From sequence record ON239131: DNA of 30,272 nucleotides; one strand, given 5' to 3'. Both the position numbers and the translations under genes were made by a program. Positions 1 through 30,272 of the stretch are shown in pieces (within the stretch, counting starts at the first letter, position 1; the number at the start of each line of letters is the position of its first letter). The stretch comes from Escherichia phage S164. The notes under the pieces were generated by a model. That model ran no database searches and was not told the origin of the DNA. It worked only from the letters and a program-made list of their open reading frames with translations.

Positions 1-19
1 GGCGAGGCGGGGAAAGCAC
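1..19. other. cos: cos site, left cohesive end (GGCGAGGCGGGGAAAGCAC)
   Basis: Bases 1-19 match the 19-nt cohesive-end sequence I recall for phage P2. The same sequence recurs at the last 18 bases of the window. Confidence 0.8.
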
Positions 20-162
20 TGCGCGCTGGCGGTGGTGCTGATTTTATTTTTTCAGCGTCTGAGCGCGTCGTGATGGCGTTTAGATTGTTCGCCGGGGCGT
101 TGGTGTGTCTGCGGGCTGTTTTGTGCGGTGGTGAGCGTGTGAGGGCGTGATGACGGGGTGTA

Positions 163-184
163 AAAAAGCCGCCCGCAGGCGGCG
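163..184 (-). terminator. Rho-independent terminator ending the leftward P-Q transcript
   Basis: The minus strand reads GCCGCCTGCGGGCGGC followed by TTTTTT, immediately after the Q stop. Confidence 0.6.
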
Positions 185-188
185 ATGT

Positions 189-1223
189 TCAGCCGTTGTC
201 AGTGTCCAGTGAGTAGTTTTTAAATCGGATGACCTCCTGACCGAGCCAGCCGTTTATCTCGCGGATCCTGTCCTGTAGCGGGATAAGCTCATTGCGGACA
301 AAGACCTTTGCCACTTTCTCAATATCTCCCAGTGACCCGACGTTCTCCGGCTTGCCGCCCATCAACTGAAAGGGGATGCGATGCGCGTCCAGCAGGTCAG
401 CGGCGCTGGCTTTTTTGATATTAAAAAAATCGTCCTTCGTTGCCACTTCACTGAGCGGGATAATTTTAATGCCGTCGGCTTTCCCCTGTGGGGCATAGAG
501 AAACAGATTTTTAAAGTTATTGCGGCCTTTCGACTTAACCATGTTTTCGCGAAGCATTTCGATATCGTTGCGATCCTGCACGGCATCGGTGACGTACATG
601 ATGTATCCGGCATGAGCGCCGTTTTCGTAATACTTGCGGCGGAACAGCGTGGCCGACTCATTCAGCCAGGCAGAGTTAAGGGCGCTGAGATATTCCGGCA
701 GGCCGTACAGCTCCTGATTAATATCCGGCTCCAGCAGGTGAAACACGGAGCCGGGTGCGAAGGCTGTCGGCTCGTTGAAGGACGGCACCCACCAGTAAAC
801 ATCCTCTTCCACACCACGGCGGGTATATTTTGCCGGTGAGGTTTCCAGTCTGATGACCTTACCGGTGGTGCTGTAACGCTTTTCCAGAAACGCATTACCG
901 AACACCAGAAAATCCAGCACAAAGCGGCTGAAATCCTGCTGAGAAAGCCACGGATGCGGAATAAACGTTGAAGCCAGAATATTGCGTTTAACGTAAATCG
1001 GCGAGCTGTGATGCACGGCAGCACGCAGGCTTTTTGCCAGACCGGTAAAGCTGACCGGCGGCTCATACCATCTGCCGTTACTGATGCACTCGACGTAATC
1101 CAGAATGTCACGGCGGTCGAGTACCGGCACCGGCTCGCCAAAGGTGAATGCCTCCATTTTCGGGGCGCTGGCGGTCATTGTTTTTGCCGCAGGTTGCGGT
1201 GTTTTCCCTTTTTTCTTGCTCAT
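189..1223 (-). CDS. Q: Portal (capsid vertex) protein, P2 gpQ
   Basis: 344 aa, the same length as P2 Q, in the P2 position next to cos and the terminase gene. Its start overlaps the P stop (ATGA). Confidence 0.9.
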   Translation of the reverse strand: MSKKKGKTPQPAAKTMTASAPKMEAFTFGEPVPVLDRRDILDYVECISNGRWYEPPVSFTGLAKSLRAAVHHSSPIYVKRNILASTFIPHPWLSQQDFSRFVLDFLVFGNAFLEKRYSTTGKVIRLETSPAKYTRRGVEEDVYWWVPSFNEPTAFAPGSVFHLLEPDINQELYGLPEYLSALNSAWLNESATLFRRKYYENGAHAGYIMYVTDAVQDRNDIEMLRENMVKSKGRNNFKNLFLYAPQGKADGIKIIPLSEVATKDDFFNIKKASAADLLDAHRIPFQLMGGKPENVGSLGDIEKVAKVFVRNELIPLQDRIREINGWLGQEVIRFKNYSLDTDNG

Positions 1224-2995
1224 CAGTAAAACTCCAGAATGGTGGATGTCAGCGGAGTGCTGATACCGGCGGTGAGTGGCTCATTTAACAGGGCGTGCAT
1301 GGTCGCCCAGGCGAGGTCGGCGTGGCTGGCTTCCTCGCTGCGGCTGGCCTCATAGGTGGCGCTGCGTCCGCTGCTGGTCATGGTCTTGCGGATAGCCATA
1401 AACGAGCTGGTGATGTCGGTGGCGCTGACGTCATATTCCAGACAGCCACGGCGGATAACGTCTTTTGCCTTGAGCACCATTGCGGTTTTCATTTCCGGCG
1501 TGTAGCGGATATCGCGCGCGGCGGGATAGAACGAGCGCACGAGCTGGAACACACCGACACCGAGGCCGGTGGCATCAATCCCGATGTATTCAACGTTATA
1601 TTTTTCGGTGAGTTTGCGGATGGATTCTGCCTGGGTGGCAAAGTCCATGCCTTTCCACTGGTGACGCTCAAGGATCCTGAATTTGCCACCGGCCACCACC
1701 GGCGGTGCCAGCACCACGCATCCGGCGCTGTCGCCACGGTGTGACGGGTCGTAACCAATCCATACCGGGCGGGAGCCGAACGGATTTGCGGCAAACGGTG
1801 CATAGTCTTCCCATTCTTCCAGCGTATCGACCATGCAGCGTTGCAGCTCCTCGAACGGGAACACCGACGCTTTGTCGTCAACAAATTCACACATGAACAG
1901 GTTTTTAAAATCGTCGGCGCTGTTTTCACGTTTGAGCTGCTCAATGTCGAACAGCGTGCAGCCGCCTTTCAGCGCGTCCTCAATGGTGACAATCTGCCGC
2001 CACTGGCCGTCCGCACAGAGAAGCCCACCGGCAAGGGCGTTATGACTGACGTCGATTTCCACGCGTTCGGCGGCGCTGGCGCGTCCCCGGTTGAACAGTT
2101 CACCCGACCAGAACGGGTAGGCGTCGTGCGCCAGCGTGGACGGGGTGGAGAAATAGGTCGAGCGCAGGTGACTCTGTGAGGCCATACCTGATGCCACCTT
2201 ACGCAGTACCTGAAAATTCGGGATCCAGAAAATCTCGTCGACGTACAGGTCGCCGTTATGGCTCTGTGCGGTGTTGGAGTTGGTGCCGAGAAAAATCAGT
2301 TTTGCACCGTTATTGCCCAGGACAATCGGGTCACCGGTCAGGTCAACGTCAACCAGCCGGGCAAAGGCAATGATGTATTCGCGGAACACATACGCCTGCG
2401 TTTTACTGGCCGACAGAAAAATCTGGTTATGGCCGGTTTTCAGGGCGCGCAGCAGCGCCTCGCGGGAAAAATAAAACGTCGCGCCAATCTGGCGGGATTT
2501 CAGGATATCGCGGATGCGGTGCTCAAGCCCGGCGCGATACCAGTGCAACTGATAGTCGAAAGACTGCTCAAAGAAAATCTGCTCCAGCTTTTCGATGGCC
2601 TCGTCACTGAAAAAATTCTTTTTCGGTTTGCGACGCCCGCCTTTGTTGCGGTTAGCGACGTTCGGATTAAGGTCTGCCTCGTTGCCGGTCTGACTGTAAC
2701 GGTTGACCCGTGCCAGTCGTTCAATCTGGCGTCCGAGCAGGTCAATTTCCTTGAAGTCACCGCCGGTTTTCTGCGGTTTGATGATGAGCTGGGTCAGCCT
2801 CGCTTCCAGACTCATTTCGACACGGCTGATGGGGGCAACGCTGTCCCAGCCGTCGCGCTGTTTCCAGCTCTGCACCGTCGGGCGTTTCATCTGCAACATG
2901 GCGGCAATCTGCGGCACGGAAAATCCCTGCCAGTACAGCAGCGCCGCCTGACGACGCGGGTCGTGTAAAAGAGTGGTGTCTGTGGTGATGGTCAT
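1223..2995 (-). CDS. P: Terminase large (ATPase) subunit, P2 gpP
   Basis: Starting at the MTITTDTT ATG at 2995 gives 590 aa, equal to P2 P, with a GAGG ribosome-binding site upstream. The 600-aa version in the ORF track is an N-terminal over-extension. Confidence 0.88.
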   Translation of the reverse strand: MTITTDTTLLHDPRRQAALLYWQGFSVPQIAAMLQMKRPTVQSWKQRDGWDSVAPISRVEMSLEARLTQLIIKPQKTGGDFKEIDLLGRQIERLARVNRYSQTGNEADLNPNVANRNKGGRRKPKKNFFSDEAIEKLEQIFFEQSFDYQLHWYRAGLEHRIRDILKSRQIGATFYFSREALLRALKTGHNQIFLSASKTQAYVFREYIIAFARLVDVDLTGDPIVLGNNGAKLIFLGTNSNTAQSHNGDLYVDEIFWIPNFQVLRKVASGMASQSHLRSTYFSTPSTLAHDAYPFWSGELFNRGRASAAERVEIDVSHNALAGGLLCADGQWRQIVTIEDALKGGCTLFDIEQLKRENSADDFKNLFMCEFVDDKASVFPFEELQRCMVDTLEEWEDYAPFAANPFGSRPVWIGYDPSHRGDSAGCVVLAPPVVAGGKFRILERHQWKGMDFATQAESIRKLTEKYNVEYIGIDATGLGVGVFQLVRSFYPAARDIRYTPEMKTAMVLKAKDVIRRGCLEYDVSATDITSSFMAIRKTMTSSGRSATYEASRSEEASHADLAWATMHALLNEPLTAGISTPLTSTILEFY

Positions 2996-3059
2996 GAATA
3001 CCTCGCCGTGATGAATACACGGCAAGGCTACTGAGTCGCGCCCCGCGATTCGCTAAGGT

Positions 3060-3099
3060 GCTGTTGTGTCAGTGATAAGCCATCCGGGACTGATGGCGG
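3060..3099. promoter_or_regulatory. Divergent late promoter region P_P/P_O with the TTGTGTCA-N7-GCCATCCGGGAC element
   Basis: TTGTGTCAGTGATAAGCCATCCGGGAC lies 70-96 bp upstream of the O ATG. The same 27-mer architecture stands upstream of FI. The minus strand carries TGACACAA followed by TTAGCGAATCGCGGGG upstream of P. Confidence 0.4.
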
Positions 3100-3168
3100 A
3101 GGATGCGCATCGTCGGGAAACTGATGCCGACATGTGACTCCTCTAATCACTATTCAGGACTCCTGACA

Positions 3169-4023
3169 ATGGCAAAAAAAGTCTCAAAATTCTTTCGTAT
3201 CGGCGTTGAGGGTGACACCTGTGACGGGCGTGTCATCAGTGCGCAGGATATTCAGGAAATGGCCGAAACCTTTGACCCGCGAGTCTATGGTTGCCGCATT
3301 AACCTGGAACATCTGCGCGGCATCCTGCCTGACGGTATTTTTAAGCGTTATGGCGATGTGGCCGAACTGAAGGCCGAAAAGATTGACGATGATTCGGCGC
3401 TGAAAGGCAAATGGGCGCTGTTTGCGAAAATCACCCCGACCGATGACCTTATCGCGATGAACAAGGCCGCGCAGAAGGTCTATACCTCAATGGAAATTCA
3501 GCCGAACTTTGCCAATACCGGCAAATGTTATCTGGTGGGTCTGGCCGTCACCGATGACCCGGCAAGCCTCGGCACGGAATACCTGGAATTCTGCCGCACG
3601 GCAAAACACAACCCCCTGAACCGCTTCAAATTAAGCCCTGAAAACCTGATTTCAGTGGCAACGCCTGTTGAGCTGGAATTTGAAGACCTGCCTGAAACCG
3701 TGTTCACCGCCCTGACCGAAAAGGTGAAATCCATTTTTGGCCGCAAACAGGCCAGCGATGACGCCCGTCTGAATGACGTGCATGAAGCGGTGACCGCTGT
3801 TGCTGAACATGTGCAGGAAAAACTGAGCGCCACTGAGCAGCGCCTCGCTGAGATGGAAACCGCCTTTTCCGCACTTAAGCAGGATGTGACTGACAGGGCG
3901 GATGAAACCAGCCAGGCATTCACCCGCCTGAAAAACAGTCTCGACCACACCGAAAGTCTGACCCAGCAGCGCCGCAGCAAGGCCACCGGTGGTGGCGGTG
4001 ACGCCCTGATGACGAACTGCTGA
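3169..4023 (+). CDS. O: Capsid scaffolding protein, P2 gpO
   Basis: Starting at MAKKVSKFFRIGVEG gives 284 aa, equal to P2 O. It is transcribed divergently from P. Confidence 0.88.
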   Translation: MAKKVSKFFRIGVEGDTCDGRVISAQDIQEMAETFDPRVYGCRINLEHLRGILPDGIFKRYGDVAELKAEKIDDDSALKGKWALFAKITPTDDLIAMNKAAQKVYTSMEIQPNFANTGKCYLVGLAVTDDPASLGTEYLEFCRTAKHNPLNRFKLSPENLISVATPVELEFEDLPETVFTALTEKVKSIFGRKQASDDARLNDVHEAVTAVAEHVQEKLSATEQRLAEMETAFSALKQDVTDRADETSQAFTRLKNSLDHTESLTQQRRSKATGGGGDALMTNC

Positions 4024-4081
4024 CCGGCGTCAGTCAGTCCGGGAAAACCTTCACGATTAACCCTTAATTTCAGGAAAAACT

Positions 4082-5155
4082 ATGCGCCAGGAAACCCGCT
4101 TTAAATTTAATGCCTACCTGTCCCGTGTTGCCGAACTGAACGGCATCGACGCCGGTGATGTGTCGAAAAAATTCACCGTTGAACCGTCGGTCACCCAGAC
4201 CCTGATGAACACCATGCAGGAGTCCTCTGATTTTCTGACCCGCATCAACATTGTGCCGGTCAGCGAAATGAAAGGGGAAAAAATTGGTATTGGTGTCACC
4301 GGCTCCATCGCCAGCACCACCGACACCGCCGGTGGCACCGAGCGTCAGCCGAAGGACTTCTCGAAGCTGGCGTCCAGTAAGTACGAATGCGACCAGATTA
4401 ACTTCGATTTTTATATCCGCTACAAAACGCTGGACCTGTGGGCGCGTTATCAGGATTTCCAGCTCCGTGTCCGTAACGCCATTATCAAACGTCAGTCCCT
4501 TGATTTAATCATGGCCGGTTTTAACGGCGTGAAGCGTGCCGAAACCTCTGACCGCAGCAGCAATCCGATGCTGCAGGATGTGGCGGTCGGCTGGCTGCAG
4601 AAATACCGCAATGAAGCCCCGGCGCGCGTGATGAGCAAGGTTACTGACGAGGAAGGTCACACCACCTCTGAGGTCATCCGCGTGGGTAAGGGCGGTGATT
4701 ATGCCAGCCTCGATGCACTGGTGATGGATGCGACCAACAACCTGATTGAGCCGTGGTATCAGGAAGACCCTGACCTTGTGGTGATTGTGGGGCGTCAGTT
4801 ACTGGCGGACAAGTATTTCCCCATCGTTAACAAGGAGCAGGACAACAGCGAAATGCTGGCCGCTGACGTCATCATCAGCCAGAAACGCATCGGTAACCTG
4901 CCGGCGGTACGCGTCCCGTACTTCCCGGCGGATGCGATGCTCATCACGAAGCTGGAAAACCTGTCCATCTACTACATGGATGACAGCCATCGCCGCGTGA
5001 TTGAGGAAAACCCGAAACTCGACCGCGTGGAGAACTACGAGTCAATGAACATTGATTACGTGGTGGAAGACTACGCCGCCGGTTGTCTGGTGGAAAAAAT
5101 TAAGGTCGGTGACTTCTCCACACCGACTAAAGTGACCGCAGAGCCGGGAGCGTAA
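4082..5155 (+). CDS. N: Major capsid protein, P2 gpN
   Basis: 357 aa, equal to P2 N, in the O-N-M order. Confidence 0.9.
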   Translation: MRQETRFKFNAYLSRVAELNGIDAGDVSKKFTVEPSVTQTLMNTMQESSDFLTRINIVPVSEMKGEKIGIGVTGSIASTTDTAGGTERQPKDFSKLASSKYECDQINFDFYIRYKTLDLWARYQDFQLRVRNAIIKRQSLDLIMAGFNGVKRAETSDRSSNPMLQDVAVGWLQKYRNEAPARVMSKVTDEEGHTTSEVIRVGKGGDYASLDALVMDATNNLIEPWYQEDPDLVVIVGRQLLADKYFPIVNKEQDNSEMLAADVIISQKRIGNLPAVRVPYFPADAMLITKLENLSIYYMDDSHRRVIEENPKLDRVENYESMNIDYVVEDYAAGCLVEKIKVGDFSTPTKVTAEPGA

Positions 5156-5158
5156 CCG

Positions 5159-5902
5159 ATGACGAGTCCCGCACAGCGCCACATGATGCGGGTCTCGGCA
5201 GCGATGACCGCGCAGCGGGACGCCGCCCCGCTGCGACATGCAACTGTCTATGAGCAGATGCTGGTCAAGCTGGCCGCAGACCAGCGCACACTGAAAGCGA
5301 TTTATTCAAAAGAGCTGAAGGCCGCGAAAAAACGCGAACTGCTGCCGTTCTGGTTGCCGTGGGTGAACGGCGTGCTGGAGCAGGGCAAAGGTGCACAGGA
5401 TGACATTCTGATGACGGTCATGCTGTGGCGTCTGGATACCGGCGATATTGCCGGTGCGCTGGAGATTGCCCGTTATGCCCTGAAGTACGGTCTGACCATG
5501 CCGGGTAAACACCGCCGCACCCCGCCGTACATGTTCACCGAGGAGGTGGCGCTTGCGGCCATGCGCGCTCACGCTGCCGGTGAGTCTGTGGATCCCCGCC
5601 TGCTGACGGACACCCTCGAACTGACCGCCACGGCTGACATGCCTGATGAAGTGCGCGCAAAGCTGCACAAAATCACCGGTCTGTTTCTGCGTGACGCTGG
5701 TGATGCCGCAGGTGCGCTGGTACACCTGCAACGTGCGACACAGCTCGACTGTCAGGCAGGCGTCAAAAAAGAGATTGAACGACTGGAGCGGGAGCTGAAA
5801 CCGAAGCCGGAGCCGCAGCCCAAAGCGGCCACCCGCACTCCGCGTAAGACCCGGAGCGTGACACCGGCAAAACGTGGACGCCCGAAAAAGAAAACCAGTT
5901 AA
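5159..5902 (+). CDS. M: Terminase small (endonuclease) subunit, P2 gpM
   Basis: 247 aa, equal to P2 M, with a basic K/R/P-rich C-terminal tail. Confidence 0.88.
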   Translation: MTSPAQRHMMRVSAAMTAQRDAAPLRHATVYEQMLVKLAADQRTLKAIYSKELKAAKKRELLPFWLPWVNGVLEQGKGAQDDILMTVMLWRLDTGDIAGALEIARYALKYGLTMPGKHRRTPPYMFTEEVALAAMRAHAAGESVDPRLLTDTLELTATADMPDEVRAKLHKITGLFLRDAGDAAGALVHLQRATQLDCQAGVKKEIERLERELKPKPEPQPKAATRTPRKTRSVTPAKRGRPKKKTS

Positions 5903-6001
5903 CAACCGAATGCGCCCCGCGCCAGGGCGGCACGCCGGTCAGTGAGGGTGAATCACCTGACACTGCACCGGCGTCCACCGCCCGACTTTTCAGAGGTGGT
6001 C

Positions 6002-6511
6002 ATGATGACGCTGATTATTCCGCGAAAGGAGGCTCCCGTGTCCGGTGAGGGTACGGTGGTCATCCCGCAACCGGCAGGCGACGAGCCGGTGATTAAAAAC
6101 ACGTTCTTTTTTCCCGATATCGACCCGAAGCGCGTCCGGGAACGTATGCGCCTTGAGCAGACCGTCGCCCCCGCCCGTCTGCGTGAGGCCATCAAGTCAG
6201 GCATGGCTGAAACAAATGCGGAGCTGTACGAGTACCGCGAACAGAAAATTGCCGCCGGTTTTACGCGTCTGGCGGACGTTCCGGCGGACGACATCGACGG
6301 TGAAAGTATCAAAGTTTTTTACTACGAGCGCGCCGTGTGTGCGATGGCGACCGCGTCGCTTTATGAGCGTTATCGCGGCGTGGATGCCAGTGCGAAAGGC
6401 GACAAGAAGGCTGACAGCATTGACAGCACCATTGATGAACTGTGGCGGGATATGCGCTGGGCGGTGGCGCGTATCCAGGACAAGCCGCGCTGCATCGTGA
6501 GTCAAATCTGA
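6002..6511 (+). CDS. L: Head completion protein, P2 gpL
   Basis: Starting at MMTLIIPRKE, which has an AGAGGTGG ribosome-binding site, gives 169 aa, equal to P2 L. The longer ORF from 5942 is an over-extension. Confidence 0.85.
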   Translation: MMTLIIPRKEAPVSGEGTVVIPQPAGDEPVIKNTFFFPDIDPKRVRERMRLEQTVAPARLREAIKSGMAETNAELYEYREQKIAAGFTRLADVPADDIDGESIKVFYYERAVCAMATASLYERYRGVDASAKGDKKADSIDSTIDELWRDMRWAVARIQDKPRCIVSQI

Positions 6512-6714
6512 TGAAGACCTTTGCGCTACAGGGCGACACGCTCGACGCCATTTGTGTCCGGTATTACGGGCGCACTGAGGGCGTGGTTGAGACCGTGCTC
6601 GCCGCAAATCCGGGACTGGCTGAACTGGGTGCGGTGCTGCCACACGGCACCGCCGTCGAACTGCCCGACGTTCAGACCGCGCCCGTGGCTGAAACTGTCA
6701 ATCTGTGGGAGTAA
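6511..6714 (+). CDS. X: Tail protein X (LysM-like), P2 gpX
   Basis: Starting at the ATG at 6511, which overlaps the L stop, gives 67 aa, equal to P2 X. Confidence 0.85.
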   Translation: MKTFALQGDTLDAICVRYYGRTEGVVETVLAANPGLAELGAVLPHGTAVELPDVQTAPVAETVNLWE

Positions 6715-6717
6715 CGC

Positions 6718-6999
6718 ATGACAGCAGAAGAAAAAAGCGTCCTGTCGCTTTTCATGATTGGGGTGCTGATTGTTGTCGGCAAGGTGCTTGCCGGTGGTGA
6801 ACCCATCACCCCGCGTCTGTTTATCGGGCGCATGTTGCTCGGTGGTTTTGTCTCGATGGTTGCCGGTGTTGTTCTGGTGCAGTTTCCTGACCTGTCACTG
6901 CCTGCAGTGTGCGGCATCGGCTCCATGCTGGGTATCGCCGGTTATCAGGTGATTGAGATTGCCATTCAGCGCCGCTTTAAGGGCAGGGGGAAACCGTAA
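6718..6999 (+). CDS. Y: Holin, P2 gpY
   Basis: 93 aa with hydrophobic transmembrane segments, directly upstream of the endolysin. Same length as P2 Y. Confidence 0.88.
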   Translation: MTAEEKSVLSLFMIGVLIVVGKVLAGGEPITPRLFIGRMLLGGFVSMVAGVVLVQFPDLSLPAVCGIGSMLGIAGYQVIEIAIQRRFKGRGKP

Positions 7000-7496
7000 T
7001 GCCGGTAATTAACACGCATCAGAATATCGCCGCCTTTCTCGACATGCTGGCGGTATCCGAAGGGACGGCAAATCATCCGCTGACGAAAAACCGTGGCTAT
7101 GACGTGATAGTCACCGGACTGGACGGGAAGCCGGAAATTTTCACCGACTACAGTGACCACCCGTTCGCGCATGGCCGACCGGCGAAGGTGTTTAACCGTC
7201 GCGGTGAAAAATCCACGGCCTCCGGTCGCTATCAGCAGCTTTACCTGTTCTGGCCGCATTACCGCAAACAGCTTGCCCTGCCGGATTTCAGTCCGTTGTC
7301 ACAGGACAGACTCGCCATTCAGTTGATCCGCGAACGCGGTGCGCTGGATGACATCCGGGCGGGACGCATTGAGCGCGCCATTTCACGCTGTCGCAATATC
7401 TGGGCGTCCCTGCCGGGTGCCGGTTACGGTCAGCGTGAGCATTCACTGGAAAAACTGGTCACCGTCTGGCGTACCGCTGGCGGCGTACCGGCTTAA
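6999..7496 (+). CDS. K: Endolysin (lysozyme), P2 gpK
   Basis: 165 aa, equal to P2 K. Its start overlaps the Y stop. Confidence 0.9.
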   Translation: MPVINTHQNIAAFLDMLAVSEGTANHPLTKNRGYDVIVTGLDGKPEIFTDYSDHPFAHGRPAKVFNRRGEKSTASGRYQQLYLFWPHYRKQLALPDFSPLSQDRLAIQLIRERGALDDIRAGRIERAISRCRNIWASLPGAGYGQREHSLEKLVTVWRTAGGVPA

Positions 7497-7510
7497 ACGG
7501 AGTAAACACC

Positions 7511-7936
7511 ATGAAGAAATTATCCCTTTCACTGATGCTGAACGTGTCGCTGGCGCTGATGCTGGCACTGTCCCTGATTTACCCGCAGAGCGTGGCCGTC
7601 AATTTTGTCGCCGCCTGGGCGATTCTGGCGATGGTTATCTGTGTGGTTGTCGGTGGTGTCGGCGTGTATGCCACTGAGTATGTGCTGGAACGCTACGGGC
7701 GGGAGCTGCCGCCGGAATCGCTGGCCGTGAAGATTGTCACGTCGCTGTTTTTGCAGCCGGTGCCGTGGCGCAGACGGGCGGCGGCTCTGGTAGTGATGGT
7801 GGCGACGTTTATCTCGCTGGTTGCCGCCGGGTGGATTTTTACTGCGCTGATTTATCTCGTGGCGTCGCTGTTTTTCCGGCTGATACGTACGGCCTGCCGT
7901 CAGCGTCTTGAGGGGCGGGAACTATGTCAAAGCTGA
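7511..7936 (+). CDS. lysA: Lysis timing membrane protein LysA
   Basis: 141 aa, equal to P2 LysA, with several transmembrane segments. Confidence 0.85.
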   Translation: MKKLSLSLMLNVSLALMLALSLIYPQSVAVNFVAAWAILAMVICVVVGGVGVYATEYVLERYGRELPPESLAVKIVTSLFLQPVPWRRRAAALVVMVATFISLVAAGWIFTALIYLVASLFFRLIRTACRQRLEGRELCQS

Positions 7937-8349
7937 TGATTGTGCTGGTCGTGTTGTTATCGCTGGCGGTGGCCGGTCTGTTTCTGGTGAAACACAAAAA
8001 TGCCAGCCTGCGCGCCTCGCTGGGCAGGGCGAATAACGTCGCCAGTGAACAGCTGACGACCATCACCATGCTGAAAAATCAGCTTCATGTTGCGCTCACC
8101 AGAGCAGACAAAAACGAGCTGGCGCAGGTGGCACTGCGTCAGGAACTGGAGAACACCGCGAAGCGTGAAGCACAGCGCGAGAAAACCATCACGAGGTTAC
8201 TCAATGAAAACGAAGATTTTCGCCGCTGGTACGGCGCTGGCCTGCCTGATGCTGTGCGCCGGTTGCACCAGCGCCCGGCCTGCACCGACGCCAGTGATTG
8301 TCGCCAACGCCTGCCCGAAAGTGAGCCTTTGCCCGATGCCGGGCAGTGA
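7924..8349 (+). CDS. lysB: LysB, Rz-like inner-membrane spanin
   Basis: 141 aa, equal to P2 LysB, with an N-terminal transmembrane segment and a coiled-coil body. Confidence 0.85.
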   Translation: MSKLMIVLVVLLSLAVAGLFLVKHKNASLRASLGRANNVASEQLTTITMLKNQLHVALTRADKNELAQVALRQELENTAKREAQREKTITRLLNENEDFRRWYGAGLPDAVRRLHQRPACTDASDCRQRLPESEPLPDAGQ

Positions 8350-8494
8350 CCCGGAGACGAACGGCGATTTAAGTGCCGATATCCGACAGCTTGAGAACGC
8401 GCTGGCACGCTGTGCCAGCCAGGTAAAAATGATTAAACACTGTCAGGACGAAAACGATGCTCAAACCCGACAGCCTGCGCAGGGCGCTGACTGA
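8204..8494 (+). CDS. lysC: LysC, Rz1-like outer-membrane lipoprotein spanin, nested in lysB in the +1 frame
   Basis: An ATG at 8204 opens a 96-aa product, MKTKIFAAGTALACLMLCAGCTS, which carries a signal peptide and a lipobox (LCAGC). It starts inside lysB and runs past the lysB stop into R, as P2 LysC does. Confidence 0.75.
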   Translation: MKTKIFAAGTALACLMLCAGCTSARPAPTPVIVANACPKVSLCPMPGSDPETNGDLSADIRQLENALARCASQVKMIKHCQDENDAQTRQPAQGAD

Positions 8495-8924
8495 TGCCGT
8501 CACGGTGCTGAAAACCAGCCCCGAGATGCTGCGGATATTCGTGGATAACGGGAGTATTGCCTCCACACTGGCGGCGTCGTTGTCATTCGAAAAGCGTTAC
8601 ACGCTCAATGTGATTGTGACCGACTTTACCGGTGATTTTGACCTGCTCATCGTGCCGGTGCTGGCGTGGCTGCGGGAAAATCAGCCCGACATCATGACCA
8701 CCGACGAAGGCCAGAAAAAAGGTTTCACGTTTTATGCAGACATCAACAATGACAGCAGCTTTGATATCAGCATCAGCCTGATGCTGACCGAGCGCACGCT
8801 GGTCAGCGAGGTTGACGGTGCGCTGCATGTGAAGAATATCCCGGAACCCCCGCCGCCGGAGCCGGTCACCCGCCCGGTGGAGCTTTATATCAATGGCGAA
8901 CTGGTGAGCAAGTGGGATGAATGA
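8457..8924 (+). CDS. R: Tail completion protein, P2 gpR
   Basis: 155 aa, equal to P2 R. Confidence 0.85.
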   Translation: MLKPDSLRRALTDAVTVLKTSPEMLRIFVDNGSIASTLAASLSFEKRYTLNVIVTDFTGDFDLLIVPVLAWLRENQPDIMTTDEGQKKGFTFYADINNDSSFDISISLMLTERTLVSEVDGALHVKNIPEPPPPEPVTRPVELYINGELVSKWDE

Positions 8925-9369
8925 GTTTAAGCGTTTTGAAGACCGGCTGACCGGACTGACTGAATCGCTGTCACCGTCAGGGCGTCGGCGACTGAGCGCC
9001 GAACTGGCGAAACGTCTGCGTCAGAGTCAGCAGCGTCGGGTGATGGCACAGAAAGCCCCGGACGGCACACCCTACGCGCCACGCCAGCAGCAGAGCGCCA
9101 GAAAAAAGACTGGTCGTGTTAAGCGAAAAATGTTTGCGAAACTTATCACCAGTCGTTTTTTGCATATCCGCGCCAGCCCGGAACAGGCATCAATGGAATT
9201 TTACGGCGGGAAGTCGCCGAAAATCGCCAGTGTGCATCAGTTCGGTCTGTCGGAAGAAACCCGGAAAGACGGTAAGAAAATTGATTATCCGGCGCGTCCT
9301 CTGCTCGGCTTTACCGGTGAGGATGTGCAGATGATTGAAGAGATTATCCTGGCTCACCTCGACCGTTAG
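8917..9369 (+). CDS. S: Tail completion protein, P2 gpS
   Basis: 150 aa, equal to P2 S. Confidence 0.85.
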   Translation: MNEFKRFEDRLTGLTESLSPSGRRRLSAELAKRLRQSQQRRVMAQKAPDGTPYAPRQQQSARKKTGRVKRKMFAKLITSRFLHIRASPEQASMEFYGGKSPKIASVHQFGLSEETRKDGKKIDYPARPLLGFTGEDVQMIEEIILAHLDR

Positions 9370-9435
9370 TTGTGCCATCCCCGACACCTCATCGTCACAT
9401 TGCCGCCGGTATGACCCGGCGGCATCCTTCCCGTT

Positions 9436-10071
9436 ATGAACACTCTCGCAAATATTCAGGAACTCGCGCGCGCACTGCGCAACATGATTCGCACCGGCCT
9501 TGTCGTCGAAACCGACCTTAACGCCGGTCGCTGCCGTGTGCAGACCGGCGGCATGTGCACCGACTGGCTTCAGTGGCTGACCTGTCGTGCCGGGCGTTCG
9601 CGCACATGGTGGGCACCTTCCGTGGGGGAGCAGGTGCTGATTCTGGCCGTGGGCGGTGAACTTGACACGGCGTTCGTTCTGCCGGGGATTTATTCCGGTG
9701 ATAACCCCTCGCCGTCTGTGTCGGCGGATGCCCTGCATATCCGTTTCCCTGACGGGGCGGTGATTGAATATGAACCCGAAACCAGTGCACTCACGGTAAG
9801 CGGAATTAAAACGGCCAGCGTGACGGCTTCTGATTCTGTTACTGCCACGGTGCCTGTGGTCACGGTGAAAGCGTCAACCCGTGTCACCCTGGACACACCG
9901 GAAGTGGTCTGCACTAACAAACTGACTACCGGCACGCTGGAAGTGCAGAAGGGCGGGACGATGCGCGGCAACATTGAACACACCGGCGGTGAACTCTCAT
10001 CAAACGGTAAGGTACTGCATACCCATAAACACCCCGGCGACAGCGGCGGCACAACCGGGGGACCTCTATGA
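9436..10071 (+). CDS. V: Baseplate spike/hub protein, P2 gpV
   Basis: 211 aa, equal to P2 V, opening the V-W-J-I-H-G operon. Confidence 0.88.
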   Translation: MNTLANIQELARALRNMIRTGLVVETDLNAGRCRVQTGGMCTDWLQWLTCRAGRSRTWWAPSVGEQVLILAVGGELDTAFVLPGIYSGDNPSPSVSADALHIRFPDGAVIEYEPETSALTVSGIKTASVTASDSVTATVPVVTVKASTRVTLDTPEVVCTNKLTTGTLEVQKGGTMRGNIEHTGGELSSNGKVLHTHKHPGDSGGTTGGPL

Positions 10072-10415
10072 CTGCGCGTTATCTCGGAATGAATCGCAGT
10101 GATGGCCTGACTGTCACTGACCTTGAGCATATCAGCCAGAGTATCGGCGATATCCTGCGCACACCGGTCGGCTCACGGGTGATGCGTCGTGATTACGGCT
10201 CGTTGCTGGCATCAATGATTGACCAGCCGCAGACCCCGGCGCTTGAGTTGCAGATTAAGGTCGCCTGTTACATGGCGGTGCTGAAATGGGAACCCCGCGT
10301 CACCCTGTCATCTGTCACCACGGCGCGCAGCTTTGACGGGCGAATGACGGTCACGTTAACCGGCCAGCACAACGACACCGGCCAGTCACTTTCGTTAACC
10401 ATCCCTGTGAGTTGA
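10068..10415 (+). CDS. W: Baseplate wedge protein (gp25-like), P2 gpW
   Basis: 115 aa, equal to P2 W. Confidence 0.88.
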   Translation: MTARYLGMNRSDGLTVTDLEHISQSIGDILRTPVGSRVMRRDYGSLLASMIDQPQTPALELQIKVACYMAVLKWEPRVTLSSVTTARSFDGRMTVTLTGQHNDTGQSLSLTIPVS

Positions 10416-10419
10416 AACC

Positions 10420-11328
10420 ATGCCGATTATCGACCTGAACCAGCTACCCGCACCGGATGTGGTCGAAGAGCTGGACTTTGAAACCATTCTTGCCGAACGC
10501 AAGGCGACACTGATTTCCCTTTACCCGGAAGACCAGCAGGAGGCGGTCGCCCGTACCCTGACGCTGGAATCCGAGCCTCTCGTCAAGCTGCTGGAGGAAA
10601 ATGCTTATCGTGAGCTTATCTGGCGTCAGCGTGTGAATGAGGCCGCACGGGCGGTGATGCTGGCCTGTGCCGCCGGTAATGACCTTGATGTGATTGGTGC
10701 CAATTACAACACCACGCGCCTGACTATCACCCCGGCAGACGATTCGACCATCCCGCCGACACCGGCAGTGATGGAATCTGACACCGATTATCGGTTGCGT
10801 ATTCAGCAGGCGTTTGAAGGTTTAAGCGTCGCCGGGTCGGTGGGTGCCTATCAGTATCATGGTCGCAGTGCTGACGGGCGTGTCGCCGATATTTCTGTCA
10901 CCAGTCCGTCTCCGGCCTGCGTTACTATCTCTGTGCTGTCACGTGAAAATAACGGCGTCGCATCCGAAGACCTGCTGGCTGTGGTGCGTAACGCCCTTAA
11001 TGGCGAGGACGTCAGGCCGGTGGCCGACCGCGTGACCGTGCAGTCTGCCGCCATTGTTGAATACCAGATAAACGCCACGCTTTACCTTTACCCTGGTCCC
11101 GAAAGCGAACCCATCCGCGCTGCTGCCGTGAAAAAACTGGAAGCGTACATCACGGCACAGCACCGGCTGGGGCGCGATATCCGTCTGTCTGCCATTTATG
11201 CCGCTTTGCATGTGGAAGGCGTGCAGCGTGTCGAACTGGCTGCACCGCTGGCCGACATCGTGCTCAACAGTACGCAGGCGTCTTTCTGTACCGAATACCG
11301 CGTCGTGACCGGAGGCTCGGATGAGTGA
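10420..11328 (+). CDS. J: Baseplate protein, P2 gpJ
   Basis: 302 aa, equal to P2 J. Confidence 0.88.
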   Translation: MPIIDLNQLPAPDVVEELDFETILAERKATLISLYPEDQQEAVARTLTLESEPLVKLLEENAYRELIWRQRVNEAARAVMLACAAGNDLDVIGANYNTTRLTITPADDSTIPPTPAVMESDTDYRLRIQQAFEGLSVAGSVGAYQYHGRSADGRVADISVTSPSPACVTISVLSRENNGVASEDLLAVVRNALNGEDVRPVADRVTVQSAAIVEYQINATLYLYPGPESEPIRAAAVKKLEAYITAQHRLGRDIRLSAIYAALHVEGVQRVELAAPLADIVLNSTQASFCTEYRVVTGGSDE

Positions 11329-11932
11329 TTCGCGCCTGCTGCCGACCGGCTCATCACCGCTTGAGGTCGCCGCCGCAAAAGCCTGTGCGGAAATTGAAAA
11401 AACGCCGGTCAGTATTCGTGAGCTGTGGAACCCGGACACCTGCCCGGCAAATCTGCTGCCGTGGCTGGCGTGGTCATTTTCGGTTGACCGCTGGGATGAT
11501 AAGTGGCCGGAAGCGACAAAACGCGCTGTTATCCGCGATGCGTATTTCATTCACTGCCATAAGGGCACTATAGGCGCAATCCGGCGTGTGGTGGAGCCGC
11601 TCGGCTATCTGATTGAGGTGAGGGAGTGGTGGCAACTCAACGAGGAGCCGGGGACGTTCCGCATCGTTGTTGGCGTGCTTGAGCAGGGTATTACCGAGGA
11701 AATGTATCAGGAGCTGGAGCGTCTCGTTGCTGATGCAAAACCTGCAAGCCGCCATCTGACGGGACTGGCTATCAGTTTAAGTACAACCGGCAACATTTTT
11801 GCCGGTGCGGGATGCTATCACGGCGACGCCCTGACGGTTTATCCCTACACCCCGGAGGCCATTATTGTCGGAGGGGATTATTTCCCGGCCTCGGCCATTC
11901 ATTTAATTGATAACCTGAGAGTAAACGCATGA
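11321..11932 (+). CDS. I: Baseplate/tail protein, P2 gpI-like
   Basis: 203 aa, in the gpI position (P2 I is 176 aa). It overlaps the J stop and the H start. Confidence 0.8.
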   Translation: MSDSRLLPTGSSPLEVAAAKACAEIEKTPVSIRELWNPDTCPANLLPWLAWSFSVDRWDDKWPEATKRAVIRDAYFIHCHKGTIGAIRRVVEPLGYLIEVREWWQLNEEPGTFRIVVGVLEQGITEEMYQELERLVADAKPASRHLTGLAISLSTTGNIFAGAGCYHGDALTVYPYTPEAIIVGGDYFPASAIHLIDNLRVNA

Positions 11933-13344
11933 CAGTGAAATACTACGCCATTCTGACTAATCAGGGCGCGGCACGGCTGGCTAACGCGACGATGCTCGGA
12001 AGTAAGCTGAATCTGACGCAAATGGCCGTTGGTGATGCGAATGGTGTCTTGCCGACACCAGACCCGGCACAGACAAAGCTGATTAATCAGAAACGCATTG
12101 CACCGCTGAATCTTCTGAGTGTTGACCCGAACAACCAGAGCCAGATTATTGCGGAGCAAATCATCCCTGAGAACGAGGGCGGATTCTGGATCCGTGAGAT
12201 TGGGCTTTATGATGATGAAGGCGTACTCATTGCGGTGGCGAACTGCCCGGAAACGTACAAACCGCAGTTGCAGGAAGGCAGTGGTCGTACCCAGACTATC
12301 CGCATGATTCTGGTTGTCACGAACACCGAAGCCATCACGCTGAAAATCGACCCGTCGGTGGTACTGGCGACCCGTAAATACGTGGATGATAAGGTCCTGG
12401 AATTAAAGCTGTATGTGGATGACCAGATGAGAAACCACATTGCCGCACAGGATCCTCATACCCAGTATGCACAGAAACATAATCCGACATTTACCGGAGA
12501 ACCAAAAGCGCCGACGCCTGCCGCAGGAAATAACACCACGCGGATTGCGACTACTGCGTTTGTTCAGGCCGCTATTACCGCTCTGATTAACGGTGCGCCA
12601 GCCACGCTGGACACACTGAAAGAAATTGCCGCAGCCATTAACAATGACCCGAAATTCAGTACCACCATTAACAATGCGCTGGCACTAAAAGCCCCGCTGT
12701 CGAGTCCGGCACTCACCGGAACGCCAACAGCACCTACTGCGGCACAGTCGGTCAACAATACACAGATTGCCACCACGGCTTTTGTGAAATCAGCAATTGC
12801 GGCAATGGTGGGTTCTGCCCCTGCGGCACTGGATACACTGAATGAACTGGCGGCGGCGCTGGGGAATGACCCTAACTTTTCAACAACAGTGCTTAATGCA
12901 CTGGCAGGTAAACAACCGCTGGACAATACGCTGACTAATTTGAGTGGAAAGGATGTAGCTGGTCTTCTCGCATACCTTCAATTGGGAGAAGCGGCAAAAC
13001 GTAATGTCGGCACCGGTGCAAACCAGATACCGGACATGAACAGTTTTACGTCAGGAAGTACGACAACAGCAGACTGGTACAAGTTACCTGGTGGGTTGCT
13101 TATTCAGTCAGGGATTAATGCGGTTGGTTATATTGGTTCGCCGTTTACTATCGGTCTTCCGGTTGCATTTTCGAACGCCAATTACCGCATAGTTGCCAGT
13201 TATGACAACGCGAGAGCTAACGCAACCTACGGTTTTGCAATGTCTGCCCTCCCGTCAACTGCATCAGCATTCACAATTAACTCAAGTTCAAATGCATCAG
13301 TCGGGCCGGTTTACGCTTACTGGATTGCAATCGGTAAATACTAA
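11929..13344 (+). CDS. H: Tail fibre protein, P2 gpH-like: constant N-terminal part plus invertible C-terminal tip (Sv)
   Basis: 471 aa. Opens MTVKYYAILTNQGAARLANA, which matches my recollection of the P2 H N-terminus. Contains tandem 75-aa fibre repeats. The C-terminal 122 aa or so lie downstream of the predicted inversion crossover site. Confidence 0.85.
   Translation: MTVKYYAILTNQGAARLANATMLGSKLNLTQMAVGDANGVLPTPDPAQTKLINQKRIAPLNLLSVDPNNQSQIIAEQIIPENEGGFWIREIGLYDDEGVLIAVANCPETYKPQLQEGSGRTQTIRMILVVTNTEAITLKIDPSVVLATRKYVDDKVLELKLYVDDQMRNHIAAQDPHTQYAQKHNPTFTGEPKAPTPAAGNNTTRIATTAFVQAAITALINGAPATLDTLKEIAAAINNDPKFSTTINNALALKAPLSSPALTGTPTAPTAAQSVNNTQIATTAFVKSAIAAMVGSAPAALDTLNELAAALGNDPNFSTTVLNALAGKQPLDNTLTNLSGKDVAGLLAYLQLGEAAKRNVGTGANQIPDMNSFTSGSTTTADWYKLPGGLLIQSGINAVGYIGSPFTIGLPVAFSNANYRIVASYDNARANATYGFAMSALPSTASAFTINSSSNASVGPVYAYWIAIGKY
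12529..12978 (+). repeat. Tandem duplication (2 x 225 bp, 75 aa) inside H
   Basis: NNTTRIATTAFVQAAITALINGAPATLDTLKEIAAAINNDPKFSTTINNALALKAP aligns with NNTQIATTAFVKSAIAAMVGSAPAALDTLNELAAALGNDPNFSTTVLNALAGKQP. The period is exactly 225 nt, from 12529 to 12754. Confidence 0.8.
12965..12990. other. Predicted left crossover site of the tail-fibre inversion (gix/pix-like, 12-2-12 dyad, centre TT at 12977-12978)
   Basis: TTCTCGCATACC TT CAATTGGGAGAA is an imperfect palindrome. It sits where the H codons YLQLGEAA align with the NVRLAEAG codons of the minus-strand alternative fibre tip. It matches the reverse complement of the right site at 17 of 26 positions. Confidence 0.45.
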
Positions 13345-13356
13345 AAGGCAAATATC

Positions 13357-13779
13357 ATGGGTGAAACAGATTATATTTTCAGTGCGTTCCTGAATGGTTT
13401 TTTACCGCTGGCGTGGAAAGAAGAGAAAGAGGCAACAGGTTCGTGGCCTGATGACGCAATTGAAATAAGCTATGAAGATTATTTGAAGTTTACGACCGAT
13501 GCGCCGAAGGGAAAAATATTGGGTTCGGTTGACGGGCGACCGGCATGGGTTGATATCCCACCGCCGACACATGAAGAACTGATTGCCAGTGCAGAAGCAA
13601 CAAGATTAAGACTGAAGGCTAATGCAGATGCTGAAATCGGCTGGCGACAGGATGCCGTTGATGCGGGCATTGCGACGGACGAGGAAACCGCCATACTCGC
13701 CGAGTGGAAAAAATACCGGGTCTTGCTGATGCGCGTCGACACAGCAAAACCCGTATGGCCTACGCTTCCGACTGCATAA
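13357..13779 (+). CDS. G: Tail fibre assembly chaperone, P2 gpG-like, inside the invertible segment
   Basis: 140 aa. The C-terminal ATDEETAILAEWKKYRVLLMRVDTAKPVWPTLP resembles the C-terminus of P2 G and the Mu U family (roughly ...TDEE..L..W..Y..L..RVD.A.P.WP..P, from memory). Confidence 0.8.
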   Translation: MGETDYIFSAFLNGFLPLAWKEEKEATGSWPDDAIEISYEDYLKFTTDAPKGKILGSVDGRPAWVDIPPPTHEELIASAEATRLRLKANADAEIGWRQDAVDAGIATDEETAILAEWKKYRVLLMRVDTAKPVWPTLPTA

Positions 13780-14023
13780 TATCAATTAATATCGGTTCGC
13801 CGTTCTCATCGACGGCGAGCATTTTCCCAGCCGGTATTTCTGTTGCGGTAAAAAACCAGTTATCATCCGGCAGTTCTACGGCCCCTTCAGTGCTATGAAT
13901 GCCGGGGATAACTTCATTAAGTGTCTCAGGATTAAAAAGGCGCATAGCGAGCACTCCAATAAAAACCGTCAGCGGATGTTGTTCCATCAGATCGTAATAC
14001 AAGAAAAGTAGCTTTTGTTGCAT
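13760..14023 (-). CDS. Alternative, apparently short tail fibre assembly chaperone (G'/U'-like), minus strand of the invertible segment
   Basis: 61-87 aa depending on which ATG is used. It converges on G and sits in the U' position of Mu-type G segments. It shows only weak resemblance to the N-terminal half of the chaperone family. Confidence 0.45.
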   Translation of the reverse strand: MQQKLLFLYYDLMEQHPLTVFIGVLAMRLFNPETLNEVIPGIHSTEGAVELPDDNWFFTATEIPAGKMLAVDENGEPILIDIMQSEA

Positions 14024-14369
14024 CAGTTAAATCAGTTATGACCATCGGTACCCTGACCTTATAAGGGGTTGCTGATGACAATAACAGCGGAGTGGTAGTG
14101 ATAACCTGTGCAGGAGCAGGCAGAGAAATCGGATAATAAACCGCAGCATTTCCCGATATGTTAGCCACAGCATTTCCCCACACCTCTATAGTGCCATCGC
14201 TCCAGATTCGGTATTTACCATTCGCATTCGAGCCTGTTTTAGTCACCACGGCACATTTATCTGTATCGGTATTAACGTTACCAATCAGTGCCAATTTTCC
14301 ACTGGTATTTCCCGCTTCTGCTAAACGAACGTTTATGAAAATGCAGAGATAACGGGTAACTGGCATCAT
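13932..14369 (-). CDS. Alternative tail fibre C-terminal tip (Sv'-like), promoterless in this orientation
   Basis: Minus-strand ORF whose N-terminal codons (INVRLAEAGNTSGK) align in frame with H at the predicted crossover. An in-frame TAA lies just upstream on the minus strand, so it can only be expressed as an H fusion after inversion. Confidence 0.6.
   Translation of the reverse strand: MMPVTRYLCIFINVRLAEAGNTSGKLALIGNVNTDTDKCAVVTKTGSNANGKYRIWSDGTIEVWGNAVANISGNAAVYYPISLPAPAQVITTTPLLLSSATPYKVRVPMVITDLTDATKATFLVLRSDGTTSADGFYWSARYAPF
14316..14341. other. Predicted right crossover site of the tail-fibre inversion (gix/pix-like)
   Basis: The plus strand reads TTCTGCTAAACG AA CGTTTATGAAAA, a 12-2-12 imperfect palindrome close to the Gin/Hin/Cin/Pin site family (TTxTCxxAAACC NN GGTTTxxGAxAA). 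It lies about 50 bp upstream of the invertase gene, as gixR does in Mu. Confidence 0.5.
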
Positions 14370-14396
14370 CTCCGGTTTTTATTCAGGGGGATGCTC

Positions 14397-14990
14397 ATGC
14401 TTATTGGCTATGTACGCGTGTCAACAAATGACCAGAACACGGAATTGCAGCGTAACGCGCTGGAGTGCGCGGGATGTGAGCGGATTTTTGAGGACAAAAT
14501 CAGCGGCACGAAGTCCGACCGACCGGGACTGAAAAAACTGCTCAGAACATTATCAGCAGGTGACACTCTGGTAGTCTGGAAGCTGGACAGGCTGGGGCGT
14601 AGTATGCGGCATCTGGTCATTCTGGTTGAGGAACTGCGCGAACGCGGCGTTAATTTTCGCAGCCTGACAGATGCTATTGATACCAGCACGCCGATGGGGC
14701 GTTTTTTCTTTCATGTGATGGGTGCCCTGGCTGAAATGGAGCGAGAACTCATTGTCGAGCGGACACGCGCCGGACTGGAAGCGGCCAGAGCTAAAGGTCG
14801 TATTGGTGGCAGACGTCCGAAACTCACCGCGAGTGAGTGGGAGCAGGCCGGGCGGTTGCTGGCTGCAGGGGAATCACGTCAACGCGTGGCACTGATTTTT
14901 GATATTGGCCTGTCCACGCTCTATAAAAAATTCCCCGCCTCAGTGACAAAAAATAAATTGTGTCATCCCTTAGCCAACCGGGACAAATAG
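14397..14990 (+). CDS. Serine site-specific DNA invertase (Gin/Pin/Cin/Hin family)
   Basis: MLIGYVRVSTNDQNTELQRNALECAGCERIFEDKISGTKSDRPGLKKLL ... GRIGGRRPKL has the catalytic Ser in the YVRVST motif and a C-terminal helix-turn-helix. It is near-identical in pattern to Mu Gin and e14 Pin. ATG 14391 is also possible; 14397 gives the MLIGY start typical of the family. Confidence 0.9.
   Translation: MLIGYVRVSTNDQNTELQRNALECAGCERIFEDKISGTKSDRPGLKKLLRTLSAGDTLVVWKLDRLGRSMRHLVILVEELRERGVNFRSLTDAIDTSTPMGRFFFHVMGALAEMERELIVERTRAGLEAARAKGRIGGRRPKLTASEWEQAGRLLAAGESRQRVALIFDIGLSTLYKKFPASVTKNKLCHPLANRDK
14957..14983 (+). promoter_or_regulatory. Candidate Ogr-dependent late promoter element for FI (P_F)
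   Basis: TTGTGTCATCCCTTAGCCAACCGGGAC lies 67-93 bp upstream of the FI ATG. The same 27-mer architecture (TTGTGTCA-N7-GCCAWCCGGGAC) stands upstream of O. Confidence 0.4.
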
Positions 14991-15049
14991 CCTGACATCT
15001 CCGGCACAACTGAAAATATCACTCACCCATTAACCACGGAGTTAAACGG

Positions 15050-16240
15050 ATGAGTGACTATCATCACGGCGTGCAGGTGCTGGAGATTAACGACGGCACC
15101 CGCGTCATTTCCACCGTATCCACTGCCATTGTCGGCATGGTCTGCACGGCCAGCGATGCGGATGCGGAAACCTTCCCCCTCAATAAACCGGTGCTGATTA
15201 CCAATGTGCAGAGCGCAATTGCAAAGGCCGGTAAAAAAGGCACGCTGGCGGCATCGTTGCAGGCCATCGCCGACCAGTCAAAACCGGTCACCGTTGTCGT
15301 GCGTGTGGAAGACGGCACCGGCGACGACGAGGAAACGAAACTCGCGCAGACCGTTTCCAATATCATCGGCACCACTGACGAAAACGGTCAGTACACCGGA
15401 CTGAAAGCCCTGCTGGCGGCGGAGTCGGTAACCGGTGTTAAACCGCGTATTCTTGGTGTGCCGGGGCTGGATACCAAAGAGGTGGCTGTTGCACTGGCAT
15501 CAGTCTGTCAGAAGCTGCGCGCTTTCGGATATATCAGCGCATGGGGCTGTAAAACCATTTCCGAGGTGAAAGCCTACCGCCAGAATTTCAGCCAGCGTGA
15601 GCTGATGGTCATCTGGCCGGATTTCCTCGCATGGGATACGGTCACCAGTACCACCGCCACCGCGTATGCCACCGCCCGTGCGCTGGGTCTGCGCGCTAAA
15701 GTCGACCAGGAGCAGGGCTGGCATAAAACGCTGTCCAACGTCGGGGTAAACGGTGTTACCGGCATCAGCGCCTCTGTATTCTGGGATTTGCAGGAGTCCG
15801 GCACCGATGCTGACCTGCTTAACGAGTCAGGCGTCACTACGCTGATTCGCCGCGACGGTTTCCGATTCTGGGGTAACCGTACCTGCTCTGATGACCCGCT
15901 GTTCCTCTTTGAAAACTACACCCGCACCGCGCAGGTGCTGGCCGACACGATGGCTGAGGCGCACATGTGGGCGGTGGACAAGCCCATCACCGCAACGCTG
16001 ATTCGCGACATCGTTGACGGCATCAATGCCAAATTCCGTGAGCTGAAAACAAACGGCTATATCGTGGATGCGACCTGCTGGTTCAGCGAAGAATCCAACG
16101 ATGCGGAAACCCTCAAGGCCGGAAAACTGTATATCGACTACGACTATACCCCGGTGCCTCCTCTCGAAAACCTGACCCTGCGCCAGCGTATTACCGATAA
16201 ATACCTGGCAAATCTGGTCACCTCGGTTAACAGCAATTAA
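15050..16240 (+). CDS. FI: Contractile tail sheath protein, P2 gpFI
   Basis: 396 aa, equal to P2 FI. Confidence 0.9.
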   Translation: MSDYHHGVQVLEINDGTRVISTVSTAIVGMVCTASDADAETFPLNKPVLITNVQSAIAKAGKKGTLAASLQAIADQSKPVTVVVRVEDGTGDDEETKLAQTVSNIIGTTDENGQYTGLKALLAAESVTGVKPRILGVPGLDTKEVAVALASVCQKLRAFGYISAWGCKTISEVKAYRQNFSQRELMVIWPDFLAWDTVTSTTATAYATARALGLRAKVDQEQGWHKTLSNVGVNGVTGISASVFWDLQESGTDADLLNESGVTTLIRRDGFRFWGNRTCSDDPLFLFENYTRTAQVLADTMAEAHMWAVDKPITATLIRDIVDGINAKFRELKTNGYIVDATCWFSEESNDAETLKAGKLYIDYDYTPVPPLENLTLRQRITDKYLANLVTSVNSN

Positions 16241-16252
16241 GGAGCCTGACCG

Positions 16253-16771
16253 ATGGCAATGCCGCGCAAACTCAAGTTAATGAACGTCTTTCTGAACGGC
16301 TACAGCTATCAGGGCGTTGCAAAGTCCGTCACGCTGCCAAAACTGACCCGTAAGCTTGAAAACTATCGCGGTGCGGGGATGAACGGCAGCGCACCGGTAG
16401 ACCTCGGCCTTGATGACGATGCGCTGTCAATGGAGTGGTCGCTCGGGGGCTTCCCGGATTCGGTTATTTGGGAGCTTTACGCCGCAACCGGTGTGGATGC
16501 CGTACCGATTCGTTTTGCAGGCTCTTACCAGCGCGACGATACCGGCGAAACGGTGGCCGTCGAGGTGGTCATGCGTGGCCGTCAGAAAGAAATCGACACC
16601 GGCGAGGGTAAACAGGGAGAAGACACCGAGTCGAAAATCTCCGTGGTCTGCACCTATTTCCGGCTGACGATGGACGGTAAGGAGCTGGTCGAAATCGACA
16701 CCATCAACATGATTGAGAAGGTGAACGGCGTCGACCGGCTGGAGCAACACCGCCGCAATATCGGCCTGTGA
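16253..16771 (+). CDS. FII: Tail tube protein, P2 gpFII
   Basis: 172 aa, equal to P2 FII. Confidence 0.9.
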   Translation: MAMPRKLKLMNVFLNGYSYQGVAKSVTLPKLTRKLENYRGAGMNGSAPVDLGLDDDALSMEWSLGGFPDSVIWELYAATGVDAVPIRFAGSYQRDDTGETVAVEVVMRGRQKEIDTGEGKQGEDTESKISVVCTYFRLTMDGKELVEIDTINMIEKVNGVDRLEQHRRNIGL

Positions 16772-16779
16772 TTTTCATC

Positions 16780-16800
16780 CGGTCAGCCAGGCTGACCGGT
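16780..16800 (+). other. Perfect 10-bp stem hairpin (CCGGTCAGCC A GGCTGACCGG) between FII and E
   Basis: Exact inverted repeat with a 1-nt loop. No T tract follows it, so it is more likely an mRNA stability or processing element than an intrinsic terminator. Confidence 0.4.
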
Positions 16801-16827
16801 TAACCCTGATTCAGAAGTGAGAAAACC

Positions 16828-17103
16828 ATGAACAAAGAAAATGTGATTACCCTGGACAATCCGGTCAAACGTGGTGAGCAGGTTATCGAACAGGTCACGC
16901 TGATGAAACCCAATGCCGGGACGCTACGCGGTGTCAGTCTGGCTGCGGTTGCAAACTCCGAAGTCGATGCACTGATTAAGGTGCTGCCGCGCATGACGGC
17001 ACCGATGCTGACCGAGCAGGAAGTCGCCGCGCTGGAACTGCCTGACCTTGTGGCGCTGGCCGGTAAGGTGGTCGGTTTTTTGTCGCCGAACTCGGTGCAG
17101 TGA
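16828..17103 (+). CDS. E: Tail assembly chaperone, P2 gpE
   Basis: 91 aa, equal to P2 E, upstream of the tape measure gene. Confidence 0.85.
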   Translation: MNKENVITLDNPVKRGEQVIEQVTLMKPNAGTLRGVSLAAVANSEVDALIKVLPRMTAPMLTEQEVAALELPDLVALAGKVVGFLSPNSVQ

Positions 17104-17255
17104 CGTTTCCGAAAAATCTCTCGGTCGATGACCTGATGGCGGATGTGGCAGTGATATTTCACTGGCCGCCATCAGAACTGTATCCCATGAGCCTGACCGA
17201 ACTCATCACATGGCGCGAAAAGGCGCTCCGGCGAAGCGGAAACACGAATGAGTAA
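16828..17255 (+). CDS. E': Tail chaperone frameshift product E+E' (programmed -1 frameshift at TTTTTTG, 17081-17087)
   Basis: The slippery heptamer G GTT TTT TG sits near the 3' end of E. The -1 frame then stays open to a TAA at 17253-17255, overlapping the T start, for about 142 aa. This reproduces the known P2 E/E' arrangement. Confidence 0.7.
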
Positions 17256-19695
17256 CAATGTAAAATTACAGGTATTGCTCAGGGCTGTTGACCAGGCATC
17301 CCGCCCGTTTAAATCCATCCGTACAGCGAGCAAGTCGCTGTCGGGGGATATCCGGGAAACACAAAAATCACTGCGCGAGCTGAACGGTCAGGCATCCCGT
17401 ATTGAGGGATTTCGCAAGACCAGTGCACAGCTCGCCGTGACTGGTCATGCACTTGAAAAGGCACGGCAGGAGGCCGAAGCCCTTGCCACACAATTTAAAA
17501 ATACCGAACGTCCGACCCGTGCTCAGGCGAAAGTGCTGGAATCAGCAAAGCGTGCGGCGGAGGACTTACAGGCGAAATATAACCGCCTGACGGATTCCGT
17601 TAAACGCCAGCAGCGGGAGCTGGCCGCTGTGGGAATTAATACCCGCAATCTTGCACATGATGAGCAGGGACTGAAAAACCGTATCAGTGAAACCACCGCA
17701 CAGCTTAACCGTCAGCGCGACGCGCTGGCGCGTGTCAGTGCGCAACAGGCAAAACTTAACGCAGTCAAACAGCGTTATCAGGCCGGAAAGGAACTGGCCG
17801 GAAATATGGCCTCAGTAGGCGCTGCCGGTGTGGGGATTGCGGCGGCGGGAACGATGGCCGGAGTTAAGTTGCTGATGCCCGGTTATGAGTTTGCGCAGAA
17901 AAACTCAGAATTGCAGGCTGTGCTCGGTGTGGCAAAAGACTCCGCCGAAATGGCTGCACTACGCAAGCAGGCGCGCCAGCTCGGCGACAACACCGCCGCC
18001 TCAGCGGATGATGCGGCCGGTGCGCAGATTATCATTGCGAAAGCGGGTGGAGATGCTGCGGCTATTCAGGCGGCAACGCCGGTCACGCTGAATATGGCAC
18101 TGGCGAATCAGCGGTCGATGGAAGAAAACGCGCAACTGTTGCTGGGGACTAAAGCATCTTTTCAACTGTCAAATGATGATGTCAGCCATGTGGGCGATGT
18201 GTTGTCGGCAACGATGAATAAGTCGGCGGCTGATTTTCAGGGACTTAGTGATGCACTGACTTATCTTGGCCCGGTCGCAAGAACGGCAGGTGTAAGTCTT
18301 GAGCAGGCAGCGGCCATGACAGGTGTGCTGCATGACAATAACATCAGGGGGTCAATGGCGGGTACGGGTAGCAGTGCCGTTGTCACCCGATTACAGGCAC
18401 CGACTGGAAAAGCATGGGATGCACTCAAAGAGCTTGGCGTTAAAACCTCGGACAAAAAGGGAAATATGCGTCCGTTGTTCACCATTCTGAAAGAGATTCA
18501 GGCCAGCTTTGATAAACACAAGCTGGGAACGTCTCAGAAGGGGGAATACCTTAAAACCATTTTTGGTGAGGAAGCCCTGAAATCAGCGAACGTTTTACTG
18601 GCAGCGGCAGCAAGCGGAAAACTGGATACGCTGACCGCCACGCTGAAAGCCTCGGACGGTAAAACGGAAGAGCTGGTTAAAATCATGCAGGATAACCTCG
18701 GCGGTGACTTTAAGGAGTTTCAGTCCGCTTATGAGGCGGTGGGGACTGACCTGTTTGACCAGCAGGAAGGCGCACTGCGTAAGCTCACTCAGACGGCCAC
18801 AAAGTATGTGTTAAAACTCGACGGCTGGATCCAGAAAAACAAATCACTGGCGTCAACCATCGGCCTCATTGTCGGTGGCGCGCTGGCGCTTATTGGCATC
18901 ATCGGTGCCATTGGTCTTGTAGCCTGGCCGGTTATCACCGGCATCAATGCCATCATCGCGGCAGCAGGCGCAATGGGGGCAATCTTCACGACGGTTGGTA
19001 GTGCCGTTATGACGGCCATCGGGGCGATTAGCTGGCCGGTTGTGGCCGTGGTGGCCGCCATTGTCGCCGGGGCGTTGCTTATCCGTAAATACTGGGAGCC
19101 TGTCAGCGCATTCTTTGGCGGTGTGGTTGAAGGGCTGAAAGCGGCATTTGCGCCGGTGGGGGAACTGTTCACGCCACTTAAGCCGGTGTTTGACTGGCTG
19201 GGCGAAAAGTTACAGGCCGCGTGGCAGTGGTTTAAAAACCTGATTGCCCCGGTTAAAGCCACCCAGGACACCCTGAACCGTTGCCGTGATACGGGTGTCA
19301 TGTTCGGGCAGGCACTGGCTGACGCGCTGATGCTGCCGCTTAATGCGTTCAACAAACTGCGCAGCGGTATTGACTGGGTACTGGAAAAACTCGGTGTCAT
19401 CAACAAAGAGTCAGACACACTTGACCAGACCGCCGCCAGAACTCATGCCGCCACGTATGGCACCGGTGGTTATATTCCGGCGACCAGCTCTTATGCAGGC
19501 TATCAGGCTTATCAGCCGGTCACGGCACCGGCTGGCCGCTCTTATGTAGACCAGAGTAAAAACGAATATCACATCAGCCTGACGGGTGGTACTGCGCCGG
19601 GGACACAGCTTGACCGCCAGTTACAGGATGCGCTCGAAAAATACGAGCGGGATAAACGTGCGCGCGCCCGTGCCAGCATGATGCATGACGGTTAA
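17248..19695 (+). CDS. T: Tail tape measure protein, P2 gpT
   Basis: 815 aa, equal to P2 T, with a coiled-coil N-terminal region and hydrophobic Gly/Ala-rich central segments. Confidence 0.9.
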   Translation: MSNNVKLQVLLRAVDQASRPFKSIRTASKSLSGDIRETQKSLRELNGQASRIEGFRKTSAQLAVTGHALEKARQEAEALATQFKNTERPTRAQAKVLESAKRAAEDLQAKYNRLTDSVKRQQRELAAVGINTRNLAHDEQGLKNRISETTAQLNRQRDALARVSAQQAKLNAVKQRYQAGKELAGNMASVGAAGVGIAAAGTMAGVKLLMPGYEFAQKNSELQAVLGVAKDSAEMAALRKQARQLGDNTAASADDAAGAQIIIAKAGGDAAAIQAATPVTLNMALANQRSMEENAQLLLGTKASFQLSNDDVSHVGDVLSATMNKSAADFQGLSDALTYLGPVARTAGVSLEQAAAMTGVLHDNNIRGSMAGTGSSAVVTRLQAPTGKAWDALKELGVKTSDKKGNMRPLFTILKEIQASFDKHKLGTSQKGEYLKTIFGEEALKSANVLLAAAASGKLDTLTATLKASDGKTEELVKIMQDNLGGDFKEFQSAYEAVGTDLFDQQEGALRKLTQTATKYVLKLDGWIQKNKSLASTIGLIVGGALALIGIIGAIGLVAWPVITGINAIIAAAGAMGAIFTTVGSAVMTAIGAISWPVVAVVAAIVAGALLIRKYWEPVSAFFGGVVEGLKAAFAPVGELFTPLKPVFDWLGEKLQAAWQWFKNLIAPVKATQDTLNRCRDTGVMFGQALADALMLPLNAFNKLRSGIDWVLEKLGVINKESDTLDQTAARTHAATYGTGGYIPATSSYAGYQAYQPVTAPAGRSYVDQSKNEYHISLTGGTAPGTQLDRQLQDALEKYERDKRARARASMMHDG

Positions 19696-19709
19696 GGAGG
19701 TGACGAAAA

Positions 19710-20189
19710 ATGATGCTCGCGTTAGGTATGTTTGTTTTTATGCGCCAGACGCTGCCACACCAGACCATGCAGCGTGAATCAGATTATCGCTGGCCGTCAA
19801 ATTCCCGTATCGGTAAACGGGATGCCTTTCAGTTTCTCGGTGTTGGCGAGGAAAACATCACGCTTGCCGGTGTGCTTTATCCCGAGCTGACCGGCGGAAA
19901 GCTGACGATGACTACGCTCAGGCTGATGGCAGAGGAAGGCCGGGCGTGGCCGTTGCTGGATGGCACCGGCATGATTTACGGCATGTATGTCATCAGCAGG
20001 GTGAGTGAAACAGGGAGTATTTTCTTTGCAGACGGCACACCCAGAAAAATTGATTTTACGCTGTCGCTCACCCGCGTTGATGAATCACTGGCCGCGCTTT
20101 ATGGCGATATCGGTAAACAGGCGGAATCGCTCATCGGTAAGGCTGGCAGTATGGCGACTAAATTCACGGGTATGACGGGGGCGGGATAA
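19710..20189 (+). CDS. U: Tail protein, P2 gpU
   Basis: 159 aa, equal to P2 U. Confidence 0.88.
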   Translation: MMLALGMFVFMRQTLPHQTMQRESDYRWPSNSRIGKRDAFQFLGVGEENITLAGVLYPELTGGKLTMTTLRLMAEEGRAWPLLDGTGMIYGMYVISRVSETGSIFFADGTPRKIDFTLSLTRVDESLAALYGDIGKQAESLIGKAGSMATKFTGMTGAG

Positions 20190-21352
20190 TGCTGGATGCG
20201 CTGACATTTGATGCAGGCAGTACGCTGACGCCGGATTACATGCTGATGCTCGACAGCAGGGATATTACCGGCAATATCAGCGACCGTCTGATGAGTATGA
20301 CCCTGACGGATAGCCGGGGCTTTGAGGCTGACCAGCTTGATATTGAACTGAACGATGCCGACGGGCAGGTCGGGCTGCCGGTTCGTGGCGCTGTCCTGAC
20401 GGTGTATATCGGCTGGAAAGGTTTTGCCCTGGTATGTAAAGGGAAATTCACCGTTGATGAGGTTGAACACCGGGGCGCACCGGATGTGGTCACCATCCGC
20501 GCCCGGAGTGCAGATTTTCGCGGGACGCTCAATTCCCGCCGTGAAGGCTCCTGGCATGACACCACGCTCGGTGCGATTGTTGAGGCGATTGCCTCCCGTA
20601 ACAGGCTGGAAGCCAGTGTCGCTCCGTCACTGGCCGGAATTAAAATCCCGCACATCGACCAGTCGCAGGAGTCTGATGCTAAATTCCTGACCCGTCTTGC
20701 TGAACGCAACGGCGGTGAGGTGTCGGTAAAAATGGGAAAACTGCTGTTTCTCAAAGCGGGGCAGGGGGTGACGGCCAGCGGTAAAAAAATCCCGCAGGTC
20801 ACCATCACCCGCAGCGACGGTGACCGCCATCATTTTGCGATTGCTGACCGTGGAGCCTACACCGGCGTAACGGCAAAGTGGTTACACACCAAAGACCCGA
20901 AGCCGCAAAAGCAGAAGGTAAAACTGAAACGCAAAAAGAAAGAGAAACACCTGCGCGCACTGGAGCACCCGAAAGCGAAACCGGTCACGCAGAAGAAAGC
21001 GCCAAAAGTACCGGAAGCGCGCGAAGGTGAATACATGGCAGGTGAGGCTGACAATGTTTTTGCCCTGACCACGGTATATGCCACGAAAGCGCAGGCCATG
21101 CGCGCCGCTCAGGCGAAGTGGGATAAACTGCAACGGGGCGTTGTGGAGTTCTCCATCAGCCTGGCTACCGGTCGGGCTGATATTTACACGGAAACACCGG
21201 TTAAAGTGTCAGGCTTTAAGCGCGTCATAGACGAGCAGGACTGGACAATCACTAAGGTGACACATTTTCTGAATAATAGCGGCTTCACGACGTCCTTAGA
21301 GCTTGAGGTCAGGCTTTCTGATGTGGAGTACGAAACAGAAGATGATGAGTGA
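20189..21352 (+). CDS. D: Tail protein, P2 gpD
   Basis: 387 aa, equal to P2 D. Confidence 0.88.
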   Translation: MLDALTFDAGSTLTPDYMLMLDSRDITGNISDRLMSMTLTDSRGFEADQLDIELNDADGQVGLPVRGAVLTVYIGWKGFALVCKGKFTVDEVEHRGAPDVVTIRARSADFRGTLNSRREGSWHDTTLGAIVEAIASRNRLEASVAPSLAGIKIPHIDQSQESDAKFLTRLAERNGGEVSVKMGKLLFLKAGQGVTASGKKIPQVTITRSDGDRHHFAIADRGAYTGVTAKWLHTKDPKPQKQKVKLKRKKKEKHLRALEHPKAKPVTQKKAPKVPEAREGEYMAGEADNVFALTTVYATKAQAMRAAQAKWDKLQRGVVEFSISLATGRADIYTETPVKVSGFKRVIDEQDWTITKVTHFLNNSGFTTSLELEVRLSDVEYETEDDE

Positions 21353-21433
21353 TGTTTTTATTTTATCTGTTTGTTTTATAAGGATAAATTGACTAAAATG
21401 GCACCATCAACAAAACCGGAAGAGGTGCTCGCG

Positions 21434-21652
21434 ATGTTTCATTGTCCTTTATGCCAGCATGCCGCACATGCGCGTACAAGCCGCTATATCACTGACACGA
21501 CAAAAGAGCGTTATCACCAGTGTCAGAACGTGAATTGCAGCGCCACGTTCATCACTTATGAGTCGGTACAGCGATACATCGTGAAGCCGGGAGAAGTCCA
21601 CGCCGTCAGGCCGCACCCGTTGCCGTCAGGGCAGCAAATTATGTGGATGTAA
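21434..21652 (+). CDS. ogr: Late-gene transcriptional activator Ogr (C4 zinc finger)
   Basis: Starting at MFHCPLCQHAAHARTSRYITDTTKERYHQCQNVNCSATF gives 72 aa, equal to P2 Ogr, with a CxxC...CxxxxC zinc-binding motif. The 93-aa ORF from 21371 is an over-extension. Confidence 0.88.
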   Translation: MFHCPLCQHAAHARTSRYITDTTKERYHQCQNVNCSATFITYESVQRYIVKPGEVHAVRPHPLPSGQQIMWM

Positions 21653-21664
21653 TTACAAACAGAA

Positions 21665-21691
21665 AGCCCCTCAGTCGAGGGGCTTTTTTTG
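21665..21691 (+). terminator. Rho-independent terminator after ogr
   Basis: AGCCCCTC agtc GAGGGGCT followed by TTTTTTT. Confidence 0.75.
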
Positions 21692-21868
21692 TCGATGTGG
21701 TCAATGTGTGGACGTGACCAGAAATAAATCCTTTTATTTCATGCAATTAGATATCAAAAAATGTCACCAATAACTGACTTGGTAGCCCCCGCCGCAGCGG
21801 TATTTTCTGTTGTATTACAATTAGTTAAATTACTCATATCGCTTCAATTGGCTCTAGTTAACTCTGGT
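21692..21868. other. attP: Candidate attP region (AT-rich, flanked by TGGAC-type direct repeats)
   Basis: The interval between ogr and the int 3' end is where attP lies in P2 and 186. It is AT-rich. TGTGGTC and TGTGGAC lie 11 bp apart at 21695-21712, and TTATGGAC occurs twice 12 bp apart at 21856-21875, running into the end of int. Confidence 0.4.
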
Positions 21869-22864
21869 TTATGGACGCATTATGGACATTCCTGACACCG
21901 GGTTAAGAGTCACAGCATCTTGTAAGAAATCCGGTGCAAAGTGTGCGTAGGTCATAGTTTGCTGAATGTTAGAATGACCCAGGATGCGCTGCAATGTGAT
22001 TATGTTACCTCCATTCATTATAAAATGTGTGGCAAATGTATGCCTCAAAACATGCACTGCCTGTCCGTCAGGTAAATCGGGTTTTACTTCCCTGAGAGCG
22101 TTGCGCACTTTGTAGTAACTGGCATTAAAAAGCCTGCCTGAATTTTTGGTCTTGATCCGTTTAATCAGGTCCTGCGAAACGGGAATTGTCCTGCGCTTTC
22201 CGTTTTTAGTTTTCATAAACGTAACCATCTGGTTAATGATGTGTTCAGCTTTCAAATTAGACACTTCACTCCAGCGTCCACCAGTAGAAAGGCAGACCAG
22301 AGTTGCATTTAACTCATCACCATCAAGCATGGATAACAGCCGCGTAATCTCTTCACTGGACAAAAAAGCCATTTCCGTAACAGCTTCACGTAACCGCTTA
22401 ACCTCACGGAACGGGTTGTGAGAGTGATATTCACCGGCGTCAATTAACTTGGTGAACATCCCGCTCATTATTGCCAGATGCCGATTTACGCTGGCTGGTT
22501 TTAGGCCATCGTTCATCATTACAACGCGATAATCAGTTATCGTTTTCTTTGTTAGCTGGTCCGCCCTGGACACTCCCATCTCGGCAAATTTGGCGATTAT
22601 TGTCGTCAAACGCCCTCGTTCAATATCTCCACGCTCATGTGATTTTCCGTGATATATCCACCATCTGCCTAACAACTCTGTAAGAGTTCGGCGGTCGGCC
22701 GGCTTCTCCAACCACTCTTTGTTGTGGTAGTTAACCAGGACATGACGTTCGAATGCTTGAGCTTCACCTTTAGTTTTAAATTTCCGCCTGATACGTTTTC
22801 CATCTGCACCCTGCGGTCTGACGTCCACTTCATAACGACCATCATCGAGCTTTTTAATAGACAT
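21869..22864 (-). CDS. int: Tyrosine integrase, P2/186 family
   Basis: 331 aa. The C-terminal catalytic region HVLRHTFATHFIMNGGNIITLQRILGHSNIQQTMTYAHF carries the R-H-R-Y signature. The N-terminus MSIKKLDDGRYEVDVRPQGADGKRIRRKFKTKGEA has the P2/186 integrase arm-binding pattern. A GGAGGG ribosome-binding site precedes the ATG. Confidence 0.88.
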   Translation of the reverse strand: MSIKKLDDGRYEVDVRPQGADGKRIRRKFKTKGEAQAFERHVLVNYHNKEWLEKPADRRTLTELLGRWWIYHGKSHERGDIERGRLTTIIAKFAEMGVSRADQLTKKTITDYRVVMMNDGLKPASVNRHLAIMSGMFTKLIDAGEYHSHNPFREVKRLREAVTEMAFLSSEEITRLLSMLDGDELNATLVCLSTGGRWSEVSNLKAEHIINQMVTFMKTKNGKRRTIPVSQDLIKRIKTKNSGRLFNASYYKVRNALREVKPDLPDGQAVHVLRHTFATHFIMNGGNIITLQRILGHSNIQQTMTYAHFAPDFLQDAVTLNPVSGMSIMRP

Positions 22865-22957
22865 AAAGCCCTCCGATGACGCTGTTTACTTCTACTACTT
22901 GAAAATTAATGCAATTTTCTTTCGTACATTTACTGCACACATATGCTGAATAAATCG

Positions 22958-23269
22958 TCAGCCAGTCTTTTGGTCTGAGTGGTGCAAGGTTGTTGAGTCT
23001 TGCCCAATGTGCGCGAGCGCCGGGGCTATTTGTCCGCCAGCGGGATCAGTTTCATCAAACATGAACCAGTCACGGTACTTGCGAAATCTTTCTGGCTTGA
23101 AAAATTTCATACCTGCGTCAAAAGACATCTTTACTTTTCCCTGCTCATATCCAGCATAGGTGTTGTAGTTAATTCCAGTTAATTCAGCAACTTGCTTCCT
23201 TGTCATTCTTTCTGATTCCCGAATAAGTGCGAGTTTCTCTGCTTGAGATGTGATTTGTGTATTTGACAT
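22958..23269 (-). CDS. C: Immunity repressor, P2 C-like
   Basis: 103 aa with a helix-turn-helix (RKQVAELTGINYNTYAGYEQG). The C-terminus GQIAPALAHIGQDSTTLHHSDQKTG is almost identical to my recollection of the P2 C end (GQIAPALAHFGQ...SGQKTG). Confidence 0.85.
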   Translation of the reverse strand: MSNTQITSQAEKLALIRESERMTRKQVAELTGINYNTYAGYEQGKVKMSFDAGMKFFKPERFRKYRDWFMFDETDPAGGQIAPALAHIGQDSTTLHHSDQKTG

Positions 23270-23273
23270 GAAT

Positions 23274-23301
23274 TGTCGCGTAATTTATGTTGTATGCGAC
23301 A
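23274..23301. promoter_or_regulatory. Inverted repeat TGTCGC-N16-GCGACA in the C/cox switch region: candidate operator over the early promoter
   Basis: Seen directly at 23274-23301, 5 bp from the C start codon. The P2 Pe/Pc operators lie in the corresponding interval. Confidence 0.35.
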
Positions 23302-23368
23302 CGCCAGAACAACGCAGAGCGGCTTCAAATAGCTCTGATTGAATGGCACCAAAGTTGAGGATATCAAA

Positions 23369-23725
23369 ATGAGTATTGGATCAGAAATGAATAACGATGT
23401 TGGAGAAAAAGTATCTGATCTCACAAAAAGTAAAAAATGTGACATCAAACTTGCAGCCGCACCGTCGGATTTGCTCTCGAAAGAGGGTTTTGCTCTTTAC
23501 ATCGGTAAGACGCCTCGTGCTGTTGCTGAAATGGCGAAAGCAGGCAAGTTACCAGCCTTTTATATGACGGACCCATTAAAGCCGGGCGGTCATGCTGAGT
23601 TATGGATTAATCGTCGTGAGTGGGACAAGTACGCAGCCCAGCTAGTTGATGAAGCTCCGACAGAATGGCATGACTGGAAAAATCGCATTAGTTACAGCAA
23701 ATCAAGACATGGCCGTGCGGCTTAA
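23369..23725 (+). CDS. cox: Cox-like excisionase / early-promoter repressor
   Basis: First gene of the rightward early operon, opposite C. LPAFYMTDPLKPGGHAELWI resembles P2 Cox LPVIDMTDP...GEYWVY. A GAGGA ribosome-binding site precedes ATG 23369; the upstream ATG 23339 is less likely. At 118 aa it is longer than P2 Cox (91 aa). Confidence 0.65.
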   Translation: MSIGSEMNNDVGEKVSDLTKSKKCDIKLAAAPSDLLSKEGFALYIGKTPRAVAEMAKAGKLPAFYMTDPLKPGGHAELWINRREWDKYAAQLVDEAPTEWHDWKNRISYSKSRHGRAA

Positions 23726-23735
23726 GGTGGAAAGG

Positions 23736-23906
23736 ATGAACGAGCCTCGTTGTATTGCTCAGTTATTGCGTAACGAAAGCCCCAGGGCGATTGACTTCAC
23801 CATCACCCACGGGAAGGGGCGCAAGGGAATCATTATCCGTACCAAAAAACAGAGTCCGTTAAAAAAGGCTCTGACCTTTCTGAAAAGCCGGAGGGTCTGG
23901 AAATGA
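23736..23906 (+). CDS. Small basic hypothetical protein (P2 orf78 position)
   Basis: 56-aa ORF with an AAGGTGGAAAGG ribosome-binding site, between cox and B. The longer 86-aa ORF from 23646 overlaps cox and lacks a ribosome-binding site. Confidence 0.5.
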   Translation: MNEPRCIAQLLRNESPRAIDFTITHGKGRKGIIIRTKKQSPLKKALTFLKSRRVWK

Positions 23907-24403
23907 CAGTGATGACGCTTAATCTCGTCGAAAAACAGCCAGCAGCTATGCGCCGGATAATTGGTAAGCATCTTGCCGTCCCTCGCTGGCAGGAGACATG
24001 CGATTATTATAATCAGATGATGGAACGCGAACGGCTAACGGTTTGCTTCCATGCGCAGTTAAAACAGCGTCACGCAACGATGCGTTTTGAAGAAATGAAT
24101 GATGTCGAACGTGAACGACTGGTATGTGCAATTGATGAATTGCGTGGGGCATTCTCAAAACGCCGTCAGGTTGGCGCAAGTGAGTATGCATATATTAGTT
24201 TTTTAACAGTCAGTCAGCGTCGTACTTTATTTATGCATGCCGGATTGACTGAAAAAGAATTCAACCAGCCATACTGGCGAATTAATGAAGAATCATGTTA
24301 CTGGCGTGATGCTTTATTCCGTGCATTACGTGAATTATTCAGCCTGTTTGAGTATGCACCGACAATTCTGACGTCGGTAAAACCAGAGCAATATCTGCAT
24401 TAA
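23903..24403 (+). CDS. B: Replication protein B (helicase-loader-like), P2 gpB
   Basis: 166 aa, equal to P2 B, in the B position upstream of A. Confidence 0.85.
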   Translation: MTVMTLNLVEKQPAAMRRIIGKHLAVPRWQETCDYYNQMMERERLTVCFHAQLKQRHATMRFEEMNDVERERLVCAIDELRGAFSKRRQVGASEYAYISFLTVSQRRTLFMHAGLTEKEFNQPYWRINEESCYWRDALFRALRELFSLFEYAPTILTSVKPEQYLH

Positions 24404-24468
24404 GTAATTAACCAGAGTTTTTAACGCACTTAATTGTGCGGGGGGCTTCTTTTTGCCTGGAGAAAGTC

Positions 24469-24693
24469 ATGCATACAGTTTCTGAAAATCAGTGCGGTAA
24501 ATACGCATTACTGCTGCAACAGGCCAGAACCGAAGCACAGGCCGACGCAGCGACGCGCTTTTCTTCTCATCTTGACGCCATGATTCGCCACATCACAAAG
24601 GCGGAGTTATCCCGCGTGGAGATAGTCGAGCTGCTCAGTCAGGAGTCGGAAAAATTTCACAATATCGGATTGTCTCGCGGGGAGGTGCTTTGA
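24469..24693 (+). CDS. Hypothetical early protein (P2 orf80 position)
   Basis: 74-aa ORF with a GGAGAAAG ribosome-binding site. Its stop overlaps the next gene's start. Confidence 0.5.
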
Positions 24694-24995
24694 TGTCCTG
24701 TTCTCGTTCAGTTGTATTACTGAATAACGCCTTAAAAATCGCCGTTATGAAAAATGGCGATTTATCTCTTATTCAACTTGGTCTTGATAAAGAAAAACGC
24801 GAAATAACTGAGTCTGTTATCGCGATTTATCAGAACGAATTAAATCTCCTGTCTGATGTGGTCAATTTACTTGTTAAACGCGCTGTATTTCACAAGCAAA
24901 TCTCCTCCGTGGATGAACTGACGAAATTAACGACAGAAATTGCCAGCTATTGCGCTGATGAATTTAAAAAACTTAACGACAAAAGGAGCTGGTAA
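24690..24995 (+). CDS. Hypothetical early protein (P2 orf81 position)
   Basis: 101-aa ORF, translationally coupled on both sides. Confidence 0.55.
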
Positions 24996-25219
24996 TGCCG
25001 GACAACGTAGATTTTATTCAGAAACAACAGGCTGAATTACTGGAGCGCCAGATTAACGCGGCAAGGGTAAAGCATTGCGGTGTTTCTGCGCTGGTTTGCG
25101 AAGAGTGTGACGCGCCAATACCTGCTGCCCGTCGTGCGGCTTATCCGTCAGCCACGCGTTGTGTTTCCTGCCAGTCAGTCTTTGAAGCAAAAAACAAACA
25201 TTACCGGAGAACGTCATGA
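24995..25219 (+). CDS. TraR/DksA-family C4 zinc-finger protein (P2 orf82-like)
   Basis: 74 aa. The CEECDAPIP...RCVSCQ four-cysteine motif follows an N-terminal helix, the architecture of TraR/DksA. Confidence 0.7.
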   Translation: MPDNVDFIQKQQAELLERQINAARVKHCGVSALVCEECDAPIPAARRAAYPSATRCVSCQSVFEAKNKHYRRTS

Positions 25220-25491
25220 GTATTCGTATTGAAATTGGCGAACGTTATGTCGTTACCAGTGACAGCTTTCAGTTTATTCTCCACGAGAAAAAGAGAGCTG
25301 AAAGCGGTAAAAACGCCGGTCAGGAATGGCTGGCGGTGGTTGGTTATTACCCGAAATTAAGCCAGCTTGTTTCCGGCCTGATGCATCACGATATTCTGAC
25401 CGGAAGCGCAAAGTCTTTTGCTGATTTAAACGCGCAGGTTGAGCAACTCAGCAAGCGTTGTTCAGAGGCTTTTGGCTCATATGGCCGTTAA
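25216..25491 (+). CDS. Hypothetical early protein (P2 orf83 position)
   Basis: 91-aa ORF overlapping the A start. Confidence 0.55.
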   Translation: MSIRIEIGERYVVTSDSFQFILHEKKRAESGKNAGQEWLAVVGYYPKLSQLVSGLMHHDILTGSAKSFADLNAQVEQLSKRCSEAFGSYGR

Positions 25492-27766
25492 AGCCTCCGG
25501 GCGTTTTGTCCCTCCGTCAGCATTTGCCGCAGGCACCGGTGAGACGTTTACCGGTGCTTATGCATGGAACGCGCCACGCGAGGCCGTCGGGCGCGAAAGA
25601 CCCCTTACACGTGACGAGATGCGTCAGGTGCAAGGTGTTTTATCCACGATTAATCGCCTGCCTTACTTTTTGCGCTCGCTGTTTACTTCACGCTATGACT
25701 ACATCCGGCGCAATAAAAGCCCGGTGCACGGGTTTTATTTCCTCACATCCACTTTTCAGCGCCGTTTATGGCCGCGTATTGAGCGCGTGAATCAGCGCCA
25801 TGAAATGAACACCGACGCGTCGTTGCTGTTTCTGGCAGAGCGTGACCATTATGCGCGTCTGCCGGGGATGAATGACAAGGAGCTGAAAAAGTTTGCCGCC
25901 CGTATCTCATCGCAGCTTTTCATGATGTATGAGGAACTCTGCGATGCATGGGTTGATGCACATGGCGAGAAAGAATCGCTGTTTACAGATGAGGCGCAGG
26001 CGCATCTGTATGGTCATGTTGCTGGCGCTGCACGTGCTTTCAATATTTCCCCTCTCTACTGGAAAAAATACCGTAAAGGACAGATGACCACGAGGCAGGC
26101 ATATTCTGCCATTGCCCGTCTGTTTAACGATGAGTGGTGGACTCATCAGCTTAAAGGCCAGCGTATGCGCTGGCATGAGGCGTTACTGATTGCTGTCGGG
26201 GAGGTCAATAAAGACCGTTCTCCTTATGCCAGTAAACATGCCATTCGTGATGTGCGTGCACGCCGCCAGGCAAATCTGGAATTTCTTAAATCGTGTGACC
26301 TCGAAAACAGGGAAACCGGCGAGCGCATCGATCTTATCAGTAAGGTGATGGGCAGTATTTCTAATCCTGAAATTCGCCGGATGGAGCTGATGAACACCAT
26401 CGCCGGTATTGAGCGTTACGCCGCCGCAGAGGGTGATGTGGGGATGTTTATCACTCTGACCGCGCCGTCAAAGTATCACCCGACACGTCAGGTCGGAAAA
26501 GGCGAAAGTAAAACCGTCCAGCTAAATCACGGCTGGAATGATGAGGCATTTAATCCAAAGGATGCGCAGCGTTATCTCTGCCGCATCTGGAGCCTGATGC
26601 GCACGGCATTCAAGGATAATGATTTACAGGTCTACGGTTTGCGAGTCGTCGAGCCACACCACGACGGAACGCCGCACTGGCATATGATGCTTTTTTGTAA
26701 TCCACGCCAGCGTAACCAGATTATCGAAATCATGCGTCGCTATGCGCTCAAAGAGGATGGTGACGAAAGAGGAGCCGCGCGAAACCGTTTTCAGGCAAAA
26801 CACCTTAACCGGGGCGGTGCTGCGGGATATATCGCGAAATACATCTCAAAAAACATCGATGGCTATGCACTGGATGGTCAGCTCGATAACGATACCGGCA
26901 GGCCGCTGAAAGACACTGCCGCGGCTGTTACCGCATGGGCGTCAACGTGGCGCATTCCGCAATTTAAAACGGTTGGCCTGCCGACAATGGGGGCTTACCG
27001 TGAACTACGCAAATTGCCTCGCGGCGTCAGCATTGCTGATGAGTTTGACGAACGCGTCGAGGCTGCACGCGCTGCCGCAGACAGTGGTGATTTTGCGTTG
27101 TATATCAGCGCGCAGGGTGGGGCAAATGTTCCGCGCGATTGTCAGACTGTCAGGGTTGCCCGTAGTCCGTCGGATGAAGTTAACGAGTACGAGGAAGAAG
27201 TCGAGAGAGTGGTCGGCATTTACGCGCCGCATCTCGGCGCGCGTCATATTCATATCACCAGAACGACGGACTGGCGCATTGTTCCGAAAGTGCCGGTCGT
27301 TGAGCCTTTGACTTTAAAAAGCGGCATCGCCGCGCCTCGGAGTCCTGTCAATAACTGTGGAAAGCTCACCGGTGGTGATACTTCGTTACCGGCTCCCACA
27401 CCTTCTGAGCACGCCGCAGCAGTGCTAAATCTGGTTGATGACGGTGTTATCGAATGGAATGACCCGGAGGTTGTGAGGACGCTCAGGGGTGCATTAAAAC
27501 ACGGCCTGAAAACACCAAATCGTCAGCAAAGAAACGGAAGCCCGTTAAAACCACATGAAATAGCACCGTCGGCCAGACTGACCCGGTCGGAACGATTGCA
27601 AATTACCCGTATCCGCGTTGACCTCGCTCAGAACGGTATCAGGCCGCAACGATGGGAGCTTGAGGCGCTGGCGCGTGGCGCGACAGTAAATTATGACGGG
27701 AAAAAATTCACGTATCCGGTCGCTGATGAGTGGTCGGGATTCTCAACAGTAATGGAGTGGACATGA
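25481..27766 (+). CDS. A: Rolling-circle replication initiator endonuclease, P2 gpA
   Basis: Starting at MAVKASGRFVPPSAFAAGTG gives 761 aa, equal to P2 A. It contains the HUH-type histidine motif GTPHWHMMLF and tyrosine-containing GAAGYIAKYISKN. The ORF-track start at 25439 adds 14 aa. Confidence 0.9.
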   Translation: MAVKASGRFVPPSAFAAGTGETFTGAYAWNAPREAVGRERPLTRDEMRQVQGVLSTINRLPYFLRSLFTSRYDYIRRNKSPVHGFYFLTSTFQRRLWPRIERVNQRHEMNTDASLLFLAERDHYARLPGMNDKELKKFAARISSQLFMMYEELCDAWVDAHGEKESLFTDEAQAHLYGHVAGAARAFNISPLYWKKYRKGQMTTRQAYSAIARLFNDEWWTHQLKGQRMRWHEALLIAVGEVNKDRSPYASKHAIRDVRARRQANLEFLKSCDLENRETGERIDLISKVMGSISNPEIRRMELMNTIAGIERYAAAEGDVGMFITLTAPSKYHPTRQVGKGESKTVQLNHGWNDEAFNPKDAQRYLCRIWSLMRTAFKDNDLQVYGLRVVEPHHDGTPHWHMMLFCNPRQRNQIIEIMRRYALKEDGDERGAARNRFQAKHLNRGGAAGYIAKYISKNIDGYALDGQLDNDTGRPLKDTAAAVTAWASTWRIPQFKTVGLPTMGAYRELRKLPRGVSIADEFDERVEAARAAADSGDFALYISAQGGANVPRDCQTVRVARSPSDEVNEYEEEVERVVGIYAPHLGARHIHITRTTDWRIVPKVPVVEPLTLKSGIAAPRSPVNNCGKLTGGDTSLPAPTPSEHAAAVLNLVDDGVIEWNDPEVVRTLRGALKHGLKTPNRQQRNGSPLKPHEIAPSARLTRSERLQITRIRVDLAQNGIRPQRWELEALARGATVNYDGKKFTYPVADEWSGFSTVMEWT

Positions 27767-28218
27767 TGGCAAAAATTCACGAGGTAAAGCTGCACGCAAA
27801 ATATTTCGACCTTGTGCTGGAAGGAAAGAAACGCGCAGAGTTTCGGAAAAATGACCGTAATTATGAGCGCGGGGACACGTTGATTTTGCATGAATGGGGG
27901 CAGGGTGTGTATACGGGGCGAAAGGTTGAAGCCCGGATAACAGATGTTACTGACCTGTCAGACTGGCTGGAAGATTATGTCTTGCTAAGTATTGAGCTGC
28001 TTAATACAGGCGCATATGAGATTGTGAACAGGAAAGAACTTAGTGAGCGTGGTCTGTTATTCAGAATTAATCATGAAATTATGCATAAGCTCGGCCTTGC
28101 TGTTATGTATGAACCAGAGACGGGAATGTCTGGCGGGGCAATGGTTGCCACGGATGGAGCATGGAACTATTCAGATGAACAGATGGAGCGTGCACAGCAA
28201 AACGGGTGGCTTGGATAA
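27763..28218 (+). CDS. DUF3850/ASCH-like (PUA-fold) protein with an extra C-terminal domain; first gene of the A-to-cos accessory locus
   Basis: Its start, ATGATGG, overlaps the A stop. The N-terminus KIHEVKLHAKYFDLVLEGKKRAEFRKNDRNYERGDTLILHEW fits the DUF3850/ASCH signature pattern (KxHELKxxxxYFxxVxxGxKxFEIRKNDRxFxxGDxLxLxEW). 151 aa. Confidence 0.6.
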   Translation: MMAKIHEVKLHAKYFDLVLEGKKRAEFRKNDRNYERGDTLILHEWGQGVYTGRKVEARITDVTDLSDWLEDYVLLSIELLNTGAYEIVNRKELSERGLLFRINHEIMHKLGLAVMYEPETGMSGGAMVATDGAWNYSDEQMERAQQNGWLG

Positions 28219-28424
28219 TGCACAGAATACCAGGCGAGATACCGCACCATAAAACTAAAAATATCAAGCTGATGGCTATTGTTCAGCGTTTACAGCGGAT
28301 TATGGTCAACGAAAATCTGACGCCCGATGAGCTAGTCGGGTGTGCCGAAATAGTCCGGGATAATTACGGGCGGTTTAACTATATCGGTCAGTCCAGAGTT
28401 GCGCCACCACCACGCAGACGATAG
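28218..28424 (+). CDS. Small hypothetical protein, translationally coupled to the DUF3850 gene
   Basis: The ATG at 28218 overlaps the upstream TAA. 68 aa, with a basic PPPRRR C-terminus. The ORF-track start at 28206 is a GTG. Confidence 0.45.
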   Translation: MHRIPGEIPHHKTKNIKLMAIVQRLQRIMVNENLTPDELVGCAEIVRDNYGRFNYIGQSRVAPPPRRR

Positions 28425-28427
28425 ATA

Positions 28428-28470
28428 ACGCCGCCAGTCGTGAAACTTGTTTTCAGGGCTGGCGGCGTTG
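28428..28470 (+). terminator. Stem-loop with an 11-bp perfect inverted repeat (AACGCCGCCAG...CTGGCGGCGTT) closing the A operon
   Basis: Seen directly. The 21-nt loop contains a T-rich stretch. It is part of the first copy of the 61-bp conserved element. Confidence 0.4.
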
Positions 28471-28495
28471 AACAACGAGTGAAGCGAGGCGTTAG
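28435..28495 (+). repeat. Copy A of a ~61-bp conserved intergenic element
   Basis: CAGTCGTGAAACTTGTTTTCAGGGCTGGCGGCGTTGAACAACGAGTGAAGCGAGGCGTTAG matches the copy at 29407-29467 at about 75% identity. Each copy begins 10-20 bp after a stop codon. Confidence 0.7.
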
Positions 28496-28653
28496 TTGAC
28501 ATTCATATTTTTACTGCGTTGGTGCTGTTTTTTGACGGTTGAAAGGAGTTATCTCGGAGAGCTAAAGCTAACAACTTACAAATATTCAAAAGTAAGCTTC
28601 CTGTTGCTAACATAAGGTCGATTTTTTATGTGGATGATGCAAAAAGGATAGCT

Positions 28654-29385
28654 ATGGATACTATAATCGCTTTTCTATCACTCGCTTTTTTTGTTGCTTT
28701 TTTCATCGGGTTAATCAAGCCATCACTGGTGCGAATGCCAAGCCGCAAACGTGCAAGTGCGGTTTATCTCGGAGGAGGTTTTGTATTGAGCATAATTGGT
28801 TCAATACTCTATCCAACAGAAAAAAGCCAGCCAGTTGCTAAAACTGAAACATCAACCGTTGTAGAACACCAAGTCCAAAAAACATTCGAATATGGTGAAA
28901 AAACACTCAAGGAATATCGGAGCGAGCCAAAGAAAACTCGACACGATATTGTGAATAGTTACATTGACTTTAAGAAAGTTCCAGTCACCGCATCAGATGC
29001 ATTTTATGCCTGCATGAGTGAGTATACATTTACCAAAGATGATGAGTTGAAACTCGGTGATGTTCTTGGGTGGTGCTTTAATGATTATGAAAATGACCCG
29101 AGTTCACTAAATAATAAAATCAATCTTGATACATTTCAGAGTAATTTTAGTGGTTGGGATGGTTCTTATCGTCCATTGGAAAAACTAATTAAAGATAATA
29201 TGAACGATGATTCATCTTATAAACATGTATCAACGGTATATCATTTAGTTTTGAATAAAGACCCGCACGCCATTGTGAAAACGACGTTTCGCGGCACTAA
29301 TGCTTATGGTGGCATGGTCAAACAGACTGTAGCAGCGCGAGTTGACGTGCGAACGGGTGAGATCGATTCAATACTCGACAATTAA
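28654..29385 (+). CDS. Hypothetical membrane protein (two N-terminal transmembrane helices, C-terminal soluble domain of about 180 aa): accessory cargo gene 1
   Basis: AT-rich ORF. MDTIIAFLSLAFFVAFFIGLI and AVYLGGGFVLSIIGSILY are hydrophobic helices separated by a positively charged loop. An AAAGGA ribosome-binding site stands 6 nt before ATG 28654; a GTG at 28630 is an alternative start. I recognise no family. Confidence 0.6.
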   Translation: MDTIIAFLSLAFFVAFFIGLIKPSLVRMPSRKRASAVYLGGGFVLSIIGSILYPTEKSQPVAKTETSTVVEHQVQKTFEYGEKTLKEYRSEPKKTRHDIVNSYIDFKKVPVTASDAFYACMSEYTFTKDDELKLGDVLGWCFNDYENDPSSLNNKINLDTFQSNFSGWDGSYRPLEKLIKDNMNDDSSYKHVSTVYHLVLNKDPHAIVKTTFRGTNAYGGMVKQTVAARVDVRTGEIDSILDN

Positions 29386-29406
29386 ATAATATAGTGACAG
29401 CTCCGT

Positions 29407-29467
29407 CAGTGATGAAACTTGCTTTTAGTCTTGGCGGGGTTGAGCAATGAGTCTTGCAAGGTGTTAG
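29407..29467 (+). repeat. Copy B of the ~61-bp conserved intergenic element
   Basis: CAGTGATGAAACTTGCTTTTAGTCTTGGCGGGGTTGAGCAATGAGTCTTGCAAGGTGTTAG. See copy A. Confidence 0.7.
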
Positions 29468-29468
29468 C

Positions 29469-30125
29469 ATGCGTAGAATGGAAGCTGCTTGGACGTGGGG
29501 TATTCATATGAATTTAAAAATTTTCGGCATAATTGTCCTTTCTGCTTTGATGTTCGTTTTAGGTTTTTTTCTCGGTGGTTTTAATTGGGAATGGGCTGAT
29601 AAGAATTATGCAGGTGAGGTGGCGTTGTGGAGTATGTTAGGAGGGTGGTTATCCGCAATTGCAACTCTGTTTGCCGTGTTGGTTTCATTATATATGGCGT
29701 ATCAAGCTACTCAGAATGAGATTGAAAAAATCAGGGTTACTCATGGAGTAAGTATGAGTGTCACTCATGACAATGAGTTAAGTTGTAATCTCATTATTCA
29801 GAACTTGAGAAATATGAAAGTGAATATTACTGGTGTTTTTTTGTCTCTAGGTAAATCATCAGGTAAGTACTCTTTGGATAAAGTAATTGACAATTGTAAT
29901 ATAACGCTTTCATATAAAGGTGAAACAGAAAAGGTACAATTTGTAATCCATTCTGGGTATATTTGGTGGTCAATGTATAAATTATTCGATATGGATAAGA
30001 ACATAGGTTTTGAAAAGGGTAAGATCTTTATAACAACCAACCTCAATACATATGAATTTGATTTGCCAAAAGAATATTTAAGAGCTTTTGAGAAAGCTTA
30101 TTCGGAGTATCAGACAAAAAAATAA
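29469..30125 (+). CDS. Hypothetical membrane protein (two N-terminal transmembrane helices plus a C-terminal domain): accessory cargo gene 2
   Basis: AT-rich ORF. IFGIIVLSALMFVLGFFLGGF and LGGWLSAIATLFAVLVSLYMAY are transmembrane helices. ATG 29469 has an AAGGTG ribosome-binding site; ATGs at 29454 and 29508 are alternatives. No recognisable similarity to cargo gene 1 or to any family I know. Confidence 0.55.
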   Translation: MRRMEAAWTWGIHMNLKIFGIIVLSALMFVLGFFLGGFNWEWADKNYAGEVALWSMLGGWLSAIATLFAVLVSLYMAYQATQNEIEKIRVTHGVSMSVTHDNELSCNLIIQNLRNMKVNITGVFLSLGKSSGKYSLDKVIDNCNITLSYKGETEKVQFVIHSGYIWWSMYKLFDMDKNIGFEKGKIFITTNLNTYEFDLPKEYLRAFEKAYSEYQTKK

Positions 30126-30132
30126 TGAGCTG

Positions 30133-30160
30133 CATGCAAAAGGTGCATGTTTTTGCATGT
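30133..30160 (+). terminator. Hairpin (CATGCAAAA...TTTTGCATG) after cargo gene 2
   Basis: A 9-bp inverted repeat directly after the stop codon. The trailing T tract is weak. Confidence 0.35.
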
Positions 30161-30254
30161 GCTAAGTTCACTGGTTTTGTGTATATCGCTTCAGATCTAG
30201 CGTGGTTCCGGGGAGGGCATGCAACTGCATTAAAACCGCTCCATGAAGCGGGCG

Positions 30255-30272
30255 GGCGAGGCGGGGAAAGCA
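30255..30272. other. cos: cos site, right copy (GGCGAGGCGGGGAAAGCA)
   Basis: Identical to bases 1-18, so the window is one genome unit plus the cohesive-end duplication. Confidence 0.8.

Follow-up and report, generated by a model that had tools for sequence, protein, structure and literature searches.

Escherichia phage S164 (record ON239131), a P2-like prophage, very probably carries a site-specific DNA-inversion switch of the Din family (Gin/Cin/Pin/Hin type) that exchanges the tip of its tail fibre. An initial annotation of the window (the whole stretch of 30,272 nt that was analysed, whose coordinates are used throughout) had proposed a Gin/Pin-type invertible tail-fibre switch and located it correctly: recombination sites, reading frames, an intact invertase and a natural recombinant junction all agree (Table 1). 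In the likely mechanism, invertase dimers would bind both 26-bp sites, cut at the central TT of each and rotate one pair of half-sites, thereby inverting 12979-14327. The sequenced orientation would express the constant part of the fibre gene H with tip A, followed by the Tfa chaperone G, and after inversion the constant part would be in frame with tip B, followed by a 61-aa gene, the outcome being virions with a different receptor-binding tip. Fibre-tip inversion is a well-known phage route to host-range change.

Table 1. Features of the invertible segment and its surroundings in the window.
Feature	Position	Strand	Remarks
H constant part, equivalent of Sc of Mu	11929..12978	+	PF12571, residues 1-150, E 3e-62
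Left site, inside H	12965..12990		TTCTCGCATACC TT CAATTGGGAGAA; 16/20 against the consensus, sharing the top score of the window
Variable tip A (Sv), now joined to H	12979..13344	+	Gp53-like_C, H residues 385-469, E 1e-12
G/Tfa, tail-fibre assembly protein paired with tip A	13357..13779	+	Caudo_TAP E 6e-31; phrog_188 E 2.5e-46
61-aa gene paired with tip B	13760..13945	-	Conserved; matches phrog_5400 (unknown function), E 6e-17
Variable tip B (Sv'), not joined to H now	13932..14327	-	Homologues carry PF21882
Right site	14316..14341		Plus strand TTCTGCTAAACG AA CGTTTATGAAAA; 16/20 against the consensus
Invertase-side flank	14330..14369	-	In-frame ATG-ATG and 14 codons (MMPVTRYLCIFINV) before whichever tip is silent
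Pin/Gin-family serine DNA invertase, intact	14397..14990	+	Resolvase E 8e-53; HTH_7 E 6e-13
Candidate Fis-bound recombinational enhancer, inside the invertase 5' end	14418..14482		Putative; conserved block GTRTCAACAAATGACCAGAAYAC

Recombination sites, fibre gene and invertase

Every 26-mer of the window was scored at 20 specified positions against the half-site TTCTCNNAAACC, a consensus drawn partly from these very sites before its validation on Mu and e14. The top two matches in the 30-kb window are the two inverted 12-2-12 sites at the claimed positions; the next-best 26-mer scores 13/20 and none of 200 shuffles reached 16. No third site, which would be a sign of shufflon-like multiple inversion, was found among the 26-mers of the window, none of the others exceeding that next-best score. 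The initial annotation had also called for comparing the two 26-mers with published gix/cix/pix sites; the same consensus scan recovers the annotated Mu G-segment boundaries and the e14 P-segment sites. Both sites have the imperfect 26-bp, 12-2-12 form of Din-family sites, are inverted relative to each other and share an identical central TT in the same sense (the right site reads TTTTCATAAACG TT CGTTTAGCAGAA on the minus strand), and a repeat search of the region lists no inverted repeat longer than theirs (34 nt, 71% complementary).

The half-sites have separate affiliations. The outer half of the left site belongs to the phage backbone and is identical in pro483 (KR073661) and in the T22 'P2' Peduovirus magyaro (KC618326), whose backbones are 96-97% identical to that of the window and whose outer half-sites are both the same. 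Its inner half is off the consensus at the three centre-adjacent positions (TTCTCCCAATTG), belongs to the cassette and recurs unchanged in a Mu-like prophage (L005), in another myovirus backbone (L006) and in a 186/P2-family prophage (L010). For the right site, the outer half CGTTTATGAAAA recurs without change as the pinE-side half-site of e14, pro483 and L010.

H (11929-13344, plus strand) encodes 471 aa with a Phage_tail_fib N-terminal domain plus Gp53-like_C (Pfam). The N-terminal tail-collar domain in its constant part attaches the fibre to the baseplate, and as far as the crossover site the DNA of this part is 97% identical with pro483 and the T22 P2-like phage. Tip B is encoded by a minus-strand ORF of 145 aa (13932-14369) with a weak Gp53-like_C match (E 5e-4); BLASTP detects no pairwise similarity between the two tips. 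G/Tfa has 140 aa.

The invertase has its first ATG at 14391, and homologues start at 14397. Its predicted catalytic domain with the active-site serine and a C-terminal helix-turn-helix are those of a Din-family enzyme. Ser9 and all columns invariant across eight invertases are kept. The protein is 86% identical to e14 PinE, 77% to Gin, 87% to the invertase of L010 and 96% (189/197 residues) to the pro483 enzyme; among solved structures, Gin matches best (3UJ3, E 7e-95). A scan of 13300-15100 found no sigma-70 consensus promoter for this gene.

In such systems the Fis enhancer is usually embedded in the 5' part of the invertase gene, some 100 bp away from the closer site (distance criterion from PMC3798978), and the Mu enhancer is placed in a 5' coding block of gin (Kahmann 1985, in the citation given by PMC3798978). 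The corresponding evidence in the S164 gene is suggestive: the conserved block is invariant in the window, L010, pinE and Mu gin, with its centre ~97 bp from the crossover; synonymous differences fall to 0.19 in codons 1-15 vs 0.3-0.67 elsewhere; and G-N13-C cores, the Fis pattern used here, occur at gene positions 29 and 78 with their positions conserved, the second core being G+C-rich. By analogy with the known systems, the segment presumably flips in this lysogen, for which a Fis-bound enhancer in the 5' part of the invertase gene would be required.

Crossover point and apparent exchange of the cassette among backbones

The central TT occupies codon positions 2-3 in both sites. The proposed codon-for-codon alignment of the H and Sv' frames across it is exact, and simulated inversion of 12979-14327 yields an in-frame fusion of 481 aa (...DVAGLLAYL/RLAEAGNTSGK...YAPF, with the slash at the junction). 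The crossover thus lies inside the fibre ORF, and one constant part is in frame with either tip. A natural counterpart of the fusion is P0121, a 481-aa H protein of the 186/P2-family prophage L010 that carries the predicted junction (...GLLTYL/RLAEAGNTSGK...) and is 100% identical to the window Sv' throughout, past the junction; a natural sequence is therefore joined to tip B at the very residue where the crossover had been predicted. The sites of L010 are the recombinant (reciprocal) combination of the four half-sites of the window. The invertible segment measures 1.35 kb, as compared with ~3.06 kb for the Mu G segment and ~1.8 kb for the e14 P segment; the compressed switch described beforehand is thus borne out in length, with every element named in it present.

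Tip B occurs fused to three different fibre constant parts (P0001, P0002 and P0121). Copies of the inner segment (12977-14343) with 99.6-99.9% identity lie in L005, in the other myovirus backbone (L006-L008) and in L010, where the cassette always has the opposite orientation with respect to fibre gene and invertase alike; the flanks there are only 70-80% identical or unrelated to the window. At both ends homology breaks at the central TT, the outer half-sites beyond being unrelated, and identity edges at the central dinucleotide are the trace that cleavage at the crossover leaves. Inner half-sites travel with the cassette and outer half-sites stay with each phage; these alignments suggest that the cassette passes from phage to phage by exchange precisely at the crossover sites. 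The central dinucleotide has one codon phase in all eight systems compared, so that every combination of cassette and backbone stays in frame. Apart from the conserved tfa 3' end, neither the phage collection nor the 5,426 complete E. coli genomes searched contain a close DNA match to the inner segment.

For this exact phage a single orientation is seen, the source contig (L009) and two Logan contigs being collinear with the window, all as assembled contigs only. An exact junction search for the flipped S164 state returned 11 IMG/VR contigs, all with the parental-type junction and different tips and sharing window sequence only up to 13038, and nothing was found for this state in GTDB species genomes or JGI metagenomes. 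The ends of two Logan contigs (L002 and L003, at 12949 and 14424) were considered as an assembly-graph branch caused by inversion, a reading rejected because the right end lies 95 nt past the crossover and both ends fall where other prophages share sequence. No paper was found that mentions S164.

A single orientation for this backbone is what a frozen relic would give, in which the architecture is inherited, the segment no longer flips and the phage makes only tip A, for instance with inner half-sites too degenerate or an invertase that is not expressed. The centre-adjacent mismatches in one half-site and the lack of a consensus promoter also fit this reading, and locked relatives exist, the T22 invertase (KC618326) being frameshifted after ~residue 129. 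However, the S164 invertase ORF is intact, retains the invariant columns and closely matches that of the sequenced phage pro483, the same inner half-sites are found in four backbones and in both orientations, and natural functional sites such as hixR are equally degenerate near the centre, which together make a relic improbable. The opposite orientations elsewhere might stem not from flipping by the invertase but from separate insertions of the cassette through homologous or illegitimate recombination, and so be uninformative on the crossover point: the flipped copies sit in other backbones only, serine invertases strongly favour intramolecular sites, and the IMG/VR contigs have a second exchange boundary ~60 nt inside tip A. 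This account is very improbable, given that identity ends at the central dinucleotide at both ends in all three foreign backbones and that the reciprocal combination of half-sites in L010 is exact.

A start codon and promoter belonging to Sv' itself had been named beforehand as a sign that the true crossover sites lay elsewhere. Such a codon does exist, at 14369, in frame before the silent tip B, but the crossover site is unmoved, because this ATG is part of the invertase-side flank and has equivalents in relatives, in frame and 5-13 codons before the crossover in pro483, L010, e14 and Mu and likewise in the unrelated flank sequence of L005 and L006. It opens a reading with two outputs, in which the switch would set the virion fibre and also choose a free tip protein of ~140 aa translated from ATG 14369; in the lysogen, that protein could block other phages by masking a surface receptor, as is reported for StfE2 of e14. 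We regard this as unlikely, if less so than a relic. The recurrence of the ATG argues for it, as do a GGAG or AGGA directly before it in the window and e14 and the gp53-like character of both window tips, since StfE2, an ORF made by e14 inversion from a pinE-side start and a gp53-like tip, blocks T2 adsorption (PMC12529663). Yet the spacing from the Shine-Dalgarno-like motif to the ATG is poor (0-3 nt), the promoter scan found none, conservation of the flank may serve the invertase promoter instead, and the phage is intact, not cryptic.

The 61-aa partner gene of tip B

Less ordinary is the pairing of tip B with a conserved, unannotated 61-aa gene and not with a normal Tfa chaperone. The ORF list gives 13760-14023 for this short minus-strand ORF, but homologues start at 13945, which leaves 61 aa. 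The gene shares 14 nt at its start with the end of tip B and 20 nt at its 3' end with G; like the tfa genes (Mu U, lambda Tfa, P2 G), it comes directly after a fibre tip. Its family comprises about 78 clusters across Enterobacterales, all of 56-86 aa and named 'hypothetical', none with a Pfam domain. In three further backbones it lies downstream of tips 69-79% identical to Sv', co-varying with the tip, and its dN/dS of 0.06-0.19 indicates purifying selection. The AlphaFold model of the protein has a pLDDT of 93.

The initial annotation had labelled this product a short chaperone, a label that the tests do not bear out: by none of those run does the protein belong to the Tfa/Caudo_TAP family. 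It has no Caudo_TAP (PF02413) match in Pfam and no significant profile-profile match, and its AlphaFold model resembles no solved structure, TfaMu, which has a beta-rich fibre-binding domain at its N terminus, being absent among the matches. Pointing towards Tfa are a weak match to the middle of phrog_188 (Tfa; E 4e-4) and the best viral fold match, a 60-aa 'tail fiber assembly protein' of Pantoea phage LIMEzero (probability 0.97, E 0.08). When aligned with Tfa, the 61-aa protein stops before the C-terminal helical region (...W..Y..L..VD....WP..P motif), a region which drives trimerisation in Tfa chaperones (PMC9608196), so that the flipped-state fibre might be less competent. It is a candidate minimal fibre-binding accessory protein. 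Each tip thus appears to have its partner gene, tip A being followed by the Caudo_TAP gene G and tip B by the conserved 61-aa gene with a putative assembly role; by analogy, the two tips would recognise different receptors and the 61-aa protein would help tip B to fold or function.

Relation to known switches and significance

In the window, G is followed by the 61-aa gene, tip B, the invertase and, at 15050, the sheath gene, whereas in P2 itself a terminator and then fun(Z) stand between G and FI. The cargo therefore lies between G and the sheath gene FI, in the P2-like Z/fun hotspot and in place of fun(Z), as first described. An invertase occupies the same slot between G and FI in pro483, T22 and the P2-like prophages of EPEC E2348/69, but the cassette of pro483 and T22 differs (~1.9 kb, e14-like tips, two full-length tfa genes). 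In P2-like phages generally, an invertase with inverted neighbour genes is frequent in this hotspot (bioRxiv 10.1101/2024.10.15.618418), and sequencing revealed inversion of tail-fibre loci in the EPEC P2-like prophages, the PCR confirmation being shown for e14 (PMC4272514).

The P segment of e14, which is inverted by PinE, PinQ and PinR (PMC12529663), shares with the window the outer half of the right site, the MMP...FINV flank, the central TT and a gp53-like tip, and likewise has convergent overlapping partner genes and a crossover inside the fibre ORF. However, e14 is a defective lambdoid element with near-perfect inner half-sites and two Caudo_TAP-type tfa genes (137 and 200 aa), whereas S164 is a complete P2-like genome with more degenerate inner half-sites and one partner of only 61 aa. 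Mu G/Gin and P1 C/Cin follow the same logic—a constant part, two tips with their partners, 26-bp sites and an adjoining invertase—although Mu differs in the length of its segment, in its central dinucleotide (GA/TC) and in having U and U' both as full-length Tfa. The switch as such is textbook biology; P2-like prophages with Z/fun-slot invertases have already been deposited and flipping has been shown by experiment in others.

More tentatively, and as a combined proposal that we consider possible but doubtful, the segment could be a self-contained, portable host-range module exchanged at the 2-bp core, with a hitherto unrecognised class of ~60-aa tip partners as Tfa replacements and a silent tip kept behind an ATG, perhaps with an anti-phage role. 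Such a module may span P2-like, 186-like and Mu-like phages and another myovirus, its universal codon phase keeping the frame.

For annotation, the 145-aa 'hypothetical protein' and the 61-aa ORF are to be read as the second half of a two-state fibre gene and not as stand-alone genes. The 61-aa family is a candidate minimal partner for gp53-like tips, and the conserved silent-side ATG is of interest in intact P2-like lysogens because e14 inversion is reported to create an anti-phage tip protein. The locus is also a very clean natural case of receptor-binding cassettes being exchanged precisely at invertase crossover sites, and this swapping suggests a simple design rule for phage host-range engineering.

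Gene order and recombination sites

The window holds a near-complete P2-like (Peduovirus) genome, to which that of the relative pro483 (KR073661) is 97.4% identical with 92% of 25 kb covered; an exact copy of H is recorded in just one place, a 64.9-kb contig of E. coli assembly GCA_019368225.1, and one source names it 'tail protein [Escherichia phage S164]'. The genes concerned lie between the baseplate gene I and the sheath gene FI. In P2 the interval between G and FI is filled by fun(Z), whereas here it contains the 61-aa gene, tip B and the invertase gene, so that the initial description of the switch as standing in place of Z/fun is accurate for position.

Features of the fibre locus of phage S164
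Feature	Position	Strand	Description
H	11929-13344	+	471 aa; Phage_tail_fib N-terminal domain and Gp53-like_C tip
G/Tfa	13357-13779	+	Caudo_TAP
Tip-B partner gene	13760-13945 (start 13945 by homologues)	-	61 aa
Tip ORF (Sv')	13932-14369	-	145 aa
Serine recombinase	14397-14990	+	Resolvase and HTH_7
Left site	12965-12990		TTCTCGCATACC TT CAATTGGGAGAA
Right site	14316-14341		Minus-strand reading TTTTCATAAACG TT CGTTTAGCAGAA

The two inverted 26-bp sites of 12-2-12 architecture proposed in the initial annotation form the region's longest inverted repeat. When all 26-mers of the window were scored against the half-site TTCTCNNAAACC (20 specified positions), a consensus drawn partly from these same sites, both came out on top with 16/20, a score reached in 0 of 200 shuffled windows. 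Run blind on Mu and e14, the same scan ranked highest the annotated boundaries of the G segment and both sites of the P segment. No third site was found in the window (next score 13/20), which indicates a simple two-state switch.

At both sites the core TT supplies the second and third bases of a codon. The phase of the core agrees across the eight systems compared (Mu and e14 among them), which explains why any cassette would be in frame in any backbone. Inverting 12979-14327 in silico (1.35 kb, matching the compact segment first estimated) joins ...CATACCTT to CGTTTAGCAGAA and yields an unbroken 481-aa ORF that reads ...DVAGLLAYL up to the junction and RLAEAGNTSGK...YAPF beyond it. The cassette also contains a perfect 14-nt inverted repeat, TGGTTTTTTACCGC, whose arms lie at 13395-13408 (inside G) and 13845-13858 (inside the 61-aa gene) and are translated in different frames; a rough calculation puts the chance expectation for 3.1 kb at about 0.02 such repeats.

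Natural junctions and exchange of the cassette

A search of the protein collection with the predicted junction and the whole predicted fusion showed that tip B occurs in three different fibre proteins, always with its junction where predicted. A Mu-like prophage (locus L005) encodes P0002 (226 aa), another E. coli prophage, of myovirus type (L006-L008), encodes P0001 (275 aa), and a 186/P2-family prophage (L010) encodes P0121 (481 aa). P0121 equals the predicted fusion in length, reads ...GLLTYL before and RLAEAGNTSGK... after the junction, and is 100% identical beyond it, so that the in-frame H-Sv' fusion first postulated has a natural counterpart.

At the DNA level, positions 12977-14343 are 99.6-99.9% identical in all these loci, where the cassette lies flipped relative to both the fibre and the invertase gene; identity to the window falls to only 70-80% in the invertase genes, and the constant parts of the fibres show no relationship in L005-L008 and 80% identity in L010. 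Identity with these foreign loci starts and stops at the core TT at both ends, the outer half-sites being locus-specific and the inner ones common to all, and L010 presents the exact reciprocal combination of the window's four half-sites. Conversely, pro483 and the 'P2' phage of E. coli T22 share the window's backbone (96-97%) and outer half-sites, but contain a different, e14-like cassette. Judged from these comparisons, the crossover is at the central TT, as the initial annotation had it, and the cassette is a module exchanged between phages at the core dinucleotide. Eleven IMG/VR contigs (L018-L028) match the window across the left junction and for a further ~60 nt (12979-13038, encoding QLGEAAKRNVGTGANQIPDM) and then continue into other tips, so that a second, homology-based exchange boundary lies just inside the cassette.

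For this phage only one orientation is on record, and its flipped junction was found in none of IMG/VR, the GTDB species genomes and the JGI metagenomes; we infer host-range switching here from the family. Two Logan contigs from independent runs (L002 and L003, 1476 and 1474 bp) correspond to window positions 12949-14424 and represent the cassette assembled as an isolated ~1.47 kb contig, starting 29 nt left of the crossover and ending in the invertase gene, within its conserved 5' part. Inversion was considered as the cause of this isolation and set aside, the likely cause being that other prophages in those samples share sequence with it.

In the T22 phage (KC618326) the invertase frame is lost after about residue 129 (4524-5075), and its switch is probably locked. 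At 4379-4468 of the same record, the site on the invertase side repeats the H site perfectly in inverted orientation, accompanied by ~78 bp of duplicated H sequence, and the usual outer half-site CGTTTATGAAAA is shifted to just past this site.

The invertase and the silent side

The serine invertase gene was correctly identified: its ORF is intact and retains all columns invariant in eight invertases. The protein shares 189/197 residues with that of pro483 and is 87% identical to the L010 invertase, 86% to PinE of e14 and 77% to Gin of Mu, the closest solved structure also being Gin (3UJ3, E 7e-95). The invertase-side outer half-site CGTTTATGAAAA is identical beside pinE, in pro483 and in L010.

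Within the gene, the block GTRTCAACAAATGACCAGAAYAC is invariant in the window, L010, pinE and Mu gin, and its centre lies ~97 bp from the crossover, in agreement with the ~100 bp described for Hin (PMC3798978). In the aligned invertase genes, synonymous differences (as a fraction of identical-residue codon pairs) amount to 0.19 in codons 1-15 (14397-14441) versus 0.3-0.67 further along, a low variation that fits an overlapping cis-acting element. Positions 29 and 78 of the gene each have a G-N13-C core, the second of them G+C-rich; a candidate Fis-bound enhancer in the 5' end of the gene is only suggested. A promoter scan of 13300-15100 found no sigma-70 consensus promoter. The stretch from the right site to the invertase start holds a weak hairpin with a T run behind it (14358-14377, plus strand). 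The flank around it is conserved in pro483, T22 and L010, and the hairpin could restrain transcription running on from the fibre operon into the invertase.

On the silent side, the 145-aa ORF starts with a double ATG (14369) that the flank next to the invertase supplies 13 codons ahead of the crossover. Such an in-frame ATG, 5-13 codons ahead of the crossover, is found in this flank (14330-14369, minus strand) and in loci L005, L006, L010, L011, L012 and L029; it is common to pro483, L010, e14 and Mu, and present in L005 and L006 despite unrelated flank sequence. The silent tip therefore always lies within an ORF having its own start in all invertase systems compared. A start codon and promoter proper to Sv' had initially been regarded as a sign that the true crossover lay elsewhere; the ATG is indeed there, but the crossover site is unmoved by it. 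A product lacking the N-terminal domain of H could not attach to the baseplate, and the ribosome-binding context of the 14369 ATG is poor. StfE2 of e14, the equivalent ORF made by inversion, blocks T2 adsorption according to a 2025 study (PMC12529663), so that the switch could conceivably have a second output in the lysogen.

The partner gene of tip B and the standing of the switch

The least ordinary part of the locus is the 61-aa gene, which shares 14 nt with the end of tip B and 20 nt with the 3' end of G. Its family comprises 78 sequence clusters in Enterobacterales, all of 56-86 aa, all 'hypothetical' and none with a Pfam domain. Homologues come after tips 69-79% identical to Sv' in three further prophages (a Mu-like one of Citrobacter farmeri, a lambdoid one of Yersinia enterocolitica, and a myovirus-type one whose fibre is not invertible), and dN/dS against those copies is 0.06-0.19. 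A confident AlphaFold model (pLDDT 93), showing a small beta-rich domain, adds to this evidence that the gene is genuine and belongs with tips of this type. The Yersinia locus (L014, GCA_053679015.1, 4001-6306) has an invertible-looking cassette after a GpJ-like gene, both gp53-like tips being followed by short ORFs (57 and 74 aa) with no Caudo_TAP gene at all. In L015 (GCA_040777105.1, 4001-8421) a tip 79% identical to Sv' and a 56-aa partner occur with no invertase or second tip; after them come genes for a 657-aa Acyl_transf_3/SGNH acyltransferase and an integrase.

The initial annotation had called this product a short chaperone. The top viral-model match of its predicted structure is a 60-aa 'tail fiber assembly protein' of Pantoea phage LIMEzero (probability 0.97, TM 0.56, E 0.08). 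Its match to phrog_5400, a family of unknown function, has E 6e-17, against no better than E 4e-4 for the Tfa family phrog_188, and it is without the conserved C-terminal helical region thought to drive trimerisation of Tfa proteins (PMC9608196). Since, in addition, a profile-profile comparison with Tfa proteins was not significant and no solved structure resembling the model was found, we do not class the protein as a Tfa. Where the gene lies and how it co-varies with the tip suggest a putative accessory role specific to that tip.

Overall, the initial observation is confirmed and its interpretation supported. Public records contain annotated P2-like phages whose fibre genes are inverted beside an invertase at the same position, this arrangement is described as frequent in the Z/fun hotspot (bioRxiv 10.1101/2024.10.15.618418), and such fibre loci have been shown to flip in EPEC prophages (PMC4272514). 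An inversion switch at the Z/fun position is already known; this one has an unusually compact cassette, rare in the collections searched, and stands out a little for the clean evidence of exchange at the core dinucleotide, the unannotated 61-aa family and the conserved silent-side ATG.

Follow-up and report, generated by a model that had tools for sequence, protein, structure and literature searches.

A P2 orf91-type gene with a DUF7415 domain and its 68-aa partner downstream of gene A in Escherichia phage S164

P2 orf91, the gpA-gpQ hotspot and ASCH proteins

In phage P2, gene A is directly followed by orf91 (NP_046796.1; NC_001895 30316..30645), whose start overlaps the stop codon of A (30319) in an ATGA junction; tin and old come next, encoded by the other strand. 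The product of orf91 has 109 aa and is annotated as DUF3850; neither a DUF7415 domain nor a 68-aa partner protein, both described below, is present in P2. A search for functional literature on orf91 or phage DUF3850 proteins found none, and no paper on DUF7415 was found.

The DNA between gpA and gpQ is a known anti-phage hotspot of P2-like phages (PMC9122126). Table S5A of Rousset et al. (2022) lists the same four-gene locus as the one analysed here ('DUF3850/ASCH + hypothetical + hypothetical + hypothetical'), and their catalogue includes WP_053272972 (the 68-aa ORF) and WP_042002655 (the first cargo gene), which also occur in a 99.8% identical E. coli prophage. In that work all gpA-gpQ DNA was counted as hotspot, the orf91-type pair was not split from the cargo, and the four-gene arrangement is not among the systems reported as tested. 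The genes are, thus, already known: RefSeq, Pfam and PHROGs all have entries for them, and this very locus stands in a published hotspot catalogue.

Among ASCH proteins, E. coli YqfB (PDB 9KYF) and Thermus TthASCH are ac4C amidohydrolases or tRNA ac4C deacetylases of 103-121 aa. For ASCH proteins of the Glu type, Lys and Glu of the octapeptide were reported to be essential for tRNA ac4C deacetylation (preprint 10.64898/2026.02.27.708502).

The two genes, their junctions and their domains

The window is the whole stretch of 30,272 nucleotides of phage S164 (ON239131) that was analysed; all features given here are on its plus strand. Gene A, recognised from the ORF list and its homology to P2 gpA, encodes the replication initiator (25481..27766), and its equivalent in the 99.8% identical prophage is annotated as 'replication endonuclease'. 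The TGA stop of A (27764-27766) is overlapped by the orf91-type gene (27763..28218), which opens in ACATGATGG and encodes 151 aa from the ATG at 27763 or 150 aa from the ATG at 27766. The gene for the 68-aa partner (28218..28424), identified from the ORF list, the reading of the sequence and phrog_11386, opens in GATAATG, its ATG having one base in common with the TAA of the orf91-type gene. Both ORFs and the ATGA and TAATG overlaps are, therefore, as the first-pass annotation had described them.

A GGAG motif in the last codons of A (27754..27757), read from the sequence, lies 5-8 nt 5' of the two candidate ATGs of the orf91-type gene and may function as a Shine-Dalgarno-like element. The true start is probably the second ATG, since in many relatives the junction is ACATAATGG, where that ATG alone is possible, and RefSeq annotates the gene from there; ACATGATGG is found in the window, P2 and Wphi. 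In the relatives carrying the gene, the overlap with A is kept as ATGA or TAATG, a few variant junctions excepted. A promoter scan between A and the two ORFs gave none above chance. The attachment of both ORFs to the A operon, which had been proposed at the outset, is supported by this conserved overlap, and their translational coupling is presumed.

Both ORFs are real genes and not chance ORFs, as judged from the Pfam scores given below, full-length PHROG matches (E 9.5e-80 for the orf91-type protein and 4.9e-39 for the 68-aa protein), dN/dS values and the presence of the same pair in an Enterobacter phage. The dN/dS values among close relatives are 0.19, 0.44 and 0.36, with the ASCH domain (0.19) below DUF7415 (0.44), and are well below 1 for both genes.

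The orf91-type gene was shown, by comparison with P2, to be this phage's allele of orf91, and a common allelic form of it: it has the same position and the same ATGA junction, and residues 1-75 of its product show 96% identity with P2 Orf91. After residue 75 no similarity is left, the 34-aa tail of P2 Orf91 being unrelated to anything found here, where DUF7415 stands instead. The N-terminal domain is, thus, orthologous to P2 Orf91 by sequence, while the C-terminus is a different allele. The locus had been set apart from P2, 'where orf91, tin and old follow A'; this was an error, because the ORF following A here is itself orf91 with a different C-terminal part. Wphi (orf91/gp92), Peduovirus P22H4, phage 9W and Yersinia P2-like phages carry both ORFs and the downstream hairpin at 95-96.5% DNA identity, and P22H4 and 9W also have the start of the downstream region in common with the window. 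The single downstream gene of P22H4 that was checked, Orf97, differs in coordinates from the cargo genes of the window. The Wphi record contains 7 one-base insertions, and its annotated 93-aa orf91 and 64-aa gp92 look like frameshift products; in the P22H4 record the 68-aa ORF is not annotated.

Residues 5-77 of the orf91-type protein (27775..27993) constitute the DUF3850/ASCH domain, with Pfam scores of 65.4 bits for DUF3850 (PF12961; cut-off 22.9) and 43.4 bits for ASCH (cut-off 21.2). The domain has the PUA-like beta-barrel fold and carries the ASCH octapeptide GxKxxExR as GKKRAEFR (G21-K-K23-R-A-E26-F-R28), so that the early assignment of the N-terminal 75 aa or so to an ASCH/PUA-like DUF3850 pattern is upheld. 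Structure prediction, which had been recommended along with it, was performed with AlphaFold2 (mean pLDDT 87.8) and yielded two domains; the linker between them, at about residues 81-90, is of low confidence. Among 13 diverse DUF3850 sequences of phages and prophages, Lys and Arg of the octapeptide are invariant and Glu is found in 11; P0024 and P0026, the orthologues from Enterobacter, have Leu at this position, which implies that catalysis, if any, is not conserved family-wide. Binding may be the common function of the DUF3850 family.

Like YqfB and TthASCH, the protein has Lys in its octapeptide, and its Glu is as in the Glu-type enzymes. The identity of the domain to YqfB is 15%. A YqfB-type ac4C amidohydrolase with the Lys21/Thr24/Glu74 set was rejected: the position of Thr24 is occupied by Glu26, and no equivalent of Glu74 could be assigned. 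As Glu stands at the Thr position, the octapeptide is of the Glu type, and in the light of the preprint on such proteins a catalytic option stays open despite the failed YqfB triad. The domain, with its 75 aa or so, is smaller than YqfB and TthASCH, and DUF3850 is shorter than every ASCH protein with a shown activity. Of the solved structures, PDB 3IUW (Enterococcus faecalis 'activating signal cointegrator', DUF3850, of structural-genomics origin) has the K..E.R and NDR motifs in common with the domain, but it is a stand-alone single domain of 83 aa, whereas the protein described here has two domains.

The C-terminal 75 aa or so, called unassigned in the first-pass annotation, contain a DUF7415 domain at approximately residues 88-146 (28024..28200; Pfam PF24187, E 3.2e-10), the Pfam match covering residues 91-129 with 40.5 bits against a cut-off of 27. 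Its layout, according to the secondary structure predicted in the AlphaFold2 model, is helix-helix-hairpin-helix. Exhaustive HMMER searches gave a family of 160 cluster representatives with the conserved motif GL..RIN.EI.H.LGLA...G.S.GA.V..DG.W.Y., and the residues G97, L98, I102, N103, E105, H108, G111, L112, A113, G121, S123, D131, G132 and Y136 fit its conserved columns, as defined by the family consensus from 143 representatives and alignment A5. The stretch H104-E-I-M-H108 ('NHEIMH') was considered as the HExxH of a zincin metalloprotease and rejected, since the family has R, K or T in place of the first His (consensus INrEILHP) and close relatives have HDIMH.

DUF7415 is a portable small domain, which T4-like phages have as a separate protein and other phages either as such or in fusions, among them fusions to nucleotide or RNA enzymes. 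Its partners include an Rv2179c-like 3'-5' exoribonuclease, encoded in the early operon of a P2-like phage of Pectobacterium, a dATP/dGTP pyrophosphohydrolase adjoining RecE/RecT, thymidylate kinase and a MazG-like protein. A stand-alone copy lies between nrdD and nrdG of a T4-like phage, and a 131-aa protein with the domain is encoded at the end of an nrdD-Sir2 operon of a T5-like phage. An architectural parallel to the S164 protein is P0310 (157 aa) of 186-like prophages, an early-operon protein adjoining A with the same C-terminal module; it differs in that its N-terminal domain is DUF5405 (Orf83 family) and not ASCH, in that its gene lies directly upstream of A, and in that no 68-aa partner follows it. 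The idea that DUF7415 always sits next to gpA is weakened by a stand-alone copy that a P2-like phage of Pseudomonas has in its late operon, flanked by gpL and gpX, and the link of the domain to replication and nucleotide genes is a tendency rather than a rule. This consistent pattern, in which DUF7415 is appended to the C-terminus of enzymes of nucleotides or RNA and of small proteins flanking A, may serve as a starting point for a domain that has no literature.

The 68-aa protein matches phrog_11386 over residues 1-68 (profile of 69 positions) and contains no Pfam domain. It has 179 homologues, 120 of which were listed, and every named one of these 120 comes from Enterobacteriaceae. The conserved core is KLMAIV.RLQ.IMVNENLTP.ELVGCAEIVRDNY, followed by a variable tail rich in Pro and Arg. 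AlphaFold2 predicts helices at residues 10-31 and 36-59, forming a helical hairpin, for which Foldseek against the PDB gave no match; a sequence search of the PDB returned only matches at chance level.

Distribution of the pair and the variable DNA downstream

The pair is carried by 40 of the 80 close IMG/VR relatives, always adjoining A, and by approximately 413 of 1,928 E. coli sites (about 21%) with a P2-type 3' end of A. The 68-aa ORF accompanies the two-domain gene in 40/40 IMG/VR loci, and the two-domain gene is intact in 39 of the 40 copies. In an Enterobacter P2-like phage the order A, DUF3850-DUF7415 and small ORF is also found, with protein identities of 51% and 55% and a 4-nt overlap. 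The whole pair is missing from 23/80 relatives whose A C-terminus is 96-99% identical. The pair is, on this distribution, accessory and not universal core; of the objection foreseen at first, that these might be conserved core genes resembling orf91 and present in all relatives, the resemblance to orf91 holds and the universality does not. As DUF7415 and the small ORF are lacking in P2, and the pair in these 23 relatives, we infer that it is dispensable, which conflicts with a preprint (PMC12407873) where P2 orf91 is termed "an essential protein" in passing and without data.

Directly after the 68-aa gene there is a strong hairpin (28426..28470; centroid structure -32.5 kcal/mol; z -4.46 against shuffles), which is conserved in Wphi and may be where the early transcript ends; it has no U tract and was not called by a simple terminator scan. 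Two cargo genes (28654..29385 and 29469..30125) lie in the variable DNA that separates the pair from cos and do not belong to the unit. They match phrog_3403 and phrog_16957, and their products have hydrophobic N-termini; RefSeq calls them hypothetical, and searches of Pfam, PADLOC and NCBIfam gave no significant match for either. A search of Rfam over the whole window gave no RNA family.

Downstream of the 68-aa ORF, 15 unrelated cargo clusters were found in 46 loci (45 related loci and the window). The pair had been suggested to form, with the downstream island, one multi-gene module, and this does not survive the comparison: since the same pair is followed by 15 different cargo sets, it is a constant flank and not a part of any one system. 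Its place, between gpA and gpQ, is the ragged boundary of backbone and cargo, where it forms a semi-conserved flank.

Possible functions of the pair

The reading preferred here, with a probability of about 0.55, is that the orf91 allele and its partner are a dispensable helper of the lytic cycle acting on RNA or on the nucleotide pool, and neither a lysogen-expressed defence nor a unit of the island. In lytic growth, the early promoter would drive transcription of both genes along with A, they would be translated with it, and the transcript would probably end at the hairpin. The ASCH domain, which keeps the Lys-Glu-Arg octapeptide, might bind a modified cytidine or some other ligand, RNA or nucleotide, and it may also deacylate this ligand. 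DUF7415 would be a portable C-terminal add-on to phage proteins which act on nucleotides or RNA or flank A, and the 68-aa protein might modulate or partner the two-domain protein. A lytic role is suggested by the co-orientation and overlap with A, by the retention of this overlap in most relatives, and by the occurrence of both domains in virulent phages: DUF3850 is found in T7-like, T1-like and Enterococcus phages and DUF7415 in T4-like and T5-like phages, the two families together accounting for 1,134 phage records. If so, surveys of gpA-gpQ that count everything there as defence cargo include a semi-conserved pair of the lytic operon which is probably not defence.

It is possible, if rather doubtful, that the pair, or DUF7415 and the hairpin protein in particular, disarms an immune system of the host at an early stage of infection; a defence protein might be inhibited, or a signal consisting of nucleic acid or nucleotide might be bound or destroyed. 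Small early-expressed proteins whose genes border the part of P2-like genomes that varies most, and which occur patchily among near-identical phages, would fit such a counter-defence function, as would the spread of both domains as small stand-alone genes in virulent phages and the higher dN/dS of DUF7415 than of ASCH; an anti-defence role was also speculated by the authors of a survey of ParB-DUF3850 fusions in prophages. Foldseek of the 68-aa protein against the PDB and the PDB sequence search, the latter with matches at chance level only, revealed, however, no resemblance to a characterised anti-defence protein, and DUF7415 is mostly found appended to the C-terminus of nucleotide or RNA enzymes of the housekeeping type.

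A narrower enzymatic proposal, considered improbable, is that phage DUF3850 proteins, including Orf91 of the P2 family, might be minimal early ASCH enzymes that strip cytidine of its N4-acyl groups, either within host tRNA or within the pool of nucleotides. DUF7415 would then be a portable module for targeting or regulation, with the 68-aa hairpin protein as a partner. Among tRNA targets, ac4C34 of E. coli elongator tRNA-Met is a candidate. Such a protein would be a phage-encoded RNA-modification eraser, retuning translation or nucleotide salvage in lytic growth. Since the ASCH octapeptide is intact, the claim of tRNA ac4C deacetylation can be directly tested in a very abundant phage family.

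That the two ORFs, together with the two downstream membrane proteins, are a lysogenic-conversion system excluding other phages is very unlikely. The position in a known anti-phage hotspot between gpA and gpQ (PMC9122126) speaks for it, as does the cargo of relatives, which, taken from Pfam (the PADLOC summary was swamped by methyltransferase models), includes HEPN, GmrSD_N, AAA_21/AAA_15, C5-methylase and subtilase genes. But the cargo changes from locus to locus behind a constant pair, and a search of PADLOC-DB 2.0 gave a single match of 12.4 bits for the orf91-type protein (E 0.027, 20 residues) and none for the 68-aa protein and the two cargo proteins, NCBIfam offering nothing useful for any of the four. 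Moreover, the pair overlaps the stop of A and shows no promoter of its own above chance, while in P2 the ASCH domain is kept beside opposite-strand tin and old, which have their own transcript starts. A defence role, implied by the phage-resistance tests first proposed for this locus, is left without support by the PADLOC result, the co-oriented overlap with a lytic-cycle gene and the frequency of both domains in virulent phages.

Decay of the two ORFs into functionless passenger DNA at a recombination-prone boundary, to which the breakpoints in relatives (after orf91 codons 6, ~22, ~57 and 75 and within the small ORF), the frameshifted copies (L029 and the Wphi record) and the deletion chimeras might point, is hardly credible for genes with such dN/dS values and almost all two-domain copies intact, whose pairing and overlap persist at 51-55% identity in another genus and whose two domains belong to large conserved phage families.

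Identity and layout of the two genes downstream of A

The ORF list of the window corresponds to a complete P2-like phage genome, ordered from cos to cos as portal and terminase genes (left), late genes, int, early operon and A. The stop codon of A (TGA, 27764-27766, + strand) is overlapped by the ATG of a 151-aa ORF (27763 to 28218, +), and a GGAG motif is located inside the last codons of A, 5-8 nt upstream of this start. A 68-aa ORF follows (28218 to 28424, +), its ATG having one base in common with the preceding TAA. The larger ORF contains a second in-frame ATG at 27766 (+). In many relatives the junction with A reads ACATAATGG rather than ACATGATGG, so that only the second ATG remains, and RefSeq places the start at this codon in an E. 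coli prophage of 99.8% identity. The true length of the protein is therefore probably 150 aa, not 151.

The first-pass annotation was largely right in what it observed, the coordinates and overlaps of both ORFs being correct on checking the window sequence, and partly right in its interpretation. Its view that this arrangement is unlike P2 was wrong, since in P2 the start of Orf91 (30316..30645) and the stop of A (30319) show the same four-base overlap, and P2 Orf91 is named DUF3850 domain-containing protein in RefSeq and matches residues 1-75 of the window protein at 96%. In the alignment, the P2 and window DNAs are identical or nearly so up to ~nt 247 of the ORF and unrelated beyond, and the C-terminal 34-aa tail of P2 Orf91 has no similarity to the window protein. 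The 151-aa gene is an ordinary one, known and already catalogued; Orf91 is listed as unknown in the P2 literature (PMC3091744).

The DNA of phage Wphi is 96.5% identical to the window across both ORFs and the hairpin that follows them. Seven one-base insertions relative to the window are found across its orf91 and gp92 (L002, NC_005056, 3863-4640), so that the 93-aa orf91 and 64-aa gp92 annotated there look like artefacts of frameshifts, or else like decayed versions of the 151-aa and 68-aa genes. In BFVD, Wphi Gp92 has an entry that matches the C-terminal domain of the window protein (83% over 42 residues).

Between A and the two ORFs, a sequence scan found neither a terminator nor a promoter above chance, and no Rfam families were found in the window. 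A strong hairpin (28426-28470, +; -32.5 kcal/mol, z -4.5) begins two bases past the stop of the 68-aa ORF. Its stem measures about 14+5 bp, and the structure is also conserved in Wphi. Since it has no U tract, we only infer a role at the end of the early transcript, where it may form a Rho-dependent or stabilising 3' end.

Domains of the two proteins

The N-terminal part of the orf91-type protein (residues 5-77) matches Pfam DUF3850 (E 5.5e-18) and ASCH (E 5.8e-11), as well as a solved 83-aa protein of E. faecalis, 3IUW (E 4.6e-13). AlphaFold2 (mean pLDDT 87.8) predicts a beta-barrel domain connected to a small alpha/beta C-terminal domain by a linker (about residues 81-90) of low confidence. 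The ASCH/PUA-like DUF3850 fold proposed earlier for the N-terminal ~75 aa is borne out by the Pfam and 3IUW matches and the predicted barrel. The ASCH octapeptide is intact (G21-K-K23-R-A-E26-F-R28); the YqfB type is ruled out by Glu26 at its Thr position. Among 13 diverse DUF3850 sequences of phages and prophages, K and R of this motif are invariant and E occurs in 11, being replaced by Leu in both Enterobacter orthologues. Glu-type ASCH proteins were reported also to deacetylate tRNA ac4C, the octapeptide Lys and Glu being essential and no DUF3850 protein being among those tested (2026 preprint, 10.64898/2026.02.27.708502). The conserved motif and this one preprint are the reasons for considering a phage-encoded ASCH eraser of N4-acetylcytidine, which we regard as improbable.

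The C-terminal extension, previously left unassigned, carries Pfam DUF7415 (residues 91-129, E 3.2e-10), a family mentioned by no paper in our literature search. An exhaustive HMMER search gave 160 cluster representatives, most of them 56-200 aa long, with the consensus IDWNeLSelGLieRINrEILHPLGLAv.RdpeTG.S.GALVapDG.WEY. A zincin metalloprotease was rejected for this domain because the HExxH-like string of the window is not conserved in the consensus.

DUF7415 occurs stand-alone or as a C-terminal add-on. It is fused to DUF5405 (Orf83-family) in 186-like prophages (locus L083, 6001-6474, the gene ending 3 nt before A), in a Pectobacterium P2-like prophage to an Rv2179c-like 3'-5' exoribonuclease encoded in the early operon before A (locus L093, 5001-5900), and in another prophage to a dATP/dGTP pyrophosphohydrolase, with RecE/RecT a few genes downstream; other partners are thymidylate kinase, MazG-like and ClpX-zinc-finger domains. 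In L093, Dam and PAPS-reductase genes come after the fusion gene, still upstream of A. In a T4-like phage the domain stands alone between nrdD and nrdG, and a 131-aa protein with the domain closes the nrdD-Sir2 operon of a T5-like phage, ahead of the origin-binding protein. Since a further stand-alone copy is located in the late operon of a Pseudomonas P2-like phage, between gpL and gpX (locus L097, 5001-5210), the link with nucleotide and replication genes is a tendency only. In 186-like prophages the domain is carried by an Orf83-family protein upstream of A, whereas in the window it is carried by an ASCH protein downstream of A. The orf81-like and orf83-like early genes of the window (24690-24995 and 25216-25491) are both annotated as DUF5405 in a near-identical RefSeq prophage, and the early operon may thus encode two paralogous proteins of the family fused to DUF7415 in 186-like phages.

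The 68-aa protein gave a full-length match to phrog_11386 (E 4.9e-39). It has 179 homologues, with no Pfam domain in them, and the named ones among the 120 matches listed are all from Enterobacteriaceae; in the phage collection it is present in 33 records, P2-like only. Its core (residues ~17-50) is nearly invariant and its tail is variable, ending PPRR(R). AlphaFold2 predicts a two-helix hairpin, for which Foldseek found no match in the PDB. The arrangement recurs in an Enterobacter P2-like prophage, where a gene for a DUF3850-DUF7415 protein (51% identical) comes after A and is overlapped by 4 nt by one for a 77-aa homologue of the small protein (55% identical). The two genes travel as a pair.

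Distribution among relatives

Among 80 IMG/VR loci with an A C-terminus 96-99% identical to that of the window, 40 have the two-domain gene after A (39 intact, one frameshifted), with the 68-aa ORF in all of them. A P2-type 109-aa allele is found in three loci, an 80-aa DUF3850-only allele in two, stubs with breakpoints after codon 6, ~22 or ~57 in 12, and nothing recognisable in 23. Five of these 23 lack the first gene yet retain a copy of the 68-aa ORF; in the only one inspected closely (L056), cargo inserted after A extends to codon ~17 of the small ORF, of which a 51-aa truncated copy remains. A search of complete E. coli genomes located the 3' end of A at 1,928 places (1,681 genomes) and both ORFs at 413 places (403 genomes), or ~21% of A 3' ends. 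The pair is common, not universal, and stands on the ragged border of backbone and variable region. P2 orf91 was called 'an essential protein' in passing, without data, as a qPCR target in the Methods of a 2025 preprint (PMC12407873). The absence or truncation of the orf91-type gene in 35 of the 80 near-identical relatives argues against essentiality, and the pair appears dispensable for a P2-type phage.

Breakpoints recur just past the A stop in L021, L028, L030, L055, L056 and similar IMG/VR loci: in orf91 after codon 6 (MAKIHE/A), ~22, ~57 and 75, and in the small ORF at codons ~17 and ~58-62. The 51-aa truncated form is widespread, and some records give it the erroneous name 'meiotically up-regulated 80 protein'. 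Four E. coli prophage proteins (P0017, P0030, P0037 and P0038) are deletion chimeras joining the N-terminus of Cox, B or A in-frame onto the DUF7415 part; the joints of P0037 and P0038 both lie immediately before FRINHEIMH, so that the right-hand junction is common to both.

Possible role of the pair and the downstream cargo

The pair probably acts as an RNA/nucleotide accessory of the lytic cycle (probability about 0.55). Both genes would be co-expressed with A during the lytic cycle, the ASCH domain binding, or possibly deacylating, modified cytidine or another RNA/nucleotide ligand; DUF7415 would be a portable module appended to enzymes of nucleotides and RNA, and the 68-aa hairpin protein its partner.

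The gpA-gpQ interval is an anti-phage hotspot (Rousset et al. 2022, PMC9122126). Table S5A of that study has an entry 'DUF3850/ASCH + hypothetical + hypothetical + hypothetical', whose RefSeq proteins WP_053272972 and WP_042002655 are those of the 99.8% identical prophage, and in its HHpred table DUF3850 is assigned to gene 3 of the P2 old-tin clone. A counter-defence role of the pair is a possible, less likely explanation, and its action in defence of the lysogen is very unlikely. The dN/dS values in close relatives are 0.19 (ASCH domain), 0.44 (DUF7415) and 0.36 (small ORF); both ORFs are real genes under purifying selection, and a functionless pair is the least credible alternative.

When 45 loci and the window are compared, the 2 kb past the small ORF form 15 unrelated clusters, the window's own cargo being common to six loci; cargo genes in relatives include C5-methylase, HEPN, GmrSD_N, AAA_21/AAA_15 and subtilase. 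Because the cargo differs in this way, the multi-gene module of both ORFs and the island suggested at first is not borne out, and the pair is a semi-constant flank of the island rather than a part of it. The two cargo proteins of the window gave no significant match in Pfam, PADLOC or NCBIfam. Their genes (28654-29385, phrog_3403, and 29469-30125, phrog_16957) are candidates for exclusion or defence factors. Both encode hydrophobic N-terminal stretches, and the two occur together in 6 of the 45 related loci and in Table S5A of Rousset et al. 2022.

What the first reader, a model, noticed from the sequence alone, without database searches (positions are those of the whole stretch)
28425..30130. 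AT-rich two-gene membrane-protein island in the P2 tin/old defence hotspot
The window is about 52% GC overall, and the stretch from about 28.5 to 30.13 kb drops sharply by eye. It sits exactly where P2 carries tin and old, between the replication gene A and cos. P2-like prophages are known to swap anti-phage systems at this hotspot. P2 tin and old are both absent. In their place are two unrelated ORFs. Each encodes two N-terminal transmembrane helices followed by a soluble domain of about 170-180 aa. Each is preceded by a copy of the same ~61-bp element. I recognise no motif from any characterised defence family (Old, Tin, Abi, Sie, kinase, nuclease, TIR). If these act like small membrane effectors, the N-terminal two-helix anchor fits abortive-infection or superinfection-exclusion proteins. 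This looks like a novel cargo system.
Basis: partly seen in the sequence, partly recalled or inferred. Interest (0 to 1): 0.85.

Follow-up and report, generated by a model that had tools for sequence, protein, structure and literature searches.

The report
Phage 186 orf97 plus swappable membrane gene

Summary
Bases 28425-30130 are the lowest-GC part of the window (37.7% against 52.7%). They contain two unrelated plus-strand genes between replication gene A and cos. Each gene has two N-terminal membrane helices, and each is preceded by a copy of one conserved element. P2 Tin and Old are absent.

Gene 1 is 78% identical over its full length to phage 186 Orf97, whose GenBank note reads 'expression from plasmid blocks 186 infection'. 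It is a member of a known family. Predicted topology, two invariant cysteines and an HdeA-like fold place its soluble domain in the periplasm, which fits a block to phage entry.

Gene 2 belongs to an uncharacterised family with no Pfam, PADLOC or PDB match. It is predicted to hold a basic beta-sandwich domain on the cytoplasmic side.

The two genes are not an obligate pair. Most orf97 loci lack gene 2, some gene 2 loci lack orf97, and gene 2 variants are shuffled against near-identical orf97 genes.

The repeated element is not specific to a cassette. It occurs across P2/186-like phages and consists of an 18-bp hairpin with strong covariation, read on the plus strand, followed by a near-invariant ribosome-binding-like tail. 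It has no Rfam match and marks the entry to the variable cargo slot. This element is the most novel item found.

The parts
28421..28499 (+). Copy 1 of the conserved structured element (P2/Wphi type). It has an 18-bp hairpin at 28427-28469 followed by GTTGAACAACGAG-TGAA-GCGAGGCGTTAG. It starts directly after the stop codon of the small orf92-like gene.
   Evidence: Direct repeat. 94% identical to P2-like phages Wphi and SIAC10. Covariance model hit of 89.6 bits. RNA fold -36.1 kcal/mol, z = -5.5.
28654..29385 (+). Gene 1, a homologue of phage 186 orf97 (243 aa). Predicted layout: membrane helices 3-21 and 36-53, a cytoplasmic basic loop, a disordered linker at 56-74, and a periplasmic domain at 79-243 with invariant Cys120 and Cys141.
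29393..29471 (+). Copy 2 of the conserved element (186 type, diverged). Its AAGG lies 7 nt before the ATG at 29469.
   Evidence: 59.5 bits. It folds into the hairpin only on the plus strand.
29508..30125 (+). Gene 2, 205 aa (218 aa if it starts at ATG 29469). Predicted layout: membrane helices at about 5-24 and 39-63, then a basic beta-sandwich domain predicted to face the cytoplasm. The family is uncharacterised.
30132..30160 (+). Terminator-like hairpin plus T run after gene 2. It is the likely end of the gene 1-gene 2 transcript and the positional counterpart of 186 t95b.
30254..30272 (.). Right cohesive end (cosR), one base short of the P2 sequence.
27763..28424 (+). P2-type backbone to the left of the island: an orf91-like ASCH/DUF3850/DUF7415 gene (27763-28218) and a small orf92-like gene (28206-28424).

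Best explanation
The island is a composite of two independent single-gene modules, not a new two-gene system.

Module 1 (gene 1) is the phage 186 gene orf97. In 186 it belongs to the LexA-controlled tum-orf97 SOS operon. Here it sits on a P2-type backbone without tum and without a LexA box. Its product is anchored in the inner membrane by two helices, with a strongly basic loop in the cytoplasm. Its 165-residue domain, which carries two invariant cysteines, lies in the periplasm. From there it most likely stops an incoming 186-like phage at an early envelope step, such as DNA entry. That would be superinfection exclusion rather than cell suicide.

Module 2 (gene 2) fills the variable cargo slot that follows a conserved RNA element in P2/186-like phages. 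It is an inner-membrane protein with a basic beta-sandwich domain on the cytoplasmic side. It is probably a second, separately evolving exclusion or abortive determinant, but nothing shows this directly.

Both genes are probably transcribed together up to the terminator at 30132-30160.

The repeated element is a plus-strand RNA hairpin followed by a conserved ribosome-binding-like tail. It sits at the end of the preceding gene. It most likely governs processing, stability or translation of whatever gene comes next.

Shown: homology, gene contexts, hairpin covariation, and the exclusion note on 186 Orf97. Inferred: topology, the stage of the block, any anti-phage role of gene 2, and the role of the element.
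For: Gene 1:
- 78% identity over the full length to 186 Orf97, whose record note reads 'expression from plasmid blocks 186 infection'.
- The family keeps a length of 243 aa across Enterobacterales.
- The loop between the two helices averages 4.6 Lys+Arg and 0.03 Asp+Glu, the N-terminus is acidic, and two cysteines are invariant in 39 of 39 sequences.
- The best structural matches are all periplasmic proteins: HdeA, HdeB, YmgD, Rap1a and Tai4.
- The window has no tum and no LexA box.

Gene 2:
- It lies directly after Orf97 in 39 of 46 loci.
- It also occurs without Orf97 in Serratia, in Kosakonia (next to an ApeA-like HEPN gene) and in four viral contigs.
- Where checked, it is preceded by the element even when Orf97 is missing.
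- Distant one-helix relatives sit at accessory-gene positions in other temperate phages, for example between the lysis genes and terminase.
- In 83 of 325 locus pairs Orf97 is at least 90% identical while gene 2 is below 45% identical.

Element:
- At least 120 viral contigs carry it.
- Its 18 pairs are 92.3% paired, and 14 of them show compensatory changes. None of 500 shuffles reaches the observed values, and slid controls give 29-48% pairing.
- There are 169 G-U cells against 10 A-C cells.
- It starts next to the stop codon of DinI/Tum, Orf97 or orf92-like genes, and in many loci an ATG follows its GAGG by 7-10 nt.
Against: - No experiment exists on this protein. The phenotype is taken from a GenBank note on a homologue that is 78% identical.
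- The stage at which 186 is blocked is not known to me.
- No convincing sigma-70 promoter was found between 28425 and 28653. Expression in a lysogen is therefore unproven. The genes might be made only by read-through from the early operon during lytic growth.
- The topology of gene 2 rests on a weak charge bias (+1.5 at the N-terminus against -1.0 in the loop). Beta-sandwich domains are common outside the cytoplasm.
- Gene 2 follows Orf97 in 85% of its loci, so a functional link is not excluded.
- The near-invariance of the element's tail is partly forced, because the instances were fetched with a pattern taken from that tail.
Confidence: 0.55

Rival explanations
1. The two genes form one obligate two-component membrane defence system. 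For example, periplasm-facing Orf97 would sense an incoming phage and cytoplasm-facing gene 2 would act as the effector.
For: Gene 2 follows Orf97 in 39 of 46 loci and in all 29 E. coli genomes that carry it. The two proteins are predicted to face opposite sides of the same membrane. No terminator lies between them.
Against: Orf97 stands alone in phage 186 and blocks infection from a plasmid. 58 of 87 E. coli genomes with Orf97 lack gene 2. None of 19 unbiased Orf97 loci has gene 2. Gene 2 occurs without Orf97 in six loci. The two genes show little co-divergence (Spearman 0.29) and many swaps.
Confidence: 0.12
2. The genes serve the phage's own lytic cycle rather than defence of the lysogen. 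They would be made at induction or early in infection, and would shut the envelope to further phages of the same kind or stop progeny being lost on already infected cells.
For: In 186 and in the Klebsiella, Citrobacter and Salmonella relatives, orf97 and gene 2 lie downstream of tum, behind an SOS-controlled promoter. No separate promoter is detectable in the window. The phage recorded as blocked is 186 itself.
Against: The window has lost tum and the LexA box, so SOS timing cannot apply here. The slot is the one where P2-like phages carry genes expressed in lysogens.
Confidence: 0.2
3. One or both genes are lysogenic-conversion genes unrelated to phages. They would change the host envelope, for example its stress tolerance, in the way accessory genes such as lambda bor do (the bor comparison is from my own knowledge).
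For: The fold of the Orf97 domain resembles the periplasmic stress chaperones HdeA and HdeB. Distant gene 2 relatives sit between the lysis genes and terminase in lambdoid-type phages. About a fifth of cargo protein groups in this hotspot match defence models, and a cytolethal distending toxin is among the other cargo.
Against: The only phenotype on record for the Orf97 family is a block to phage infection. The HdeA match covers 66 residues at 6% identity.
Confidence: 0.1
4. The repeated element acts at the DNA level rather than as a regulatory RNA. It could be a shared homology patch or hairpin that promotes cargo exchange, or a terminator for the upstream operon.
For: It sits exactly at the border between conserved and variable DNA. 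The window's two copies frame gene 1 as a recombination product would. The tail is conserved in sequence, with no informative covariation.
Against: G-U pairs outnumber A-C pairs 169 to 10, and copy 2 folds only on the plus strand. That points to a transcript of the sense strand. No T run follows the hairpin, and the terminator scan does not call it. The tail carries GAGG at ribosome-binding distance from start codons in many loci.
Confidence: 0.2

Closest known systems
Phage 186 Orf97 (AAC34191, record U32222), the last gene of the LexA-controlled p95 tum-orf97 operon
   Same: Gene 1 is 78% identical over all 243 residues. It has the same two-helix anchor, the same position between A and cos, and the same structured element after its stop codon.
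   Different: The window has no tum, no p95 promoter and no LexA box, and the backbone is P2-type (orf91/orf92-like genes). A further gene follows it, whereas in 186 the t95b terminator follows it.
P2 Tin and Old, the classical cargo of this hotspot
   Same: Same interval between A and cos. Both are accessory cargo.
   Different: There is no sequence similarity. Tin and Old are on the opposite strand and are transcribed from near cos. P2 itself lacks the structured element. Old is annotated as an AAA family ATPase and exonuclease, not a membrane protein.
Membrane-anchored superinfection-exclusion proteins such as T4 Imm and Sp, P22 SieA and HK97 gp15 (a functional class, named from my own knowledge)
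   Same: Small phage-encoded inner-membrane proteins. The Orf97 family is recorded as blocking infection by a phage of its own kind. The predicted periplasmic domain fits a block at entry.
   Different: No sequence or profile match to any of them. The stage of the block has not been determined.
HdeA/HdeB/YmgD/Rap1a/Tai4 fold, shared by small periplasmic helical proteins that include type VI immunity proteins
   Different: Identity is 5-16%. Orf97 adds a membrane anchor and a four-stranded sheet. Shared function is not implied.
ApaG / DUF525 and other immunoglobulin-like beta-sandwiches
   Different: Identity is 8-9% and the fold is generic. ApaG has no membrane anchor.

Membership tests
Phage 186 Orf97 family (PHROG 3403) | Full-length sequence homology to 186 Orf97 | tested here: met
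   78% identity over 243 of 243 residues, E 9e-152. PHROG 3403 at E 7e-144.
Phage 186 Orf97 family (PHROG 3403) | Two-helix anchor, basic loop and two conserved cysteines in the C-terminal domain | tested here: met
   Cys120 and Cys141 are invariant in 39 of 39 sequences.
Phage 186 Orf97 family (PHROG 3403) | Location between replication gene A and cos of a P2/186-like phage | tested here: met
Phage 186 Orf97 family (PHROG 3403) | Blocks 186 infection when expressed | not testable with these tools
186-type SOS operon (p95-tum-orf97) | tum (DinI-like) gene and LexA-repressed promoter upstream of orf97 | tested here: not met
   No DinI/Tum ORF lies between A and gene 1. No LexA box lies near the island.
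P2 Old / Tin | Sequence homology to Old or Tin | tested here: not met
   The best tblastn E-value is 0.23, outside the island. No PADLOC hit.
Catalogued anti-phage defence systems (PADLOC-DB 2.0) | Match to any defence protein model | tested here: not met
   No families for either protein at E up to 1.
Superinfection exclusion proteins (functional class) | Membrane location of a phage-encoded protein | tested here: met
   Prediction only.
Superinfection exclusion proteins (functional class) | Expression in the lysogen, and a block at DNA entry without death of the cell | not testable with these tools
   The promoter scan found no site upstream of gene 1. No experiments were possible.
Two-gene system (obligate pair) | The genes co-occur as a unit and co-diverge | tested here: not met
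Rfam RNA families (for the repeated element) | Match to a curated covariance model | tested here: not met
   No match at E up to 1 in 27500-30272.
Intrinsic terminator (for the repeated element) | G+C-rich hairpin followed by a T run | tested here: not met
   GTTGAAC follows the hairpin. The scan calls only 30132-30150 on the plus strand.

The most novel reading that the evidence does not exclude
Two linked proposals remain open. First, the conserved hairpin with its ribosome-binding-like tail may be an undescribed cis-acting RNA that serves as the common expression switch for the cargo slot of P2/186-like phages, for instance as a processing site that uncouples cargo from the early or SOS transcript. 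Second, the gene 2 family may be a new, fast-diversifying class of cytoplasm-facing membrane proteins with anti-phage activity.
Probability: 0.2. Interest if true: 0.65.

Novelty: new member of a known kind. Interest (0 to 1): 0.38.

Why it matters
The main value is corrective. A locus flagged as a new defence system turns out to be a known, barely studied exclusion gene plus a cargo gene of unknown function.

Three points remain useful:
1. Orf97 is widespread in Enterobacterales prophages, yet it is absent from the defence catalogue searched. Its mode of action has not been worked out, as far as I could find.
2. The gene 2 family has about 300 clusters at 50% identity. Its close members sit next to cos in P2/186-like phages; the distant relatives examined sit at accessory-gene positions in other temperate phages. 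It has no annotation anywhere.
3. The structured element gives a precise, searchable left border for the P2/186 cargo slot. It is also a candidate regulatory RNA with clear covariation.

Tried and rejected
Searches that gave nothing useful:
- Pfam, NCBIfam and PADLOC scans of both proteins.
- Profile searches of PDB sequences.
- Foldseek against viral models for gene 2: TM-scores were at most 0.36 and the targets were unnamed.
- The afdb50 library was unavailable.
- Rfam on the region.
- The promoter scan found no site upstream of either gene.
- LexA box searches.
- Brumby et al. 1996 on the 186 SOS operon, which I recall as the primary paper, is not held. Full-text searches found only passing mentions of orf97.

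Ideas considered and dropped:
- The element as an intrinsic terminator: it has no T run.
- The element as a minus-strand terminator for leftward cargo genes: the G-U asymmetry argues against it.
- A pseudoknot between the hairpin loop and the four variable bases of the tail: no pattern was visible by eye.
- A second hairpin in the tail: pairs are predicted, but they do not vary, so they are uninformative.
- The hotspot papers read do not mention Orf97 or a matching two-helix pair.

Full report
Observation. The window is a complete P2-like (Peduovirus) genome in virion orientation. Its first 25 kb are 97% identical to phage pro483 and other P2-like phages, and it ends one base short of P2 cosR. 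GC is 52.7% overall and 37.7% in 28425-30130. That is the lowest value of any 1706-nt window, about three standard deviations below the mean. After replication gene A (25439-27766) come an orf91-like ASCH/DUF3850 gene and a small orf92-like gene. Two plus-strand genes follow: gene 1 (28654-29385, 243 aa) and gene 2 (29508-30125, 205 aa, or 218 aa from ATG 29469). They are unrelated to each other, and each begins with two hydrophobic helices. A 72-nt direct repeat, 74% identical, lies before each gene. Tin and Old are absent. The element is longer than 61 bp. The soluble part of gene 2 is about 140 aa. In P2 itself, tin and old are on the other strand.

Gene 1 is phage 186 orf97. A DNA search of phage records matched the gene 1 region to the phage 186 interval that holds orf97. 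The proteins are 78% identical over all 243 residues with no gaps. The 186 record (U32222) places orf97 downstream of tum in the operon driven by the LexA-repressed promoter p95. Its note on Orf97 reads 'expression from plasmid blocks 186 infection'. From memory, this comes from Brumby et al., Virology 1996, which I could not obtain. The family is PHROG 3403, 'unknown function'. It keeps a length of about 243 aa in Escherichia, Klebsiella, Salmonella, Serratia, Yersinia, Erwinia, Photorhabdus and others. More distant copies occur in Vibrio phage VHML and other phages. The window has no tum gene and no LexA box, so the 186 form of control does not apply here.

Gene 2 belongs to an unnamed family. 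It is PHROG 16957, 'unknown function', and has no match in Pfam, NCBIfam, PADLOC or PDB sequences. A profile search of 1.84 billion representative proteins found 299 clusters at E up to 0.001 and 21 at E up to 1e-30. Ten distant members have no significant Pfam match, and those that carry a name are called hypothetical proteins. In Klebsiella, Citrobacter, Salmonella and Enterobacter prophages of the 186 type, the gene order is A, tum (DinI-like), orf97, gene 2, cos, portal. In E. coli P2-type prophages the order is A, orf91, orf92, orf97, gene 2 variant.

The two genes are not an obligate pair. Among 5426 complete E. coli genomes, 87 carry the orf97 region and 29 carry gene 2, always together. 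Elsewhere orf97 is followed by unrelated genes, for example a 429-aa soluble protein or a 260-aa protein with a C-terminal helix. It may also be followed by deeply diverged gene 2 relatives at 24-31% identity. None of 19 Orf97 loci retrieved through Orf97 alone from one genome per species has gene 2. Conversely, gene 2 relatives occur without Orf97. Examples are a Serratia prophage (A, gene 2, cos), a Kosakonia prophage (beside an ApeA-like HEPN gene) and four viral contigs. In all, 39 of 46 gene 2 loci have Orf97 directly upstream. Across 26 distinct pairs, 83 of 325 comparisons have Orf97 at least 90% identical with gene 2 below 45% identical. Eighteen show the reverse, and the rank correlation is only 0.29. 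Gene 2 is thus exchanged independently of orf97. Distant one-helix relatives lie at accessory-gene positions in other temperate phages. One such position is between the lysis genes (holin, GH19 endolysin, DUF2514) and terminase. Another is after the tail tube gene.

The repeated element. The sequence after the orf97 stop codon is conserved in every orf97 locus aligned, including phage 186 itself, where it is unannotated. Copy 1 of the window is the version found in P2-like phages such as Wphi, just before their cargo genes. A pattern from its 3' half hit at least 120 viral contigs before the scan reached its limit. In 106 distinct instances, an 18-bp hairpin is 92.3% paired, and 14 of its 18 pairs show changes on both sides. 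None of 500 shuffles reaches the observed values, and sliding the partners gives 29-48% pairing. G-U pairs number 169 against 10 A-C pairs, so the structure is read on the plus, sense strand. Copy 2 of the window folds into the hairpin only on that strand.

The tail, GTTGAACAACGAG-NNNN-GCGAGGCGTTAG, is nearly invariant. Part of that invariance is forced by the way the instances were collected. Divergent copies found with a covariance model keep it as well. The tail contains GAGG or AAGG, and in many loci a start codon follows 7-10 nt later. In the window this is the ATG at 29469. The hairpin begins within a few bases of the stop codon of the preceding gene. That gene is DinI/Tum-like in 71 of 137 instances, Orf97 in 22 and orf92-like in 21. 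P2 itself has no copy. Rfam has no match, and the element is not followed by a T run.

The general layout is therefore: backbone (A, sometimes tum, sometimes orf97), then the element, then the variable cargo, then a terminator, then cos. The window has two copies because a 186-type block (orf97, element, gene 2) sits in the cargo slot behind a P2-type copy of the element. Gene 2 relatives that lack Orf97 are still preceded by the element in the three such loci tested (L174, L175, L183).

No terminator separates the genes, and a terminator-like hairpin follows gene 2. This suggests a single transcript. No promoter was found upstream, so expression in the lysogen is open.

Comparison with what is known, and verdict. 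Gene 1 is a member of the Orf97 family, without the SOS control of the 186 prototype. Gene 2 and the element match nothing described in the libraries searched. The hotspot and its diverse, mostly unannotated cargo are already well documented. I rate the finding as a new member of a known kind, with interest 0.38. The claim of a novel two-gene system is not supported. The exclusion idea is supported for gene 1 by earlier work. The structured element and the gene 2 family are the parts that merit follow-up.

Noticed in passing
E. coli records, e.g. NZ_CP172140.1 bases 1-2286: Many complete E. coli chromosome records place this island at exactly 2920-4792, and the record begins at the prophage 'replication endonuclease' (gpA) gene. 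These assemblies seem to have been rotated to start at the phage replication gene rather than at dnaA, which looks like an artefact of a start-fixing tool.
   Followed up: no
NZ_CM145183.1 (E. coli strain E1), hits H57 and H102; corresponds to window 28560-29390: The orf97 region is split into two pieces spanning 1608 nt instead of 831, with an IS1A transposase annotated under the match. Gene 1 therefore appears to be interrupted by IS1 in that strain.
   Followed up: no
L103 and L034, about 35 nt after the element: A perfect LexA-box-like palindrome (ACTGTATGCATATACAGT or ACTGTATATATATACAGT) follows the element. In some relatives the element therefore precedes an SOS-controlled promoter instead of following the SOS operon.
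   Followed up: no
33 viral loci, e.g. L020, L088, L093 (gene starts 7-10 nt after the element): The commonest gene after the element encodes a small protein of 55-93 aa beginning M-x-x-x-D-x-N-Y-Q-(I/V)-V-Y-R-G. It has no Pfam match.
   Followed up: partly
L166 (Kosakonia sp. BYX6) 3501-5830: A gene 2 relative (30% identity) lies directly before a 461-aa ApeA-like HEPN protein (PF18862, PF18739) in the A-to-portal interval. No Orf97 is present.
   Followed up: partly
L142 (Enterobacter chuandaensis) 5461-5539 and 5858-5936: This is another locus with two copies of the structured element about 400 nt apart, as in the window. Tandem stacking behind the element may therefore be recurrent.
   Followed up: no
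L201, L203, L192 and related viral contigs: One-helix relatives of gene 2 share the motif W-S-M-I-G-T-W-(L/V)-x-G-I-A-T. They sit between the lysis cassette and terminase, or after the tail tube gene, of phages that are not P2-like.
   Followed up: partly
window 21500-25000: This is a second low-GC stretch (42-45%). From its position it probably covers the integrase, immunity and early region. It was not examined.
   Followed up: no
window 27763-28218: The orf91-like gene combines ASCH/DUF3850 with DUF7415 (151 aa). It is longer than P2 Orf91 (330 nt) and Wphi orf91 (282 nt), and its start overlaps the end of gene A.
   Followed up: no

Follow-up and report, generated by a model that had tools for sequence, protein, structure and literature searches.

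The repeated element and its neighbors

The window is the whole 30,272-nt stretch of Escherichia phage S164 DNA that was analyzed (sequence record ON239131). The neighbors at the right-end hotspot of P2/186-type phages are gpA, orf91 (DUF3850/ASCH), orf92, DinI, Tum and cargo genes. A repeat search of the 2.6-kb region returned a single family of long direct repeats, with two copies of 72 nt at 28424-28495 and 29396-29467 (74% ungapped identity), the second-longest direct repeat being 29 nt. BLASTN aligned the copies at 75.4% identity over 65 nt (E = 3e-8). The repeat is far beyond chance, and an origin of the similarity in low-complexity sequence, which an earlier note on this DNA had named as a possible refutation, was ruled out. 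The element, called E hereafter, consists of a 19-bp hairpin and a conserved 26-nt tail ending in GTTAG. The features of the region are as follows.

28218..28424, + strand: orf92-like gene, 68 aa, PHROG 11386; its TAG stop is 2 nt before the E-A hairpin
28424..28495, + strand: E-A, copy A of the element, full length (repeat family D1; nhmmer 28423-28497, E = 3e-20)
28427..28469, + strand: E-A hairpin, with two 19-nt arms around the loop CTTGT (inverted repeat I2; RNA fold; covariation in 97 variants)
28470..28495, + strand: tail of E-A, conserved and mostly unpaired, GAACAACGAG...GCGAGGCGTTAG (column conservation)
28654..29385, + strand: cargo 1, homologue of 186 Orf97 (78% amino acid identity), PHROG 3403, between E-A and E-B
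29396..29467, + strand: E-B, copy B of the element, divergent, in the gap that separates the cargo 1 and cargo 2 cistrons (family D1; nhmmer 29397-29469, E = 3.7e-15)
29399..29441, + strand: hairpin of E-B, in which the E-A register is largely held by G·U pairs (RNA fold)
29456..29471, + strand: 3' end of E-B with a Shine-Dalgarno-like AAGG(TG), the cargo 2 ATG being 2 nt further (sequence reading; PHROG 16957 alignment; PGAP start)
29469..30125, + strand: cargo 2, 218-aa membrane-type protein, PHROG 16957 (PHROG alignment from residue 1; same start in PGAP)
30132..30272, + strand: right hotspot border, made up of a terminator-like hairpin (30132-30150) and a conserved region proximal to cos (terminator scan; sequence compared with 186, SEN1 and the P2 cosR annotation)
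30255-30272, + strand: cos overhang GGCGAGGCGGGGAAAGCA, at the end of the cos-proximal region

The earlier note had described a direct repeat of 61 nt with starts at 28435 and 29407. The repeat is present, but its copies start at about 28424/28427 and 29396/29399, and the starts given before fall inside the 5' hairpin arm; both copies end at GTTAG (28495 and 29467). The copy A hairpin, to which an 11-bp stem had been attributed, has 19-nt arms (28427-28445 and 28451-28469, 89% complementary) around a 5-nt loop. Its base lies 2 nt past the TAG at 28422-28424, and that of copy B lies 13 nt past the TAA at 29383-29385, rather than both copies beginning 10 to 20 bp after a stop.

At the corresponding position, Wphi, P24A7b and P22H4 have sequence 93-96% identical to E-A. 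E-A closes the conserved stretch behind orf91 and orf92 and forms the left border of the variable cargo, and a GC border lies at E, between phage backbone (52-58%) and AT-rich cargo (30-42%). The E-B variant recurs in four loci (L090, L116, L139 and L141). The cargo joined at E consists of unrelated genes of defense type. The two downstream proteins are indeed unrelated (BLASTP E = 0.15), as had been noted, and the annotation of 186 orf97 reads "expression from plasmid blocks 186 infection." A promoter scan found no promoter-like site between cargo 1 and cargo 2, and cargo 2 is probably cotranscribed with cargo 1 through E-B.

Distribution and junctions of E

E is not private to the window. 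Homologues flank other hotspot cargo in P2-, Wphi-, 186-, PSP3- and SEN1-type phages and prophages of Escherichia, Salmonella, Klebsiella, Yersinia, Erwinia and others, where they are always placed between gpA and cos and always in the orientation of gpA, one or two per phage. The element is present in 77 phage records and in 514 of 5426 complete E. coli genomes, at one or two places each. It was met solely beside gpA homologues, including those of P2-like prophages within plasmids, and each inspected place had a P2-like context; it persists where gpA is only 32-39% identical to that of this phage. In a sample of 80 loci picked by gpA similarity alone, 41 have E (37 once and 4 twice), with 45 of 45 copies on the gpA strand. 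It is absent from the other 39 close relatives and from P2 itself. Among orf97-like genes, 13 of 17 lack E, and these have ordinary hairpin-plus-T-run terminators at the equivalent spot just past the stop. The absence of E from about half of the close relatives and from most orf97-like genes argues that any function it has is dispensable. Decayed copies were found in L147/L160 and L152, and two-copy arrays at 26 of 123 loci.

The placement of E upstream of cargo genes, emphasized in the earlier note, holds in the window, but its constant partner across phages is the stop codon of the preceding gene. For 139 of 148 copies, an open frame 40 or more codons long terminates no more than approximately 20 nt upstream of E, and in 88 copies a stop codon lies 2 to 4 nt ahead of the hairpin. 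These upstream ORFs fall into six unrelated clusters: orf92-like genes, the most common partner (70 of the 139), Orf97-like (31), DinI (31), and three small ones. About 6% of the copies have no co-oriented ORF ahead, as in L125, where E lies between two minus-strand genes. A programmed read-through or frameshift signal made up of stop and hairpin was rejected, as the distance and frame between stop and E vary (-19 to +4) and 186 has another in-frame stop two codons on.

Both edges of E are sharp. Column conservation is 85-100% through GTTAG and drops to 30-46% from the following base, beyond which the sequences belong to 32 unrelated families. The left edge is AAC, sharp also beside a non-ORF flank, and the ends form an inverted pair, AACGCC...GGCGTT. 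In total, 13 upstream and 32 downstream sequence clusters meet at E in 50 combinations, and one identical 69-nt E is joined to as many as 3 families on its upstream side and 3 on its downstream side. These otherwise unrelated cassettes have no sequence in common except E, which points to it as the place of cargo exchange. The suggestion of a recombination scar is thus borne out in that E is a junction of modules, but "scar" is the wrong word for an element with covarying pairs, strand-specific use of G·U, and conservation above adjacent synonymous sites. Four-gamete analysis found no head/tail chimeras among E variants, and a column-wise analysis showed only a weak gradient in the association of the head with upstream and of the tail with downstream sequences.

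Other candidate signals at E were considered as well. The tail has GCGAGGCG in common with the cos overhang, but it does not track the 186 cos variant, and a pseudo-cos was rejected. A Chi site (GCTGGTGG) was also rejected: the 3' arm has GCTGGCGG, GCTGACGG or the like, GCTGGCGG being one mismatch off, and the canonical octamer occurs in 0 of 97 variants. A search of the 30-kb window for antisense or second-site partners found neither additional copies nor complements of the conserved motifs in the tail beyond chance.

Fold, strand and conservation

The predicted RNA fold of E-A has a minimum free energy (MFE) of -36.1 kcal/mol (z = -5.5) on the + strand, and the - strand folds less well. For E-B the values are -22.4 kcal/mol on the + strand and -9.5 on the - strand. 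The E-B hairpin had been called decayed. It keeps the same helix register as + strand RNA by means of G·U pairs, but the fold is no better than those of shuffled sequences (z = -0.74) and is marginal with DNA parameters (-6 kcal/mol).

Covariation was analyzed over 97 variants. Of the 13 core-helix pairs, 9 show changes on both sides, 94% of cells are paired, and up to six pair types occur at one position. RNAalifold independently predicted the hairpin, with compensatory double changes in 10 of the 12 predicted pairs. All five measures were above 500 of 500 shuffles, although, with sequences that are related and in part redundant, the shuffle statistics overstate independence; 91.8% of cells were paired, versus 36-48% with the partners slid. 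G·U combinations outnumber A·C by about 8:1 (219 versus 27), arguing that the folding strand is the mRNA-sense strand. Likewise, the + strand has the better MFE in 96 of the 97 variants (mean, -31.5 versus -22.1 kcal/mol). Among pairs whose orf92 coding sequences (CDS) are 70-80% identical, identity is 81% in E, 73% in the CDS and 60% at synonymous third positions, indicating that E is conserved above the synonymous sites of the adjacent gene.

Other pairings were examined. An end-to-end helix between positions 3-8 and 67-72 is 90% paired and has no covariation; the 5' end pairs with 42-47 instead, with covariation at 6-44. The three-way fold seen as the MFE structure of 186, in which that outer stem is combined with a hairpin 42-47/56-62, was rejected, since it has no covariation, its second hairpin is 78% paired, and RNAalifold favors the simple long hairpin. 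A loop-tail pseudoknot between CUYGY and GCRAG is no more than a possibility: although it is 95% paired, its changes are nearly all one-sided, C/U opposite G. The predicted 19-bp helix, with its G·U pairs and one mismatch, has a size compatible with an RNase III-type processing hairpin, which has about two turns of dsRNA 3' of a gene. Rfam searches gave no match at E <= 10 in the window region and none at E <= 5 in the 186, SEN1 and Wphi loci, and we regard E as a candidate new RNA motif.

Possible roles of E

We hold the following explanation to be the best one, with confidence and doubt about evenly balanced. E would be a portable, transcribed RNA hairpin module at the 3' ends or between the cistrons of transcripts from the accessory genes that P2/186-type phages carry at their right end, and also the sole shared homology at cassette junctions. 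An RNA role is suggested by the strand asymmetry, by the position of E, and by the annotation of phage 186, in which E follows the orf97 stop and precedes the mapped terminator t95b, annotated for p95; the molecular function is what we infer from these. E would be transcribed on the gene-sense strand straight after the stop codon, and its RNA would form the 19-bp hairpin followed by the conserved single-stranded tail. The hairpin may act as a stable 3' barrier or as a processing site, setting the 3' end and the stability of the upstream cistron and insulating it from any cargo downstream. Read-through would still be permitted, the copy B tail even giving cargo 2 its putative ribosome-binding site. 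Cargo modules would be exchanged at E between related phages by homologous recombination, with crossovers that may fall inside E, and two stacked E-terminated cassettes (orf92-E and orf97-like-E) would give the two copies in the window. A simple barrier hairpin does not account for the strong conservation of the unpaired tail and loop.

The earlier note had proposed a shared promoter or operator of the downstream cargo genes, or a terminator-promoter junction carried in with each cassette. E does sit upstream of both cargo genes in the window, and TTGACA is found directly 3' of copy A (28496-28501). We nevertheless consider the promoter or operator hardly tenable, since the promoter scan detected no sigma-70-like site overlapping or following either copy, the sequences past GTTAG are unrelated between copies and between phages, 186 has a terminator and cos but no gene past E, and the cargo 2 ATG (29469), 2 nt past copy B, leaves no room for a promoter and leader. 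LexA boxes have the spacing CTG-N10-CAG; the top of the hairpin, CTG-N11-CAG, is one base off and was rejected as such a box. The terminator-promoter junction holds in part: the gene upstream of E carries it along as a 3'-end hairpin module, but one without a U-tract or a promoter, and t95b lies downstream of E in 186. A non-canonical or factor-dependent terminator or attenuator, wholly or partly ending the early/SOS operon ahead of the cargo, is unlikely. E offers the GC-rich stem-loop of an intrinsic terminator (19 bp in copy A) right after stop codons, at the border between backbone and AT-rich cargo, and canonical terminators hold the same place in alleles without E. However, the stem is followed by GGGGTTGAACAAC rather than a U-tract, the terminator scan gave no call at E, the p95 transcript of 186 is annotated to end beyond E, and expression of cargo 2 needs read-through of E-B.

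E might also have no function of its own and be a hitch-hiking 3' flank, for example an old terminator remnant, kept alike by copying through inter-phage recombination. Its dispensability, with absence from 39 of the 80 sampled relatives and from P2, fits this idea, as do the decayed copies, the thermodynamically ordinary copy B, and the identical copies with unrelated flanks that suggest recent exchange. Yet we find it rather unlikely, given the compensatory double changes that affect 9 of the 13 core pairs and reach six pair types at one position, a G·U to A·C ratio that is hard to obtain without selection on the + strand helix, conservation exceeding that of adjacent synonymous sites, and persistence across phages with strongly diverged gpA. 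An attC-like, structure-specific recombination site acting at the DNA level would fold on single-stranded + strand DNA, for instance during gpA rolling-circle replication, with its edges cut and joined by a recombinase or HUH nuclease so that cassettes would be inserted or excised precisely. The razor-sharp edges, AAC and GTTAG, and their inverted pair of ends recall such a site, along with one copy 3' of every cassette in one orientation, the two-copy arrays, the good fold on one strand only, and gpA being an HUH-type rolling-circle nuclease whose nick site lies approximately 1.1 kb upstream. Against it, the hotspot neighbors (orf91, orf92, DinI, Tum) include no recombinase gene, the helix covers only part of E, the end-to-end pairing is without covariation, and RNA is favored by the excess of G·U pairs and by copy B, which folds poorly as DNA. 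Furthermore, the 7-mer cores RYYYAAC and GTTRRRY are unmatched on reading (left, (C/G/T)AAAC or AGAAC; right, GTTAG(C/T)N; only AAC and GTT fit), and similarity to the gpA nick sequence is limited to AG/CCTG in one junction type. We judge this site improbable, and markedly more so the bolder proposal that E makes the P2/186-type right-end hotspot a small integron, with the hairpin on the strand displaced in gpA rolling-circle replication cut and rejoined at AAC and GTTAG by gpA or a host enzyme, and gene-plus-E units captured, stacked and excised. A single-strand DNA replication signal, such as an sso- or primosome-assembly-like site for lagging-strand priming on the displaced strand, would agree with the strand-specific hairpin, its fixed orientation and its distance of about 1.1 kb from the gpA nick site. 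It is very improbable: P2 and half of the close relatives replicate normally without E, which is tied to stop codons and duplicated with cassettes, and copy B, whose helix depends on G·U pairs, is very weak as DNA.

Known systems offer partial parallels to E. The REP/BIME sequences of enterobacteria are, like E, GC-rich imperfect palindromes just past stops or between cistrons; REPs are transcribed within mRNA, as E probably is. REPs stabilize upstream mRNA and act as recombination junctions. They are approximately 35-40 nt long with a GTAG head, number hundreds of chromosomal copies, and are mobilized by RAYT transposases, whereas E is 72 nt long, differs in sequence, and occurs once or twice per genome at one phage locus. 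The lambda sib/RNase III retroregulation hairpin similarly is a long hairpin that follows a phage accessory gene, within its 3' untranslated region, placed to control decay of the upstream message. It has no sequence relation to E, which is repeated and located at module junctions, and RNase III cleavage of E is putative. Lambdoid morons and boundary or linker sequences share with E the accessory units ending in a hairpin and the short conserved sequences at mosaic joints; moron ends are normally canonical intrinsic terminators specific to each, in contrast with one conserved sequence common to many unrelated units. Integron attC sites resemble E as imperfect palindromes directly 3' of each cassette ORF, with one orientation, a one-strand fold, AAC...GTT ends and sharp junctions. 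However, the E locus has no integron integrase and no attI, the E helix covers the 5' two-thirds only, and attC conserves structure rather than sequence, whereas the sequence of E is highly conserved and its G·U pattern points to RNA. The promoter-early stem-loop cassettes (PeSLs) of T4-type phages contain both an effective terminator and a strong sigma-70 promoter, are present many times per genome (Arbiol et al. 2010, PMC2839356; Comeau et al. 2014, PMC4122927), and have been demonstrated to form mini-circles (PMC2839356, PMC4122927). PeSLs and E are both short conserved intergenic stem-loop motifs, direct repeats in hyperplastic regions of non-essential genes, and exchange points between otherwise unrelated sequences, which for E is read from the junction clusters and sharp edges. 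Unlike PeSLs, E has no promoter consensus and no U-tract, has a long conserved unpaired tail, and is limited to one or two copies at one hotspot in temperate phages of the P2/186 type.

Anti-phage defense genes have a major reservoir in P2-like prophages. The variable region of these prophages was reportedly first described by Nilsson et al. in 2004 (Mol Biol Evol 21:1) and by Odegrip et al. in 2006. Sequence strings of E gave no match in a literature search across 8 million papers, and these two papers might already mention a conserved junction. According to recent surveys, cargo is swapped extremely fast at the P2 locus by a mechanism stated to be unknown (PMC9122126, PMC13586616). Rousset et al. 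2022 speculate on cos ends (PMC9122126), and a 2026 NAR study, with thousands of P2 hotspots in its catalogue, reports no known mobilization function, the words hairpin, terminator and conserved sequence being absent from its text (PMC13586616). Since E marks the exact joining points of unrelated cargo genes, it is a candidate handle on cargo swapping. A structured 72-nt element at the left border and between stacked cassettes represents a concrete, testable candidate crossover point, and it provides a practical anchor to delimit cargo in short contigs. E is also a candidate answer to how new cargo may plug into phage transcription with the upstream genes undisturbed.

The repeated element E and its place in the locus

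The window covers the right part of the genome of a P2-type (Peduovirus) prophage. The variable locus between gpA and cos (the "TO region") is a known defense hotspot (PMC9122126), and it is organized here as follows.

gpA, 25439-27766, includes the P2 ori nick motif
orf91, 27763-28218, DUF3850/ASCH plus DUF7415
orf92-like gene, 28218-28424, 68 aa
E copy A, 28424-28495
cargo 1, 28654-29385, AT-rich accessory gene
E copy B, 29396-29467
cargo 2, 29469-30125, AT-rich accessory gene
terminator-like hairpin, 30132-30150
cos overhang, 30255-30272, at the window end

The nick motif (~27332-27351, inside gpA) is identical to that of P2. The start of orf91 overlaps the end of gpA; this gene, whose DUF3850/ASCH domain is a putative RNA-binding fold, lies two genes 5′ of E, and 186-type phages have E without orf91.

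A repeat search of the region returned a single 72-nt direct repeat, E, whose two copies align without gaps at 74% identity (BLASTN E value, 3e-8); the second-longest direct repeat is only 29 nt. This confirmed the ~61-bp repeat reported in an earlier note on the sequence but not its limits, as the proposed starts (28435 and 29407) fall within the 5′ arm of a hairpin and cut it. The copy A hairpin is intact, as claimed, with 19-nt arms (28427-28445 and 28451-28469) and a 5-nt loop rather than an 11-bp stem. That of copy B, described as decayed, holds the register of the copy A helix by means of G·U pairs on the + strand (RNA minimum free energy, −22.4 kcal/mol, versus −9.5 on the − strand), but it folds no better than shuffled sequences (z = −0.74). 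With DNA parameters copy B is nearly unfolded (−6 kcal/mol).

The 3′ arm of the copy A hairpin (28457-28464) reads GCTGGCGG, one mismatch off Chi and oriented for RecBCD entry from the cos end, and the 8-mer GCGAGGCG occurs both in the tail of E (28484-28491) and in the cos overhang (30255-30272). Neither is conserved as a functional site of that kind would need to be, and E is neither Chi nor a LexA box.

Distribution and neighbors of E

The possibility that the element occurs only in the window did not hold, since it matches 77 phage records, including Wphi, P2-type isolates, 186, PSP3, SEN1, and Yersinia, Klebsiella, and Erwinia phages, and 514 of 5426 complete E. coli genomes, at one or two places each. 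The P2 genome, searched for E, has no copy. A pattern scan that took a single genome for each species located E only in Enterobacterales-type prophages. Among these is a contig labeled "Chryseobacterium sp. 18061" (CACSKA010000005.1; 49% GC), which carries E and a 186-like gpA homologue (37% identity), and is probably a contamination or a mislabeled assembly. The plasmid matches inspected are P2-like prophages integrated in plasmids, such as two large ones, the conjugative IncC plasmid NZ_CP104682.1 (1-7691), with a reverse-transcriptase cargo, and NZ_CP051374.1, typed as non-mobilizable, with a Fic-family cargo. The same low E coordinate recurs in several complete chromosomes and plasmids (2944-3015 in RefSeq NZ_CP135722.1, NZ_OZ121091.1, and NZ_CP059130.1; 2638-2691 in NZ_CP048604.1, NZ_CP104682.1, and others). 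According to its annotation, the record of plasmid NZ_CP104682.1 begins at a P2-type gpA gene, and tools that set the start of an assembly ("fix-start") may have mistaken gpA for a replicon initiator.

A profile search found 207 full copies in 216 fetched loci. The 123 loci searched first hold 149, with two direct copies in 26 loci, spaced by ~400 bp when they flank an orf92-like gene and by ~975 bp when they flank an Orf97-like gene, as in the window. Of 80 loci retrieved by way of gpA (98-99% identity to the gpA of the window), which form an unbiased sample, 41 have E (37 single, 4 double) and 39 lack it; each of the 45 copies is on the same strand as gpA. The first copy has a fixed place, ~657 nt past the end of gpA and immediately 3′ of orf92, and E is retained beside gpA genes with only 32-39% identity to that of the window. 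Decayed copies follow orf92 in three loci, L147 (~7084-7180) and L160 (~7126-7220), in which the hairpin top is deleted, and L152 (~6437-6520), in which the hairpin is retained and the tail has diverged.

The constant side of E is upstream, not downstream. Of 148 copies, 139 have an open frame of 40 or more codons that ends no further than ~20 nt from E, and in 88 the stop codon lies 2-4 nt ahead of the hairpin base. These upstream ORFs form six unrelated clusters (orf92-like, 70; Orf97-like, 31; DinI, 31; three small ones). In phage 186, the order is orf97, E, the annotated p95 terminator t95b, and cos, with no gene downstream of E. As cargo 1 is 78% identical to 186 Orf97, copy B is homologous to the copy in 186 and was inherited together with the gene upstream of it. 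On the 5′ side of orf97, homology between 186 (locus L001, 2180-2260) and the window (28496-28653) is limited to the last 75-80 nt before the ATG, a stretch that includes the region of t95a, a partial terminator of 186. The ~80 nt directly past copy A, starting TTGACATTCATATTTTT, have no counterpart in 186 and recur 3′ of E in many P2-type phages.

The edges of E are sharp. Column conservation is 89-100% through the terminal GTTAG and 30-46% from the next base, and the left edge is just as sharp where E adjoins the promoter region of a Fic gene on the minus strand. Clustering of 200 nt per side in 147 distinct contexts sorted the flanks into 13 upstream and 32 downstream clusters, joined in 50 different ways, with 20, 11, and 7 downstream families for the orf92-like, Orf97-like, and DinI partners, respectively. 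The terminator-to-cos flank was found behind four different upstream families, and one identical 69-nt E has up to three upstream and up to three downstream families. By these junction statistics, E is also a place where modules recombine. Homologous recombination inside E is the simplest mechanism, because E is the only homology common to unrelated cassettes, and we infer that crossovers occur in this way. The earlier proposal of a recombination junction is thus supported by the cluster combinations. As to crossovers within E, no chimeric head/tail combinations turned up, and there is only a weak association gradient.

Structure and strand of E

In an alignment of 97 distinct variants, RNAalifold found the long hairpin unaided, with compensatory double changes in 10 of 12 predicted pairs. 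In the 19-bp helix, written by hand, the 13 core pairs are 94% paired, nine show changes on both sides, and one position has six pair types. All five summary measures exceeded those of 500 out of 500 shuffles. Sliding the partner lowered pairing from 91.8% to 36-48%. G·U pairs outnumber A·C (219 versus 27), and 96 of the 97 variants have their more stable fold on the + strand (mean, −31.5 kcal/mol, versus −22.1 on the − strand); the folding strand is therefore the sense strand of the neighboring genes. Because the aligned rows are related, all of these figures lend support and are not formal probabilities. In phage pairs with 70-80% identical orf92 coding sequences, identity is 81% in E, 73% in the coding sequence, and 60% at third positions of identical codons.

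It is quite unlikely that E is a functionless hitch-hiker, as the covariation and G·U asymmetry are hard to fit. About equally unlikely is a structure-specific DNA site resembling attC, the cassette site of integrons: E has sharp edges, keeps to one orientation, and folds well on one strand only, and the HUH nuclease gpA lies nearby, all of which would suit such a site, but the hotspot lacks any recombinase, the defining attC cores are absent, and the pairing pattern is RNA-like. A replication signal is unlikely because E is dispensable. Rfam has no match for E, and the frame and spacing of the stop codon relative to E are not conserved, arguing against a recoding signal.

Expression across E and its most likely role

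Cargo 1 encodes a 243-aa Orf97 homologue with an N-terminal hydrophobic segment. It is likely a superinfection-exclusion gene, judging from the 186 record, which notes that plasmid-expressed Orf97 blocks 186 infection. Cargo 2 belongs to PHROG 16957 and has no Pfam match. Its ATG lies 2 nt past copy B, 7 nt 3′ of the conserved GAGG/AAGG of the E tail, which it appears to use as a Shine-Dalgarno sequence; another phage has the same arrangement with a canonical E variant. A promoter scan found no promoter-like site between cargo 1 and cargo 2. Copy B thus probably lies inside an operon, and E must then allow read-through.

The suggestion that E is a promoter or operator was abandoned, given that the scan placed no promoter-like site within or behind either copy, and that there is no gene behind the 186 copy and only 2 nt before the cargo 2 ATG. 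E is not a canonical terminator either: it has no U-tract, was not called in a terminator scan, and the annotated end of the 186 transcript lies further 3′. A reading that differs little from the model that we prefer, namely a factor-dependent terminator or attenuator, is unlikely.

Most orf97-like genes of the unbiased set (13 of 17) lack E. The distinct flanks listed for such genes have ordinary hairpins at the same place 3′ of the stop codon, some with the T-run of an ordinary terminator (loci L140, L143, L146, L148, L162, L163, L168, L179, L203, and L098). These hairpins are a natural "allelic" replacement of E, and their position points to a 3′-end hairpin role for E.

The closest described concept is the promoter-early stem-loop (PeSL) cassette of T4-type phages (PMC2839356, PMC4122927). 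The comparison covered two recent hotspot studies (PMC9122126, PMC13586616), which do not mention such an element; an older description may exist.

E is most likely a portable 3′ or intercistronic RNA module at the ends of accessory cistrons. It would be transcribed at the end of the cistron and fold as RNA, its hairpin acting as a barrier or processing site that sets where the 3′ end of the upstream message lies and how stable that message is. The window would then contain two E-terminated units in series, orf92-E and orf97-like-E, followed by cargo 2, and E would insulate the upstream message from arbitrary downstream cargo.
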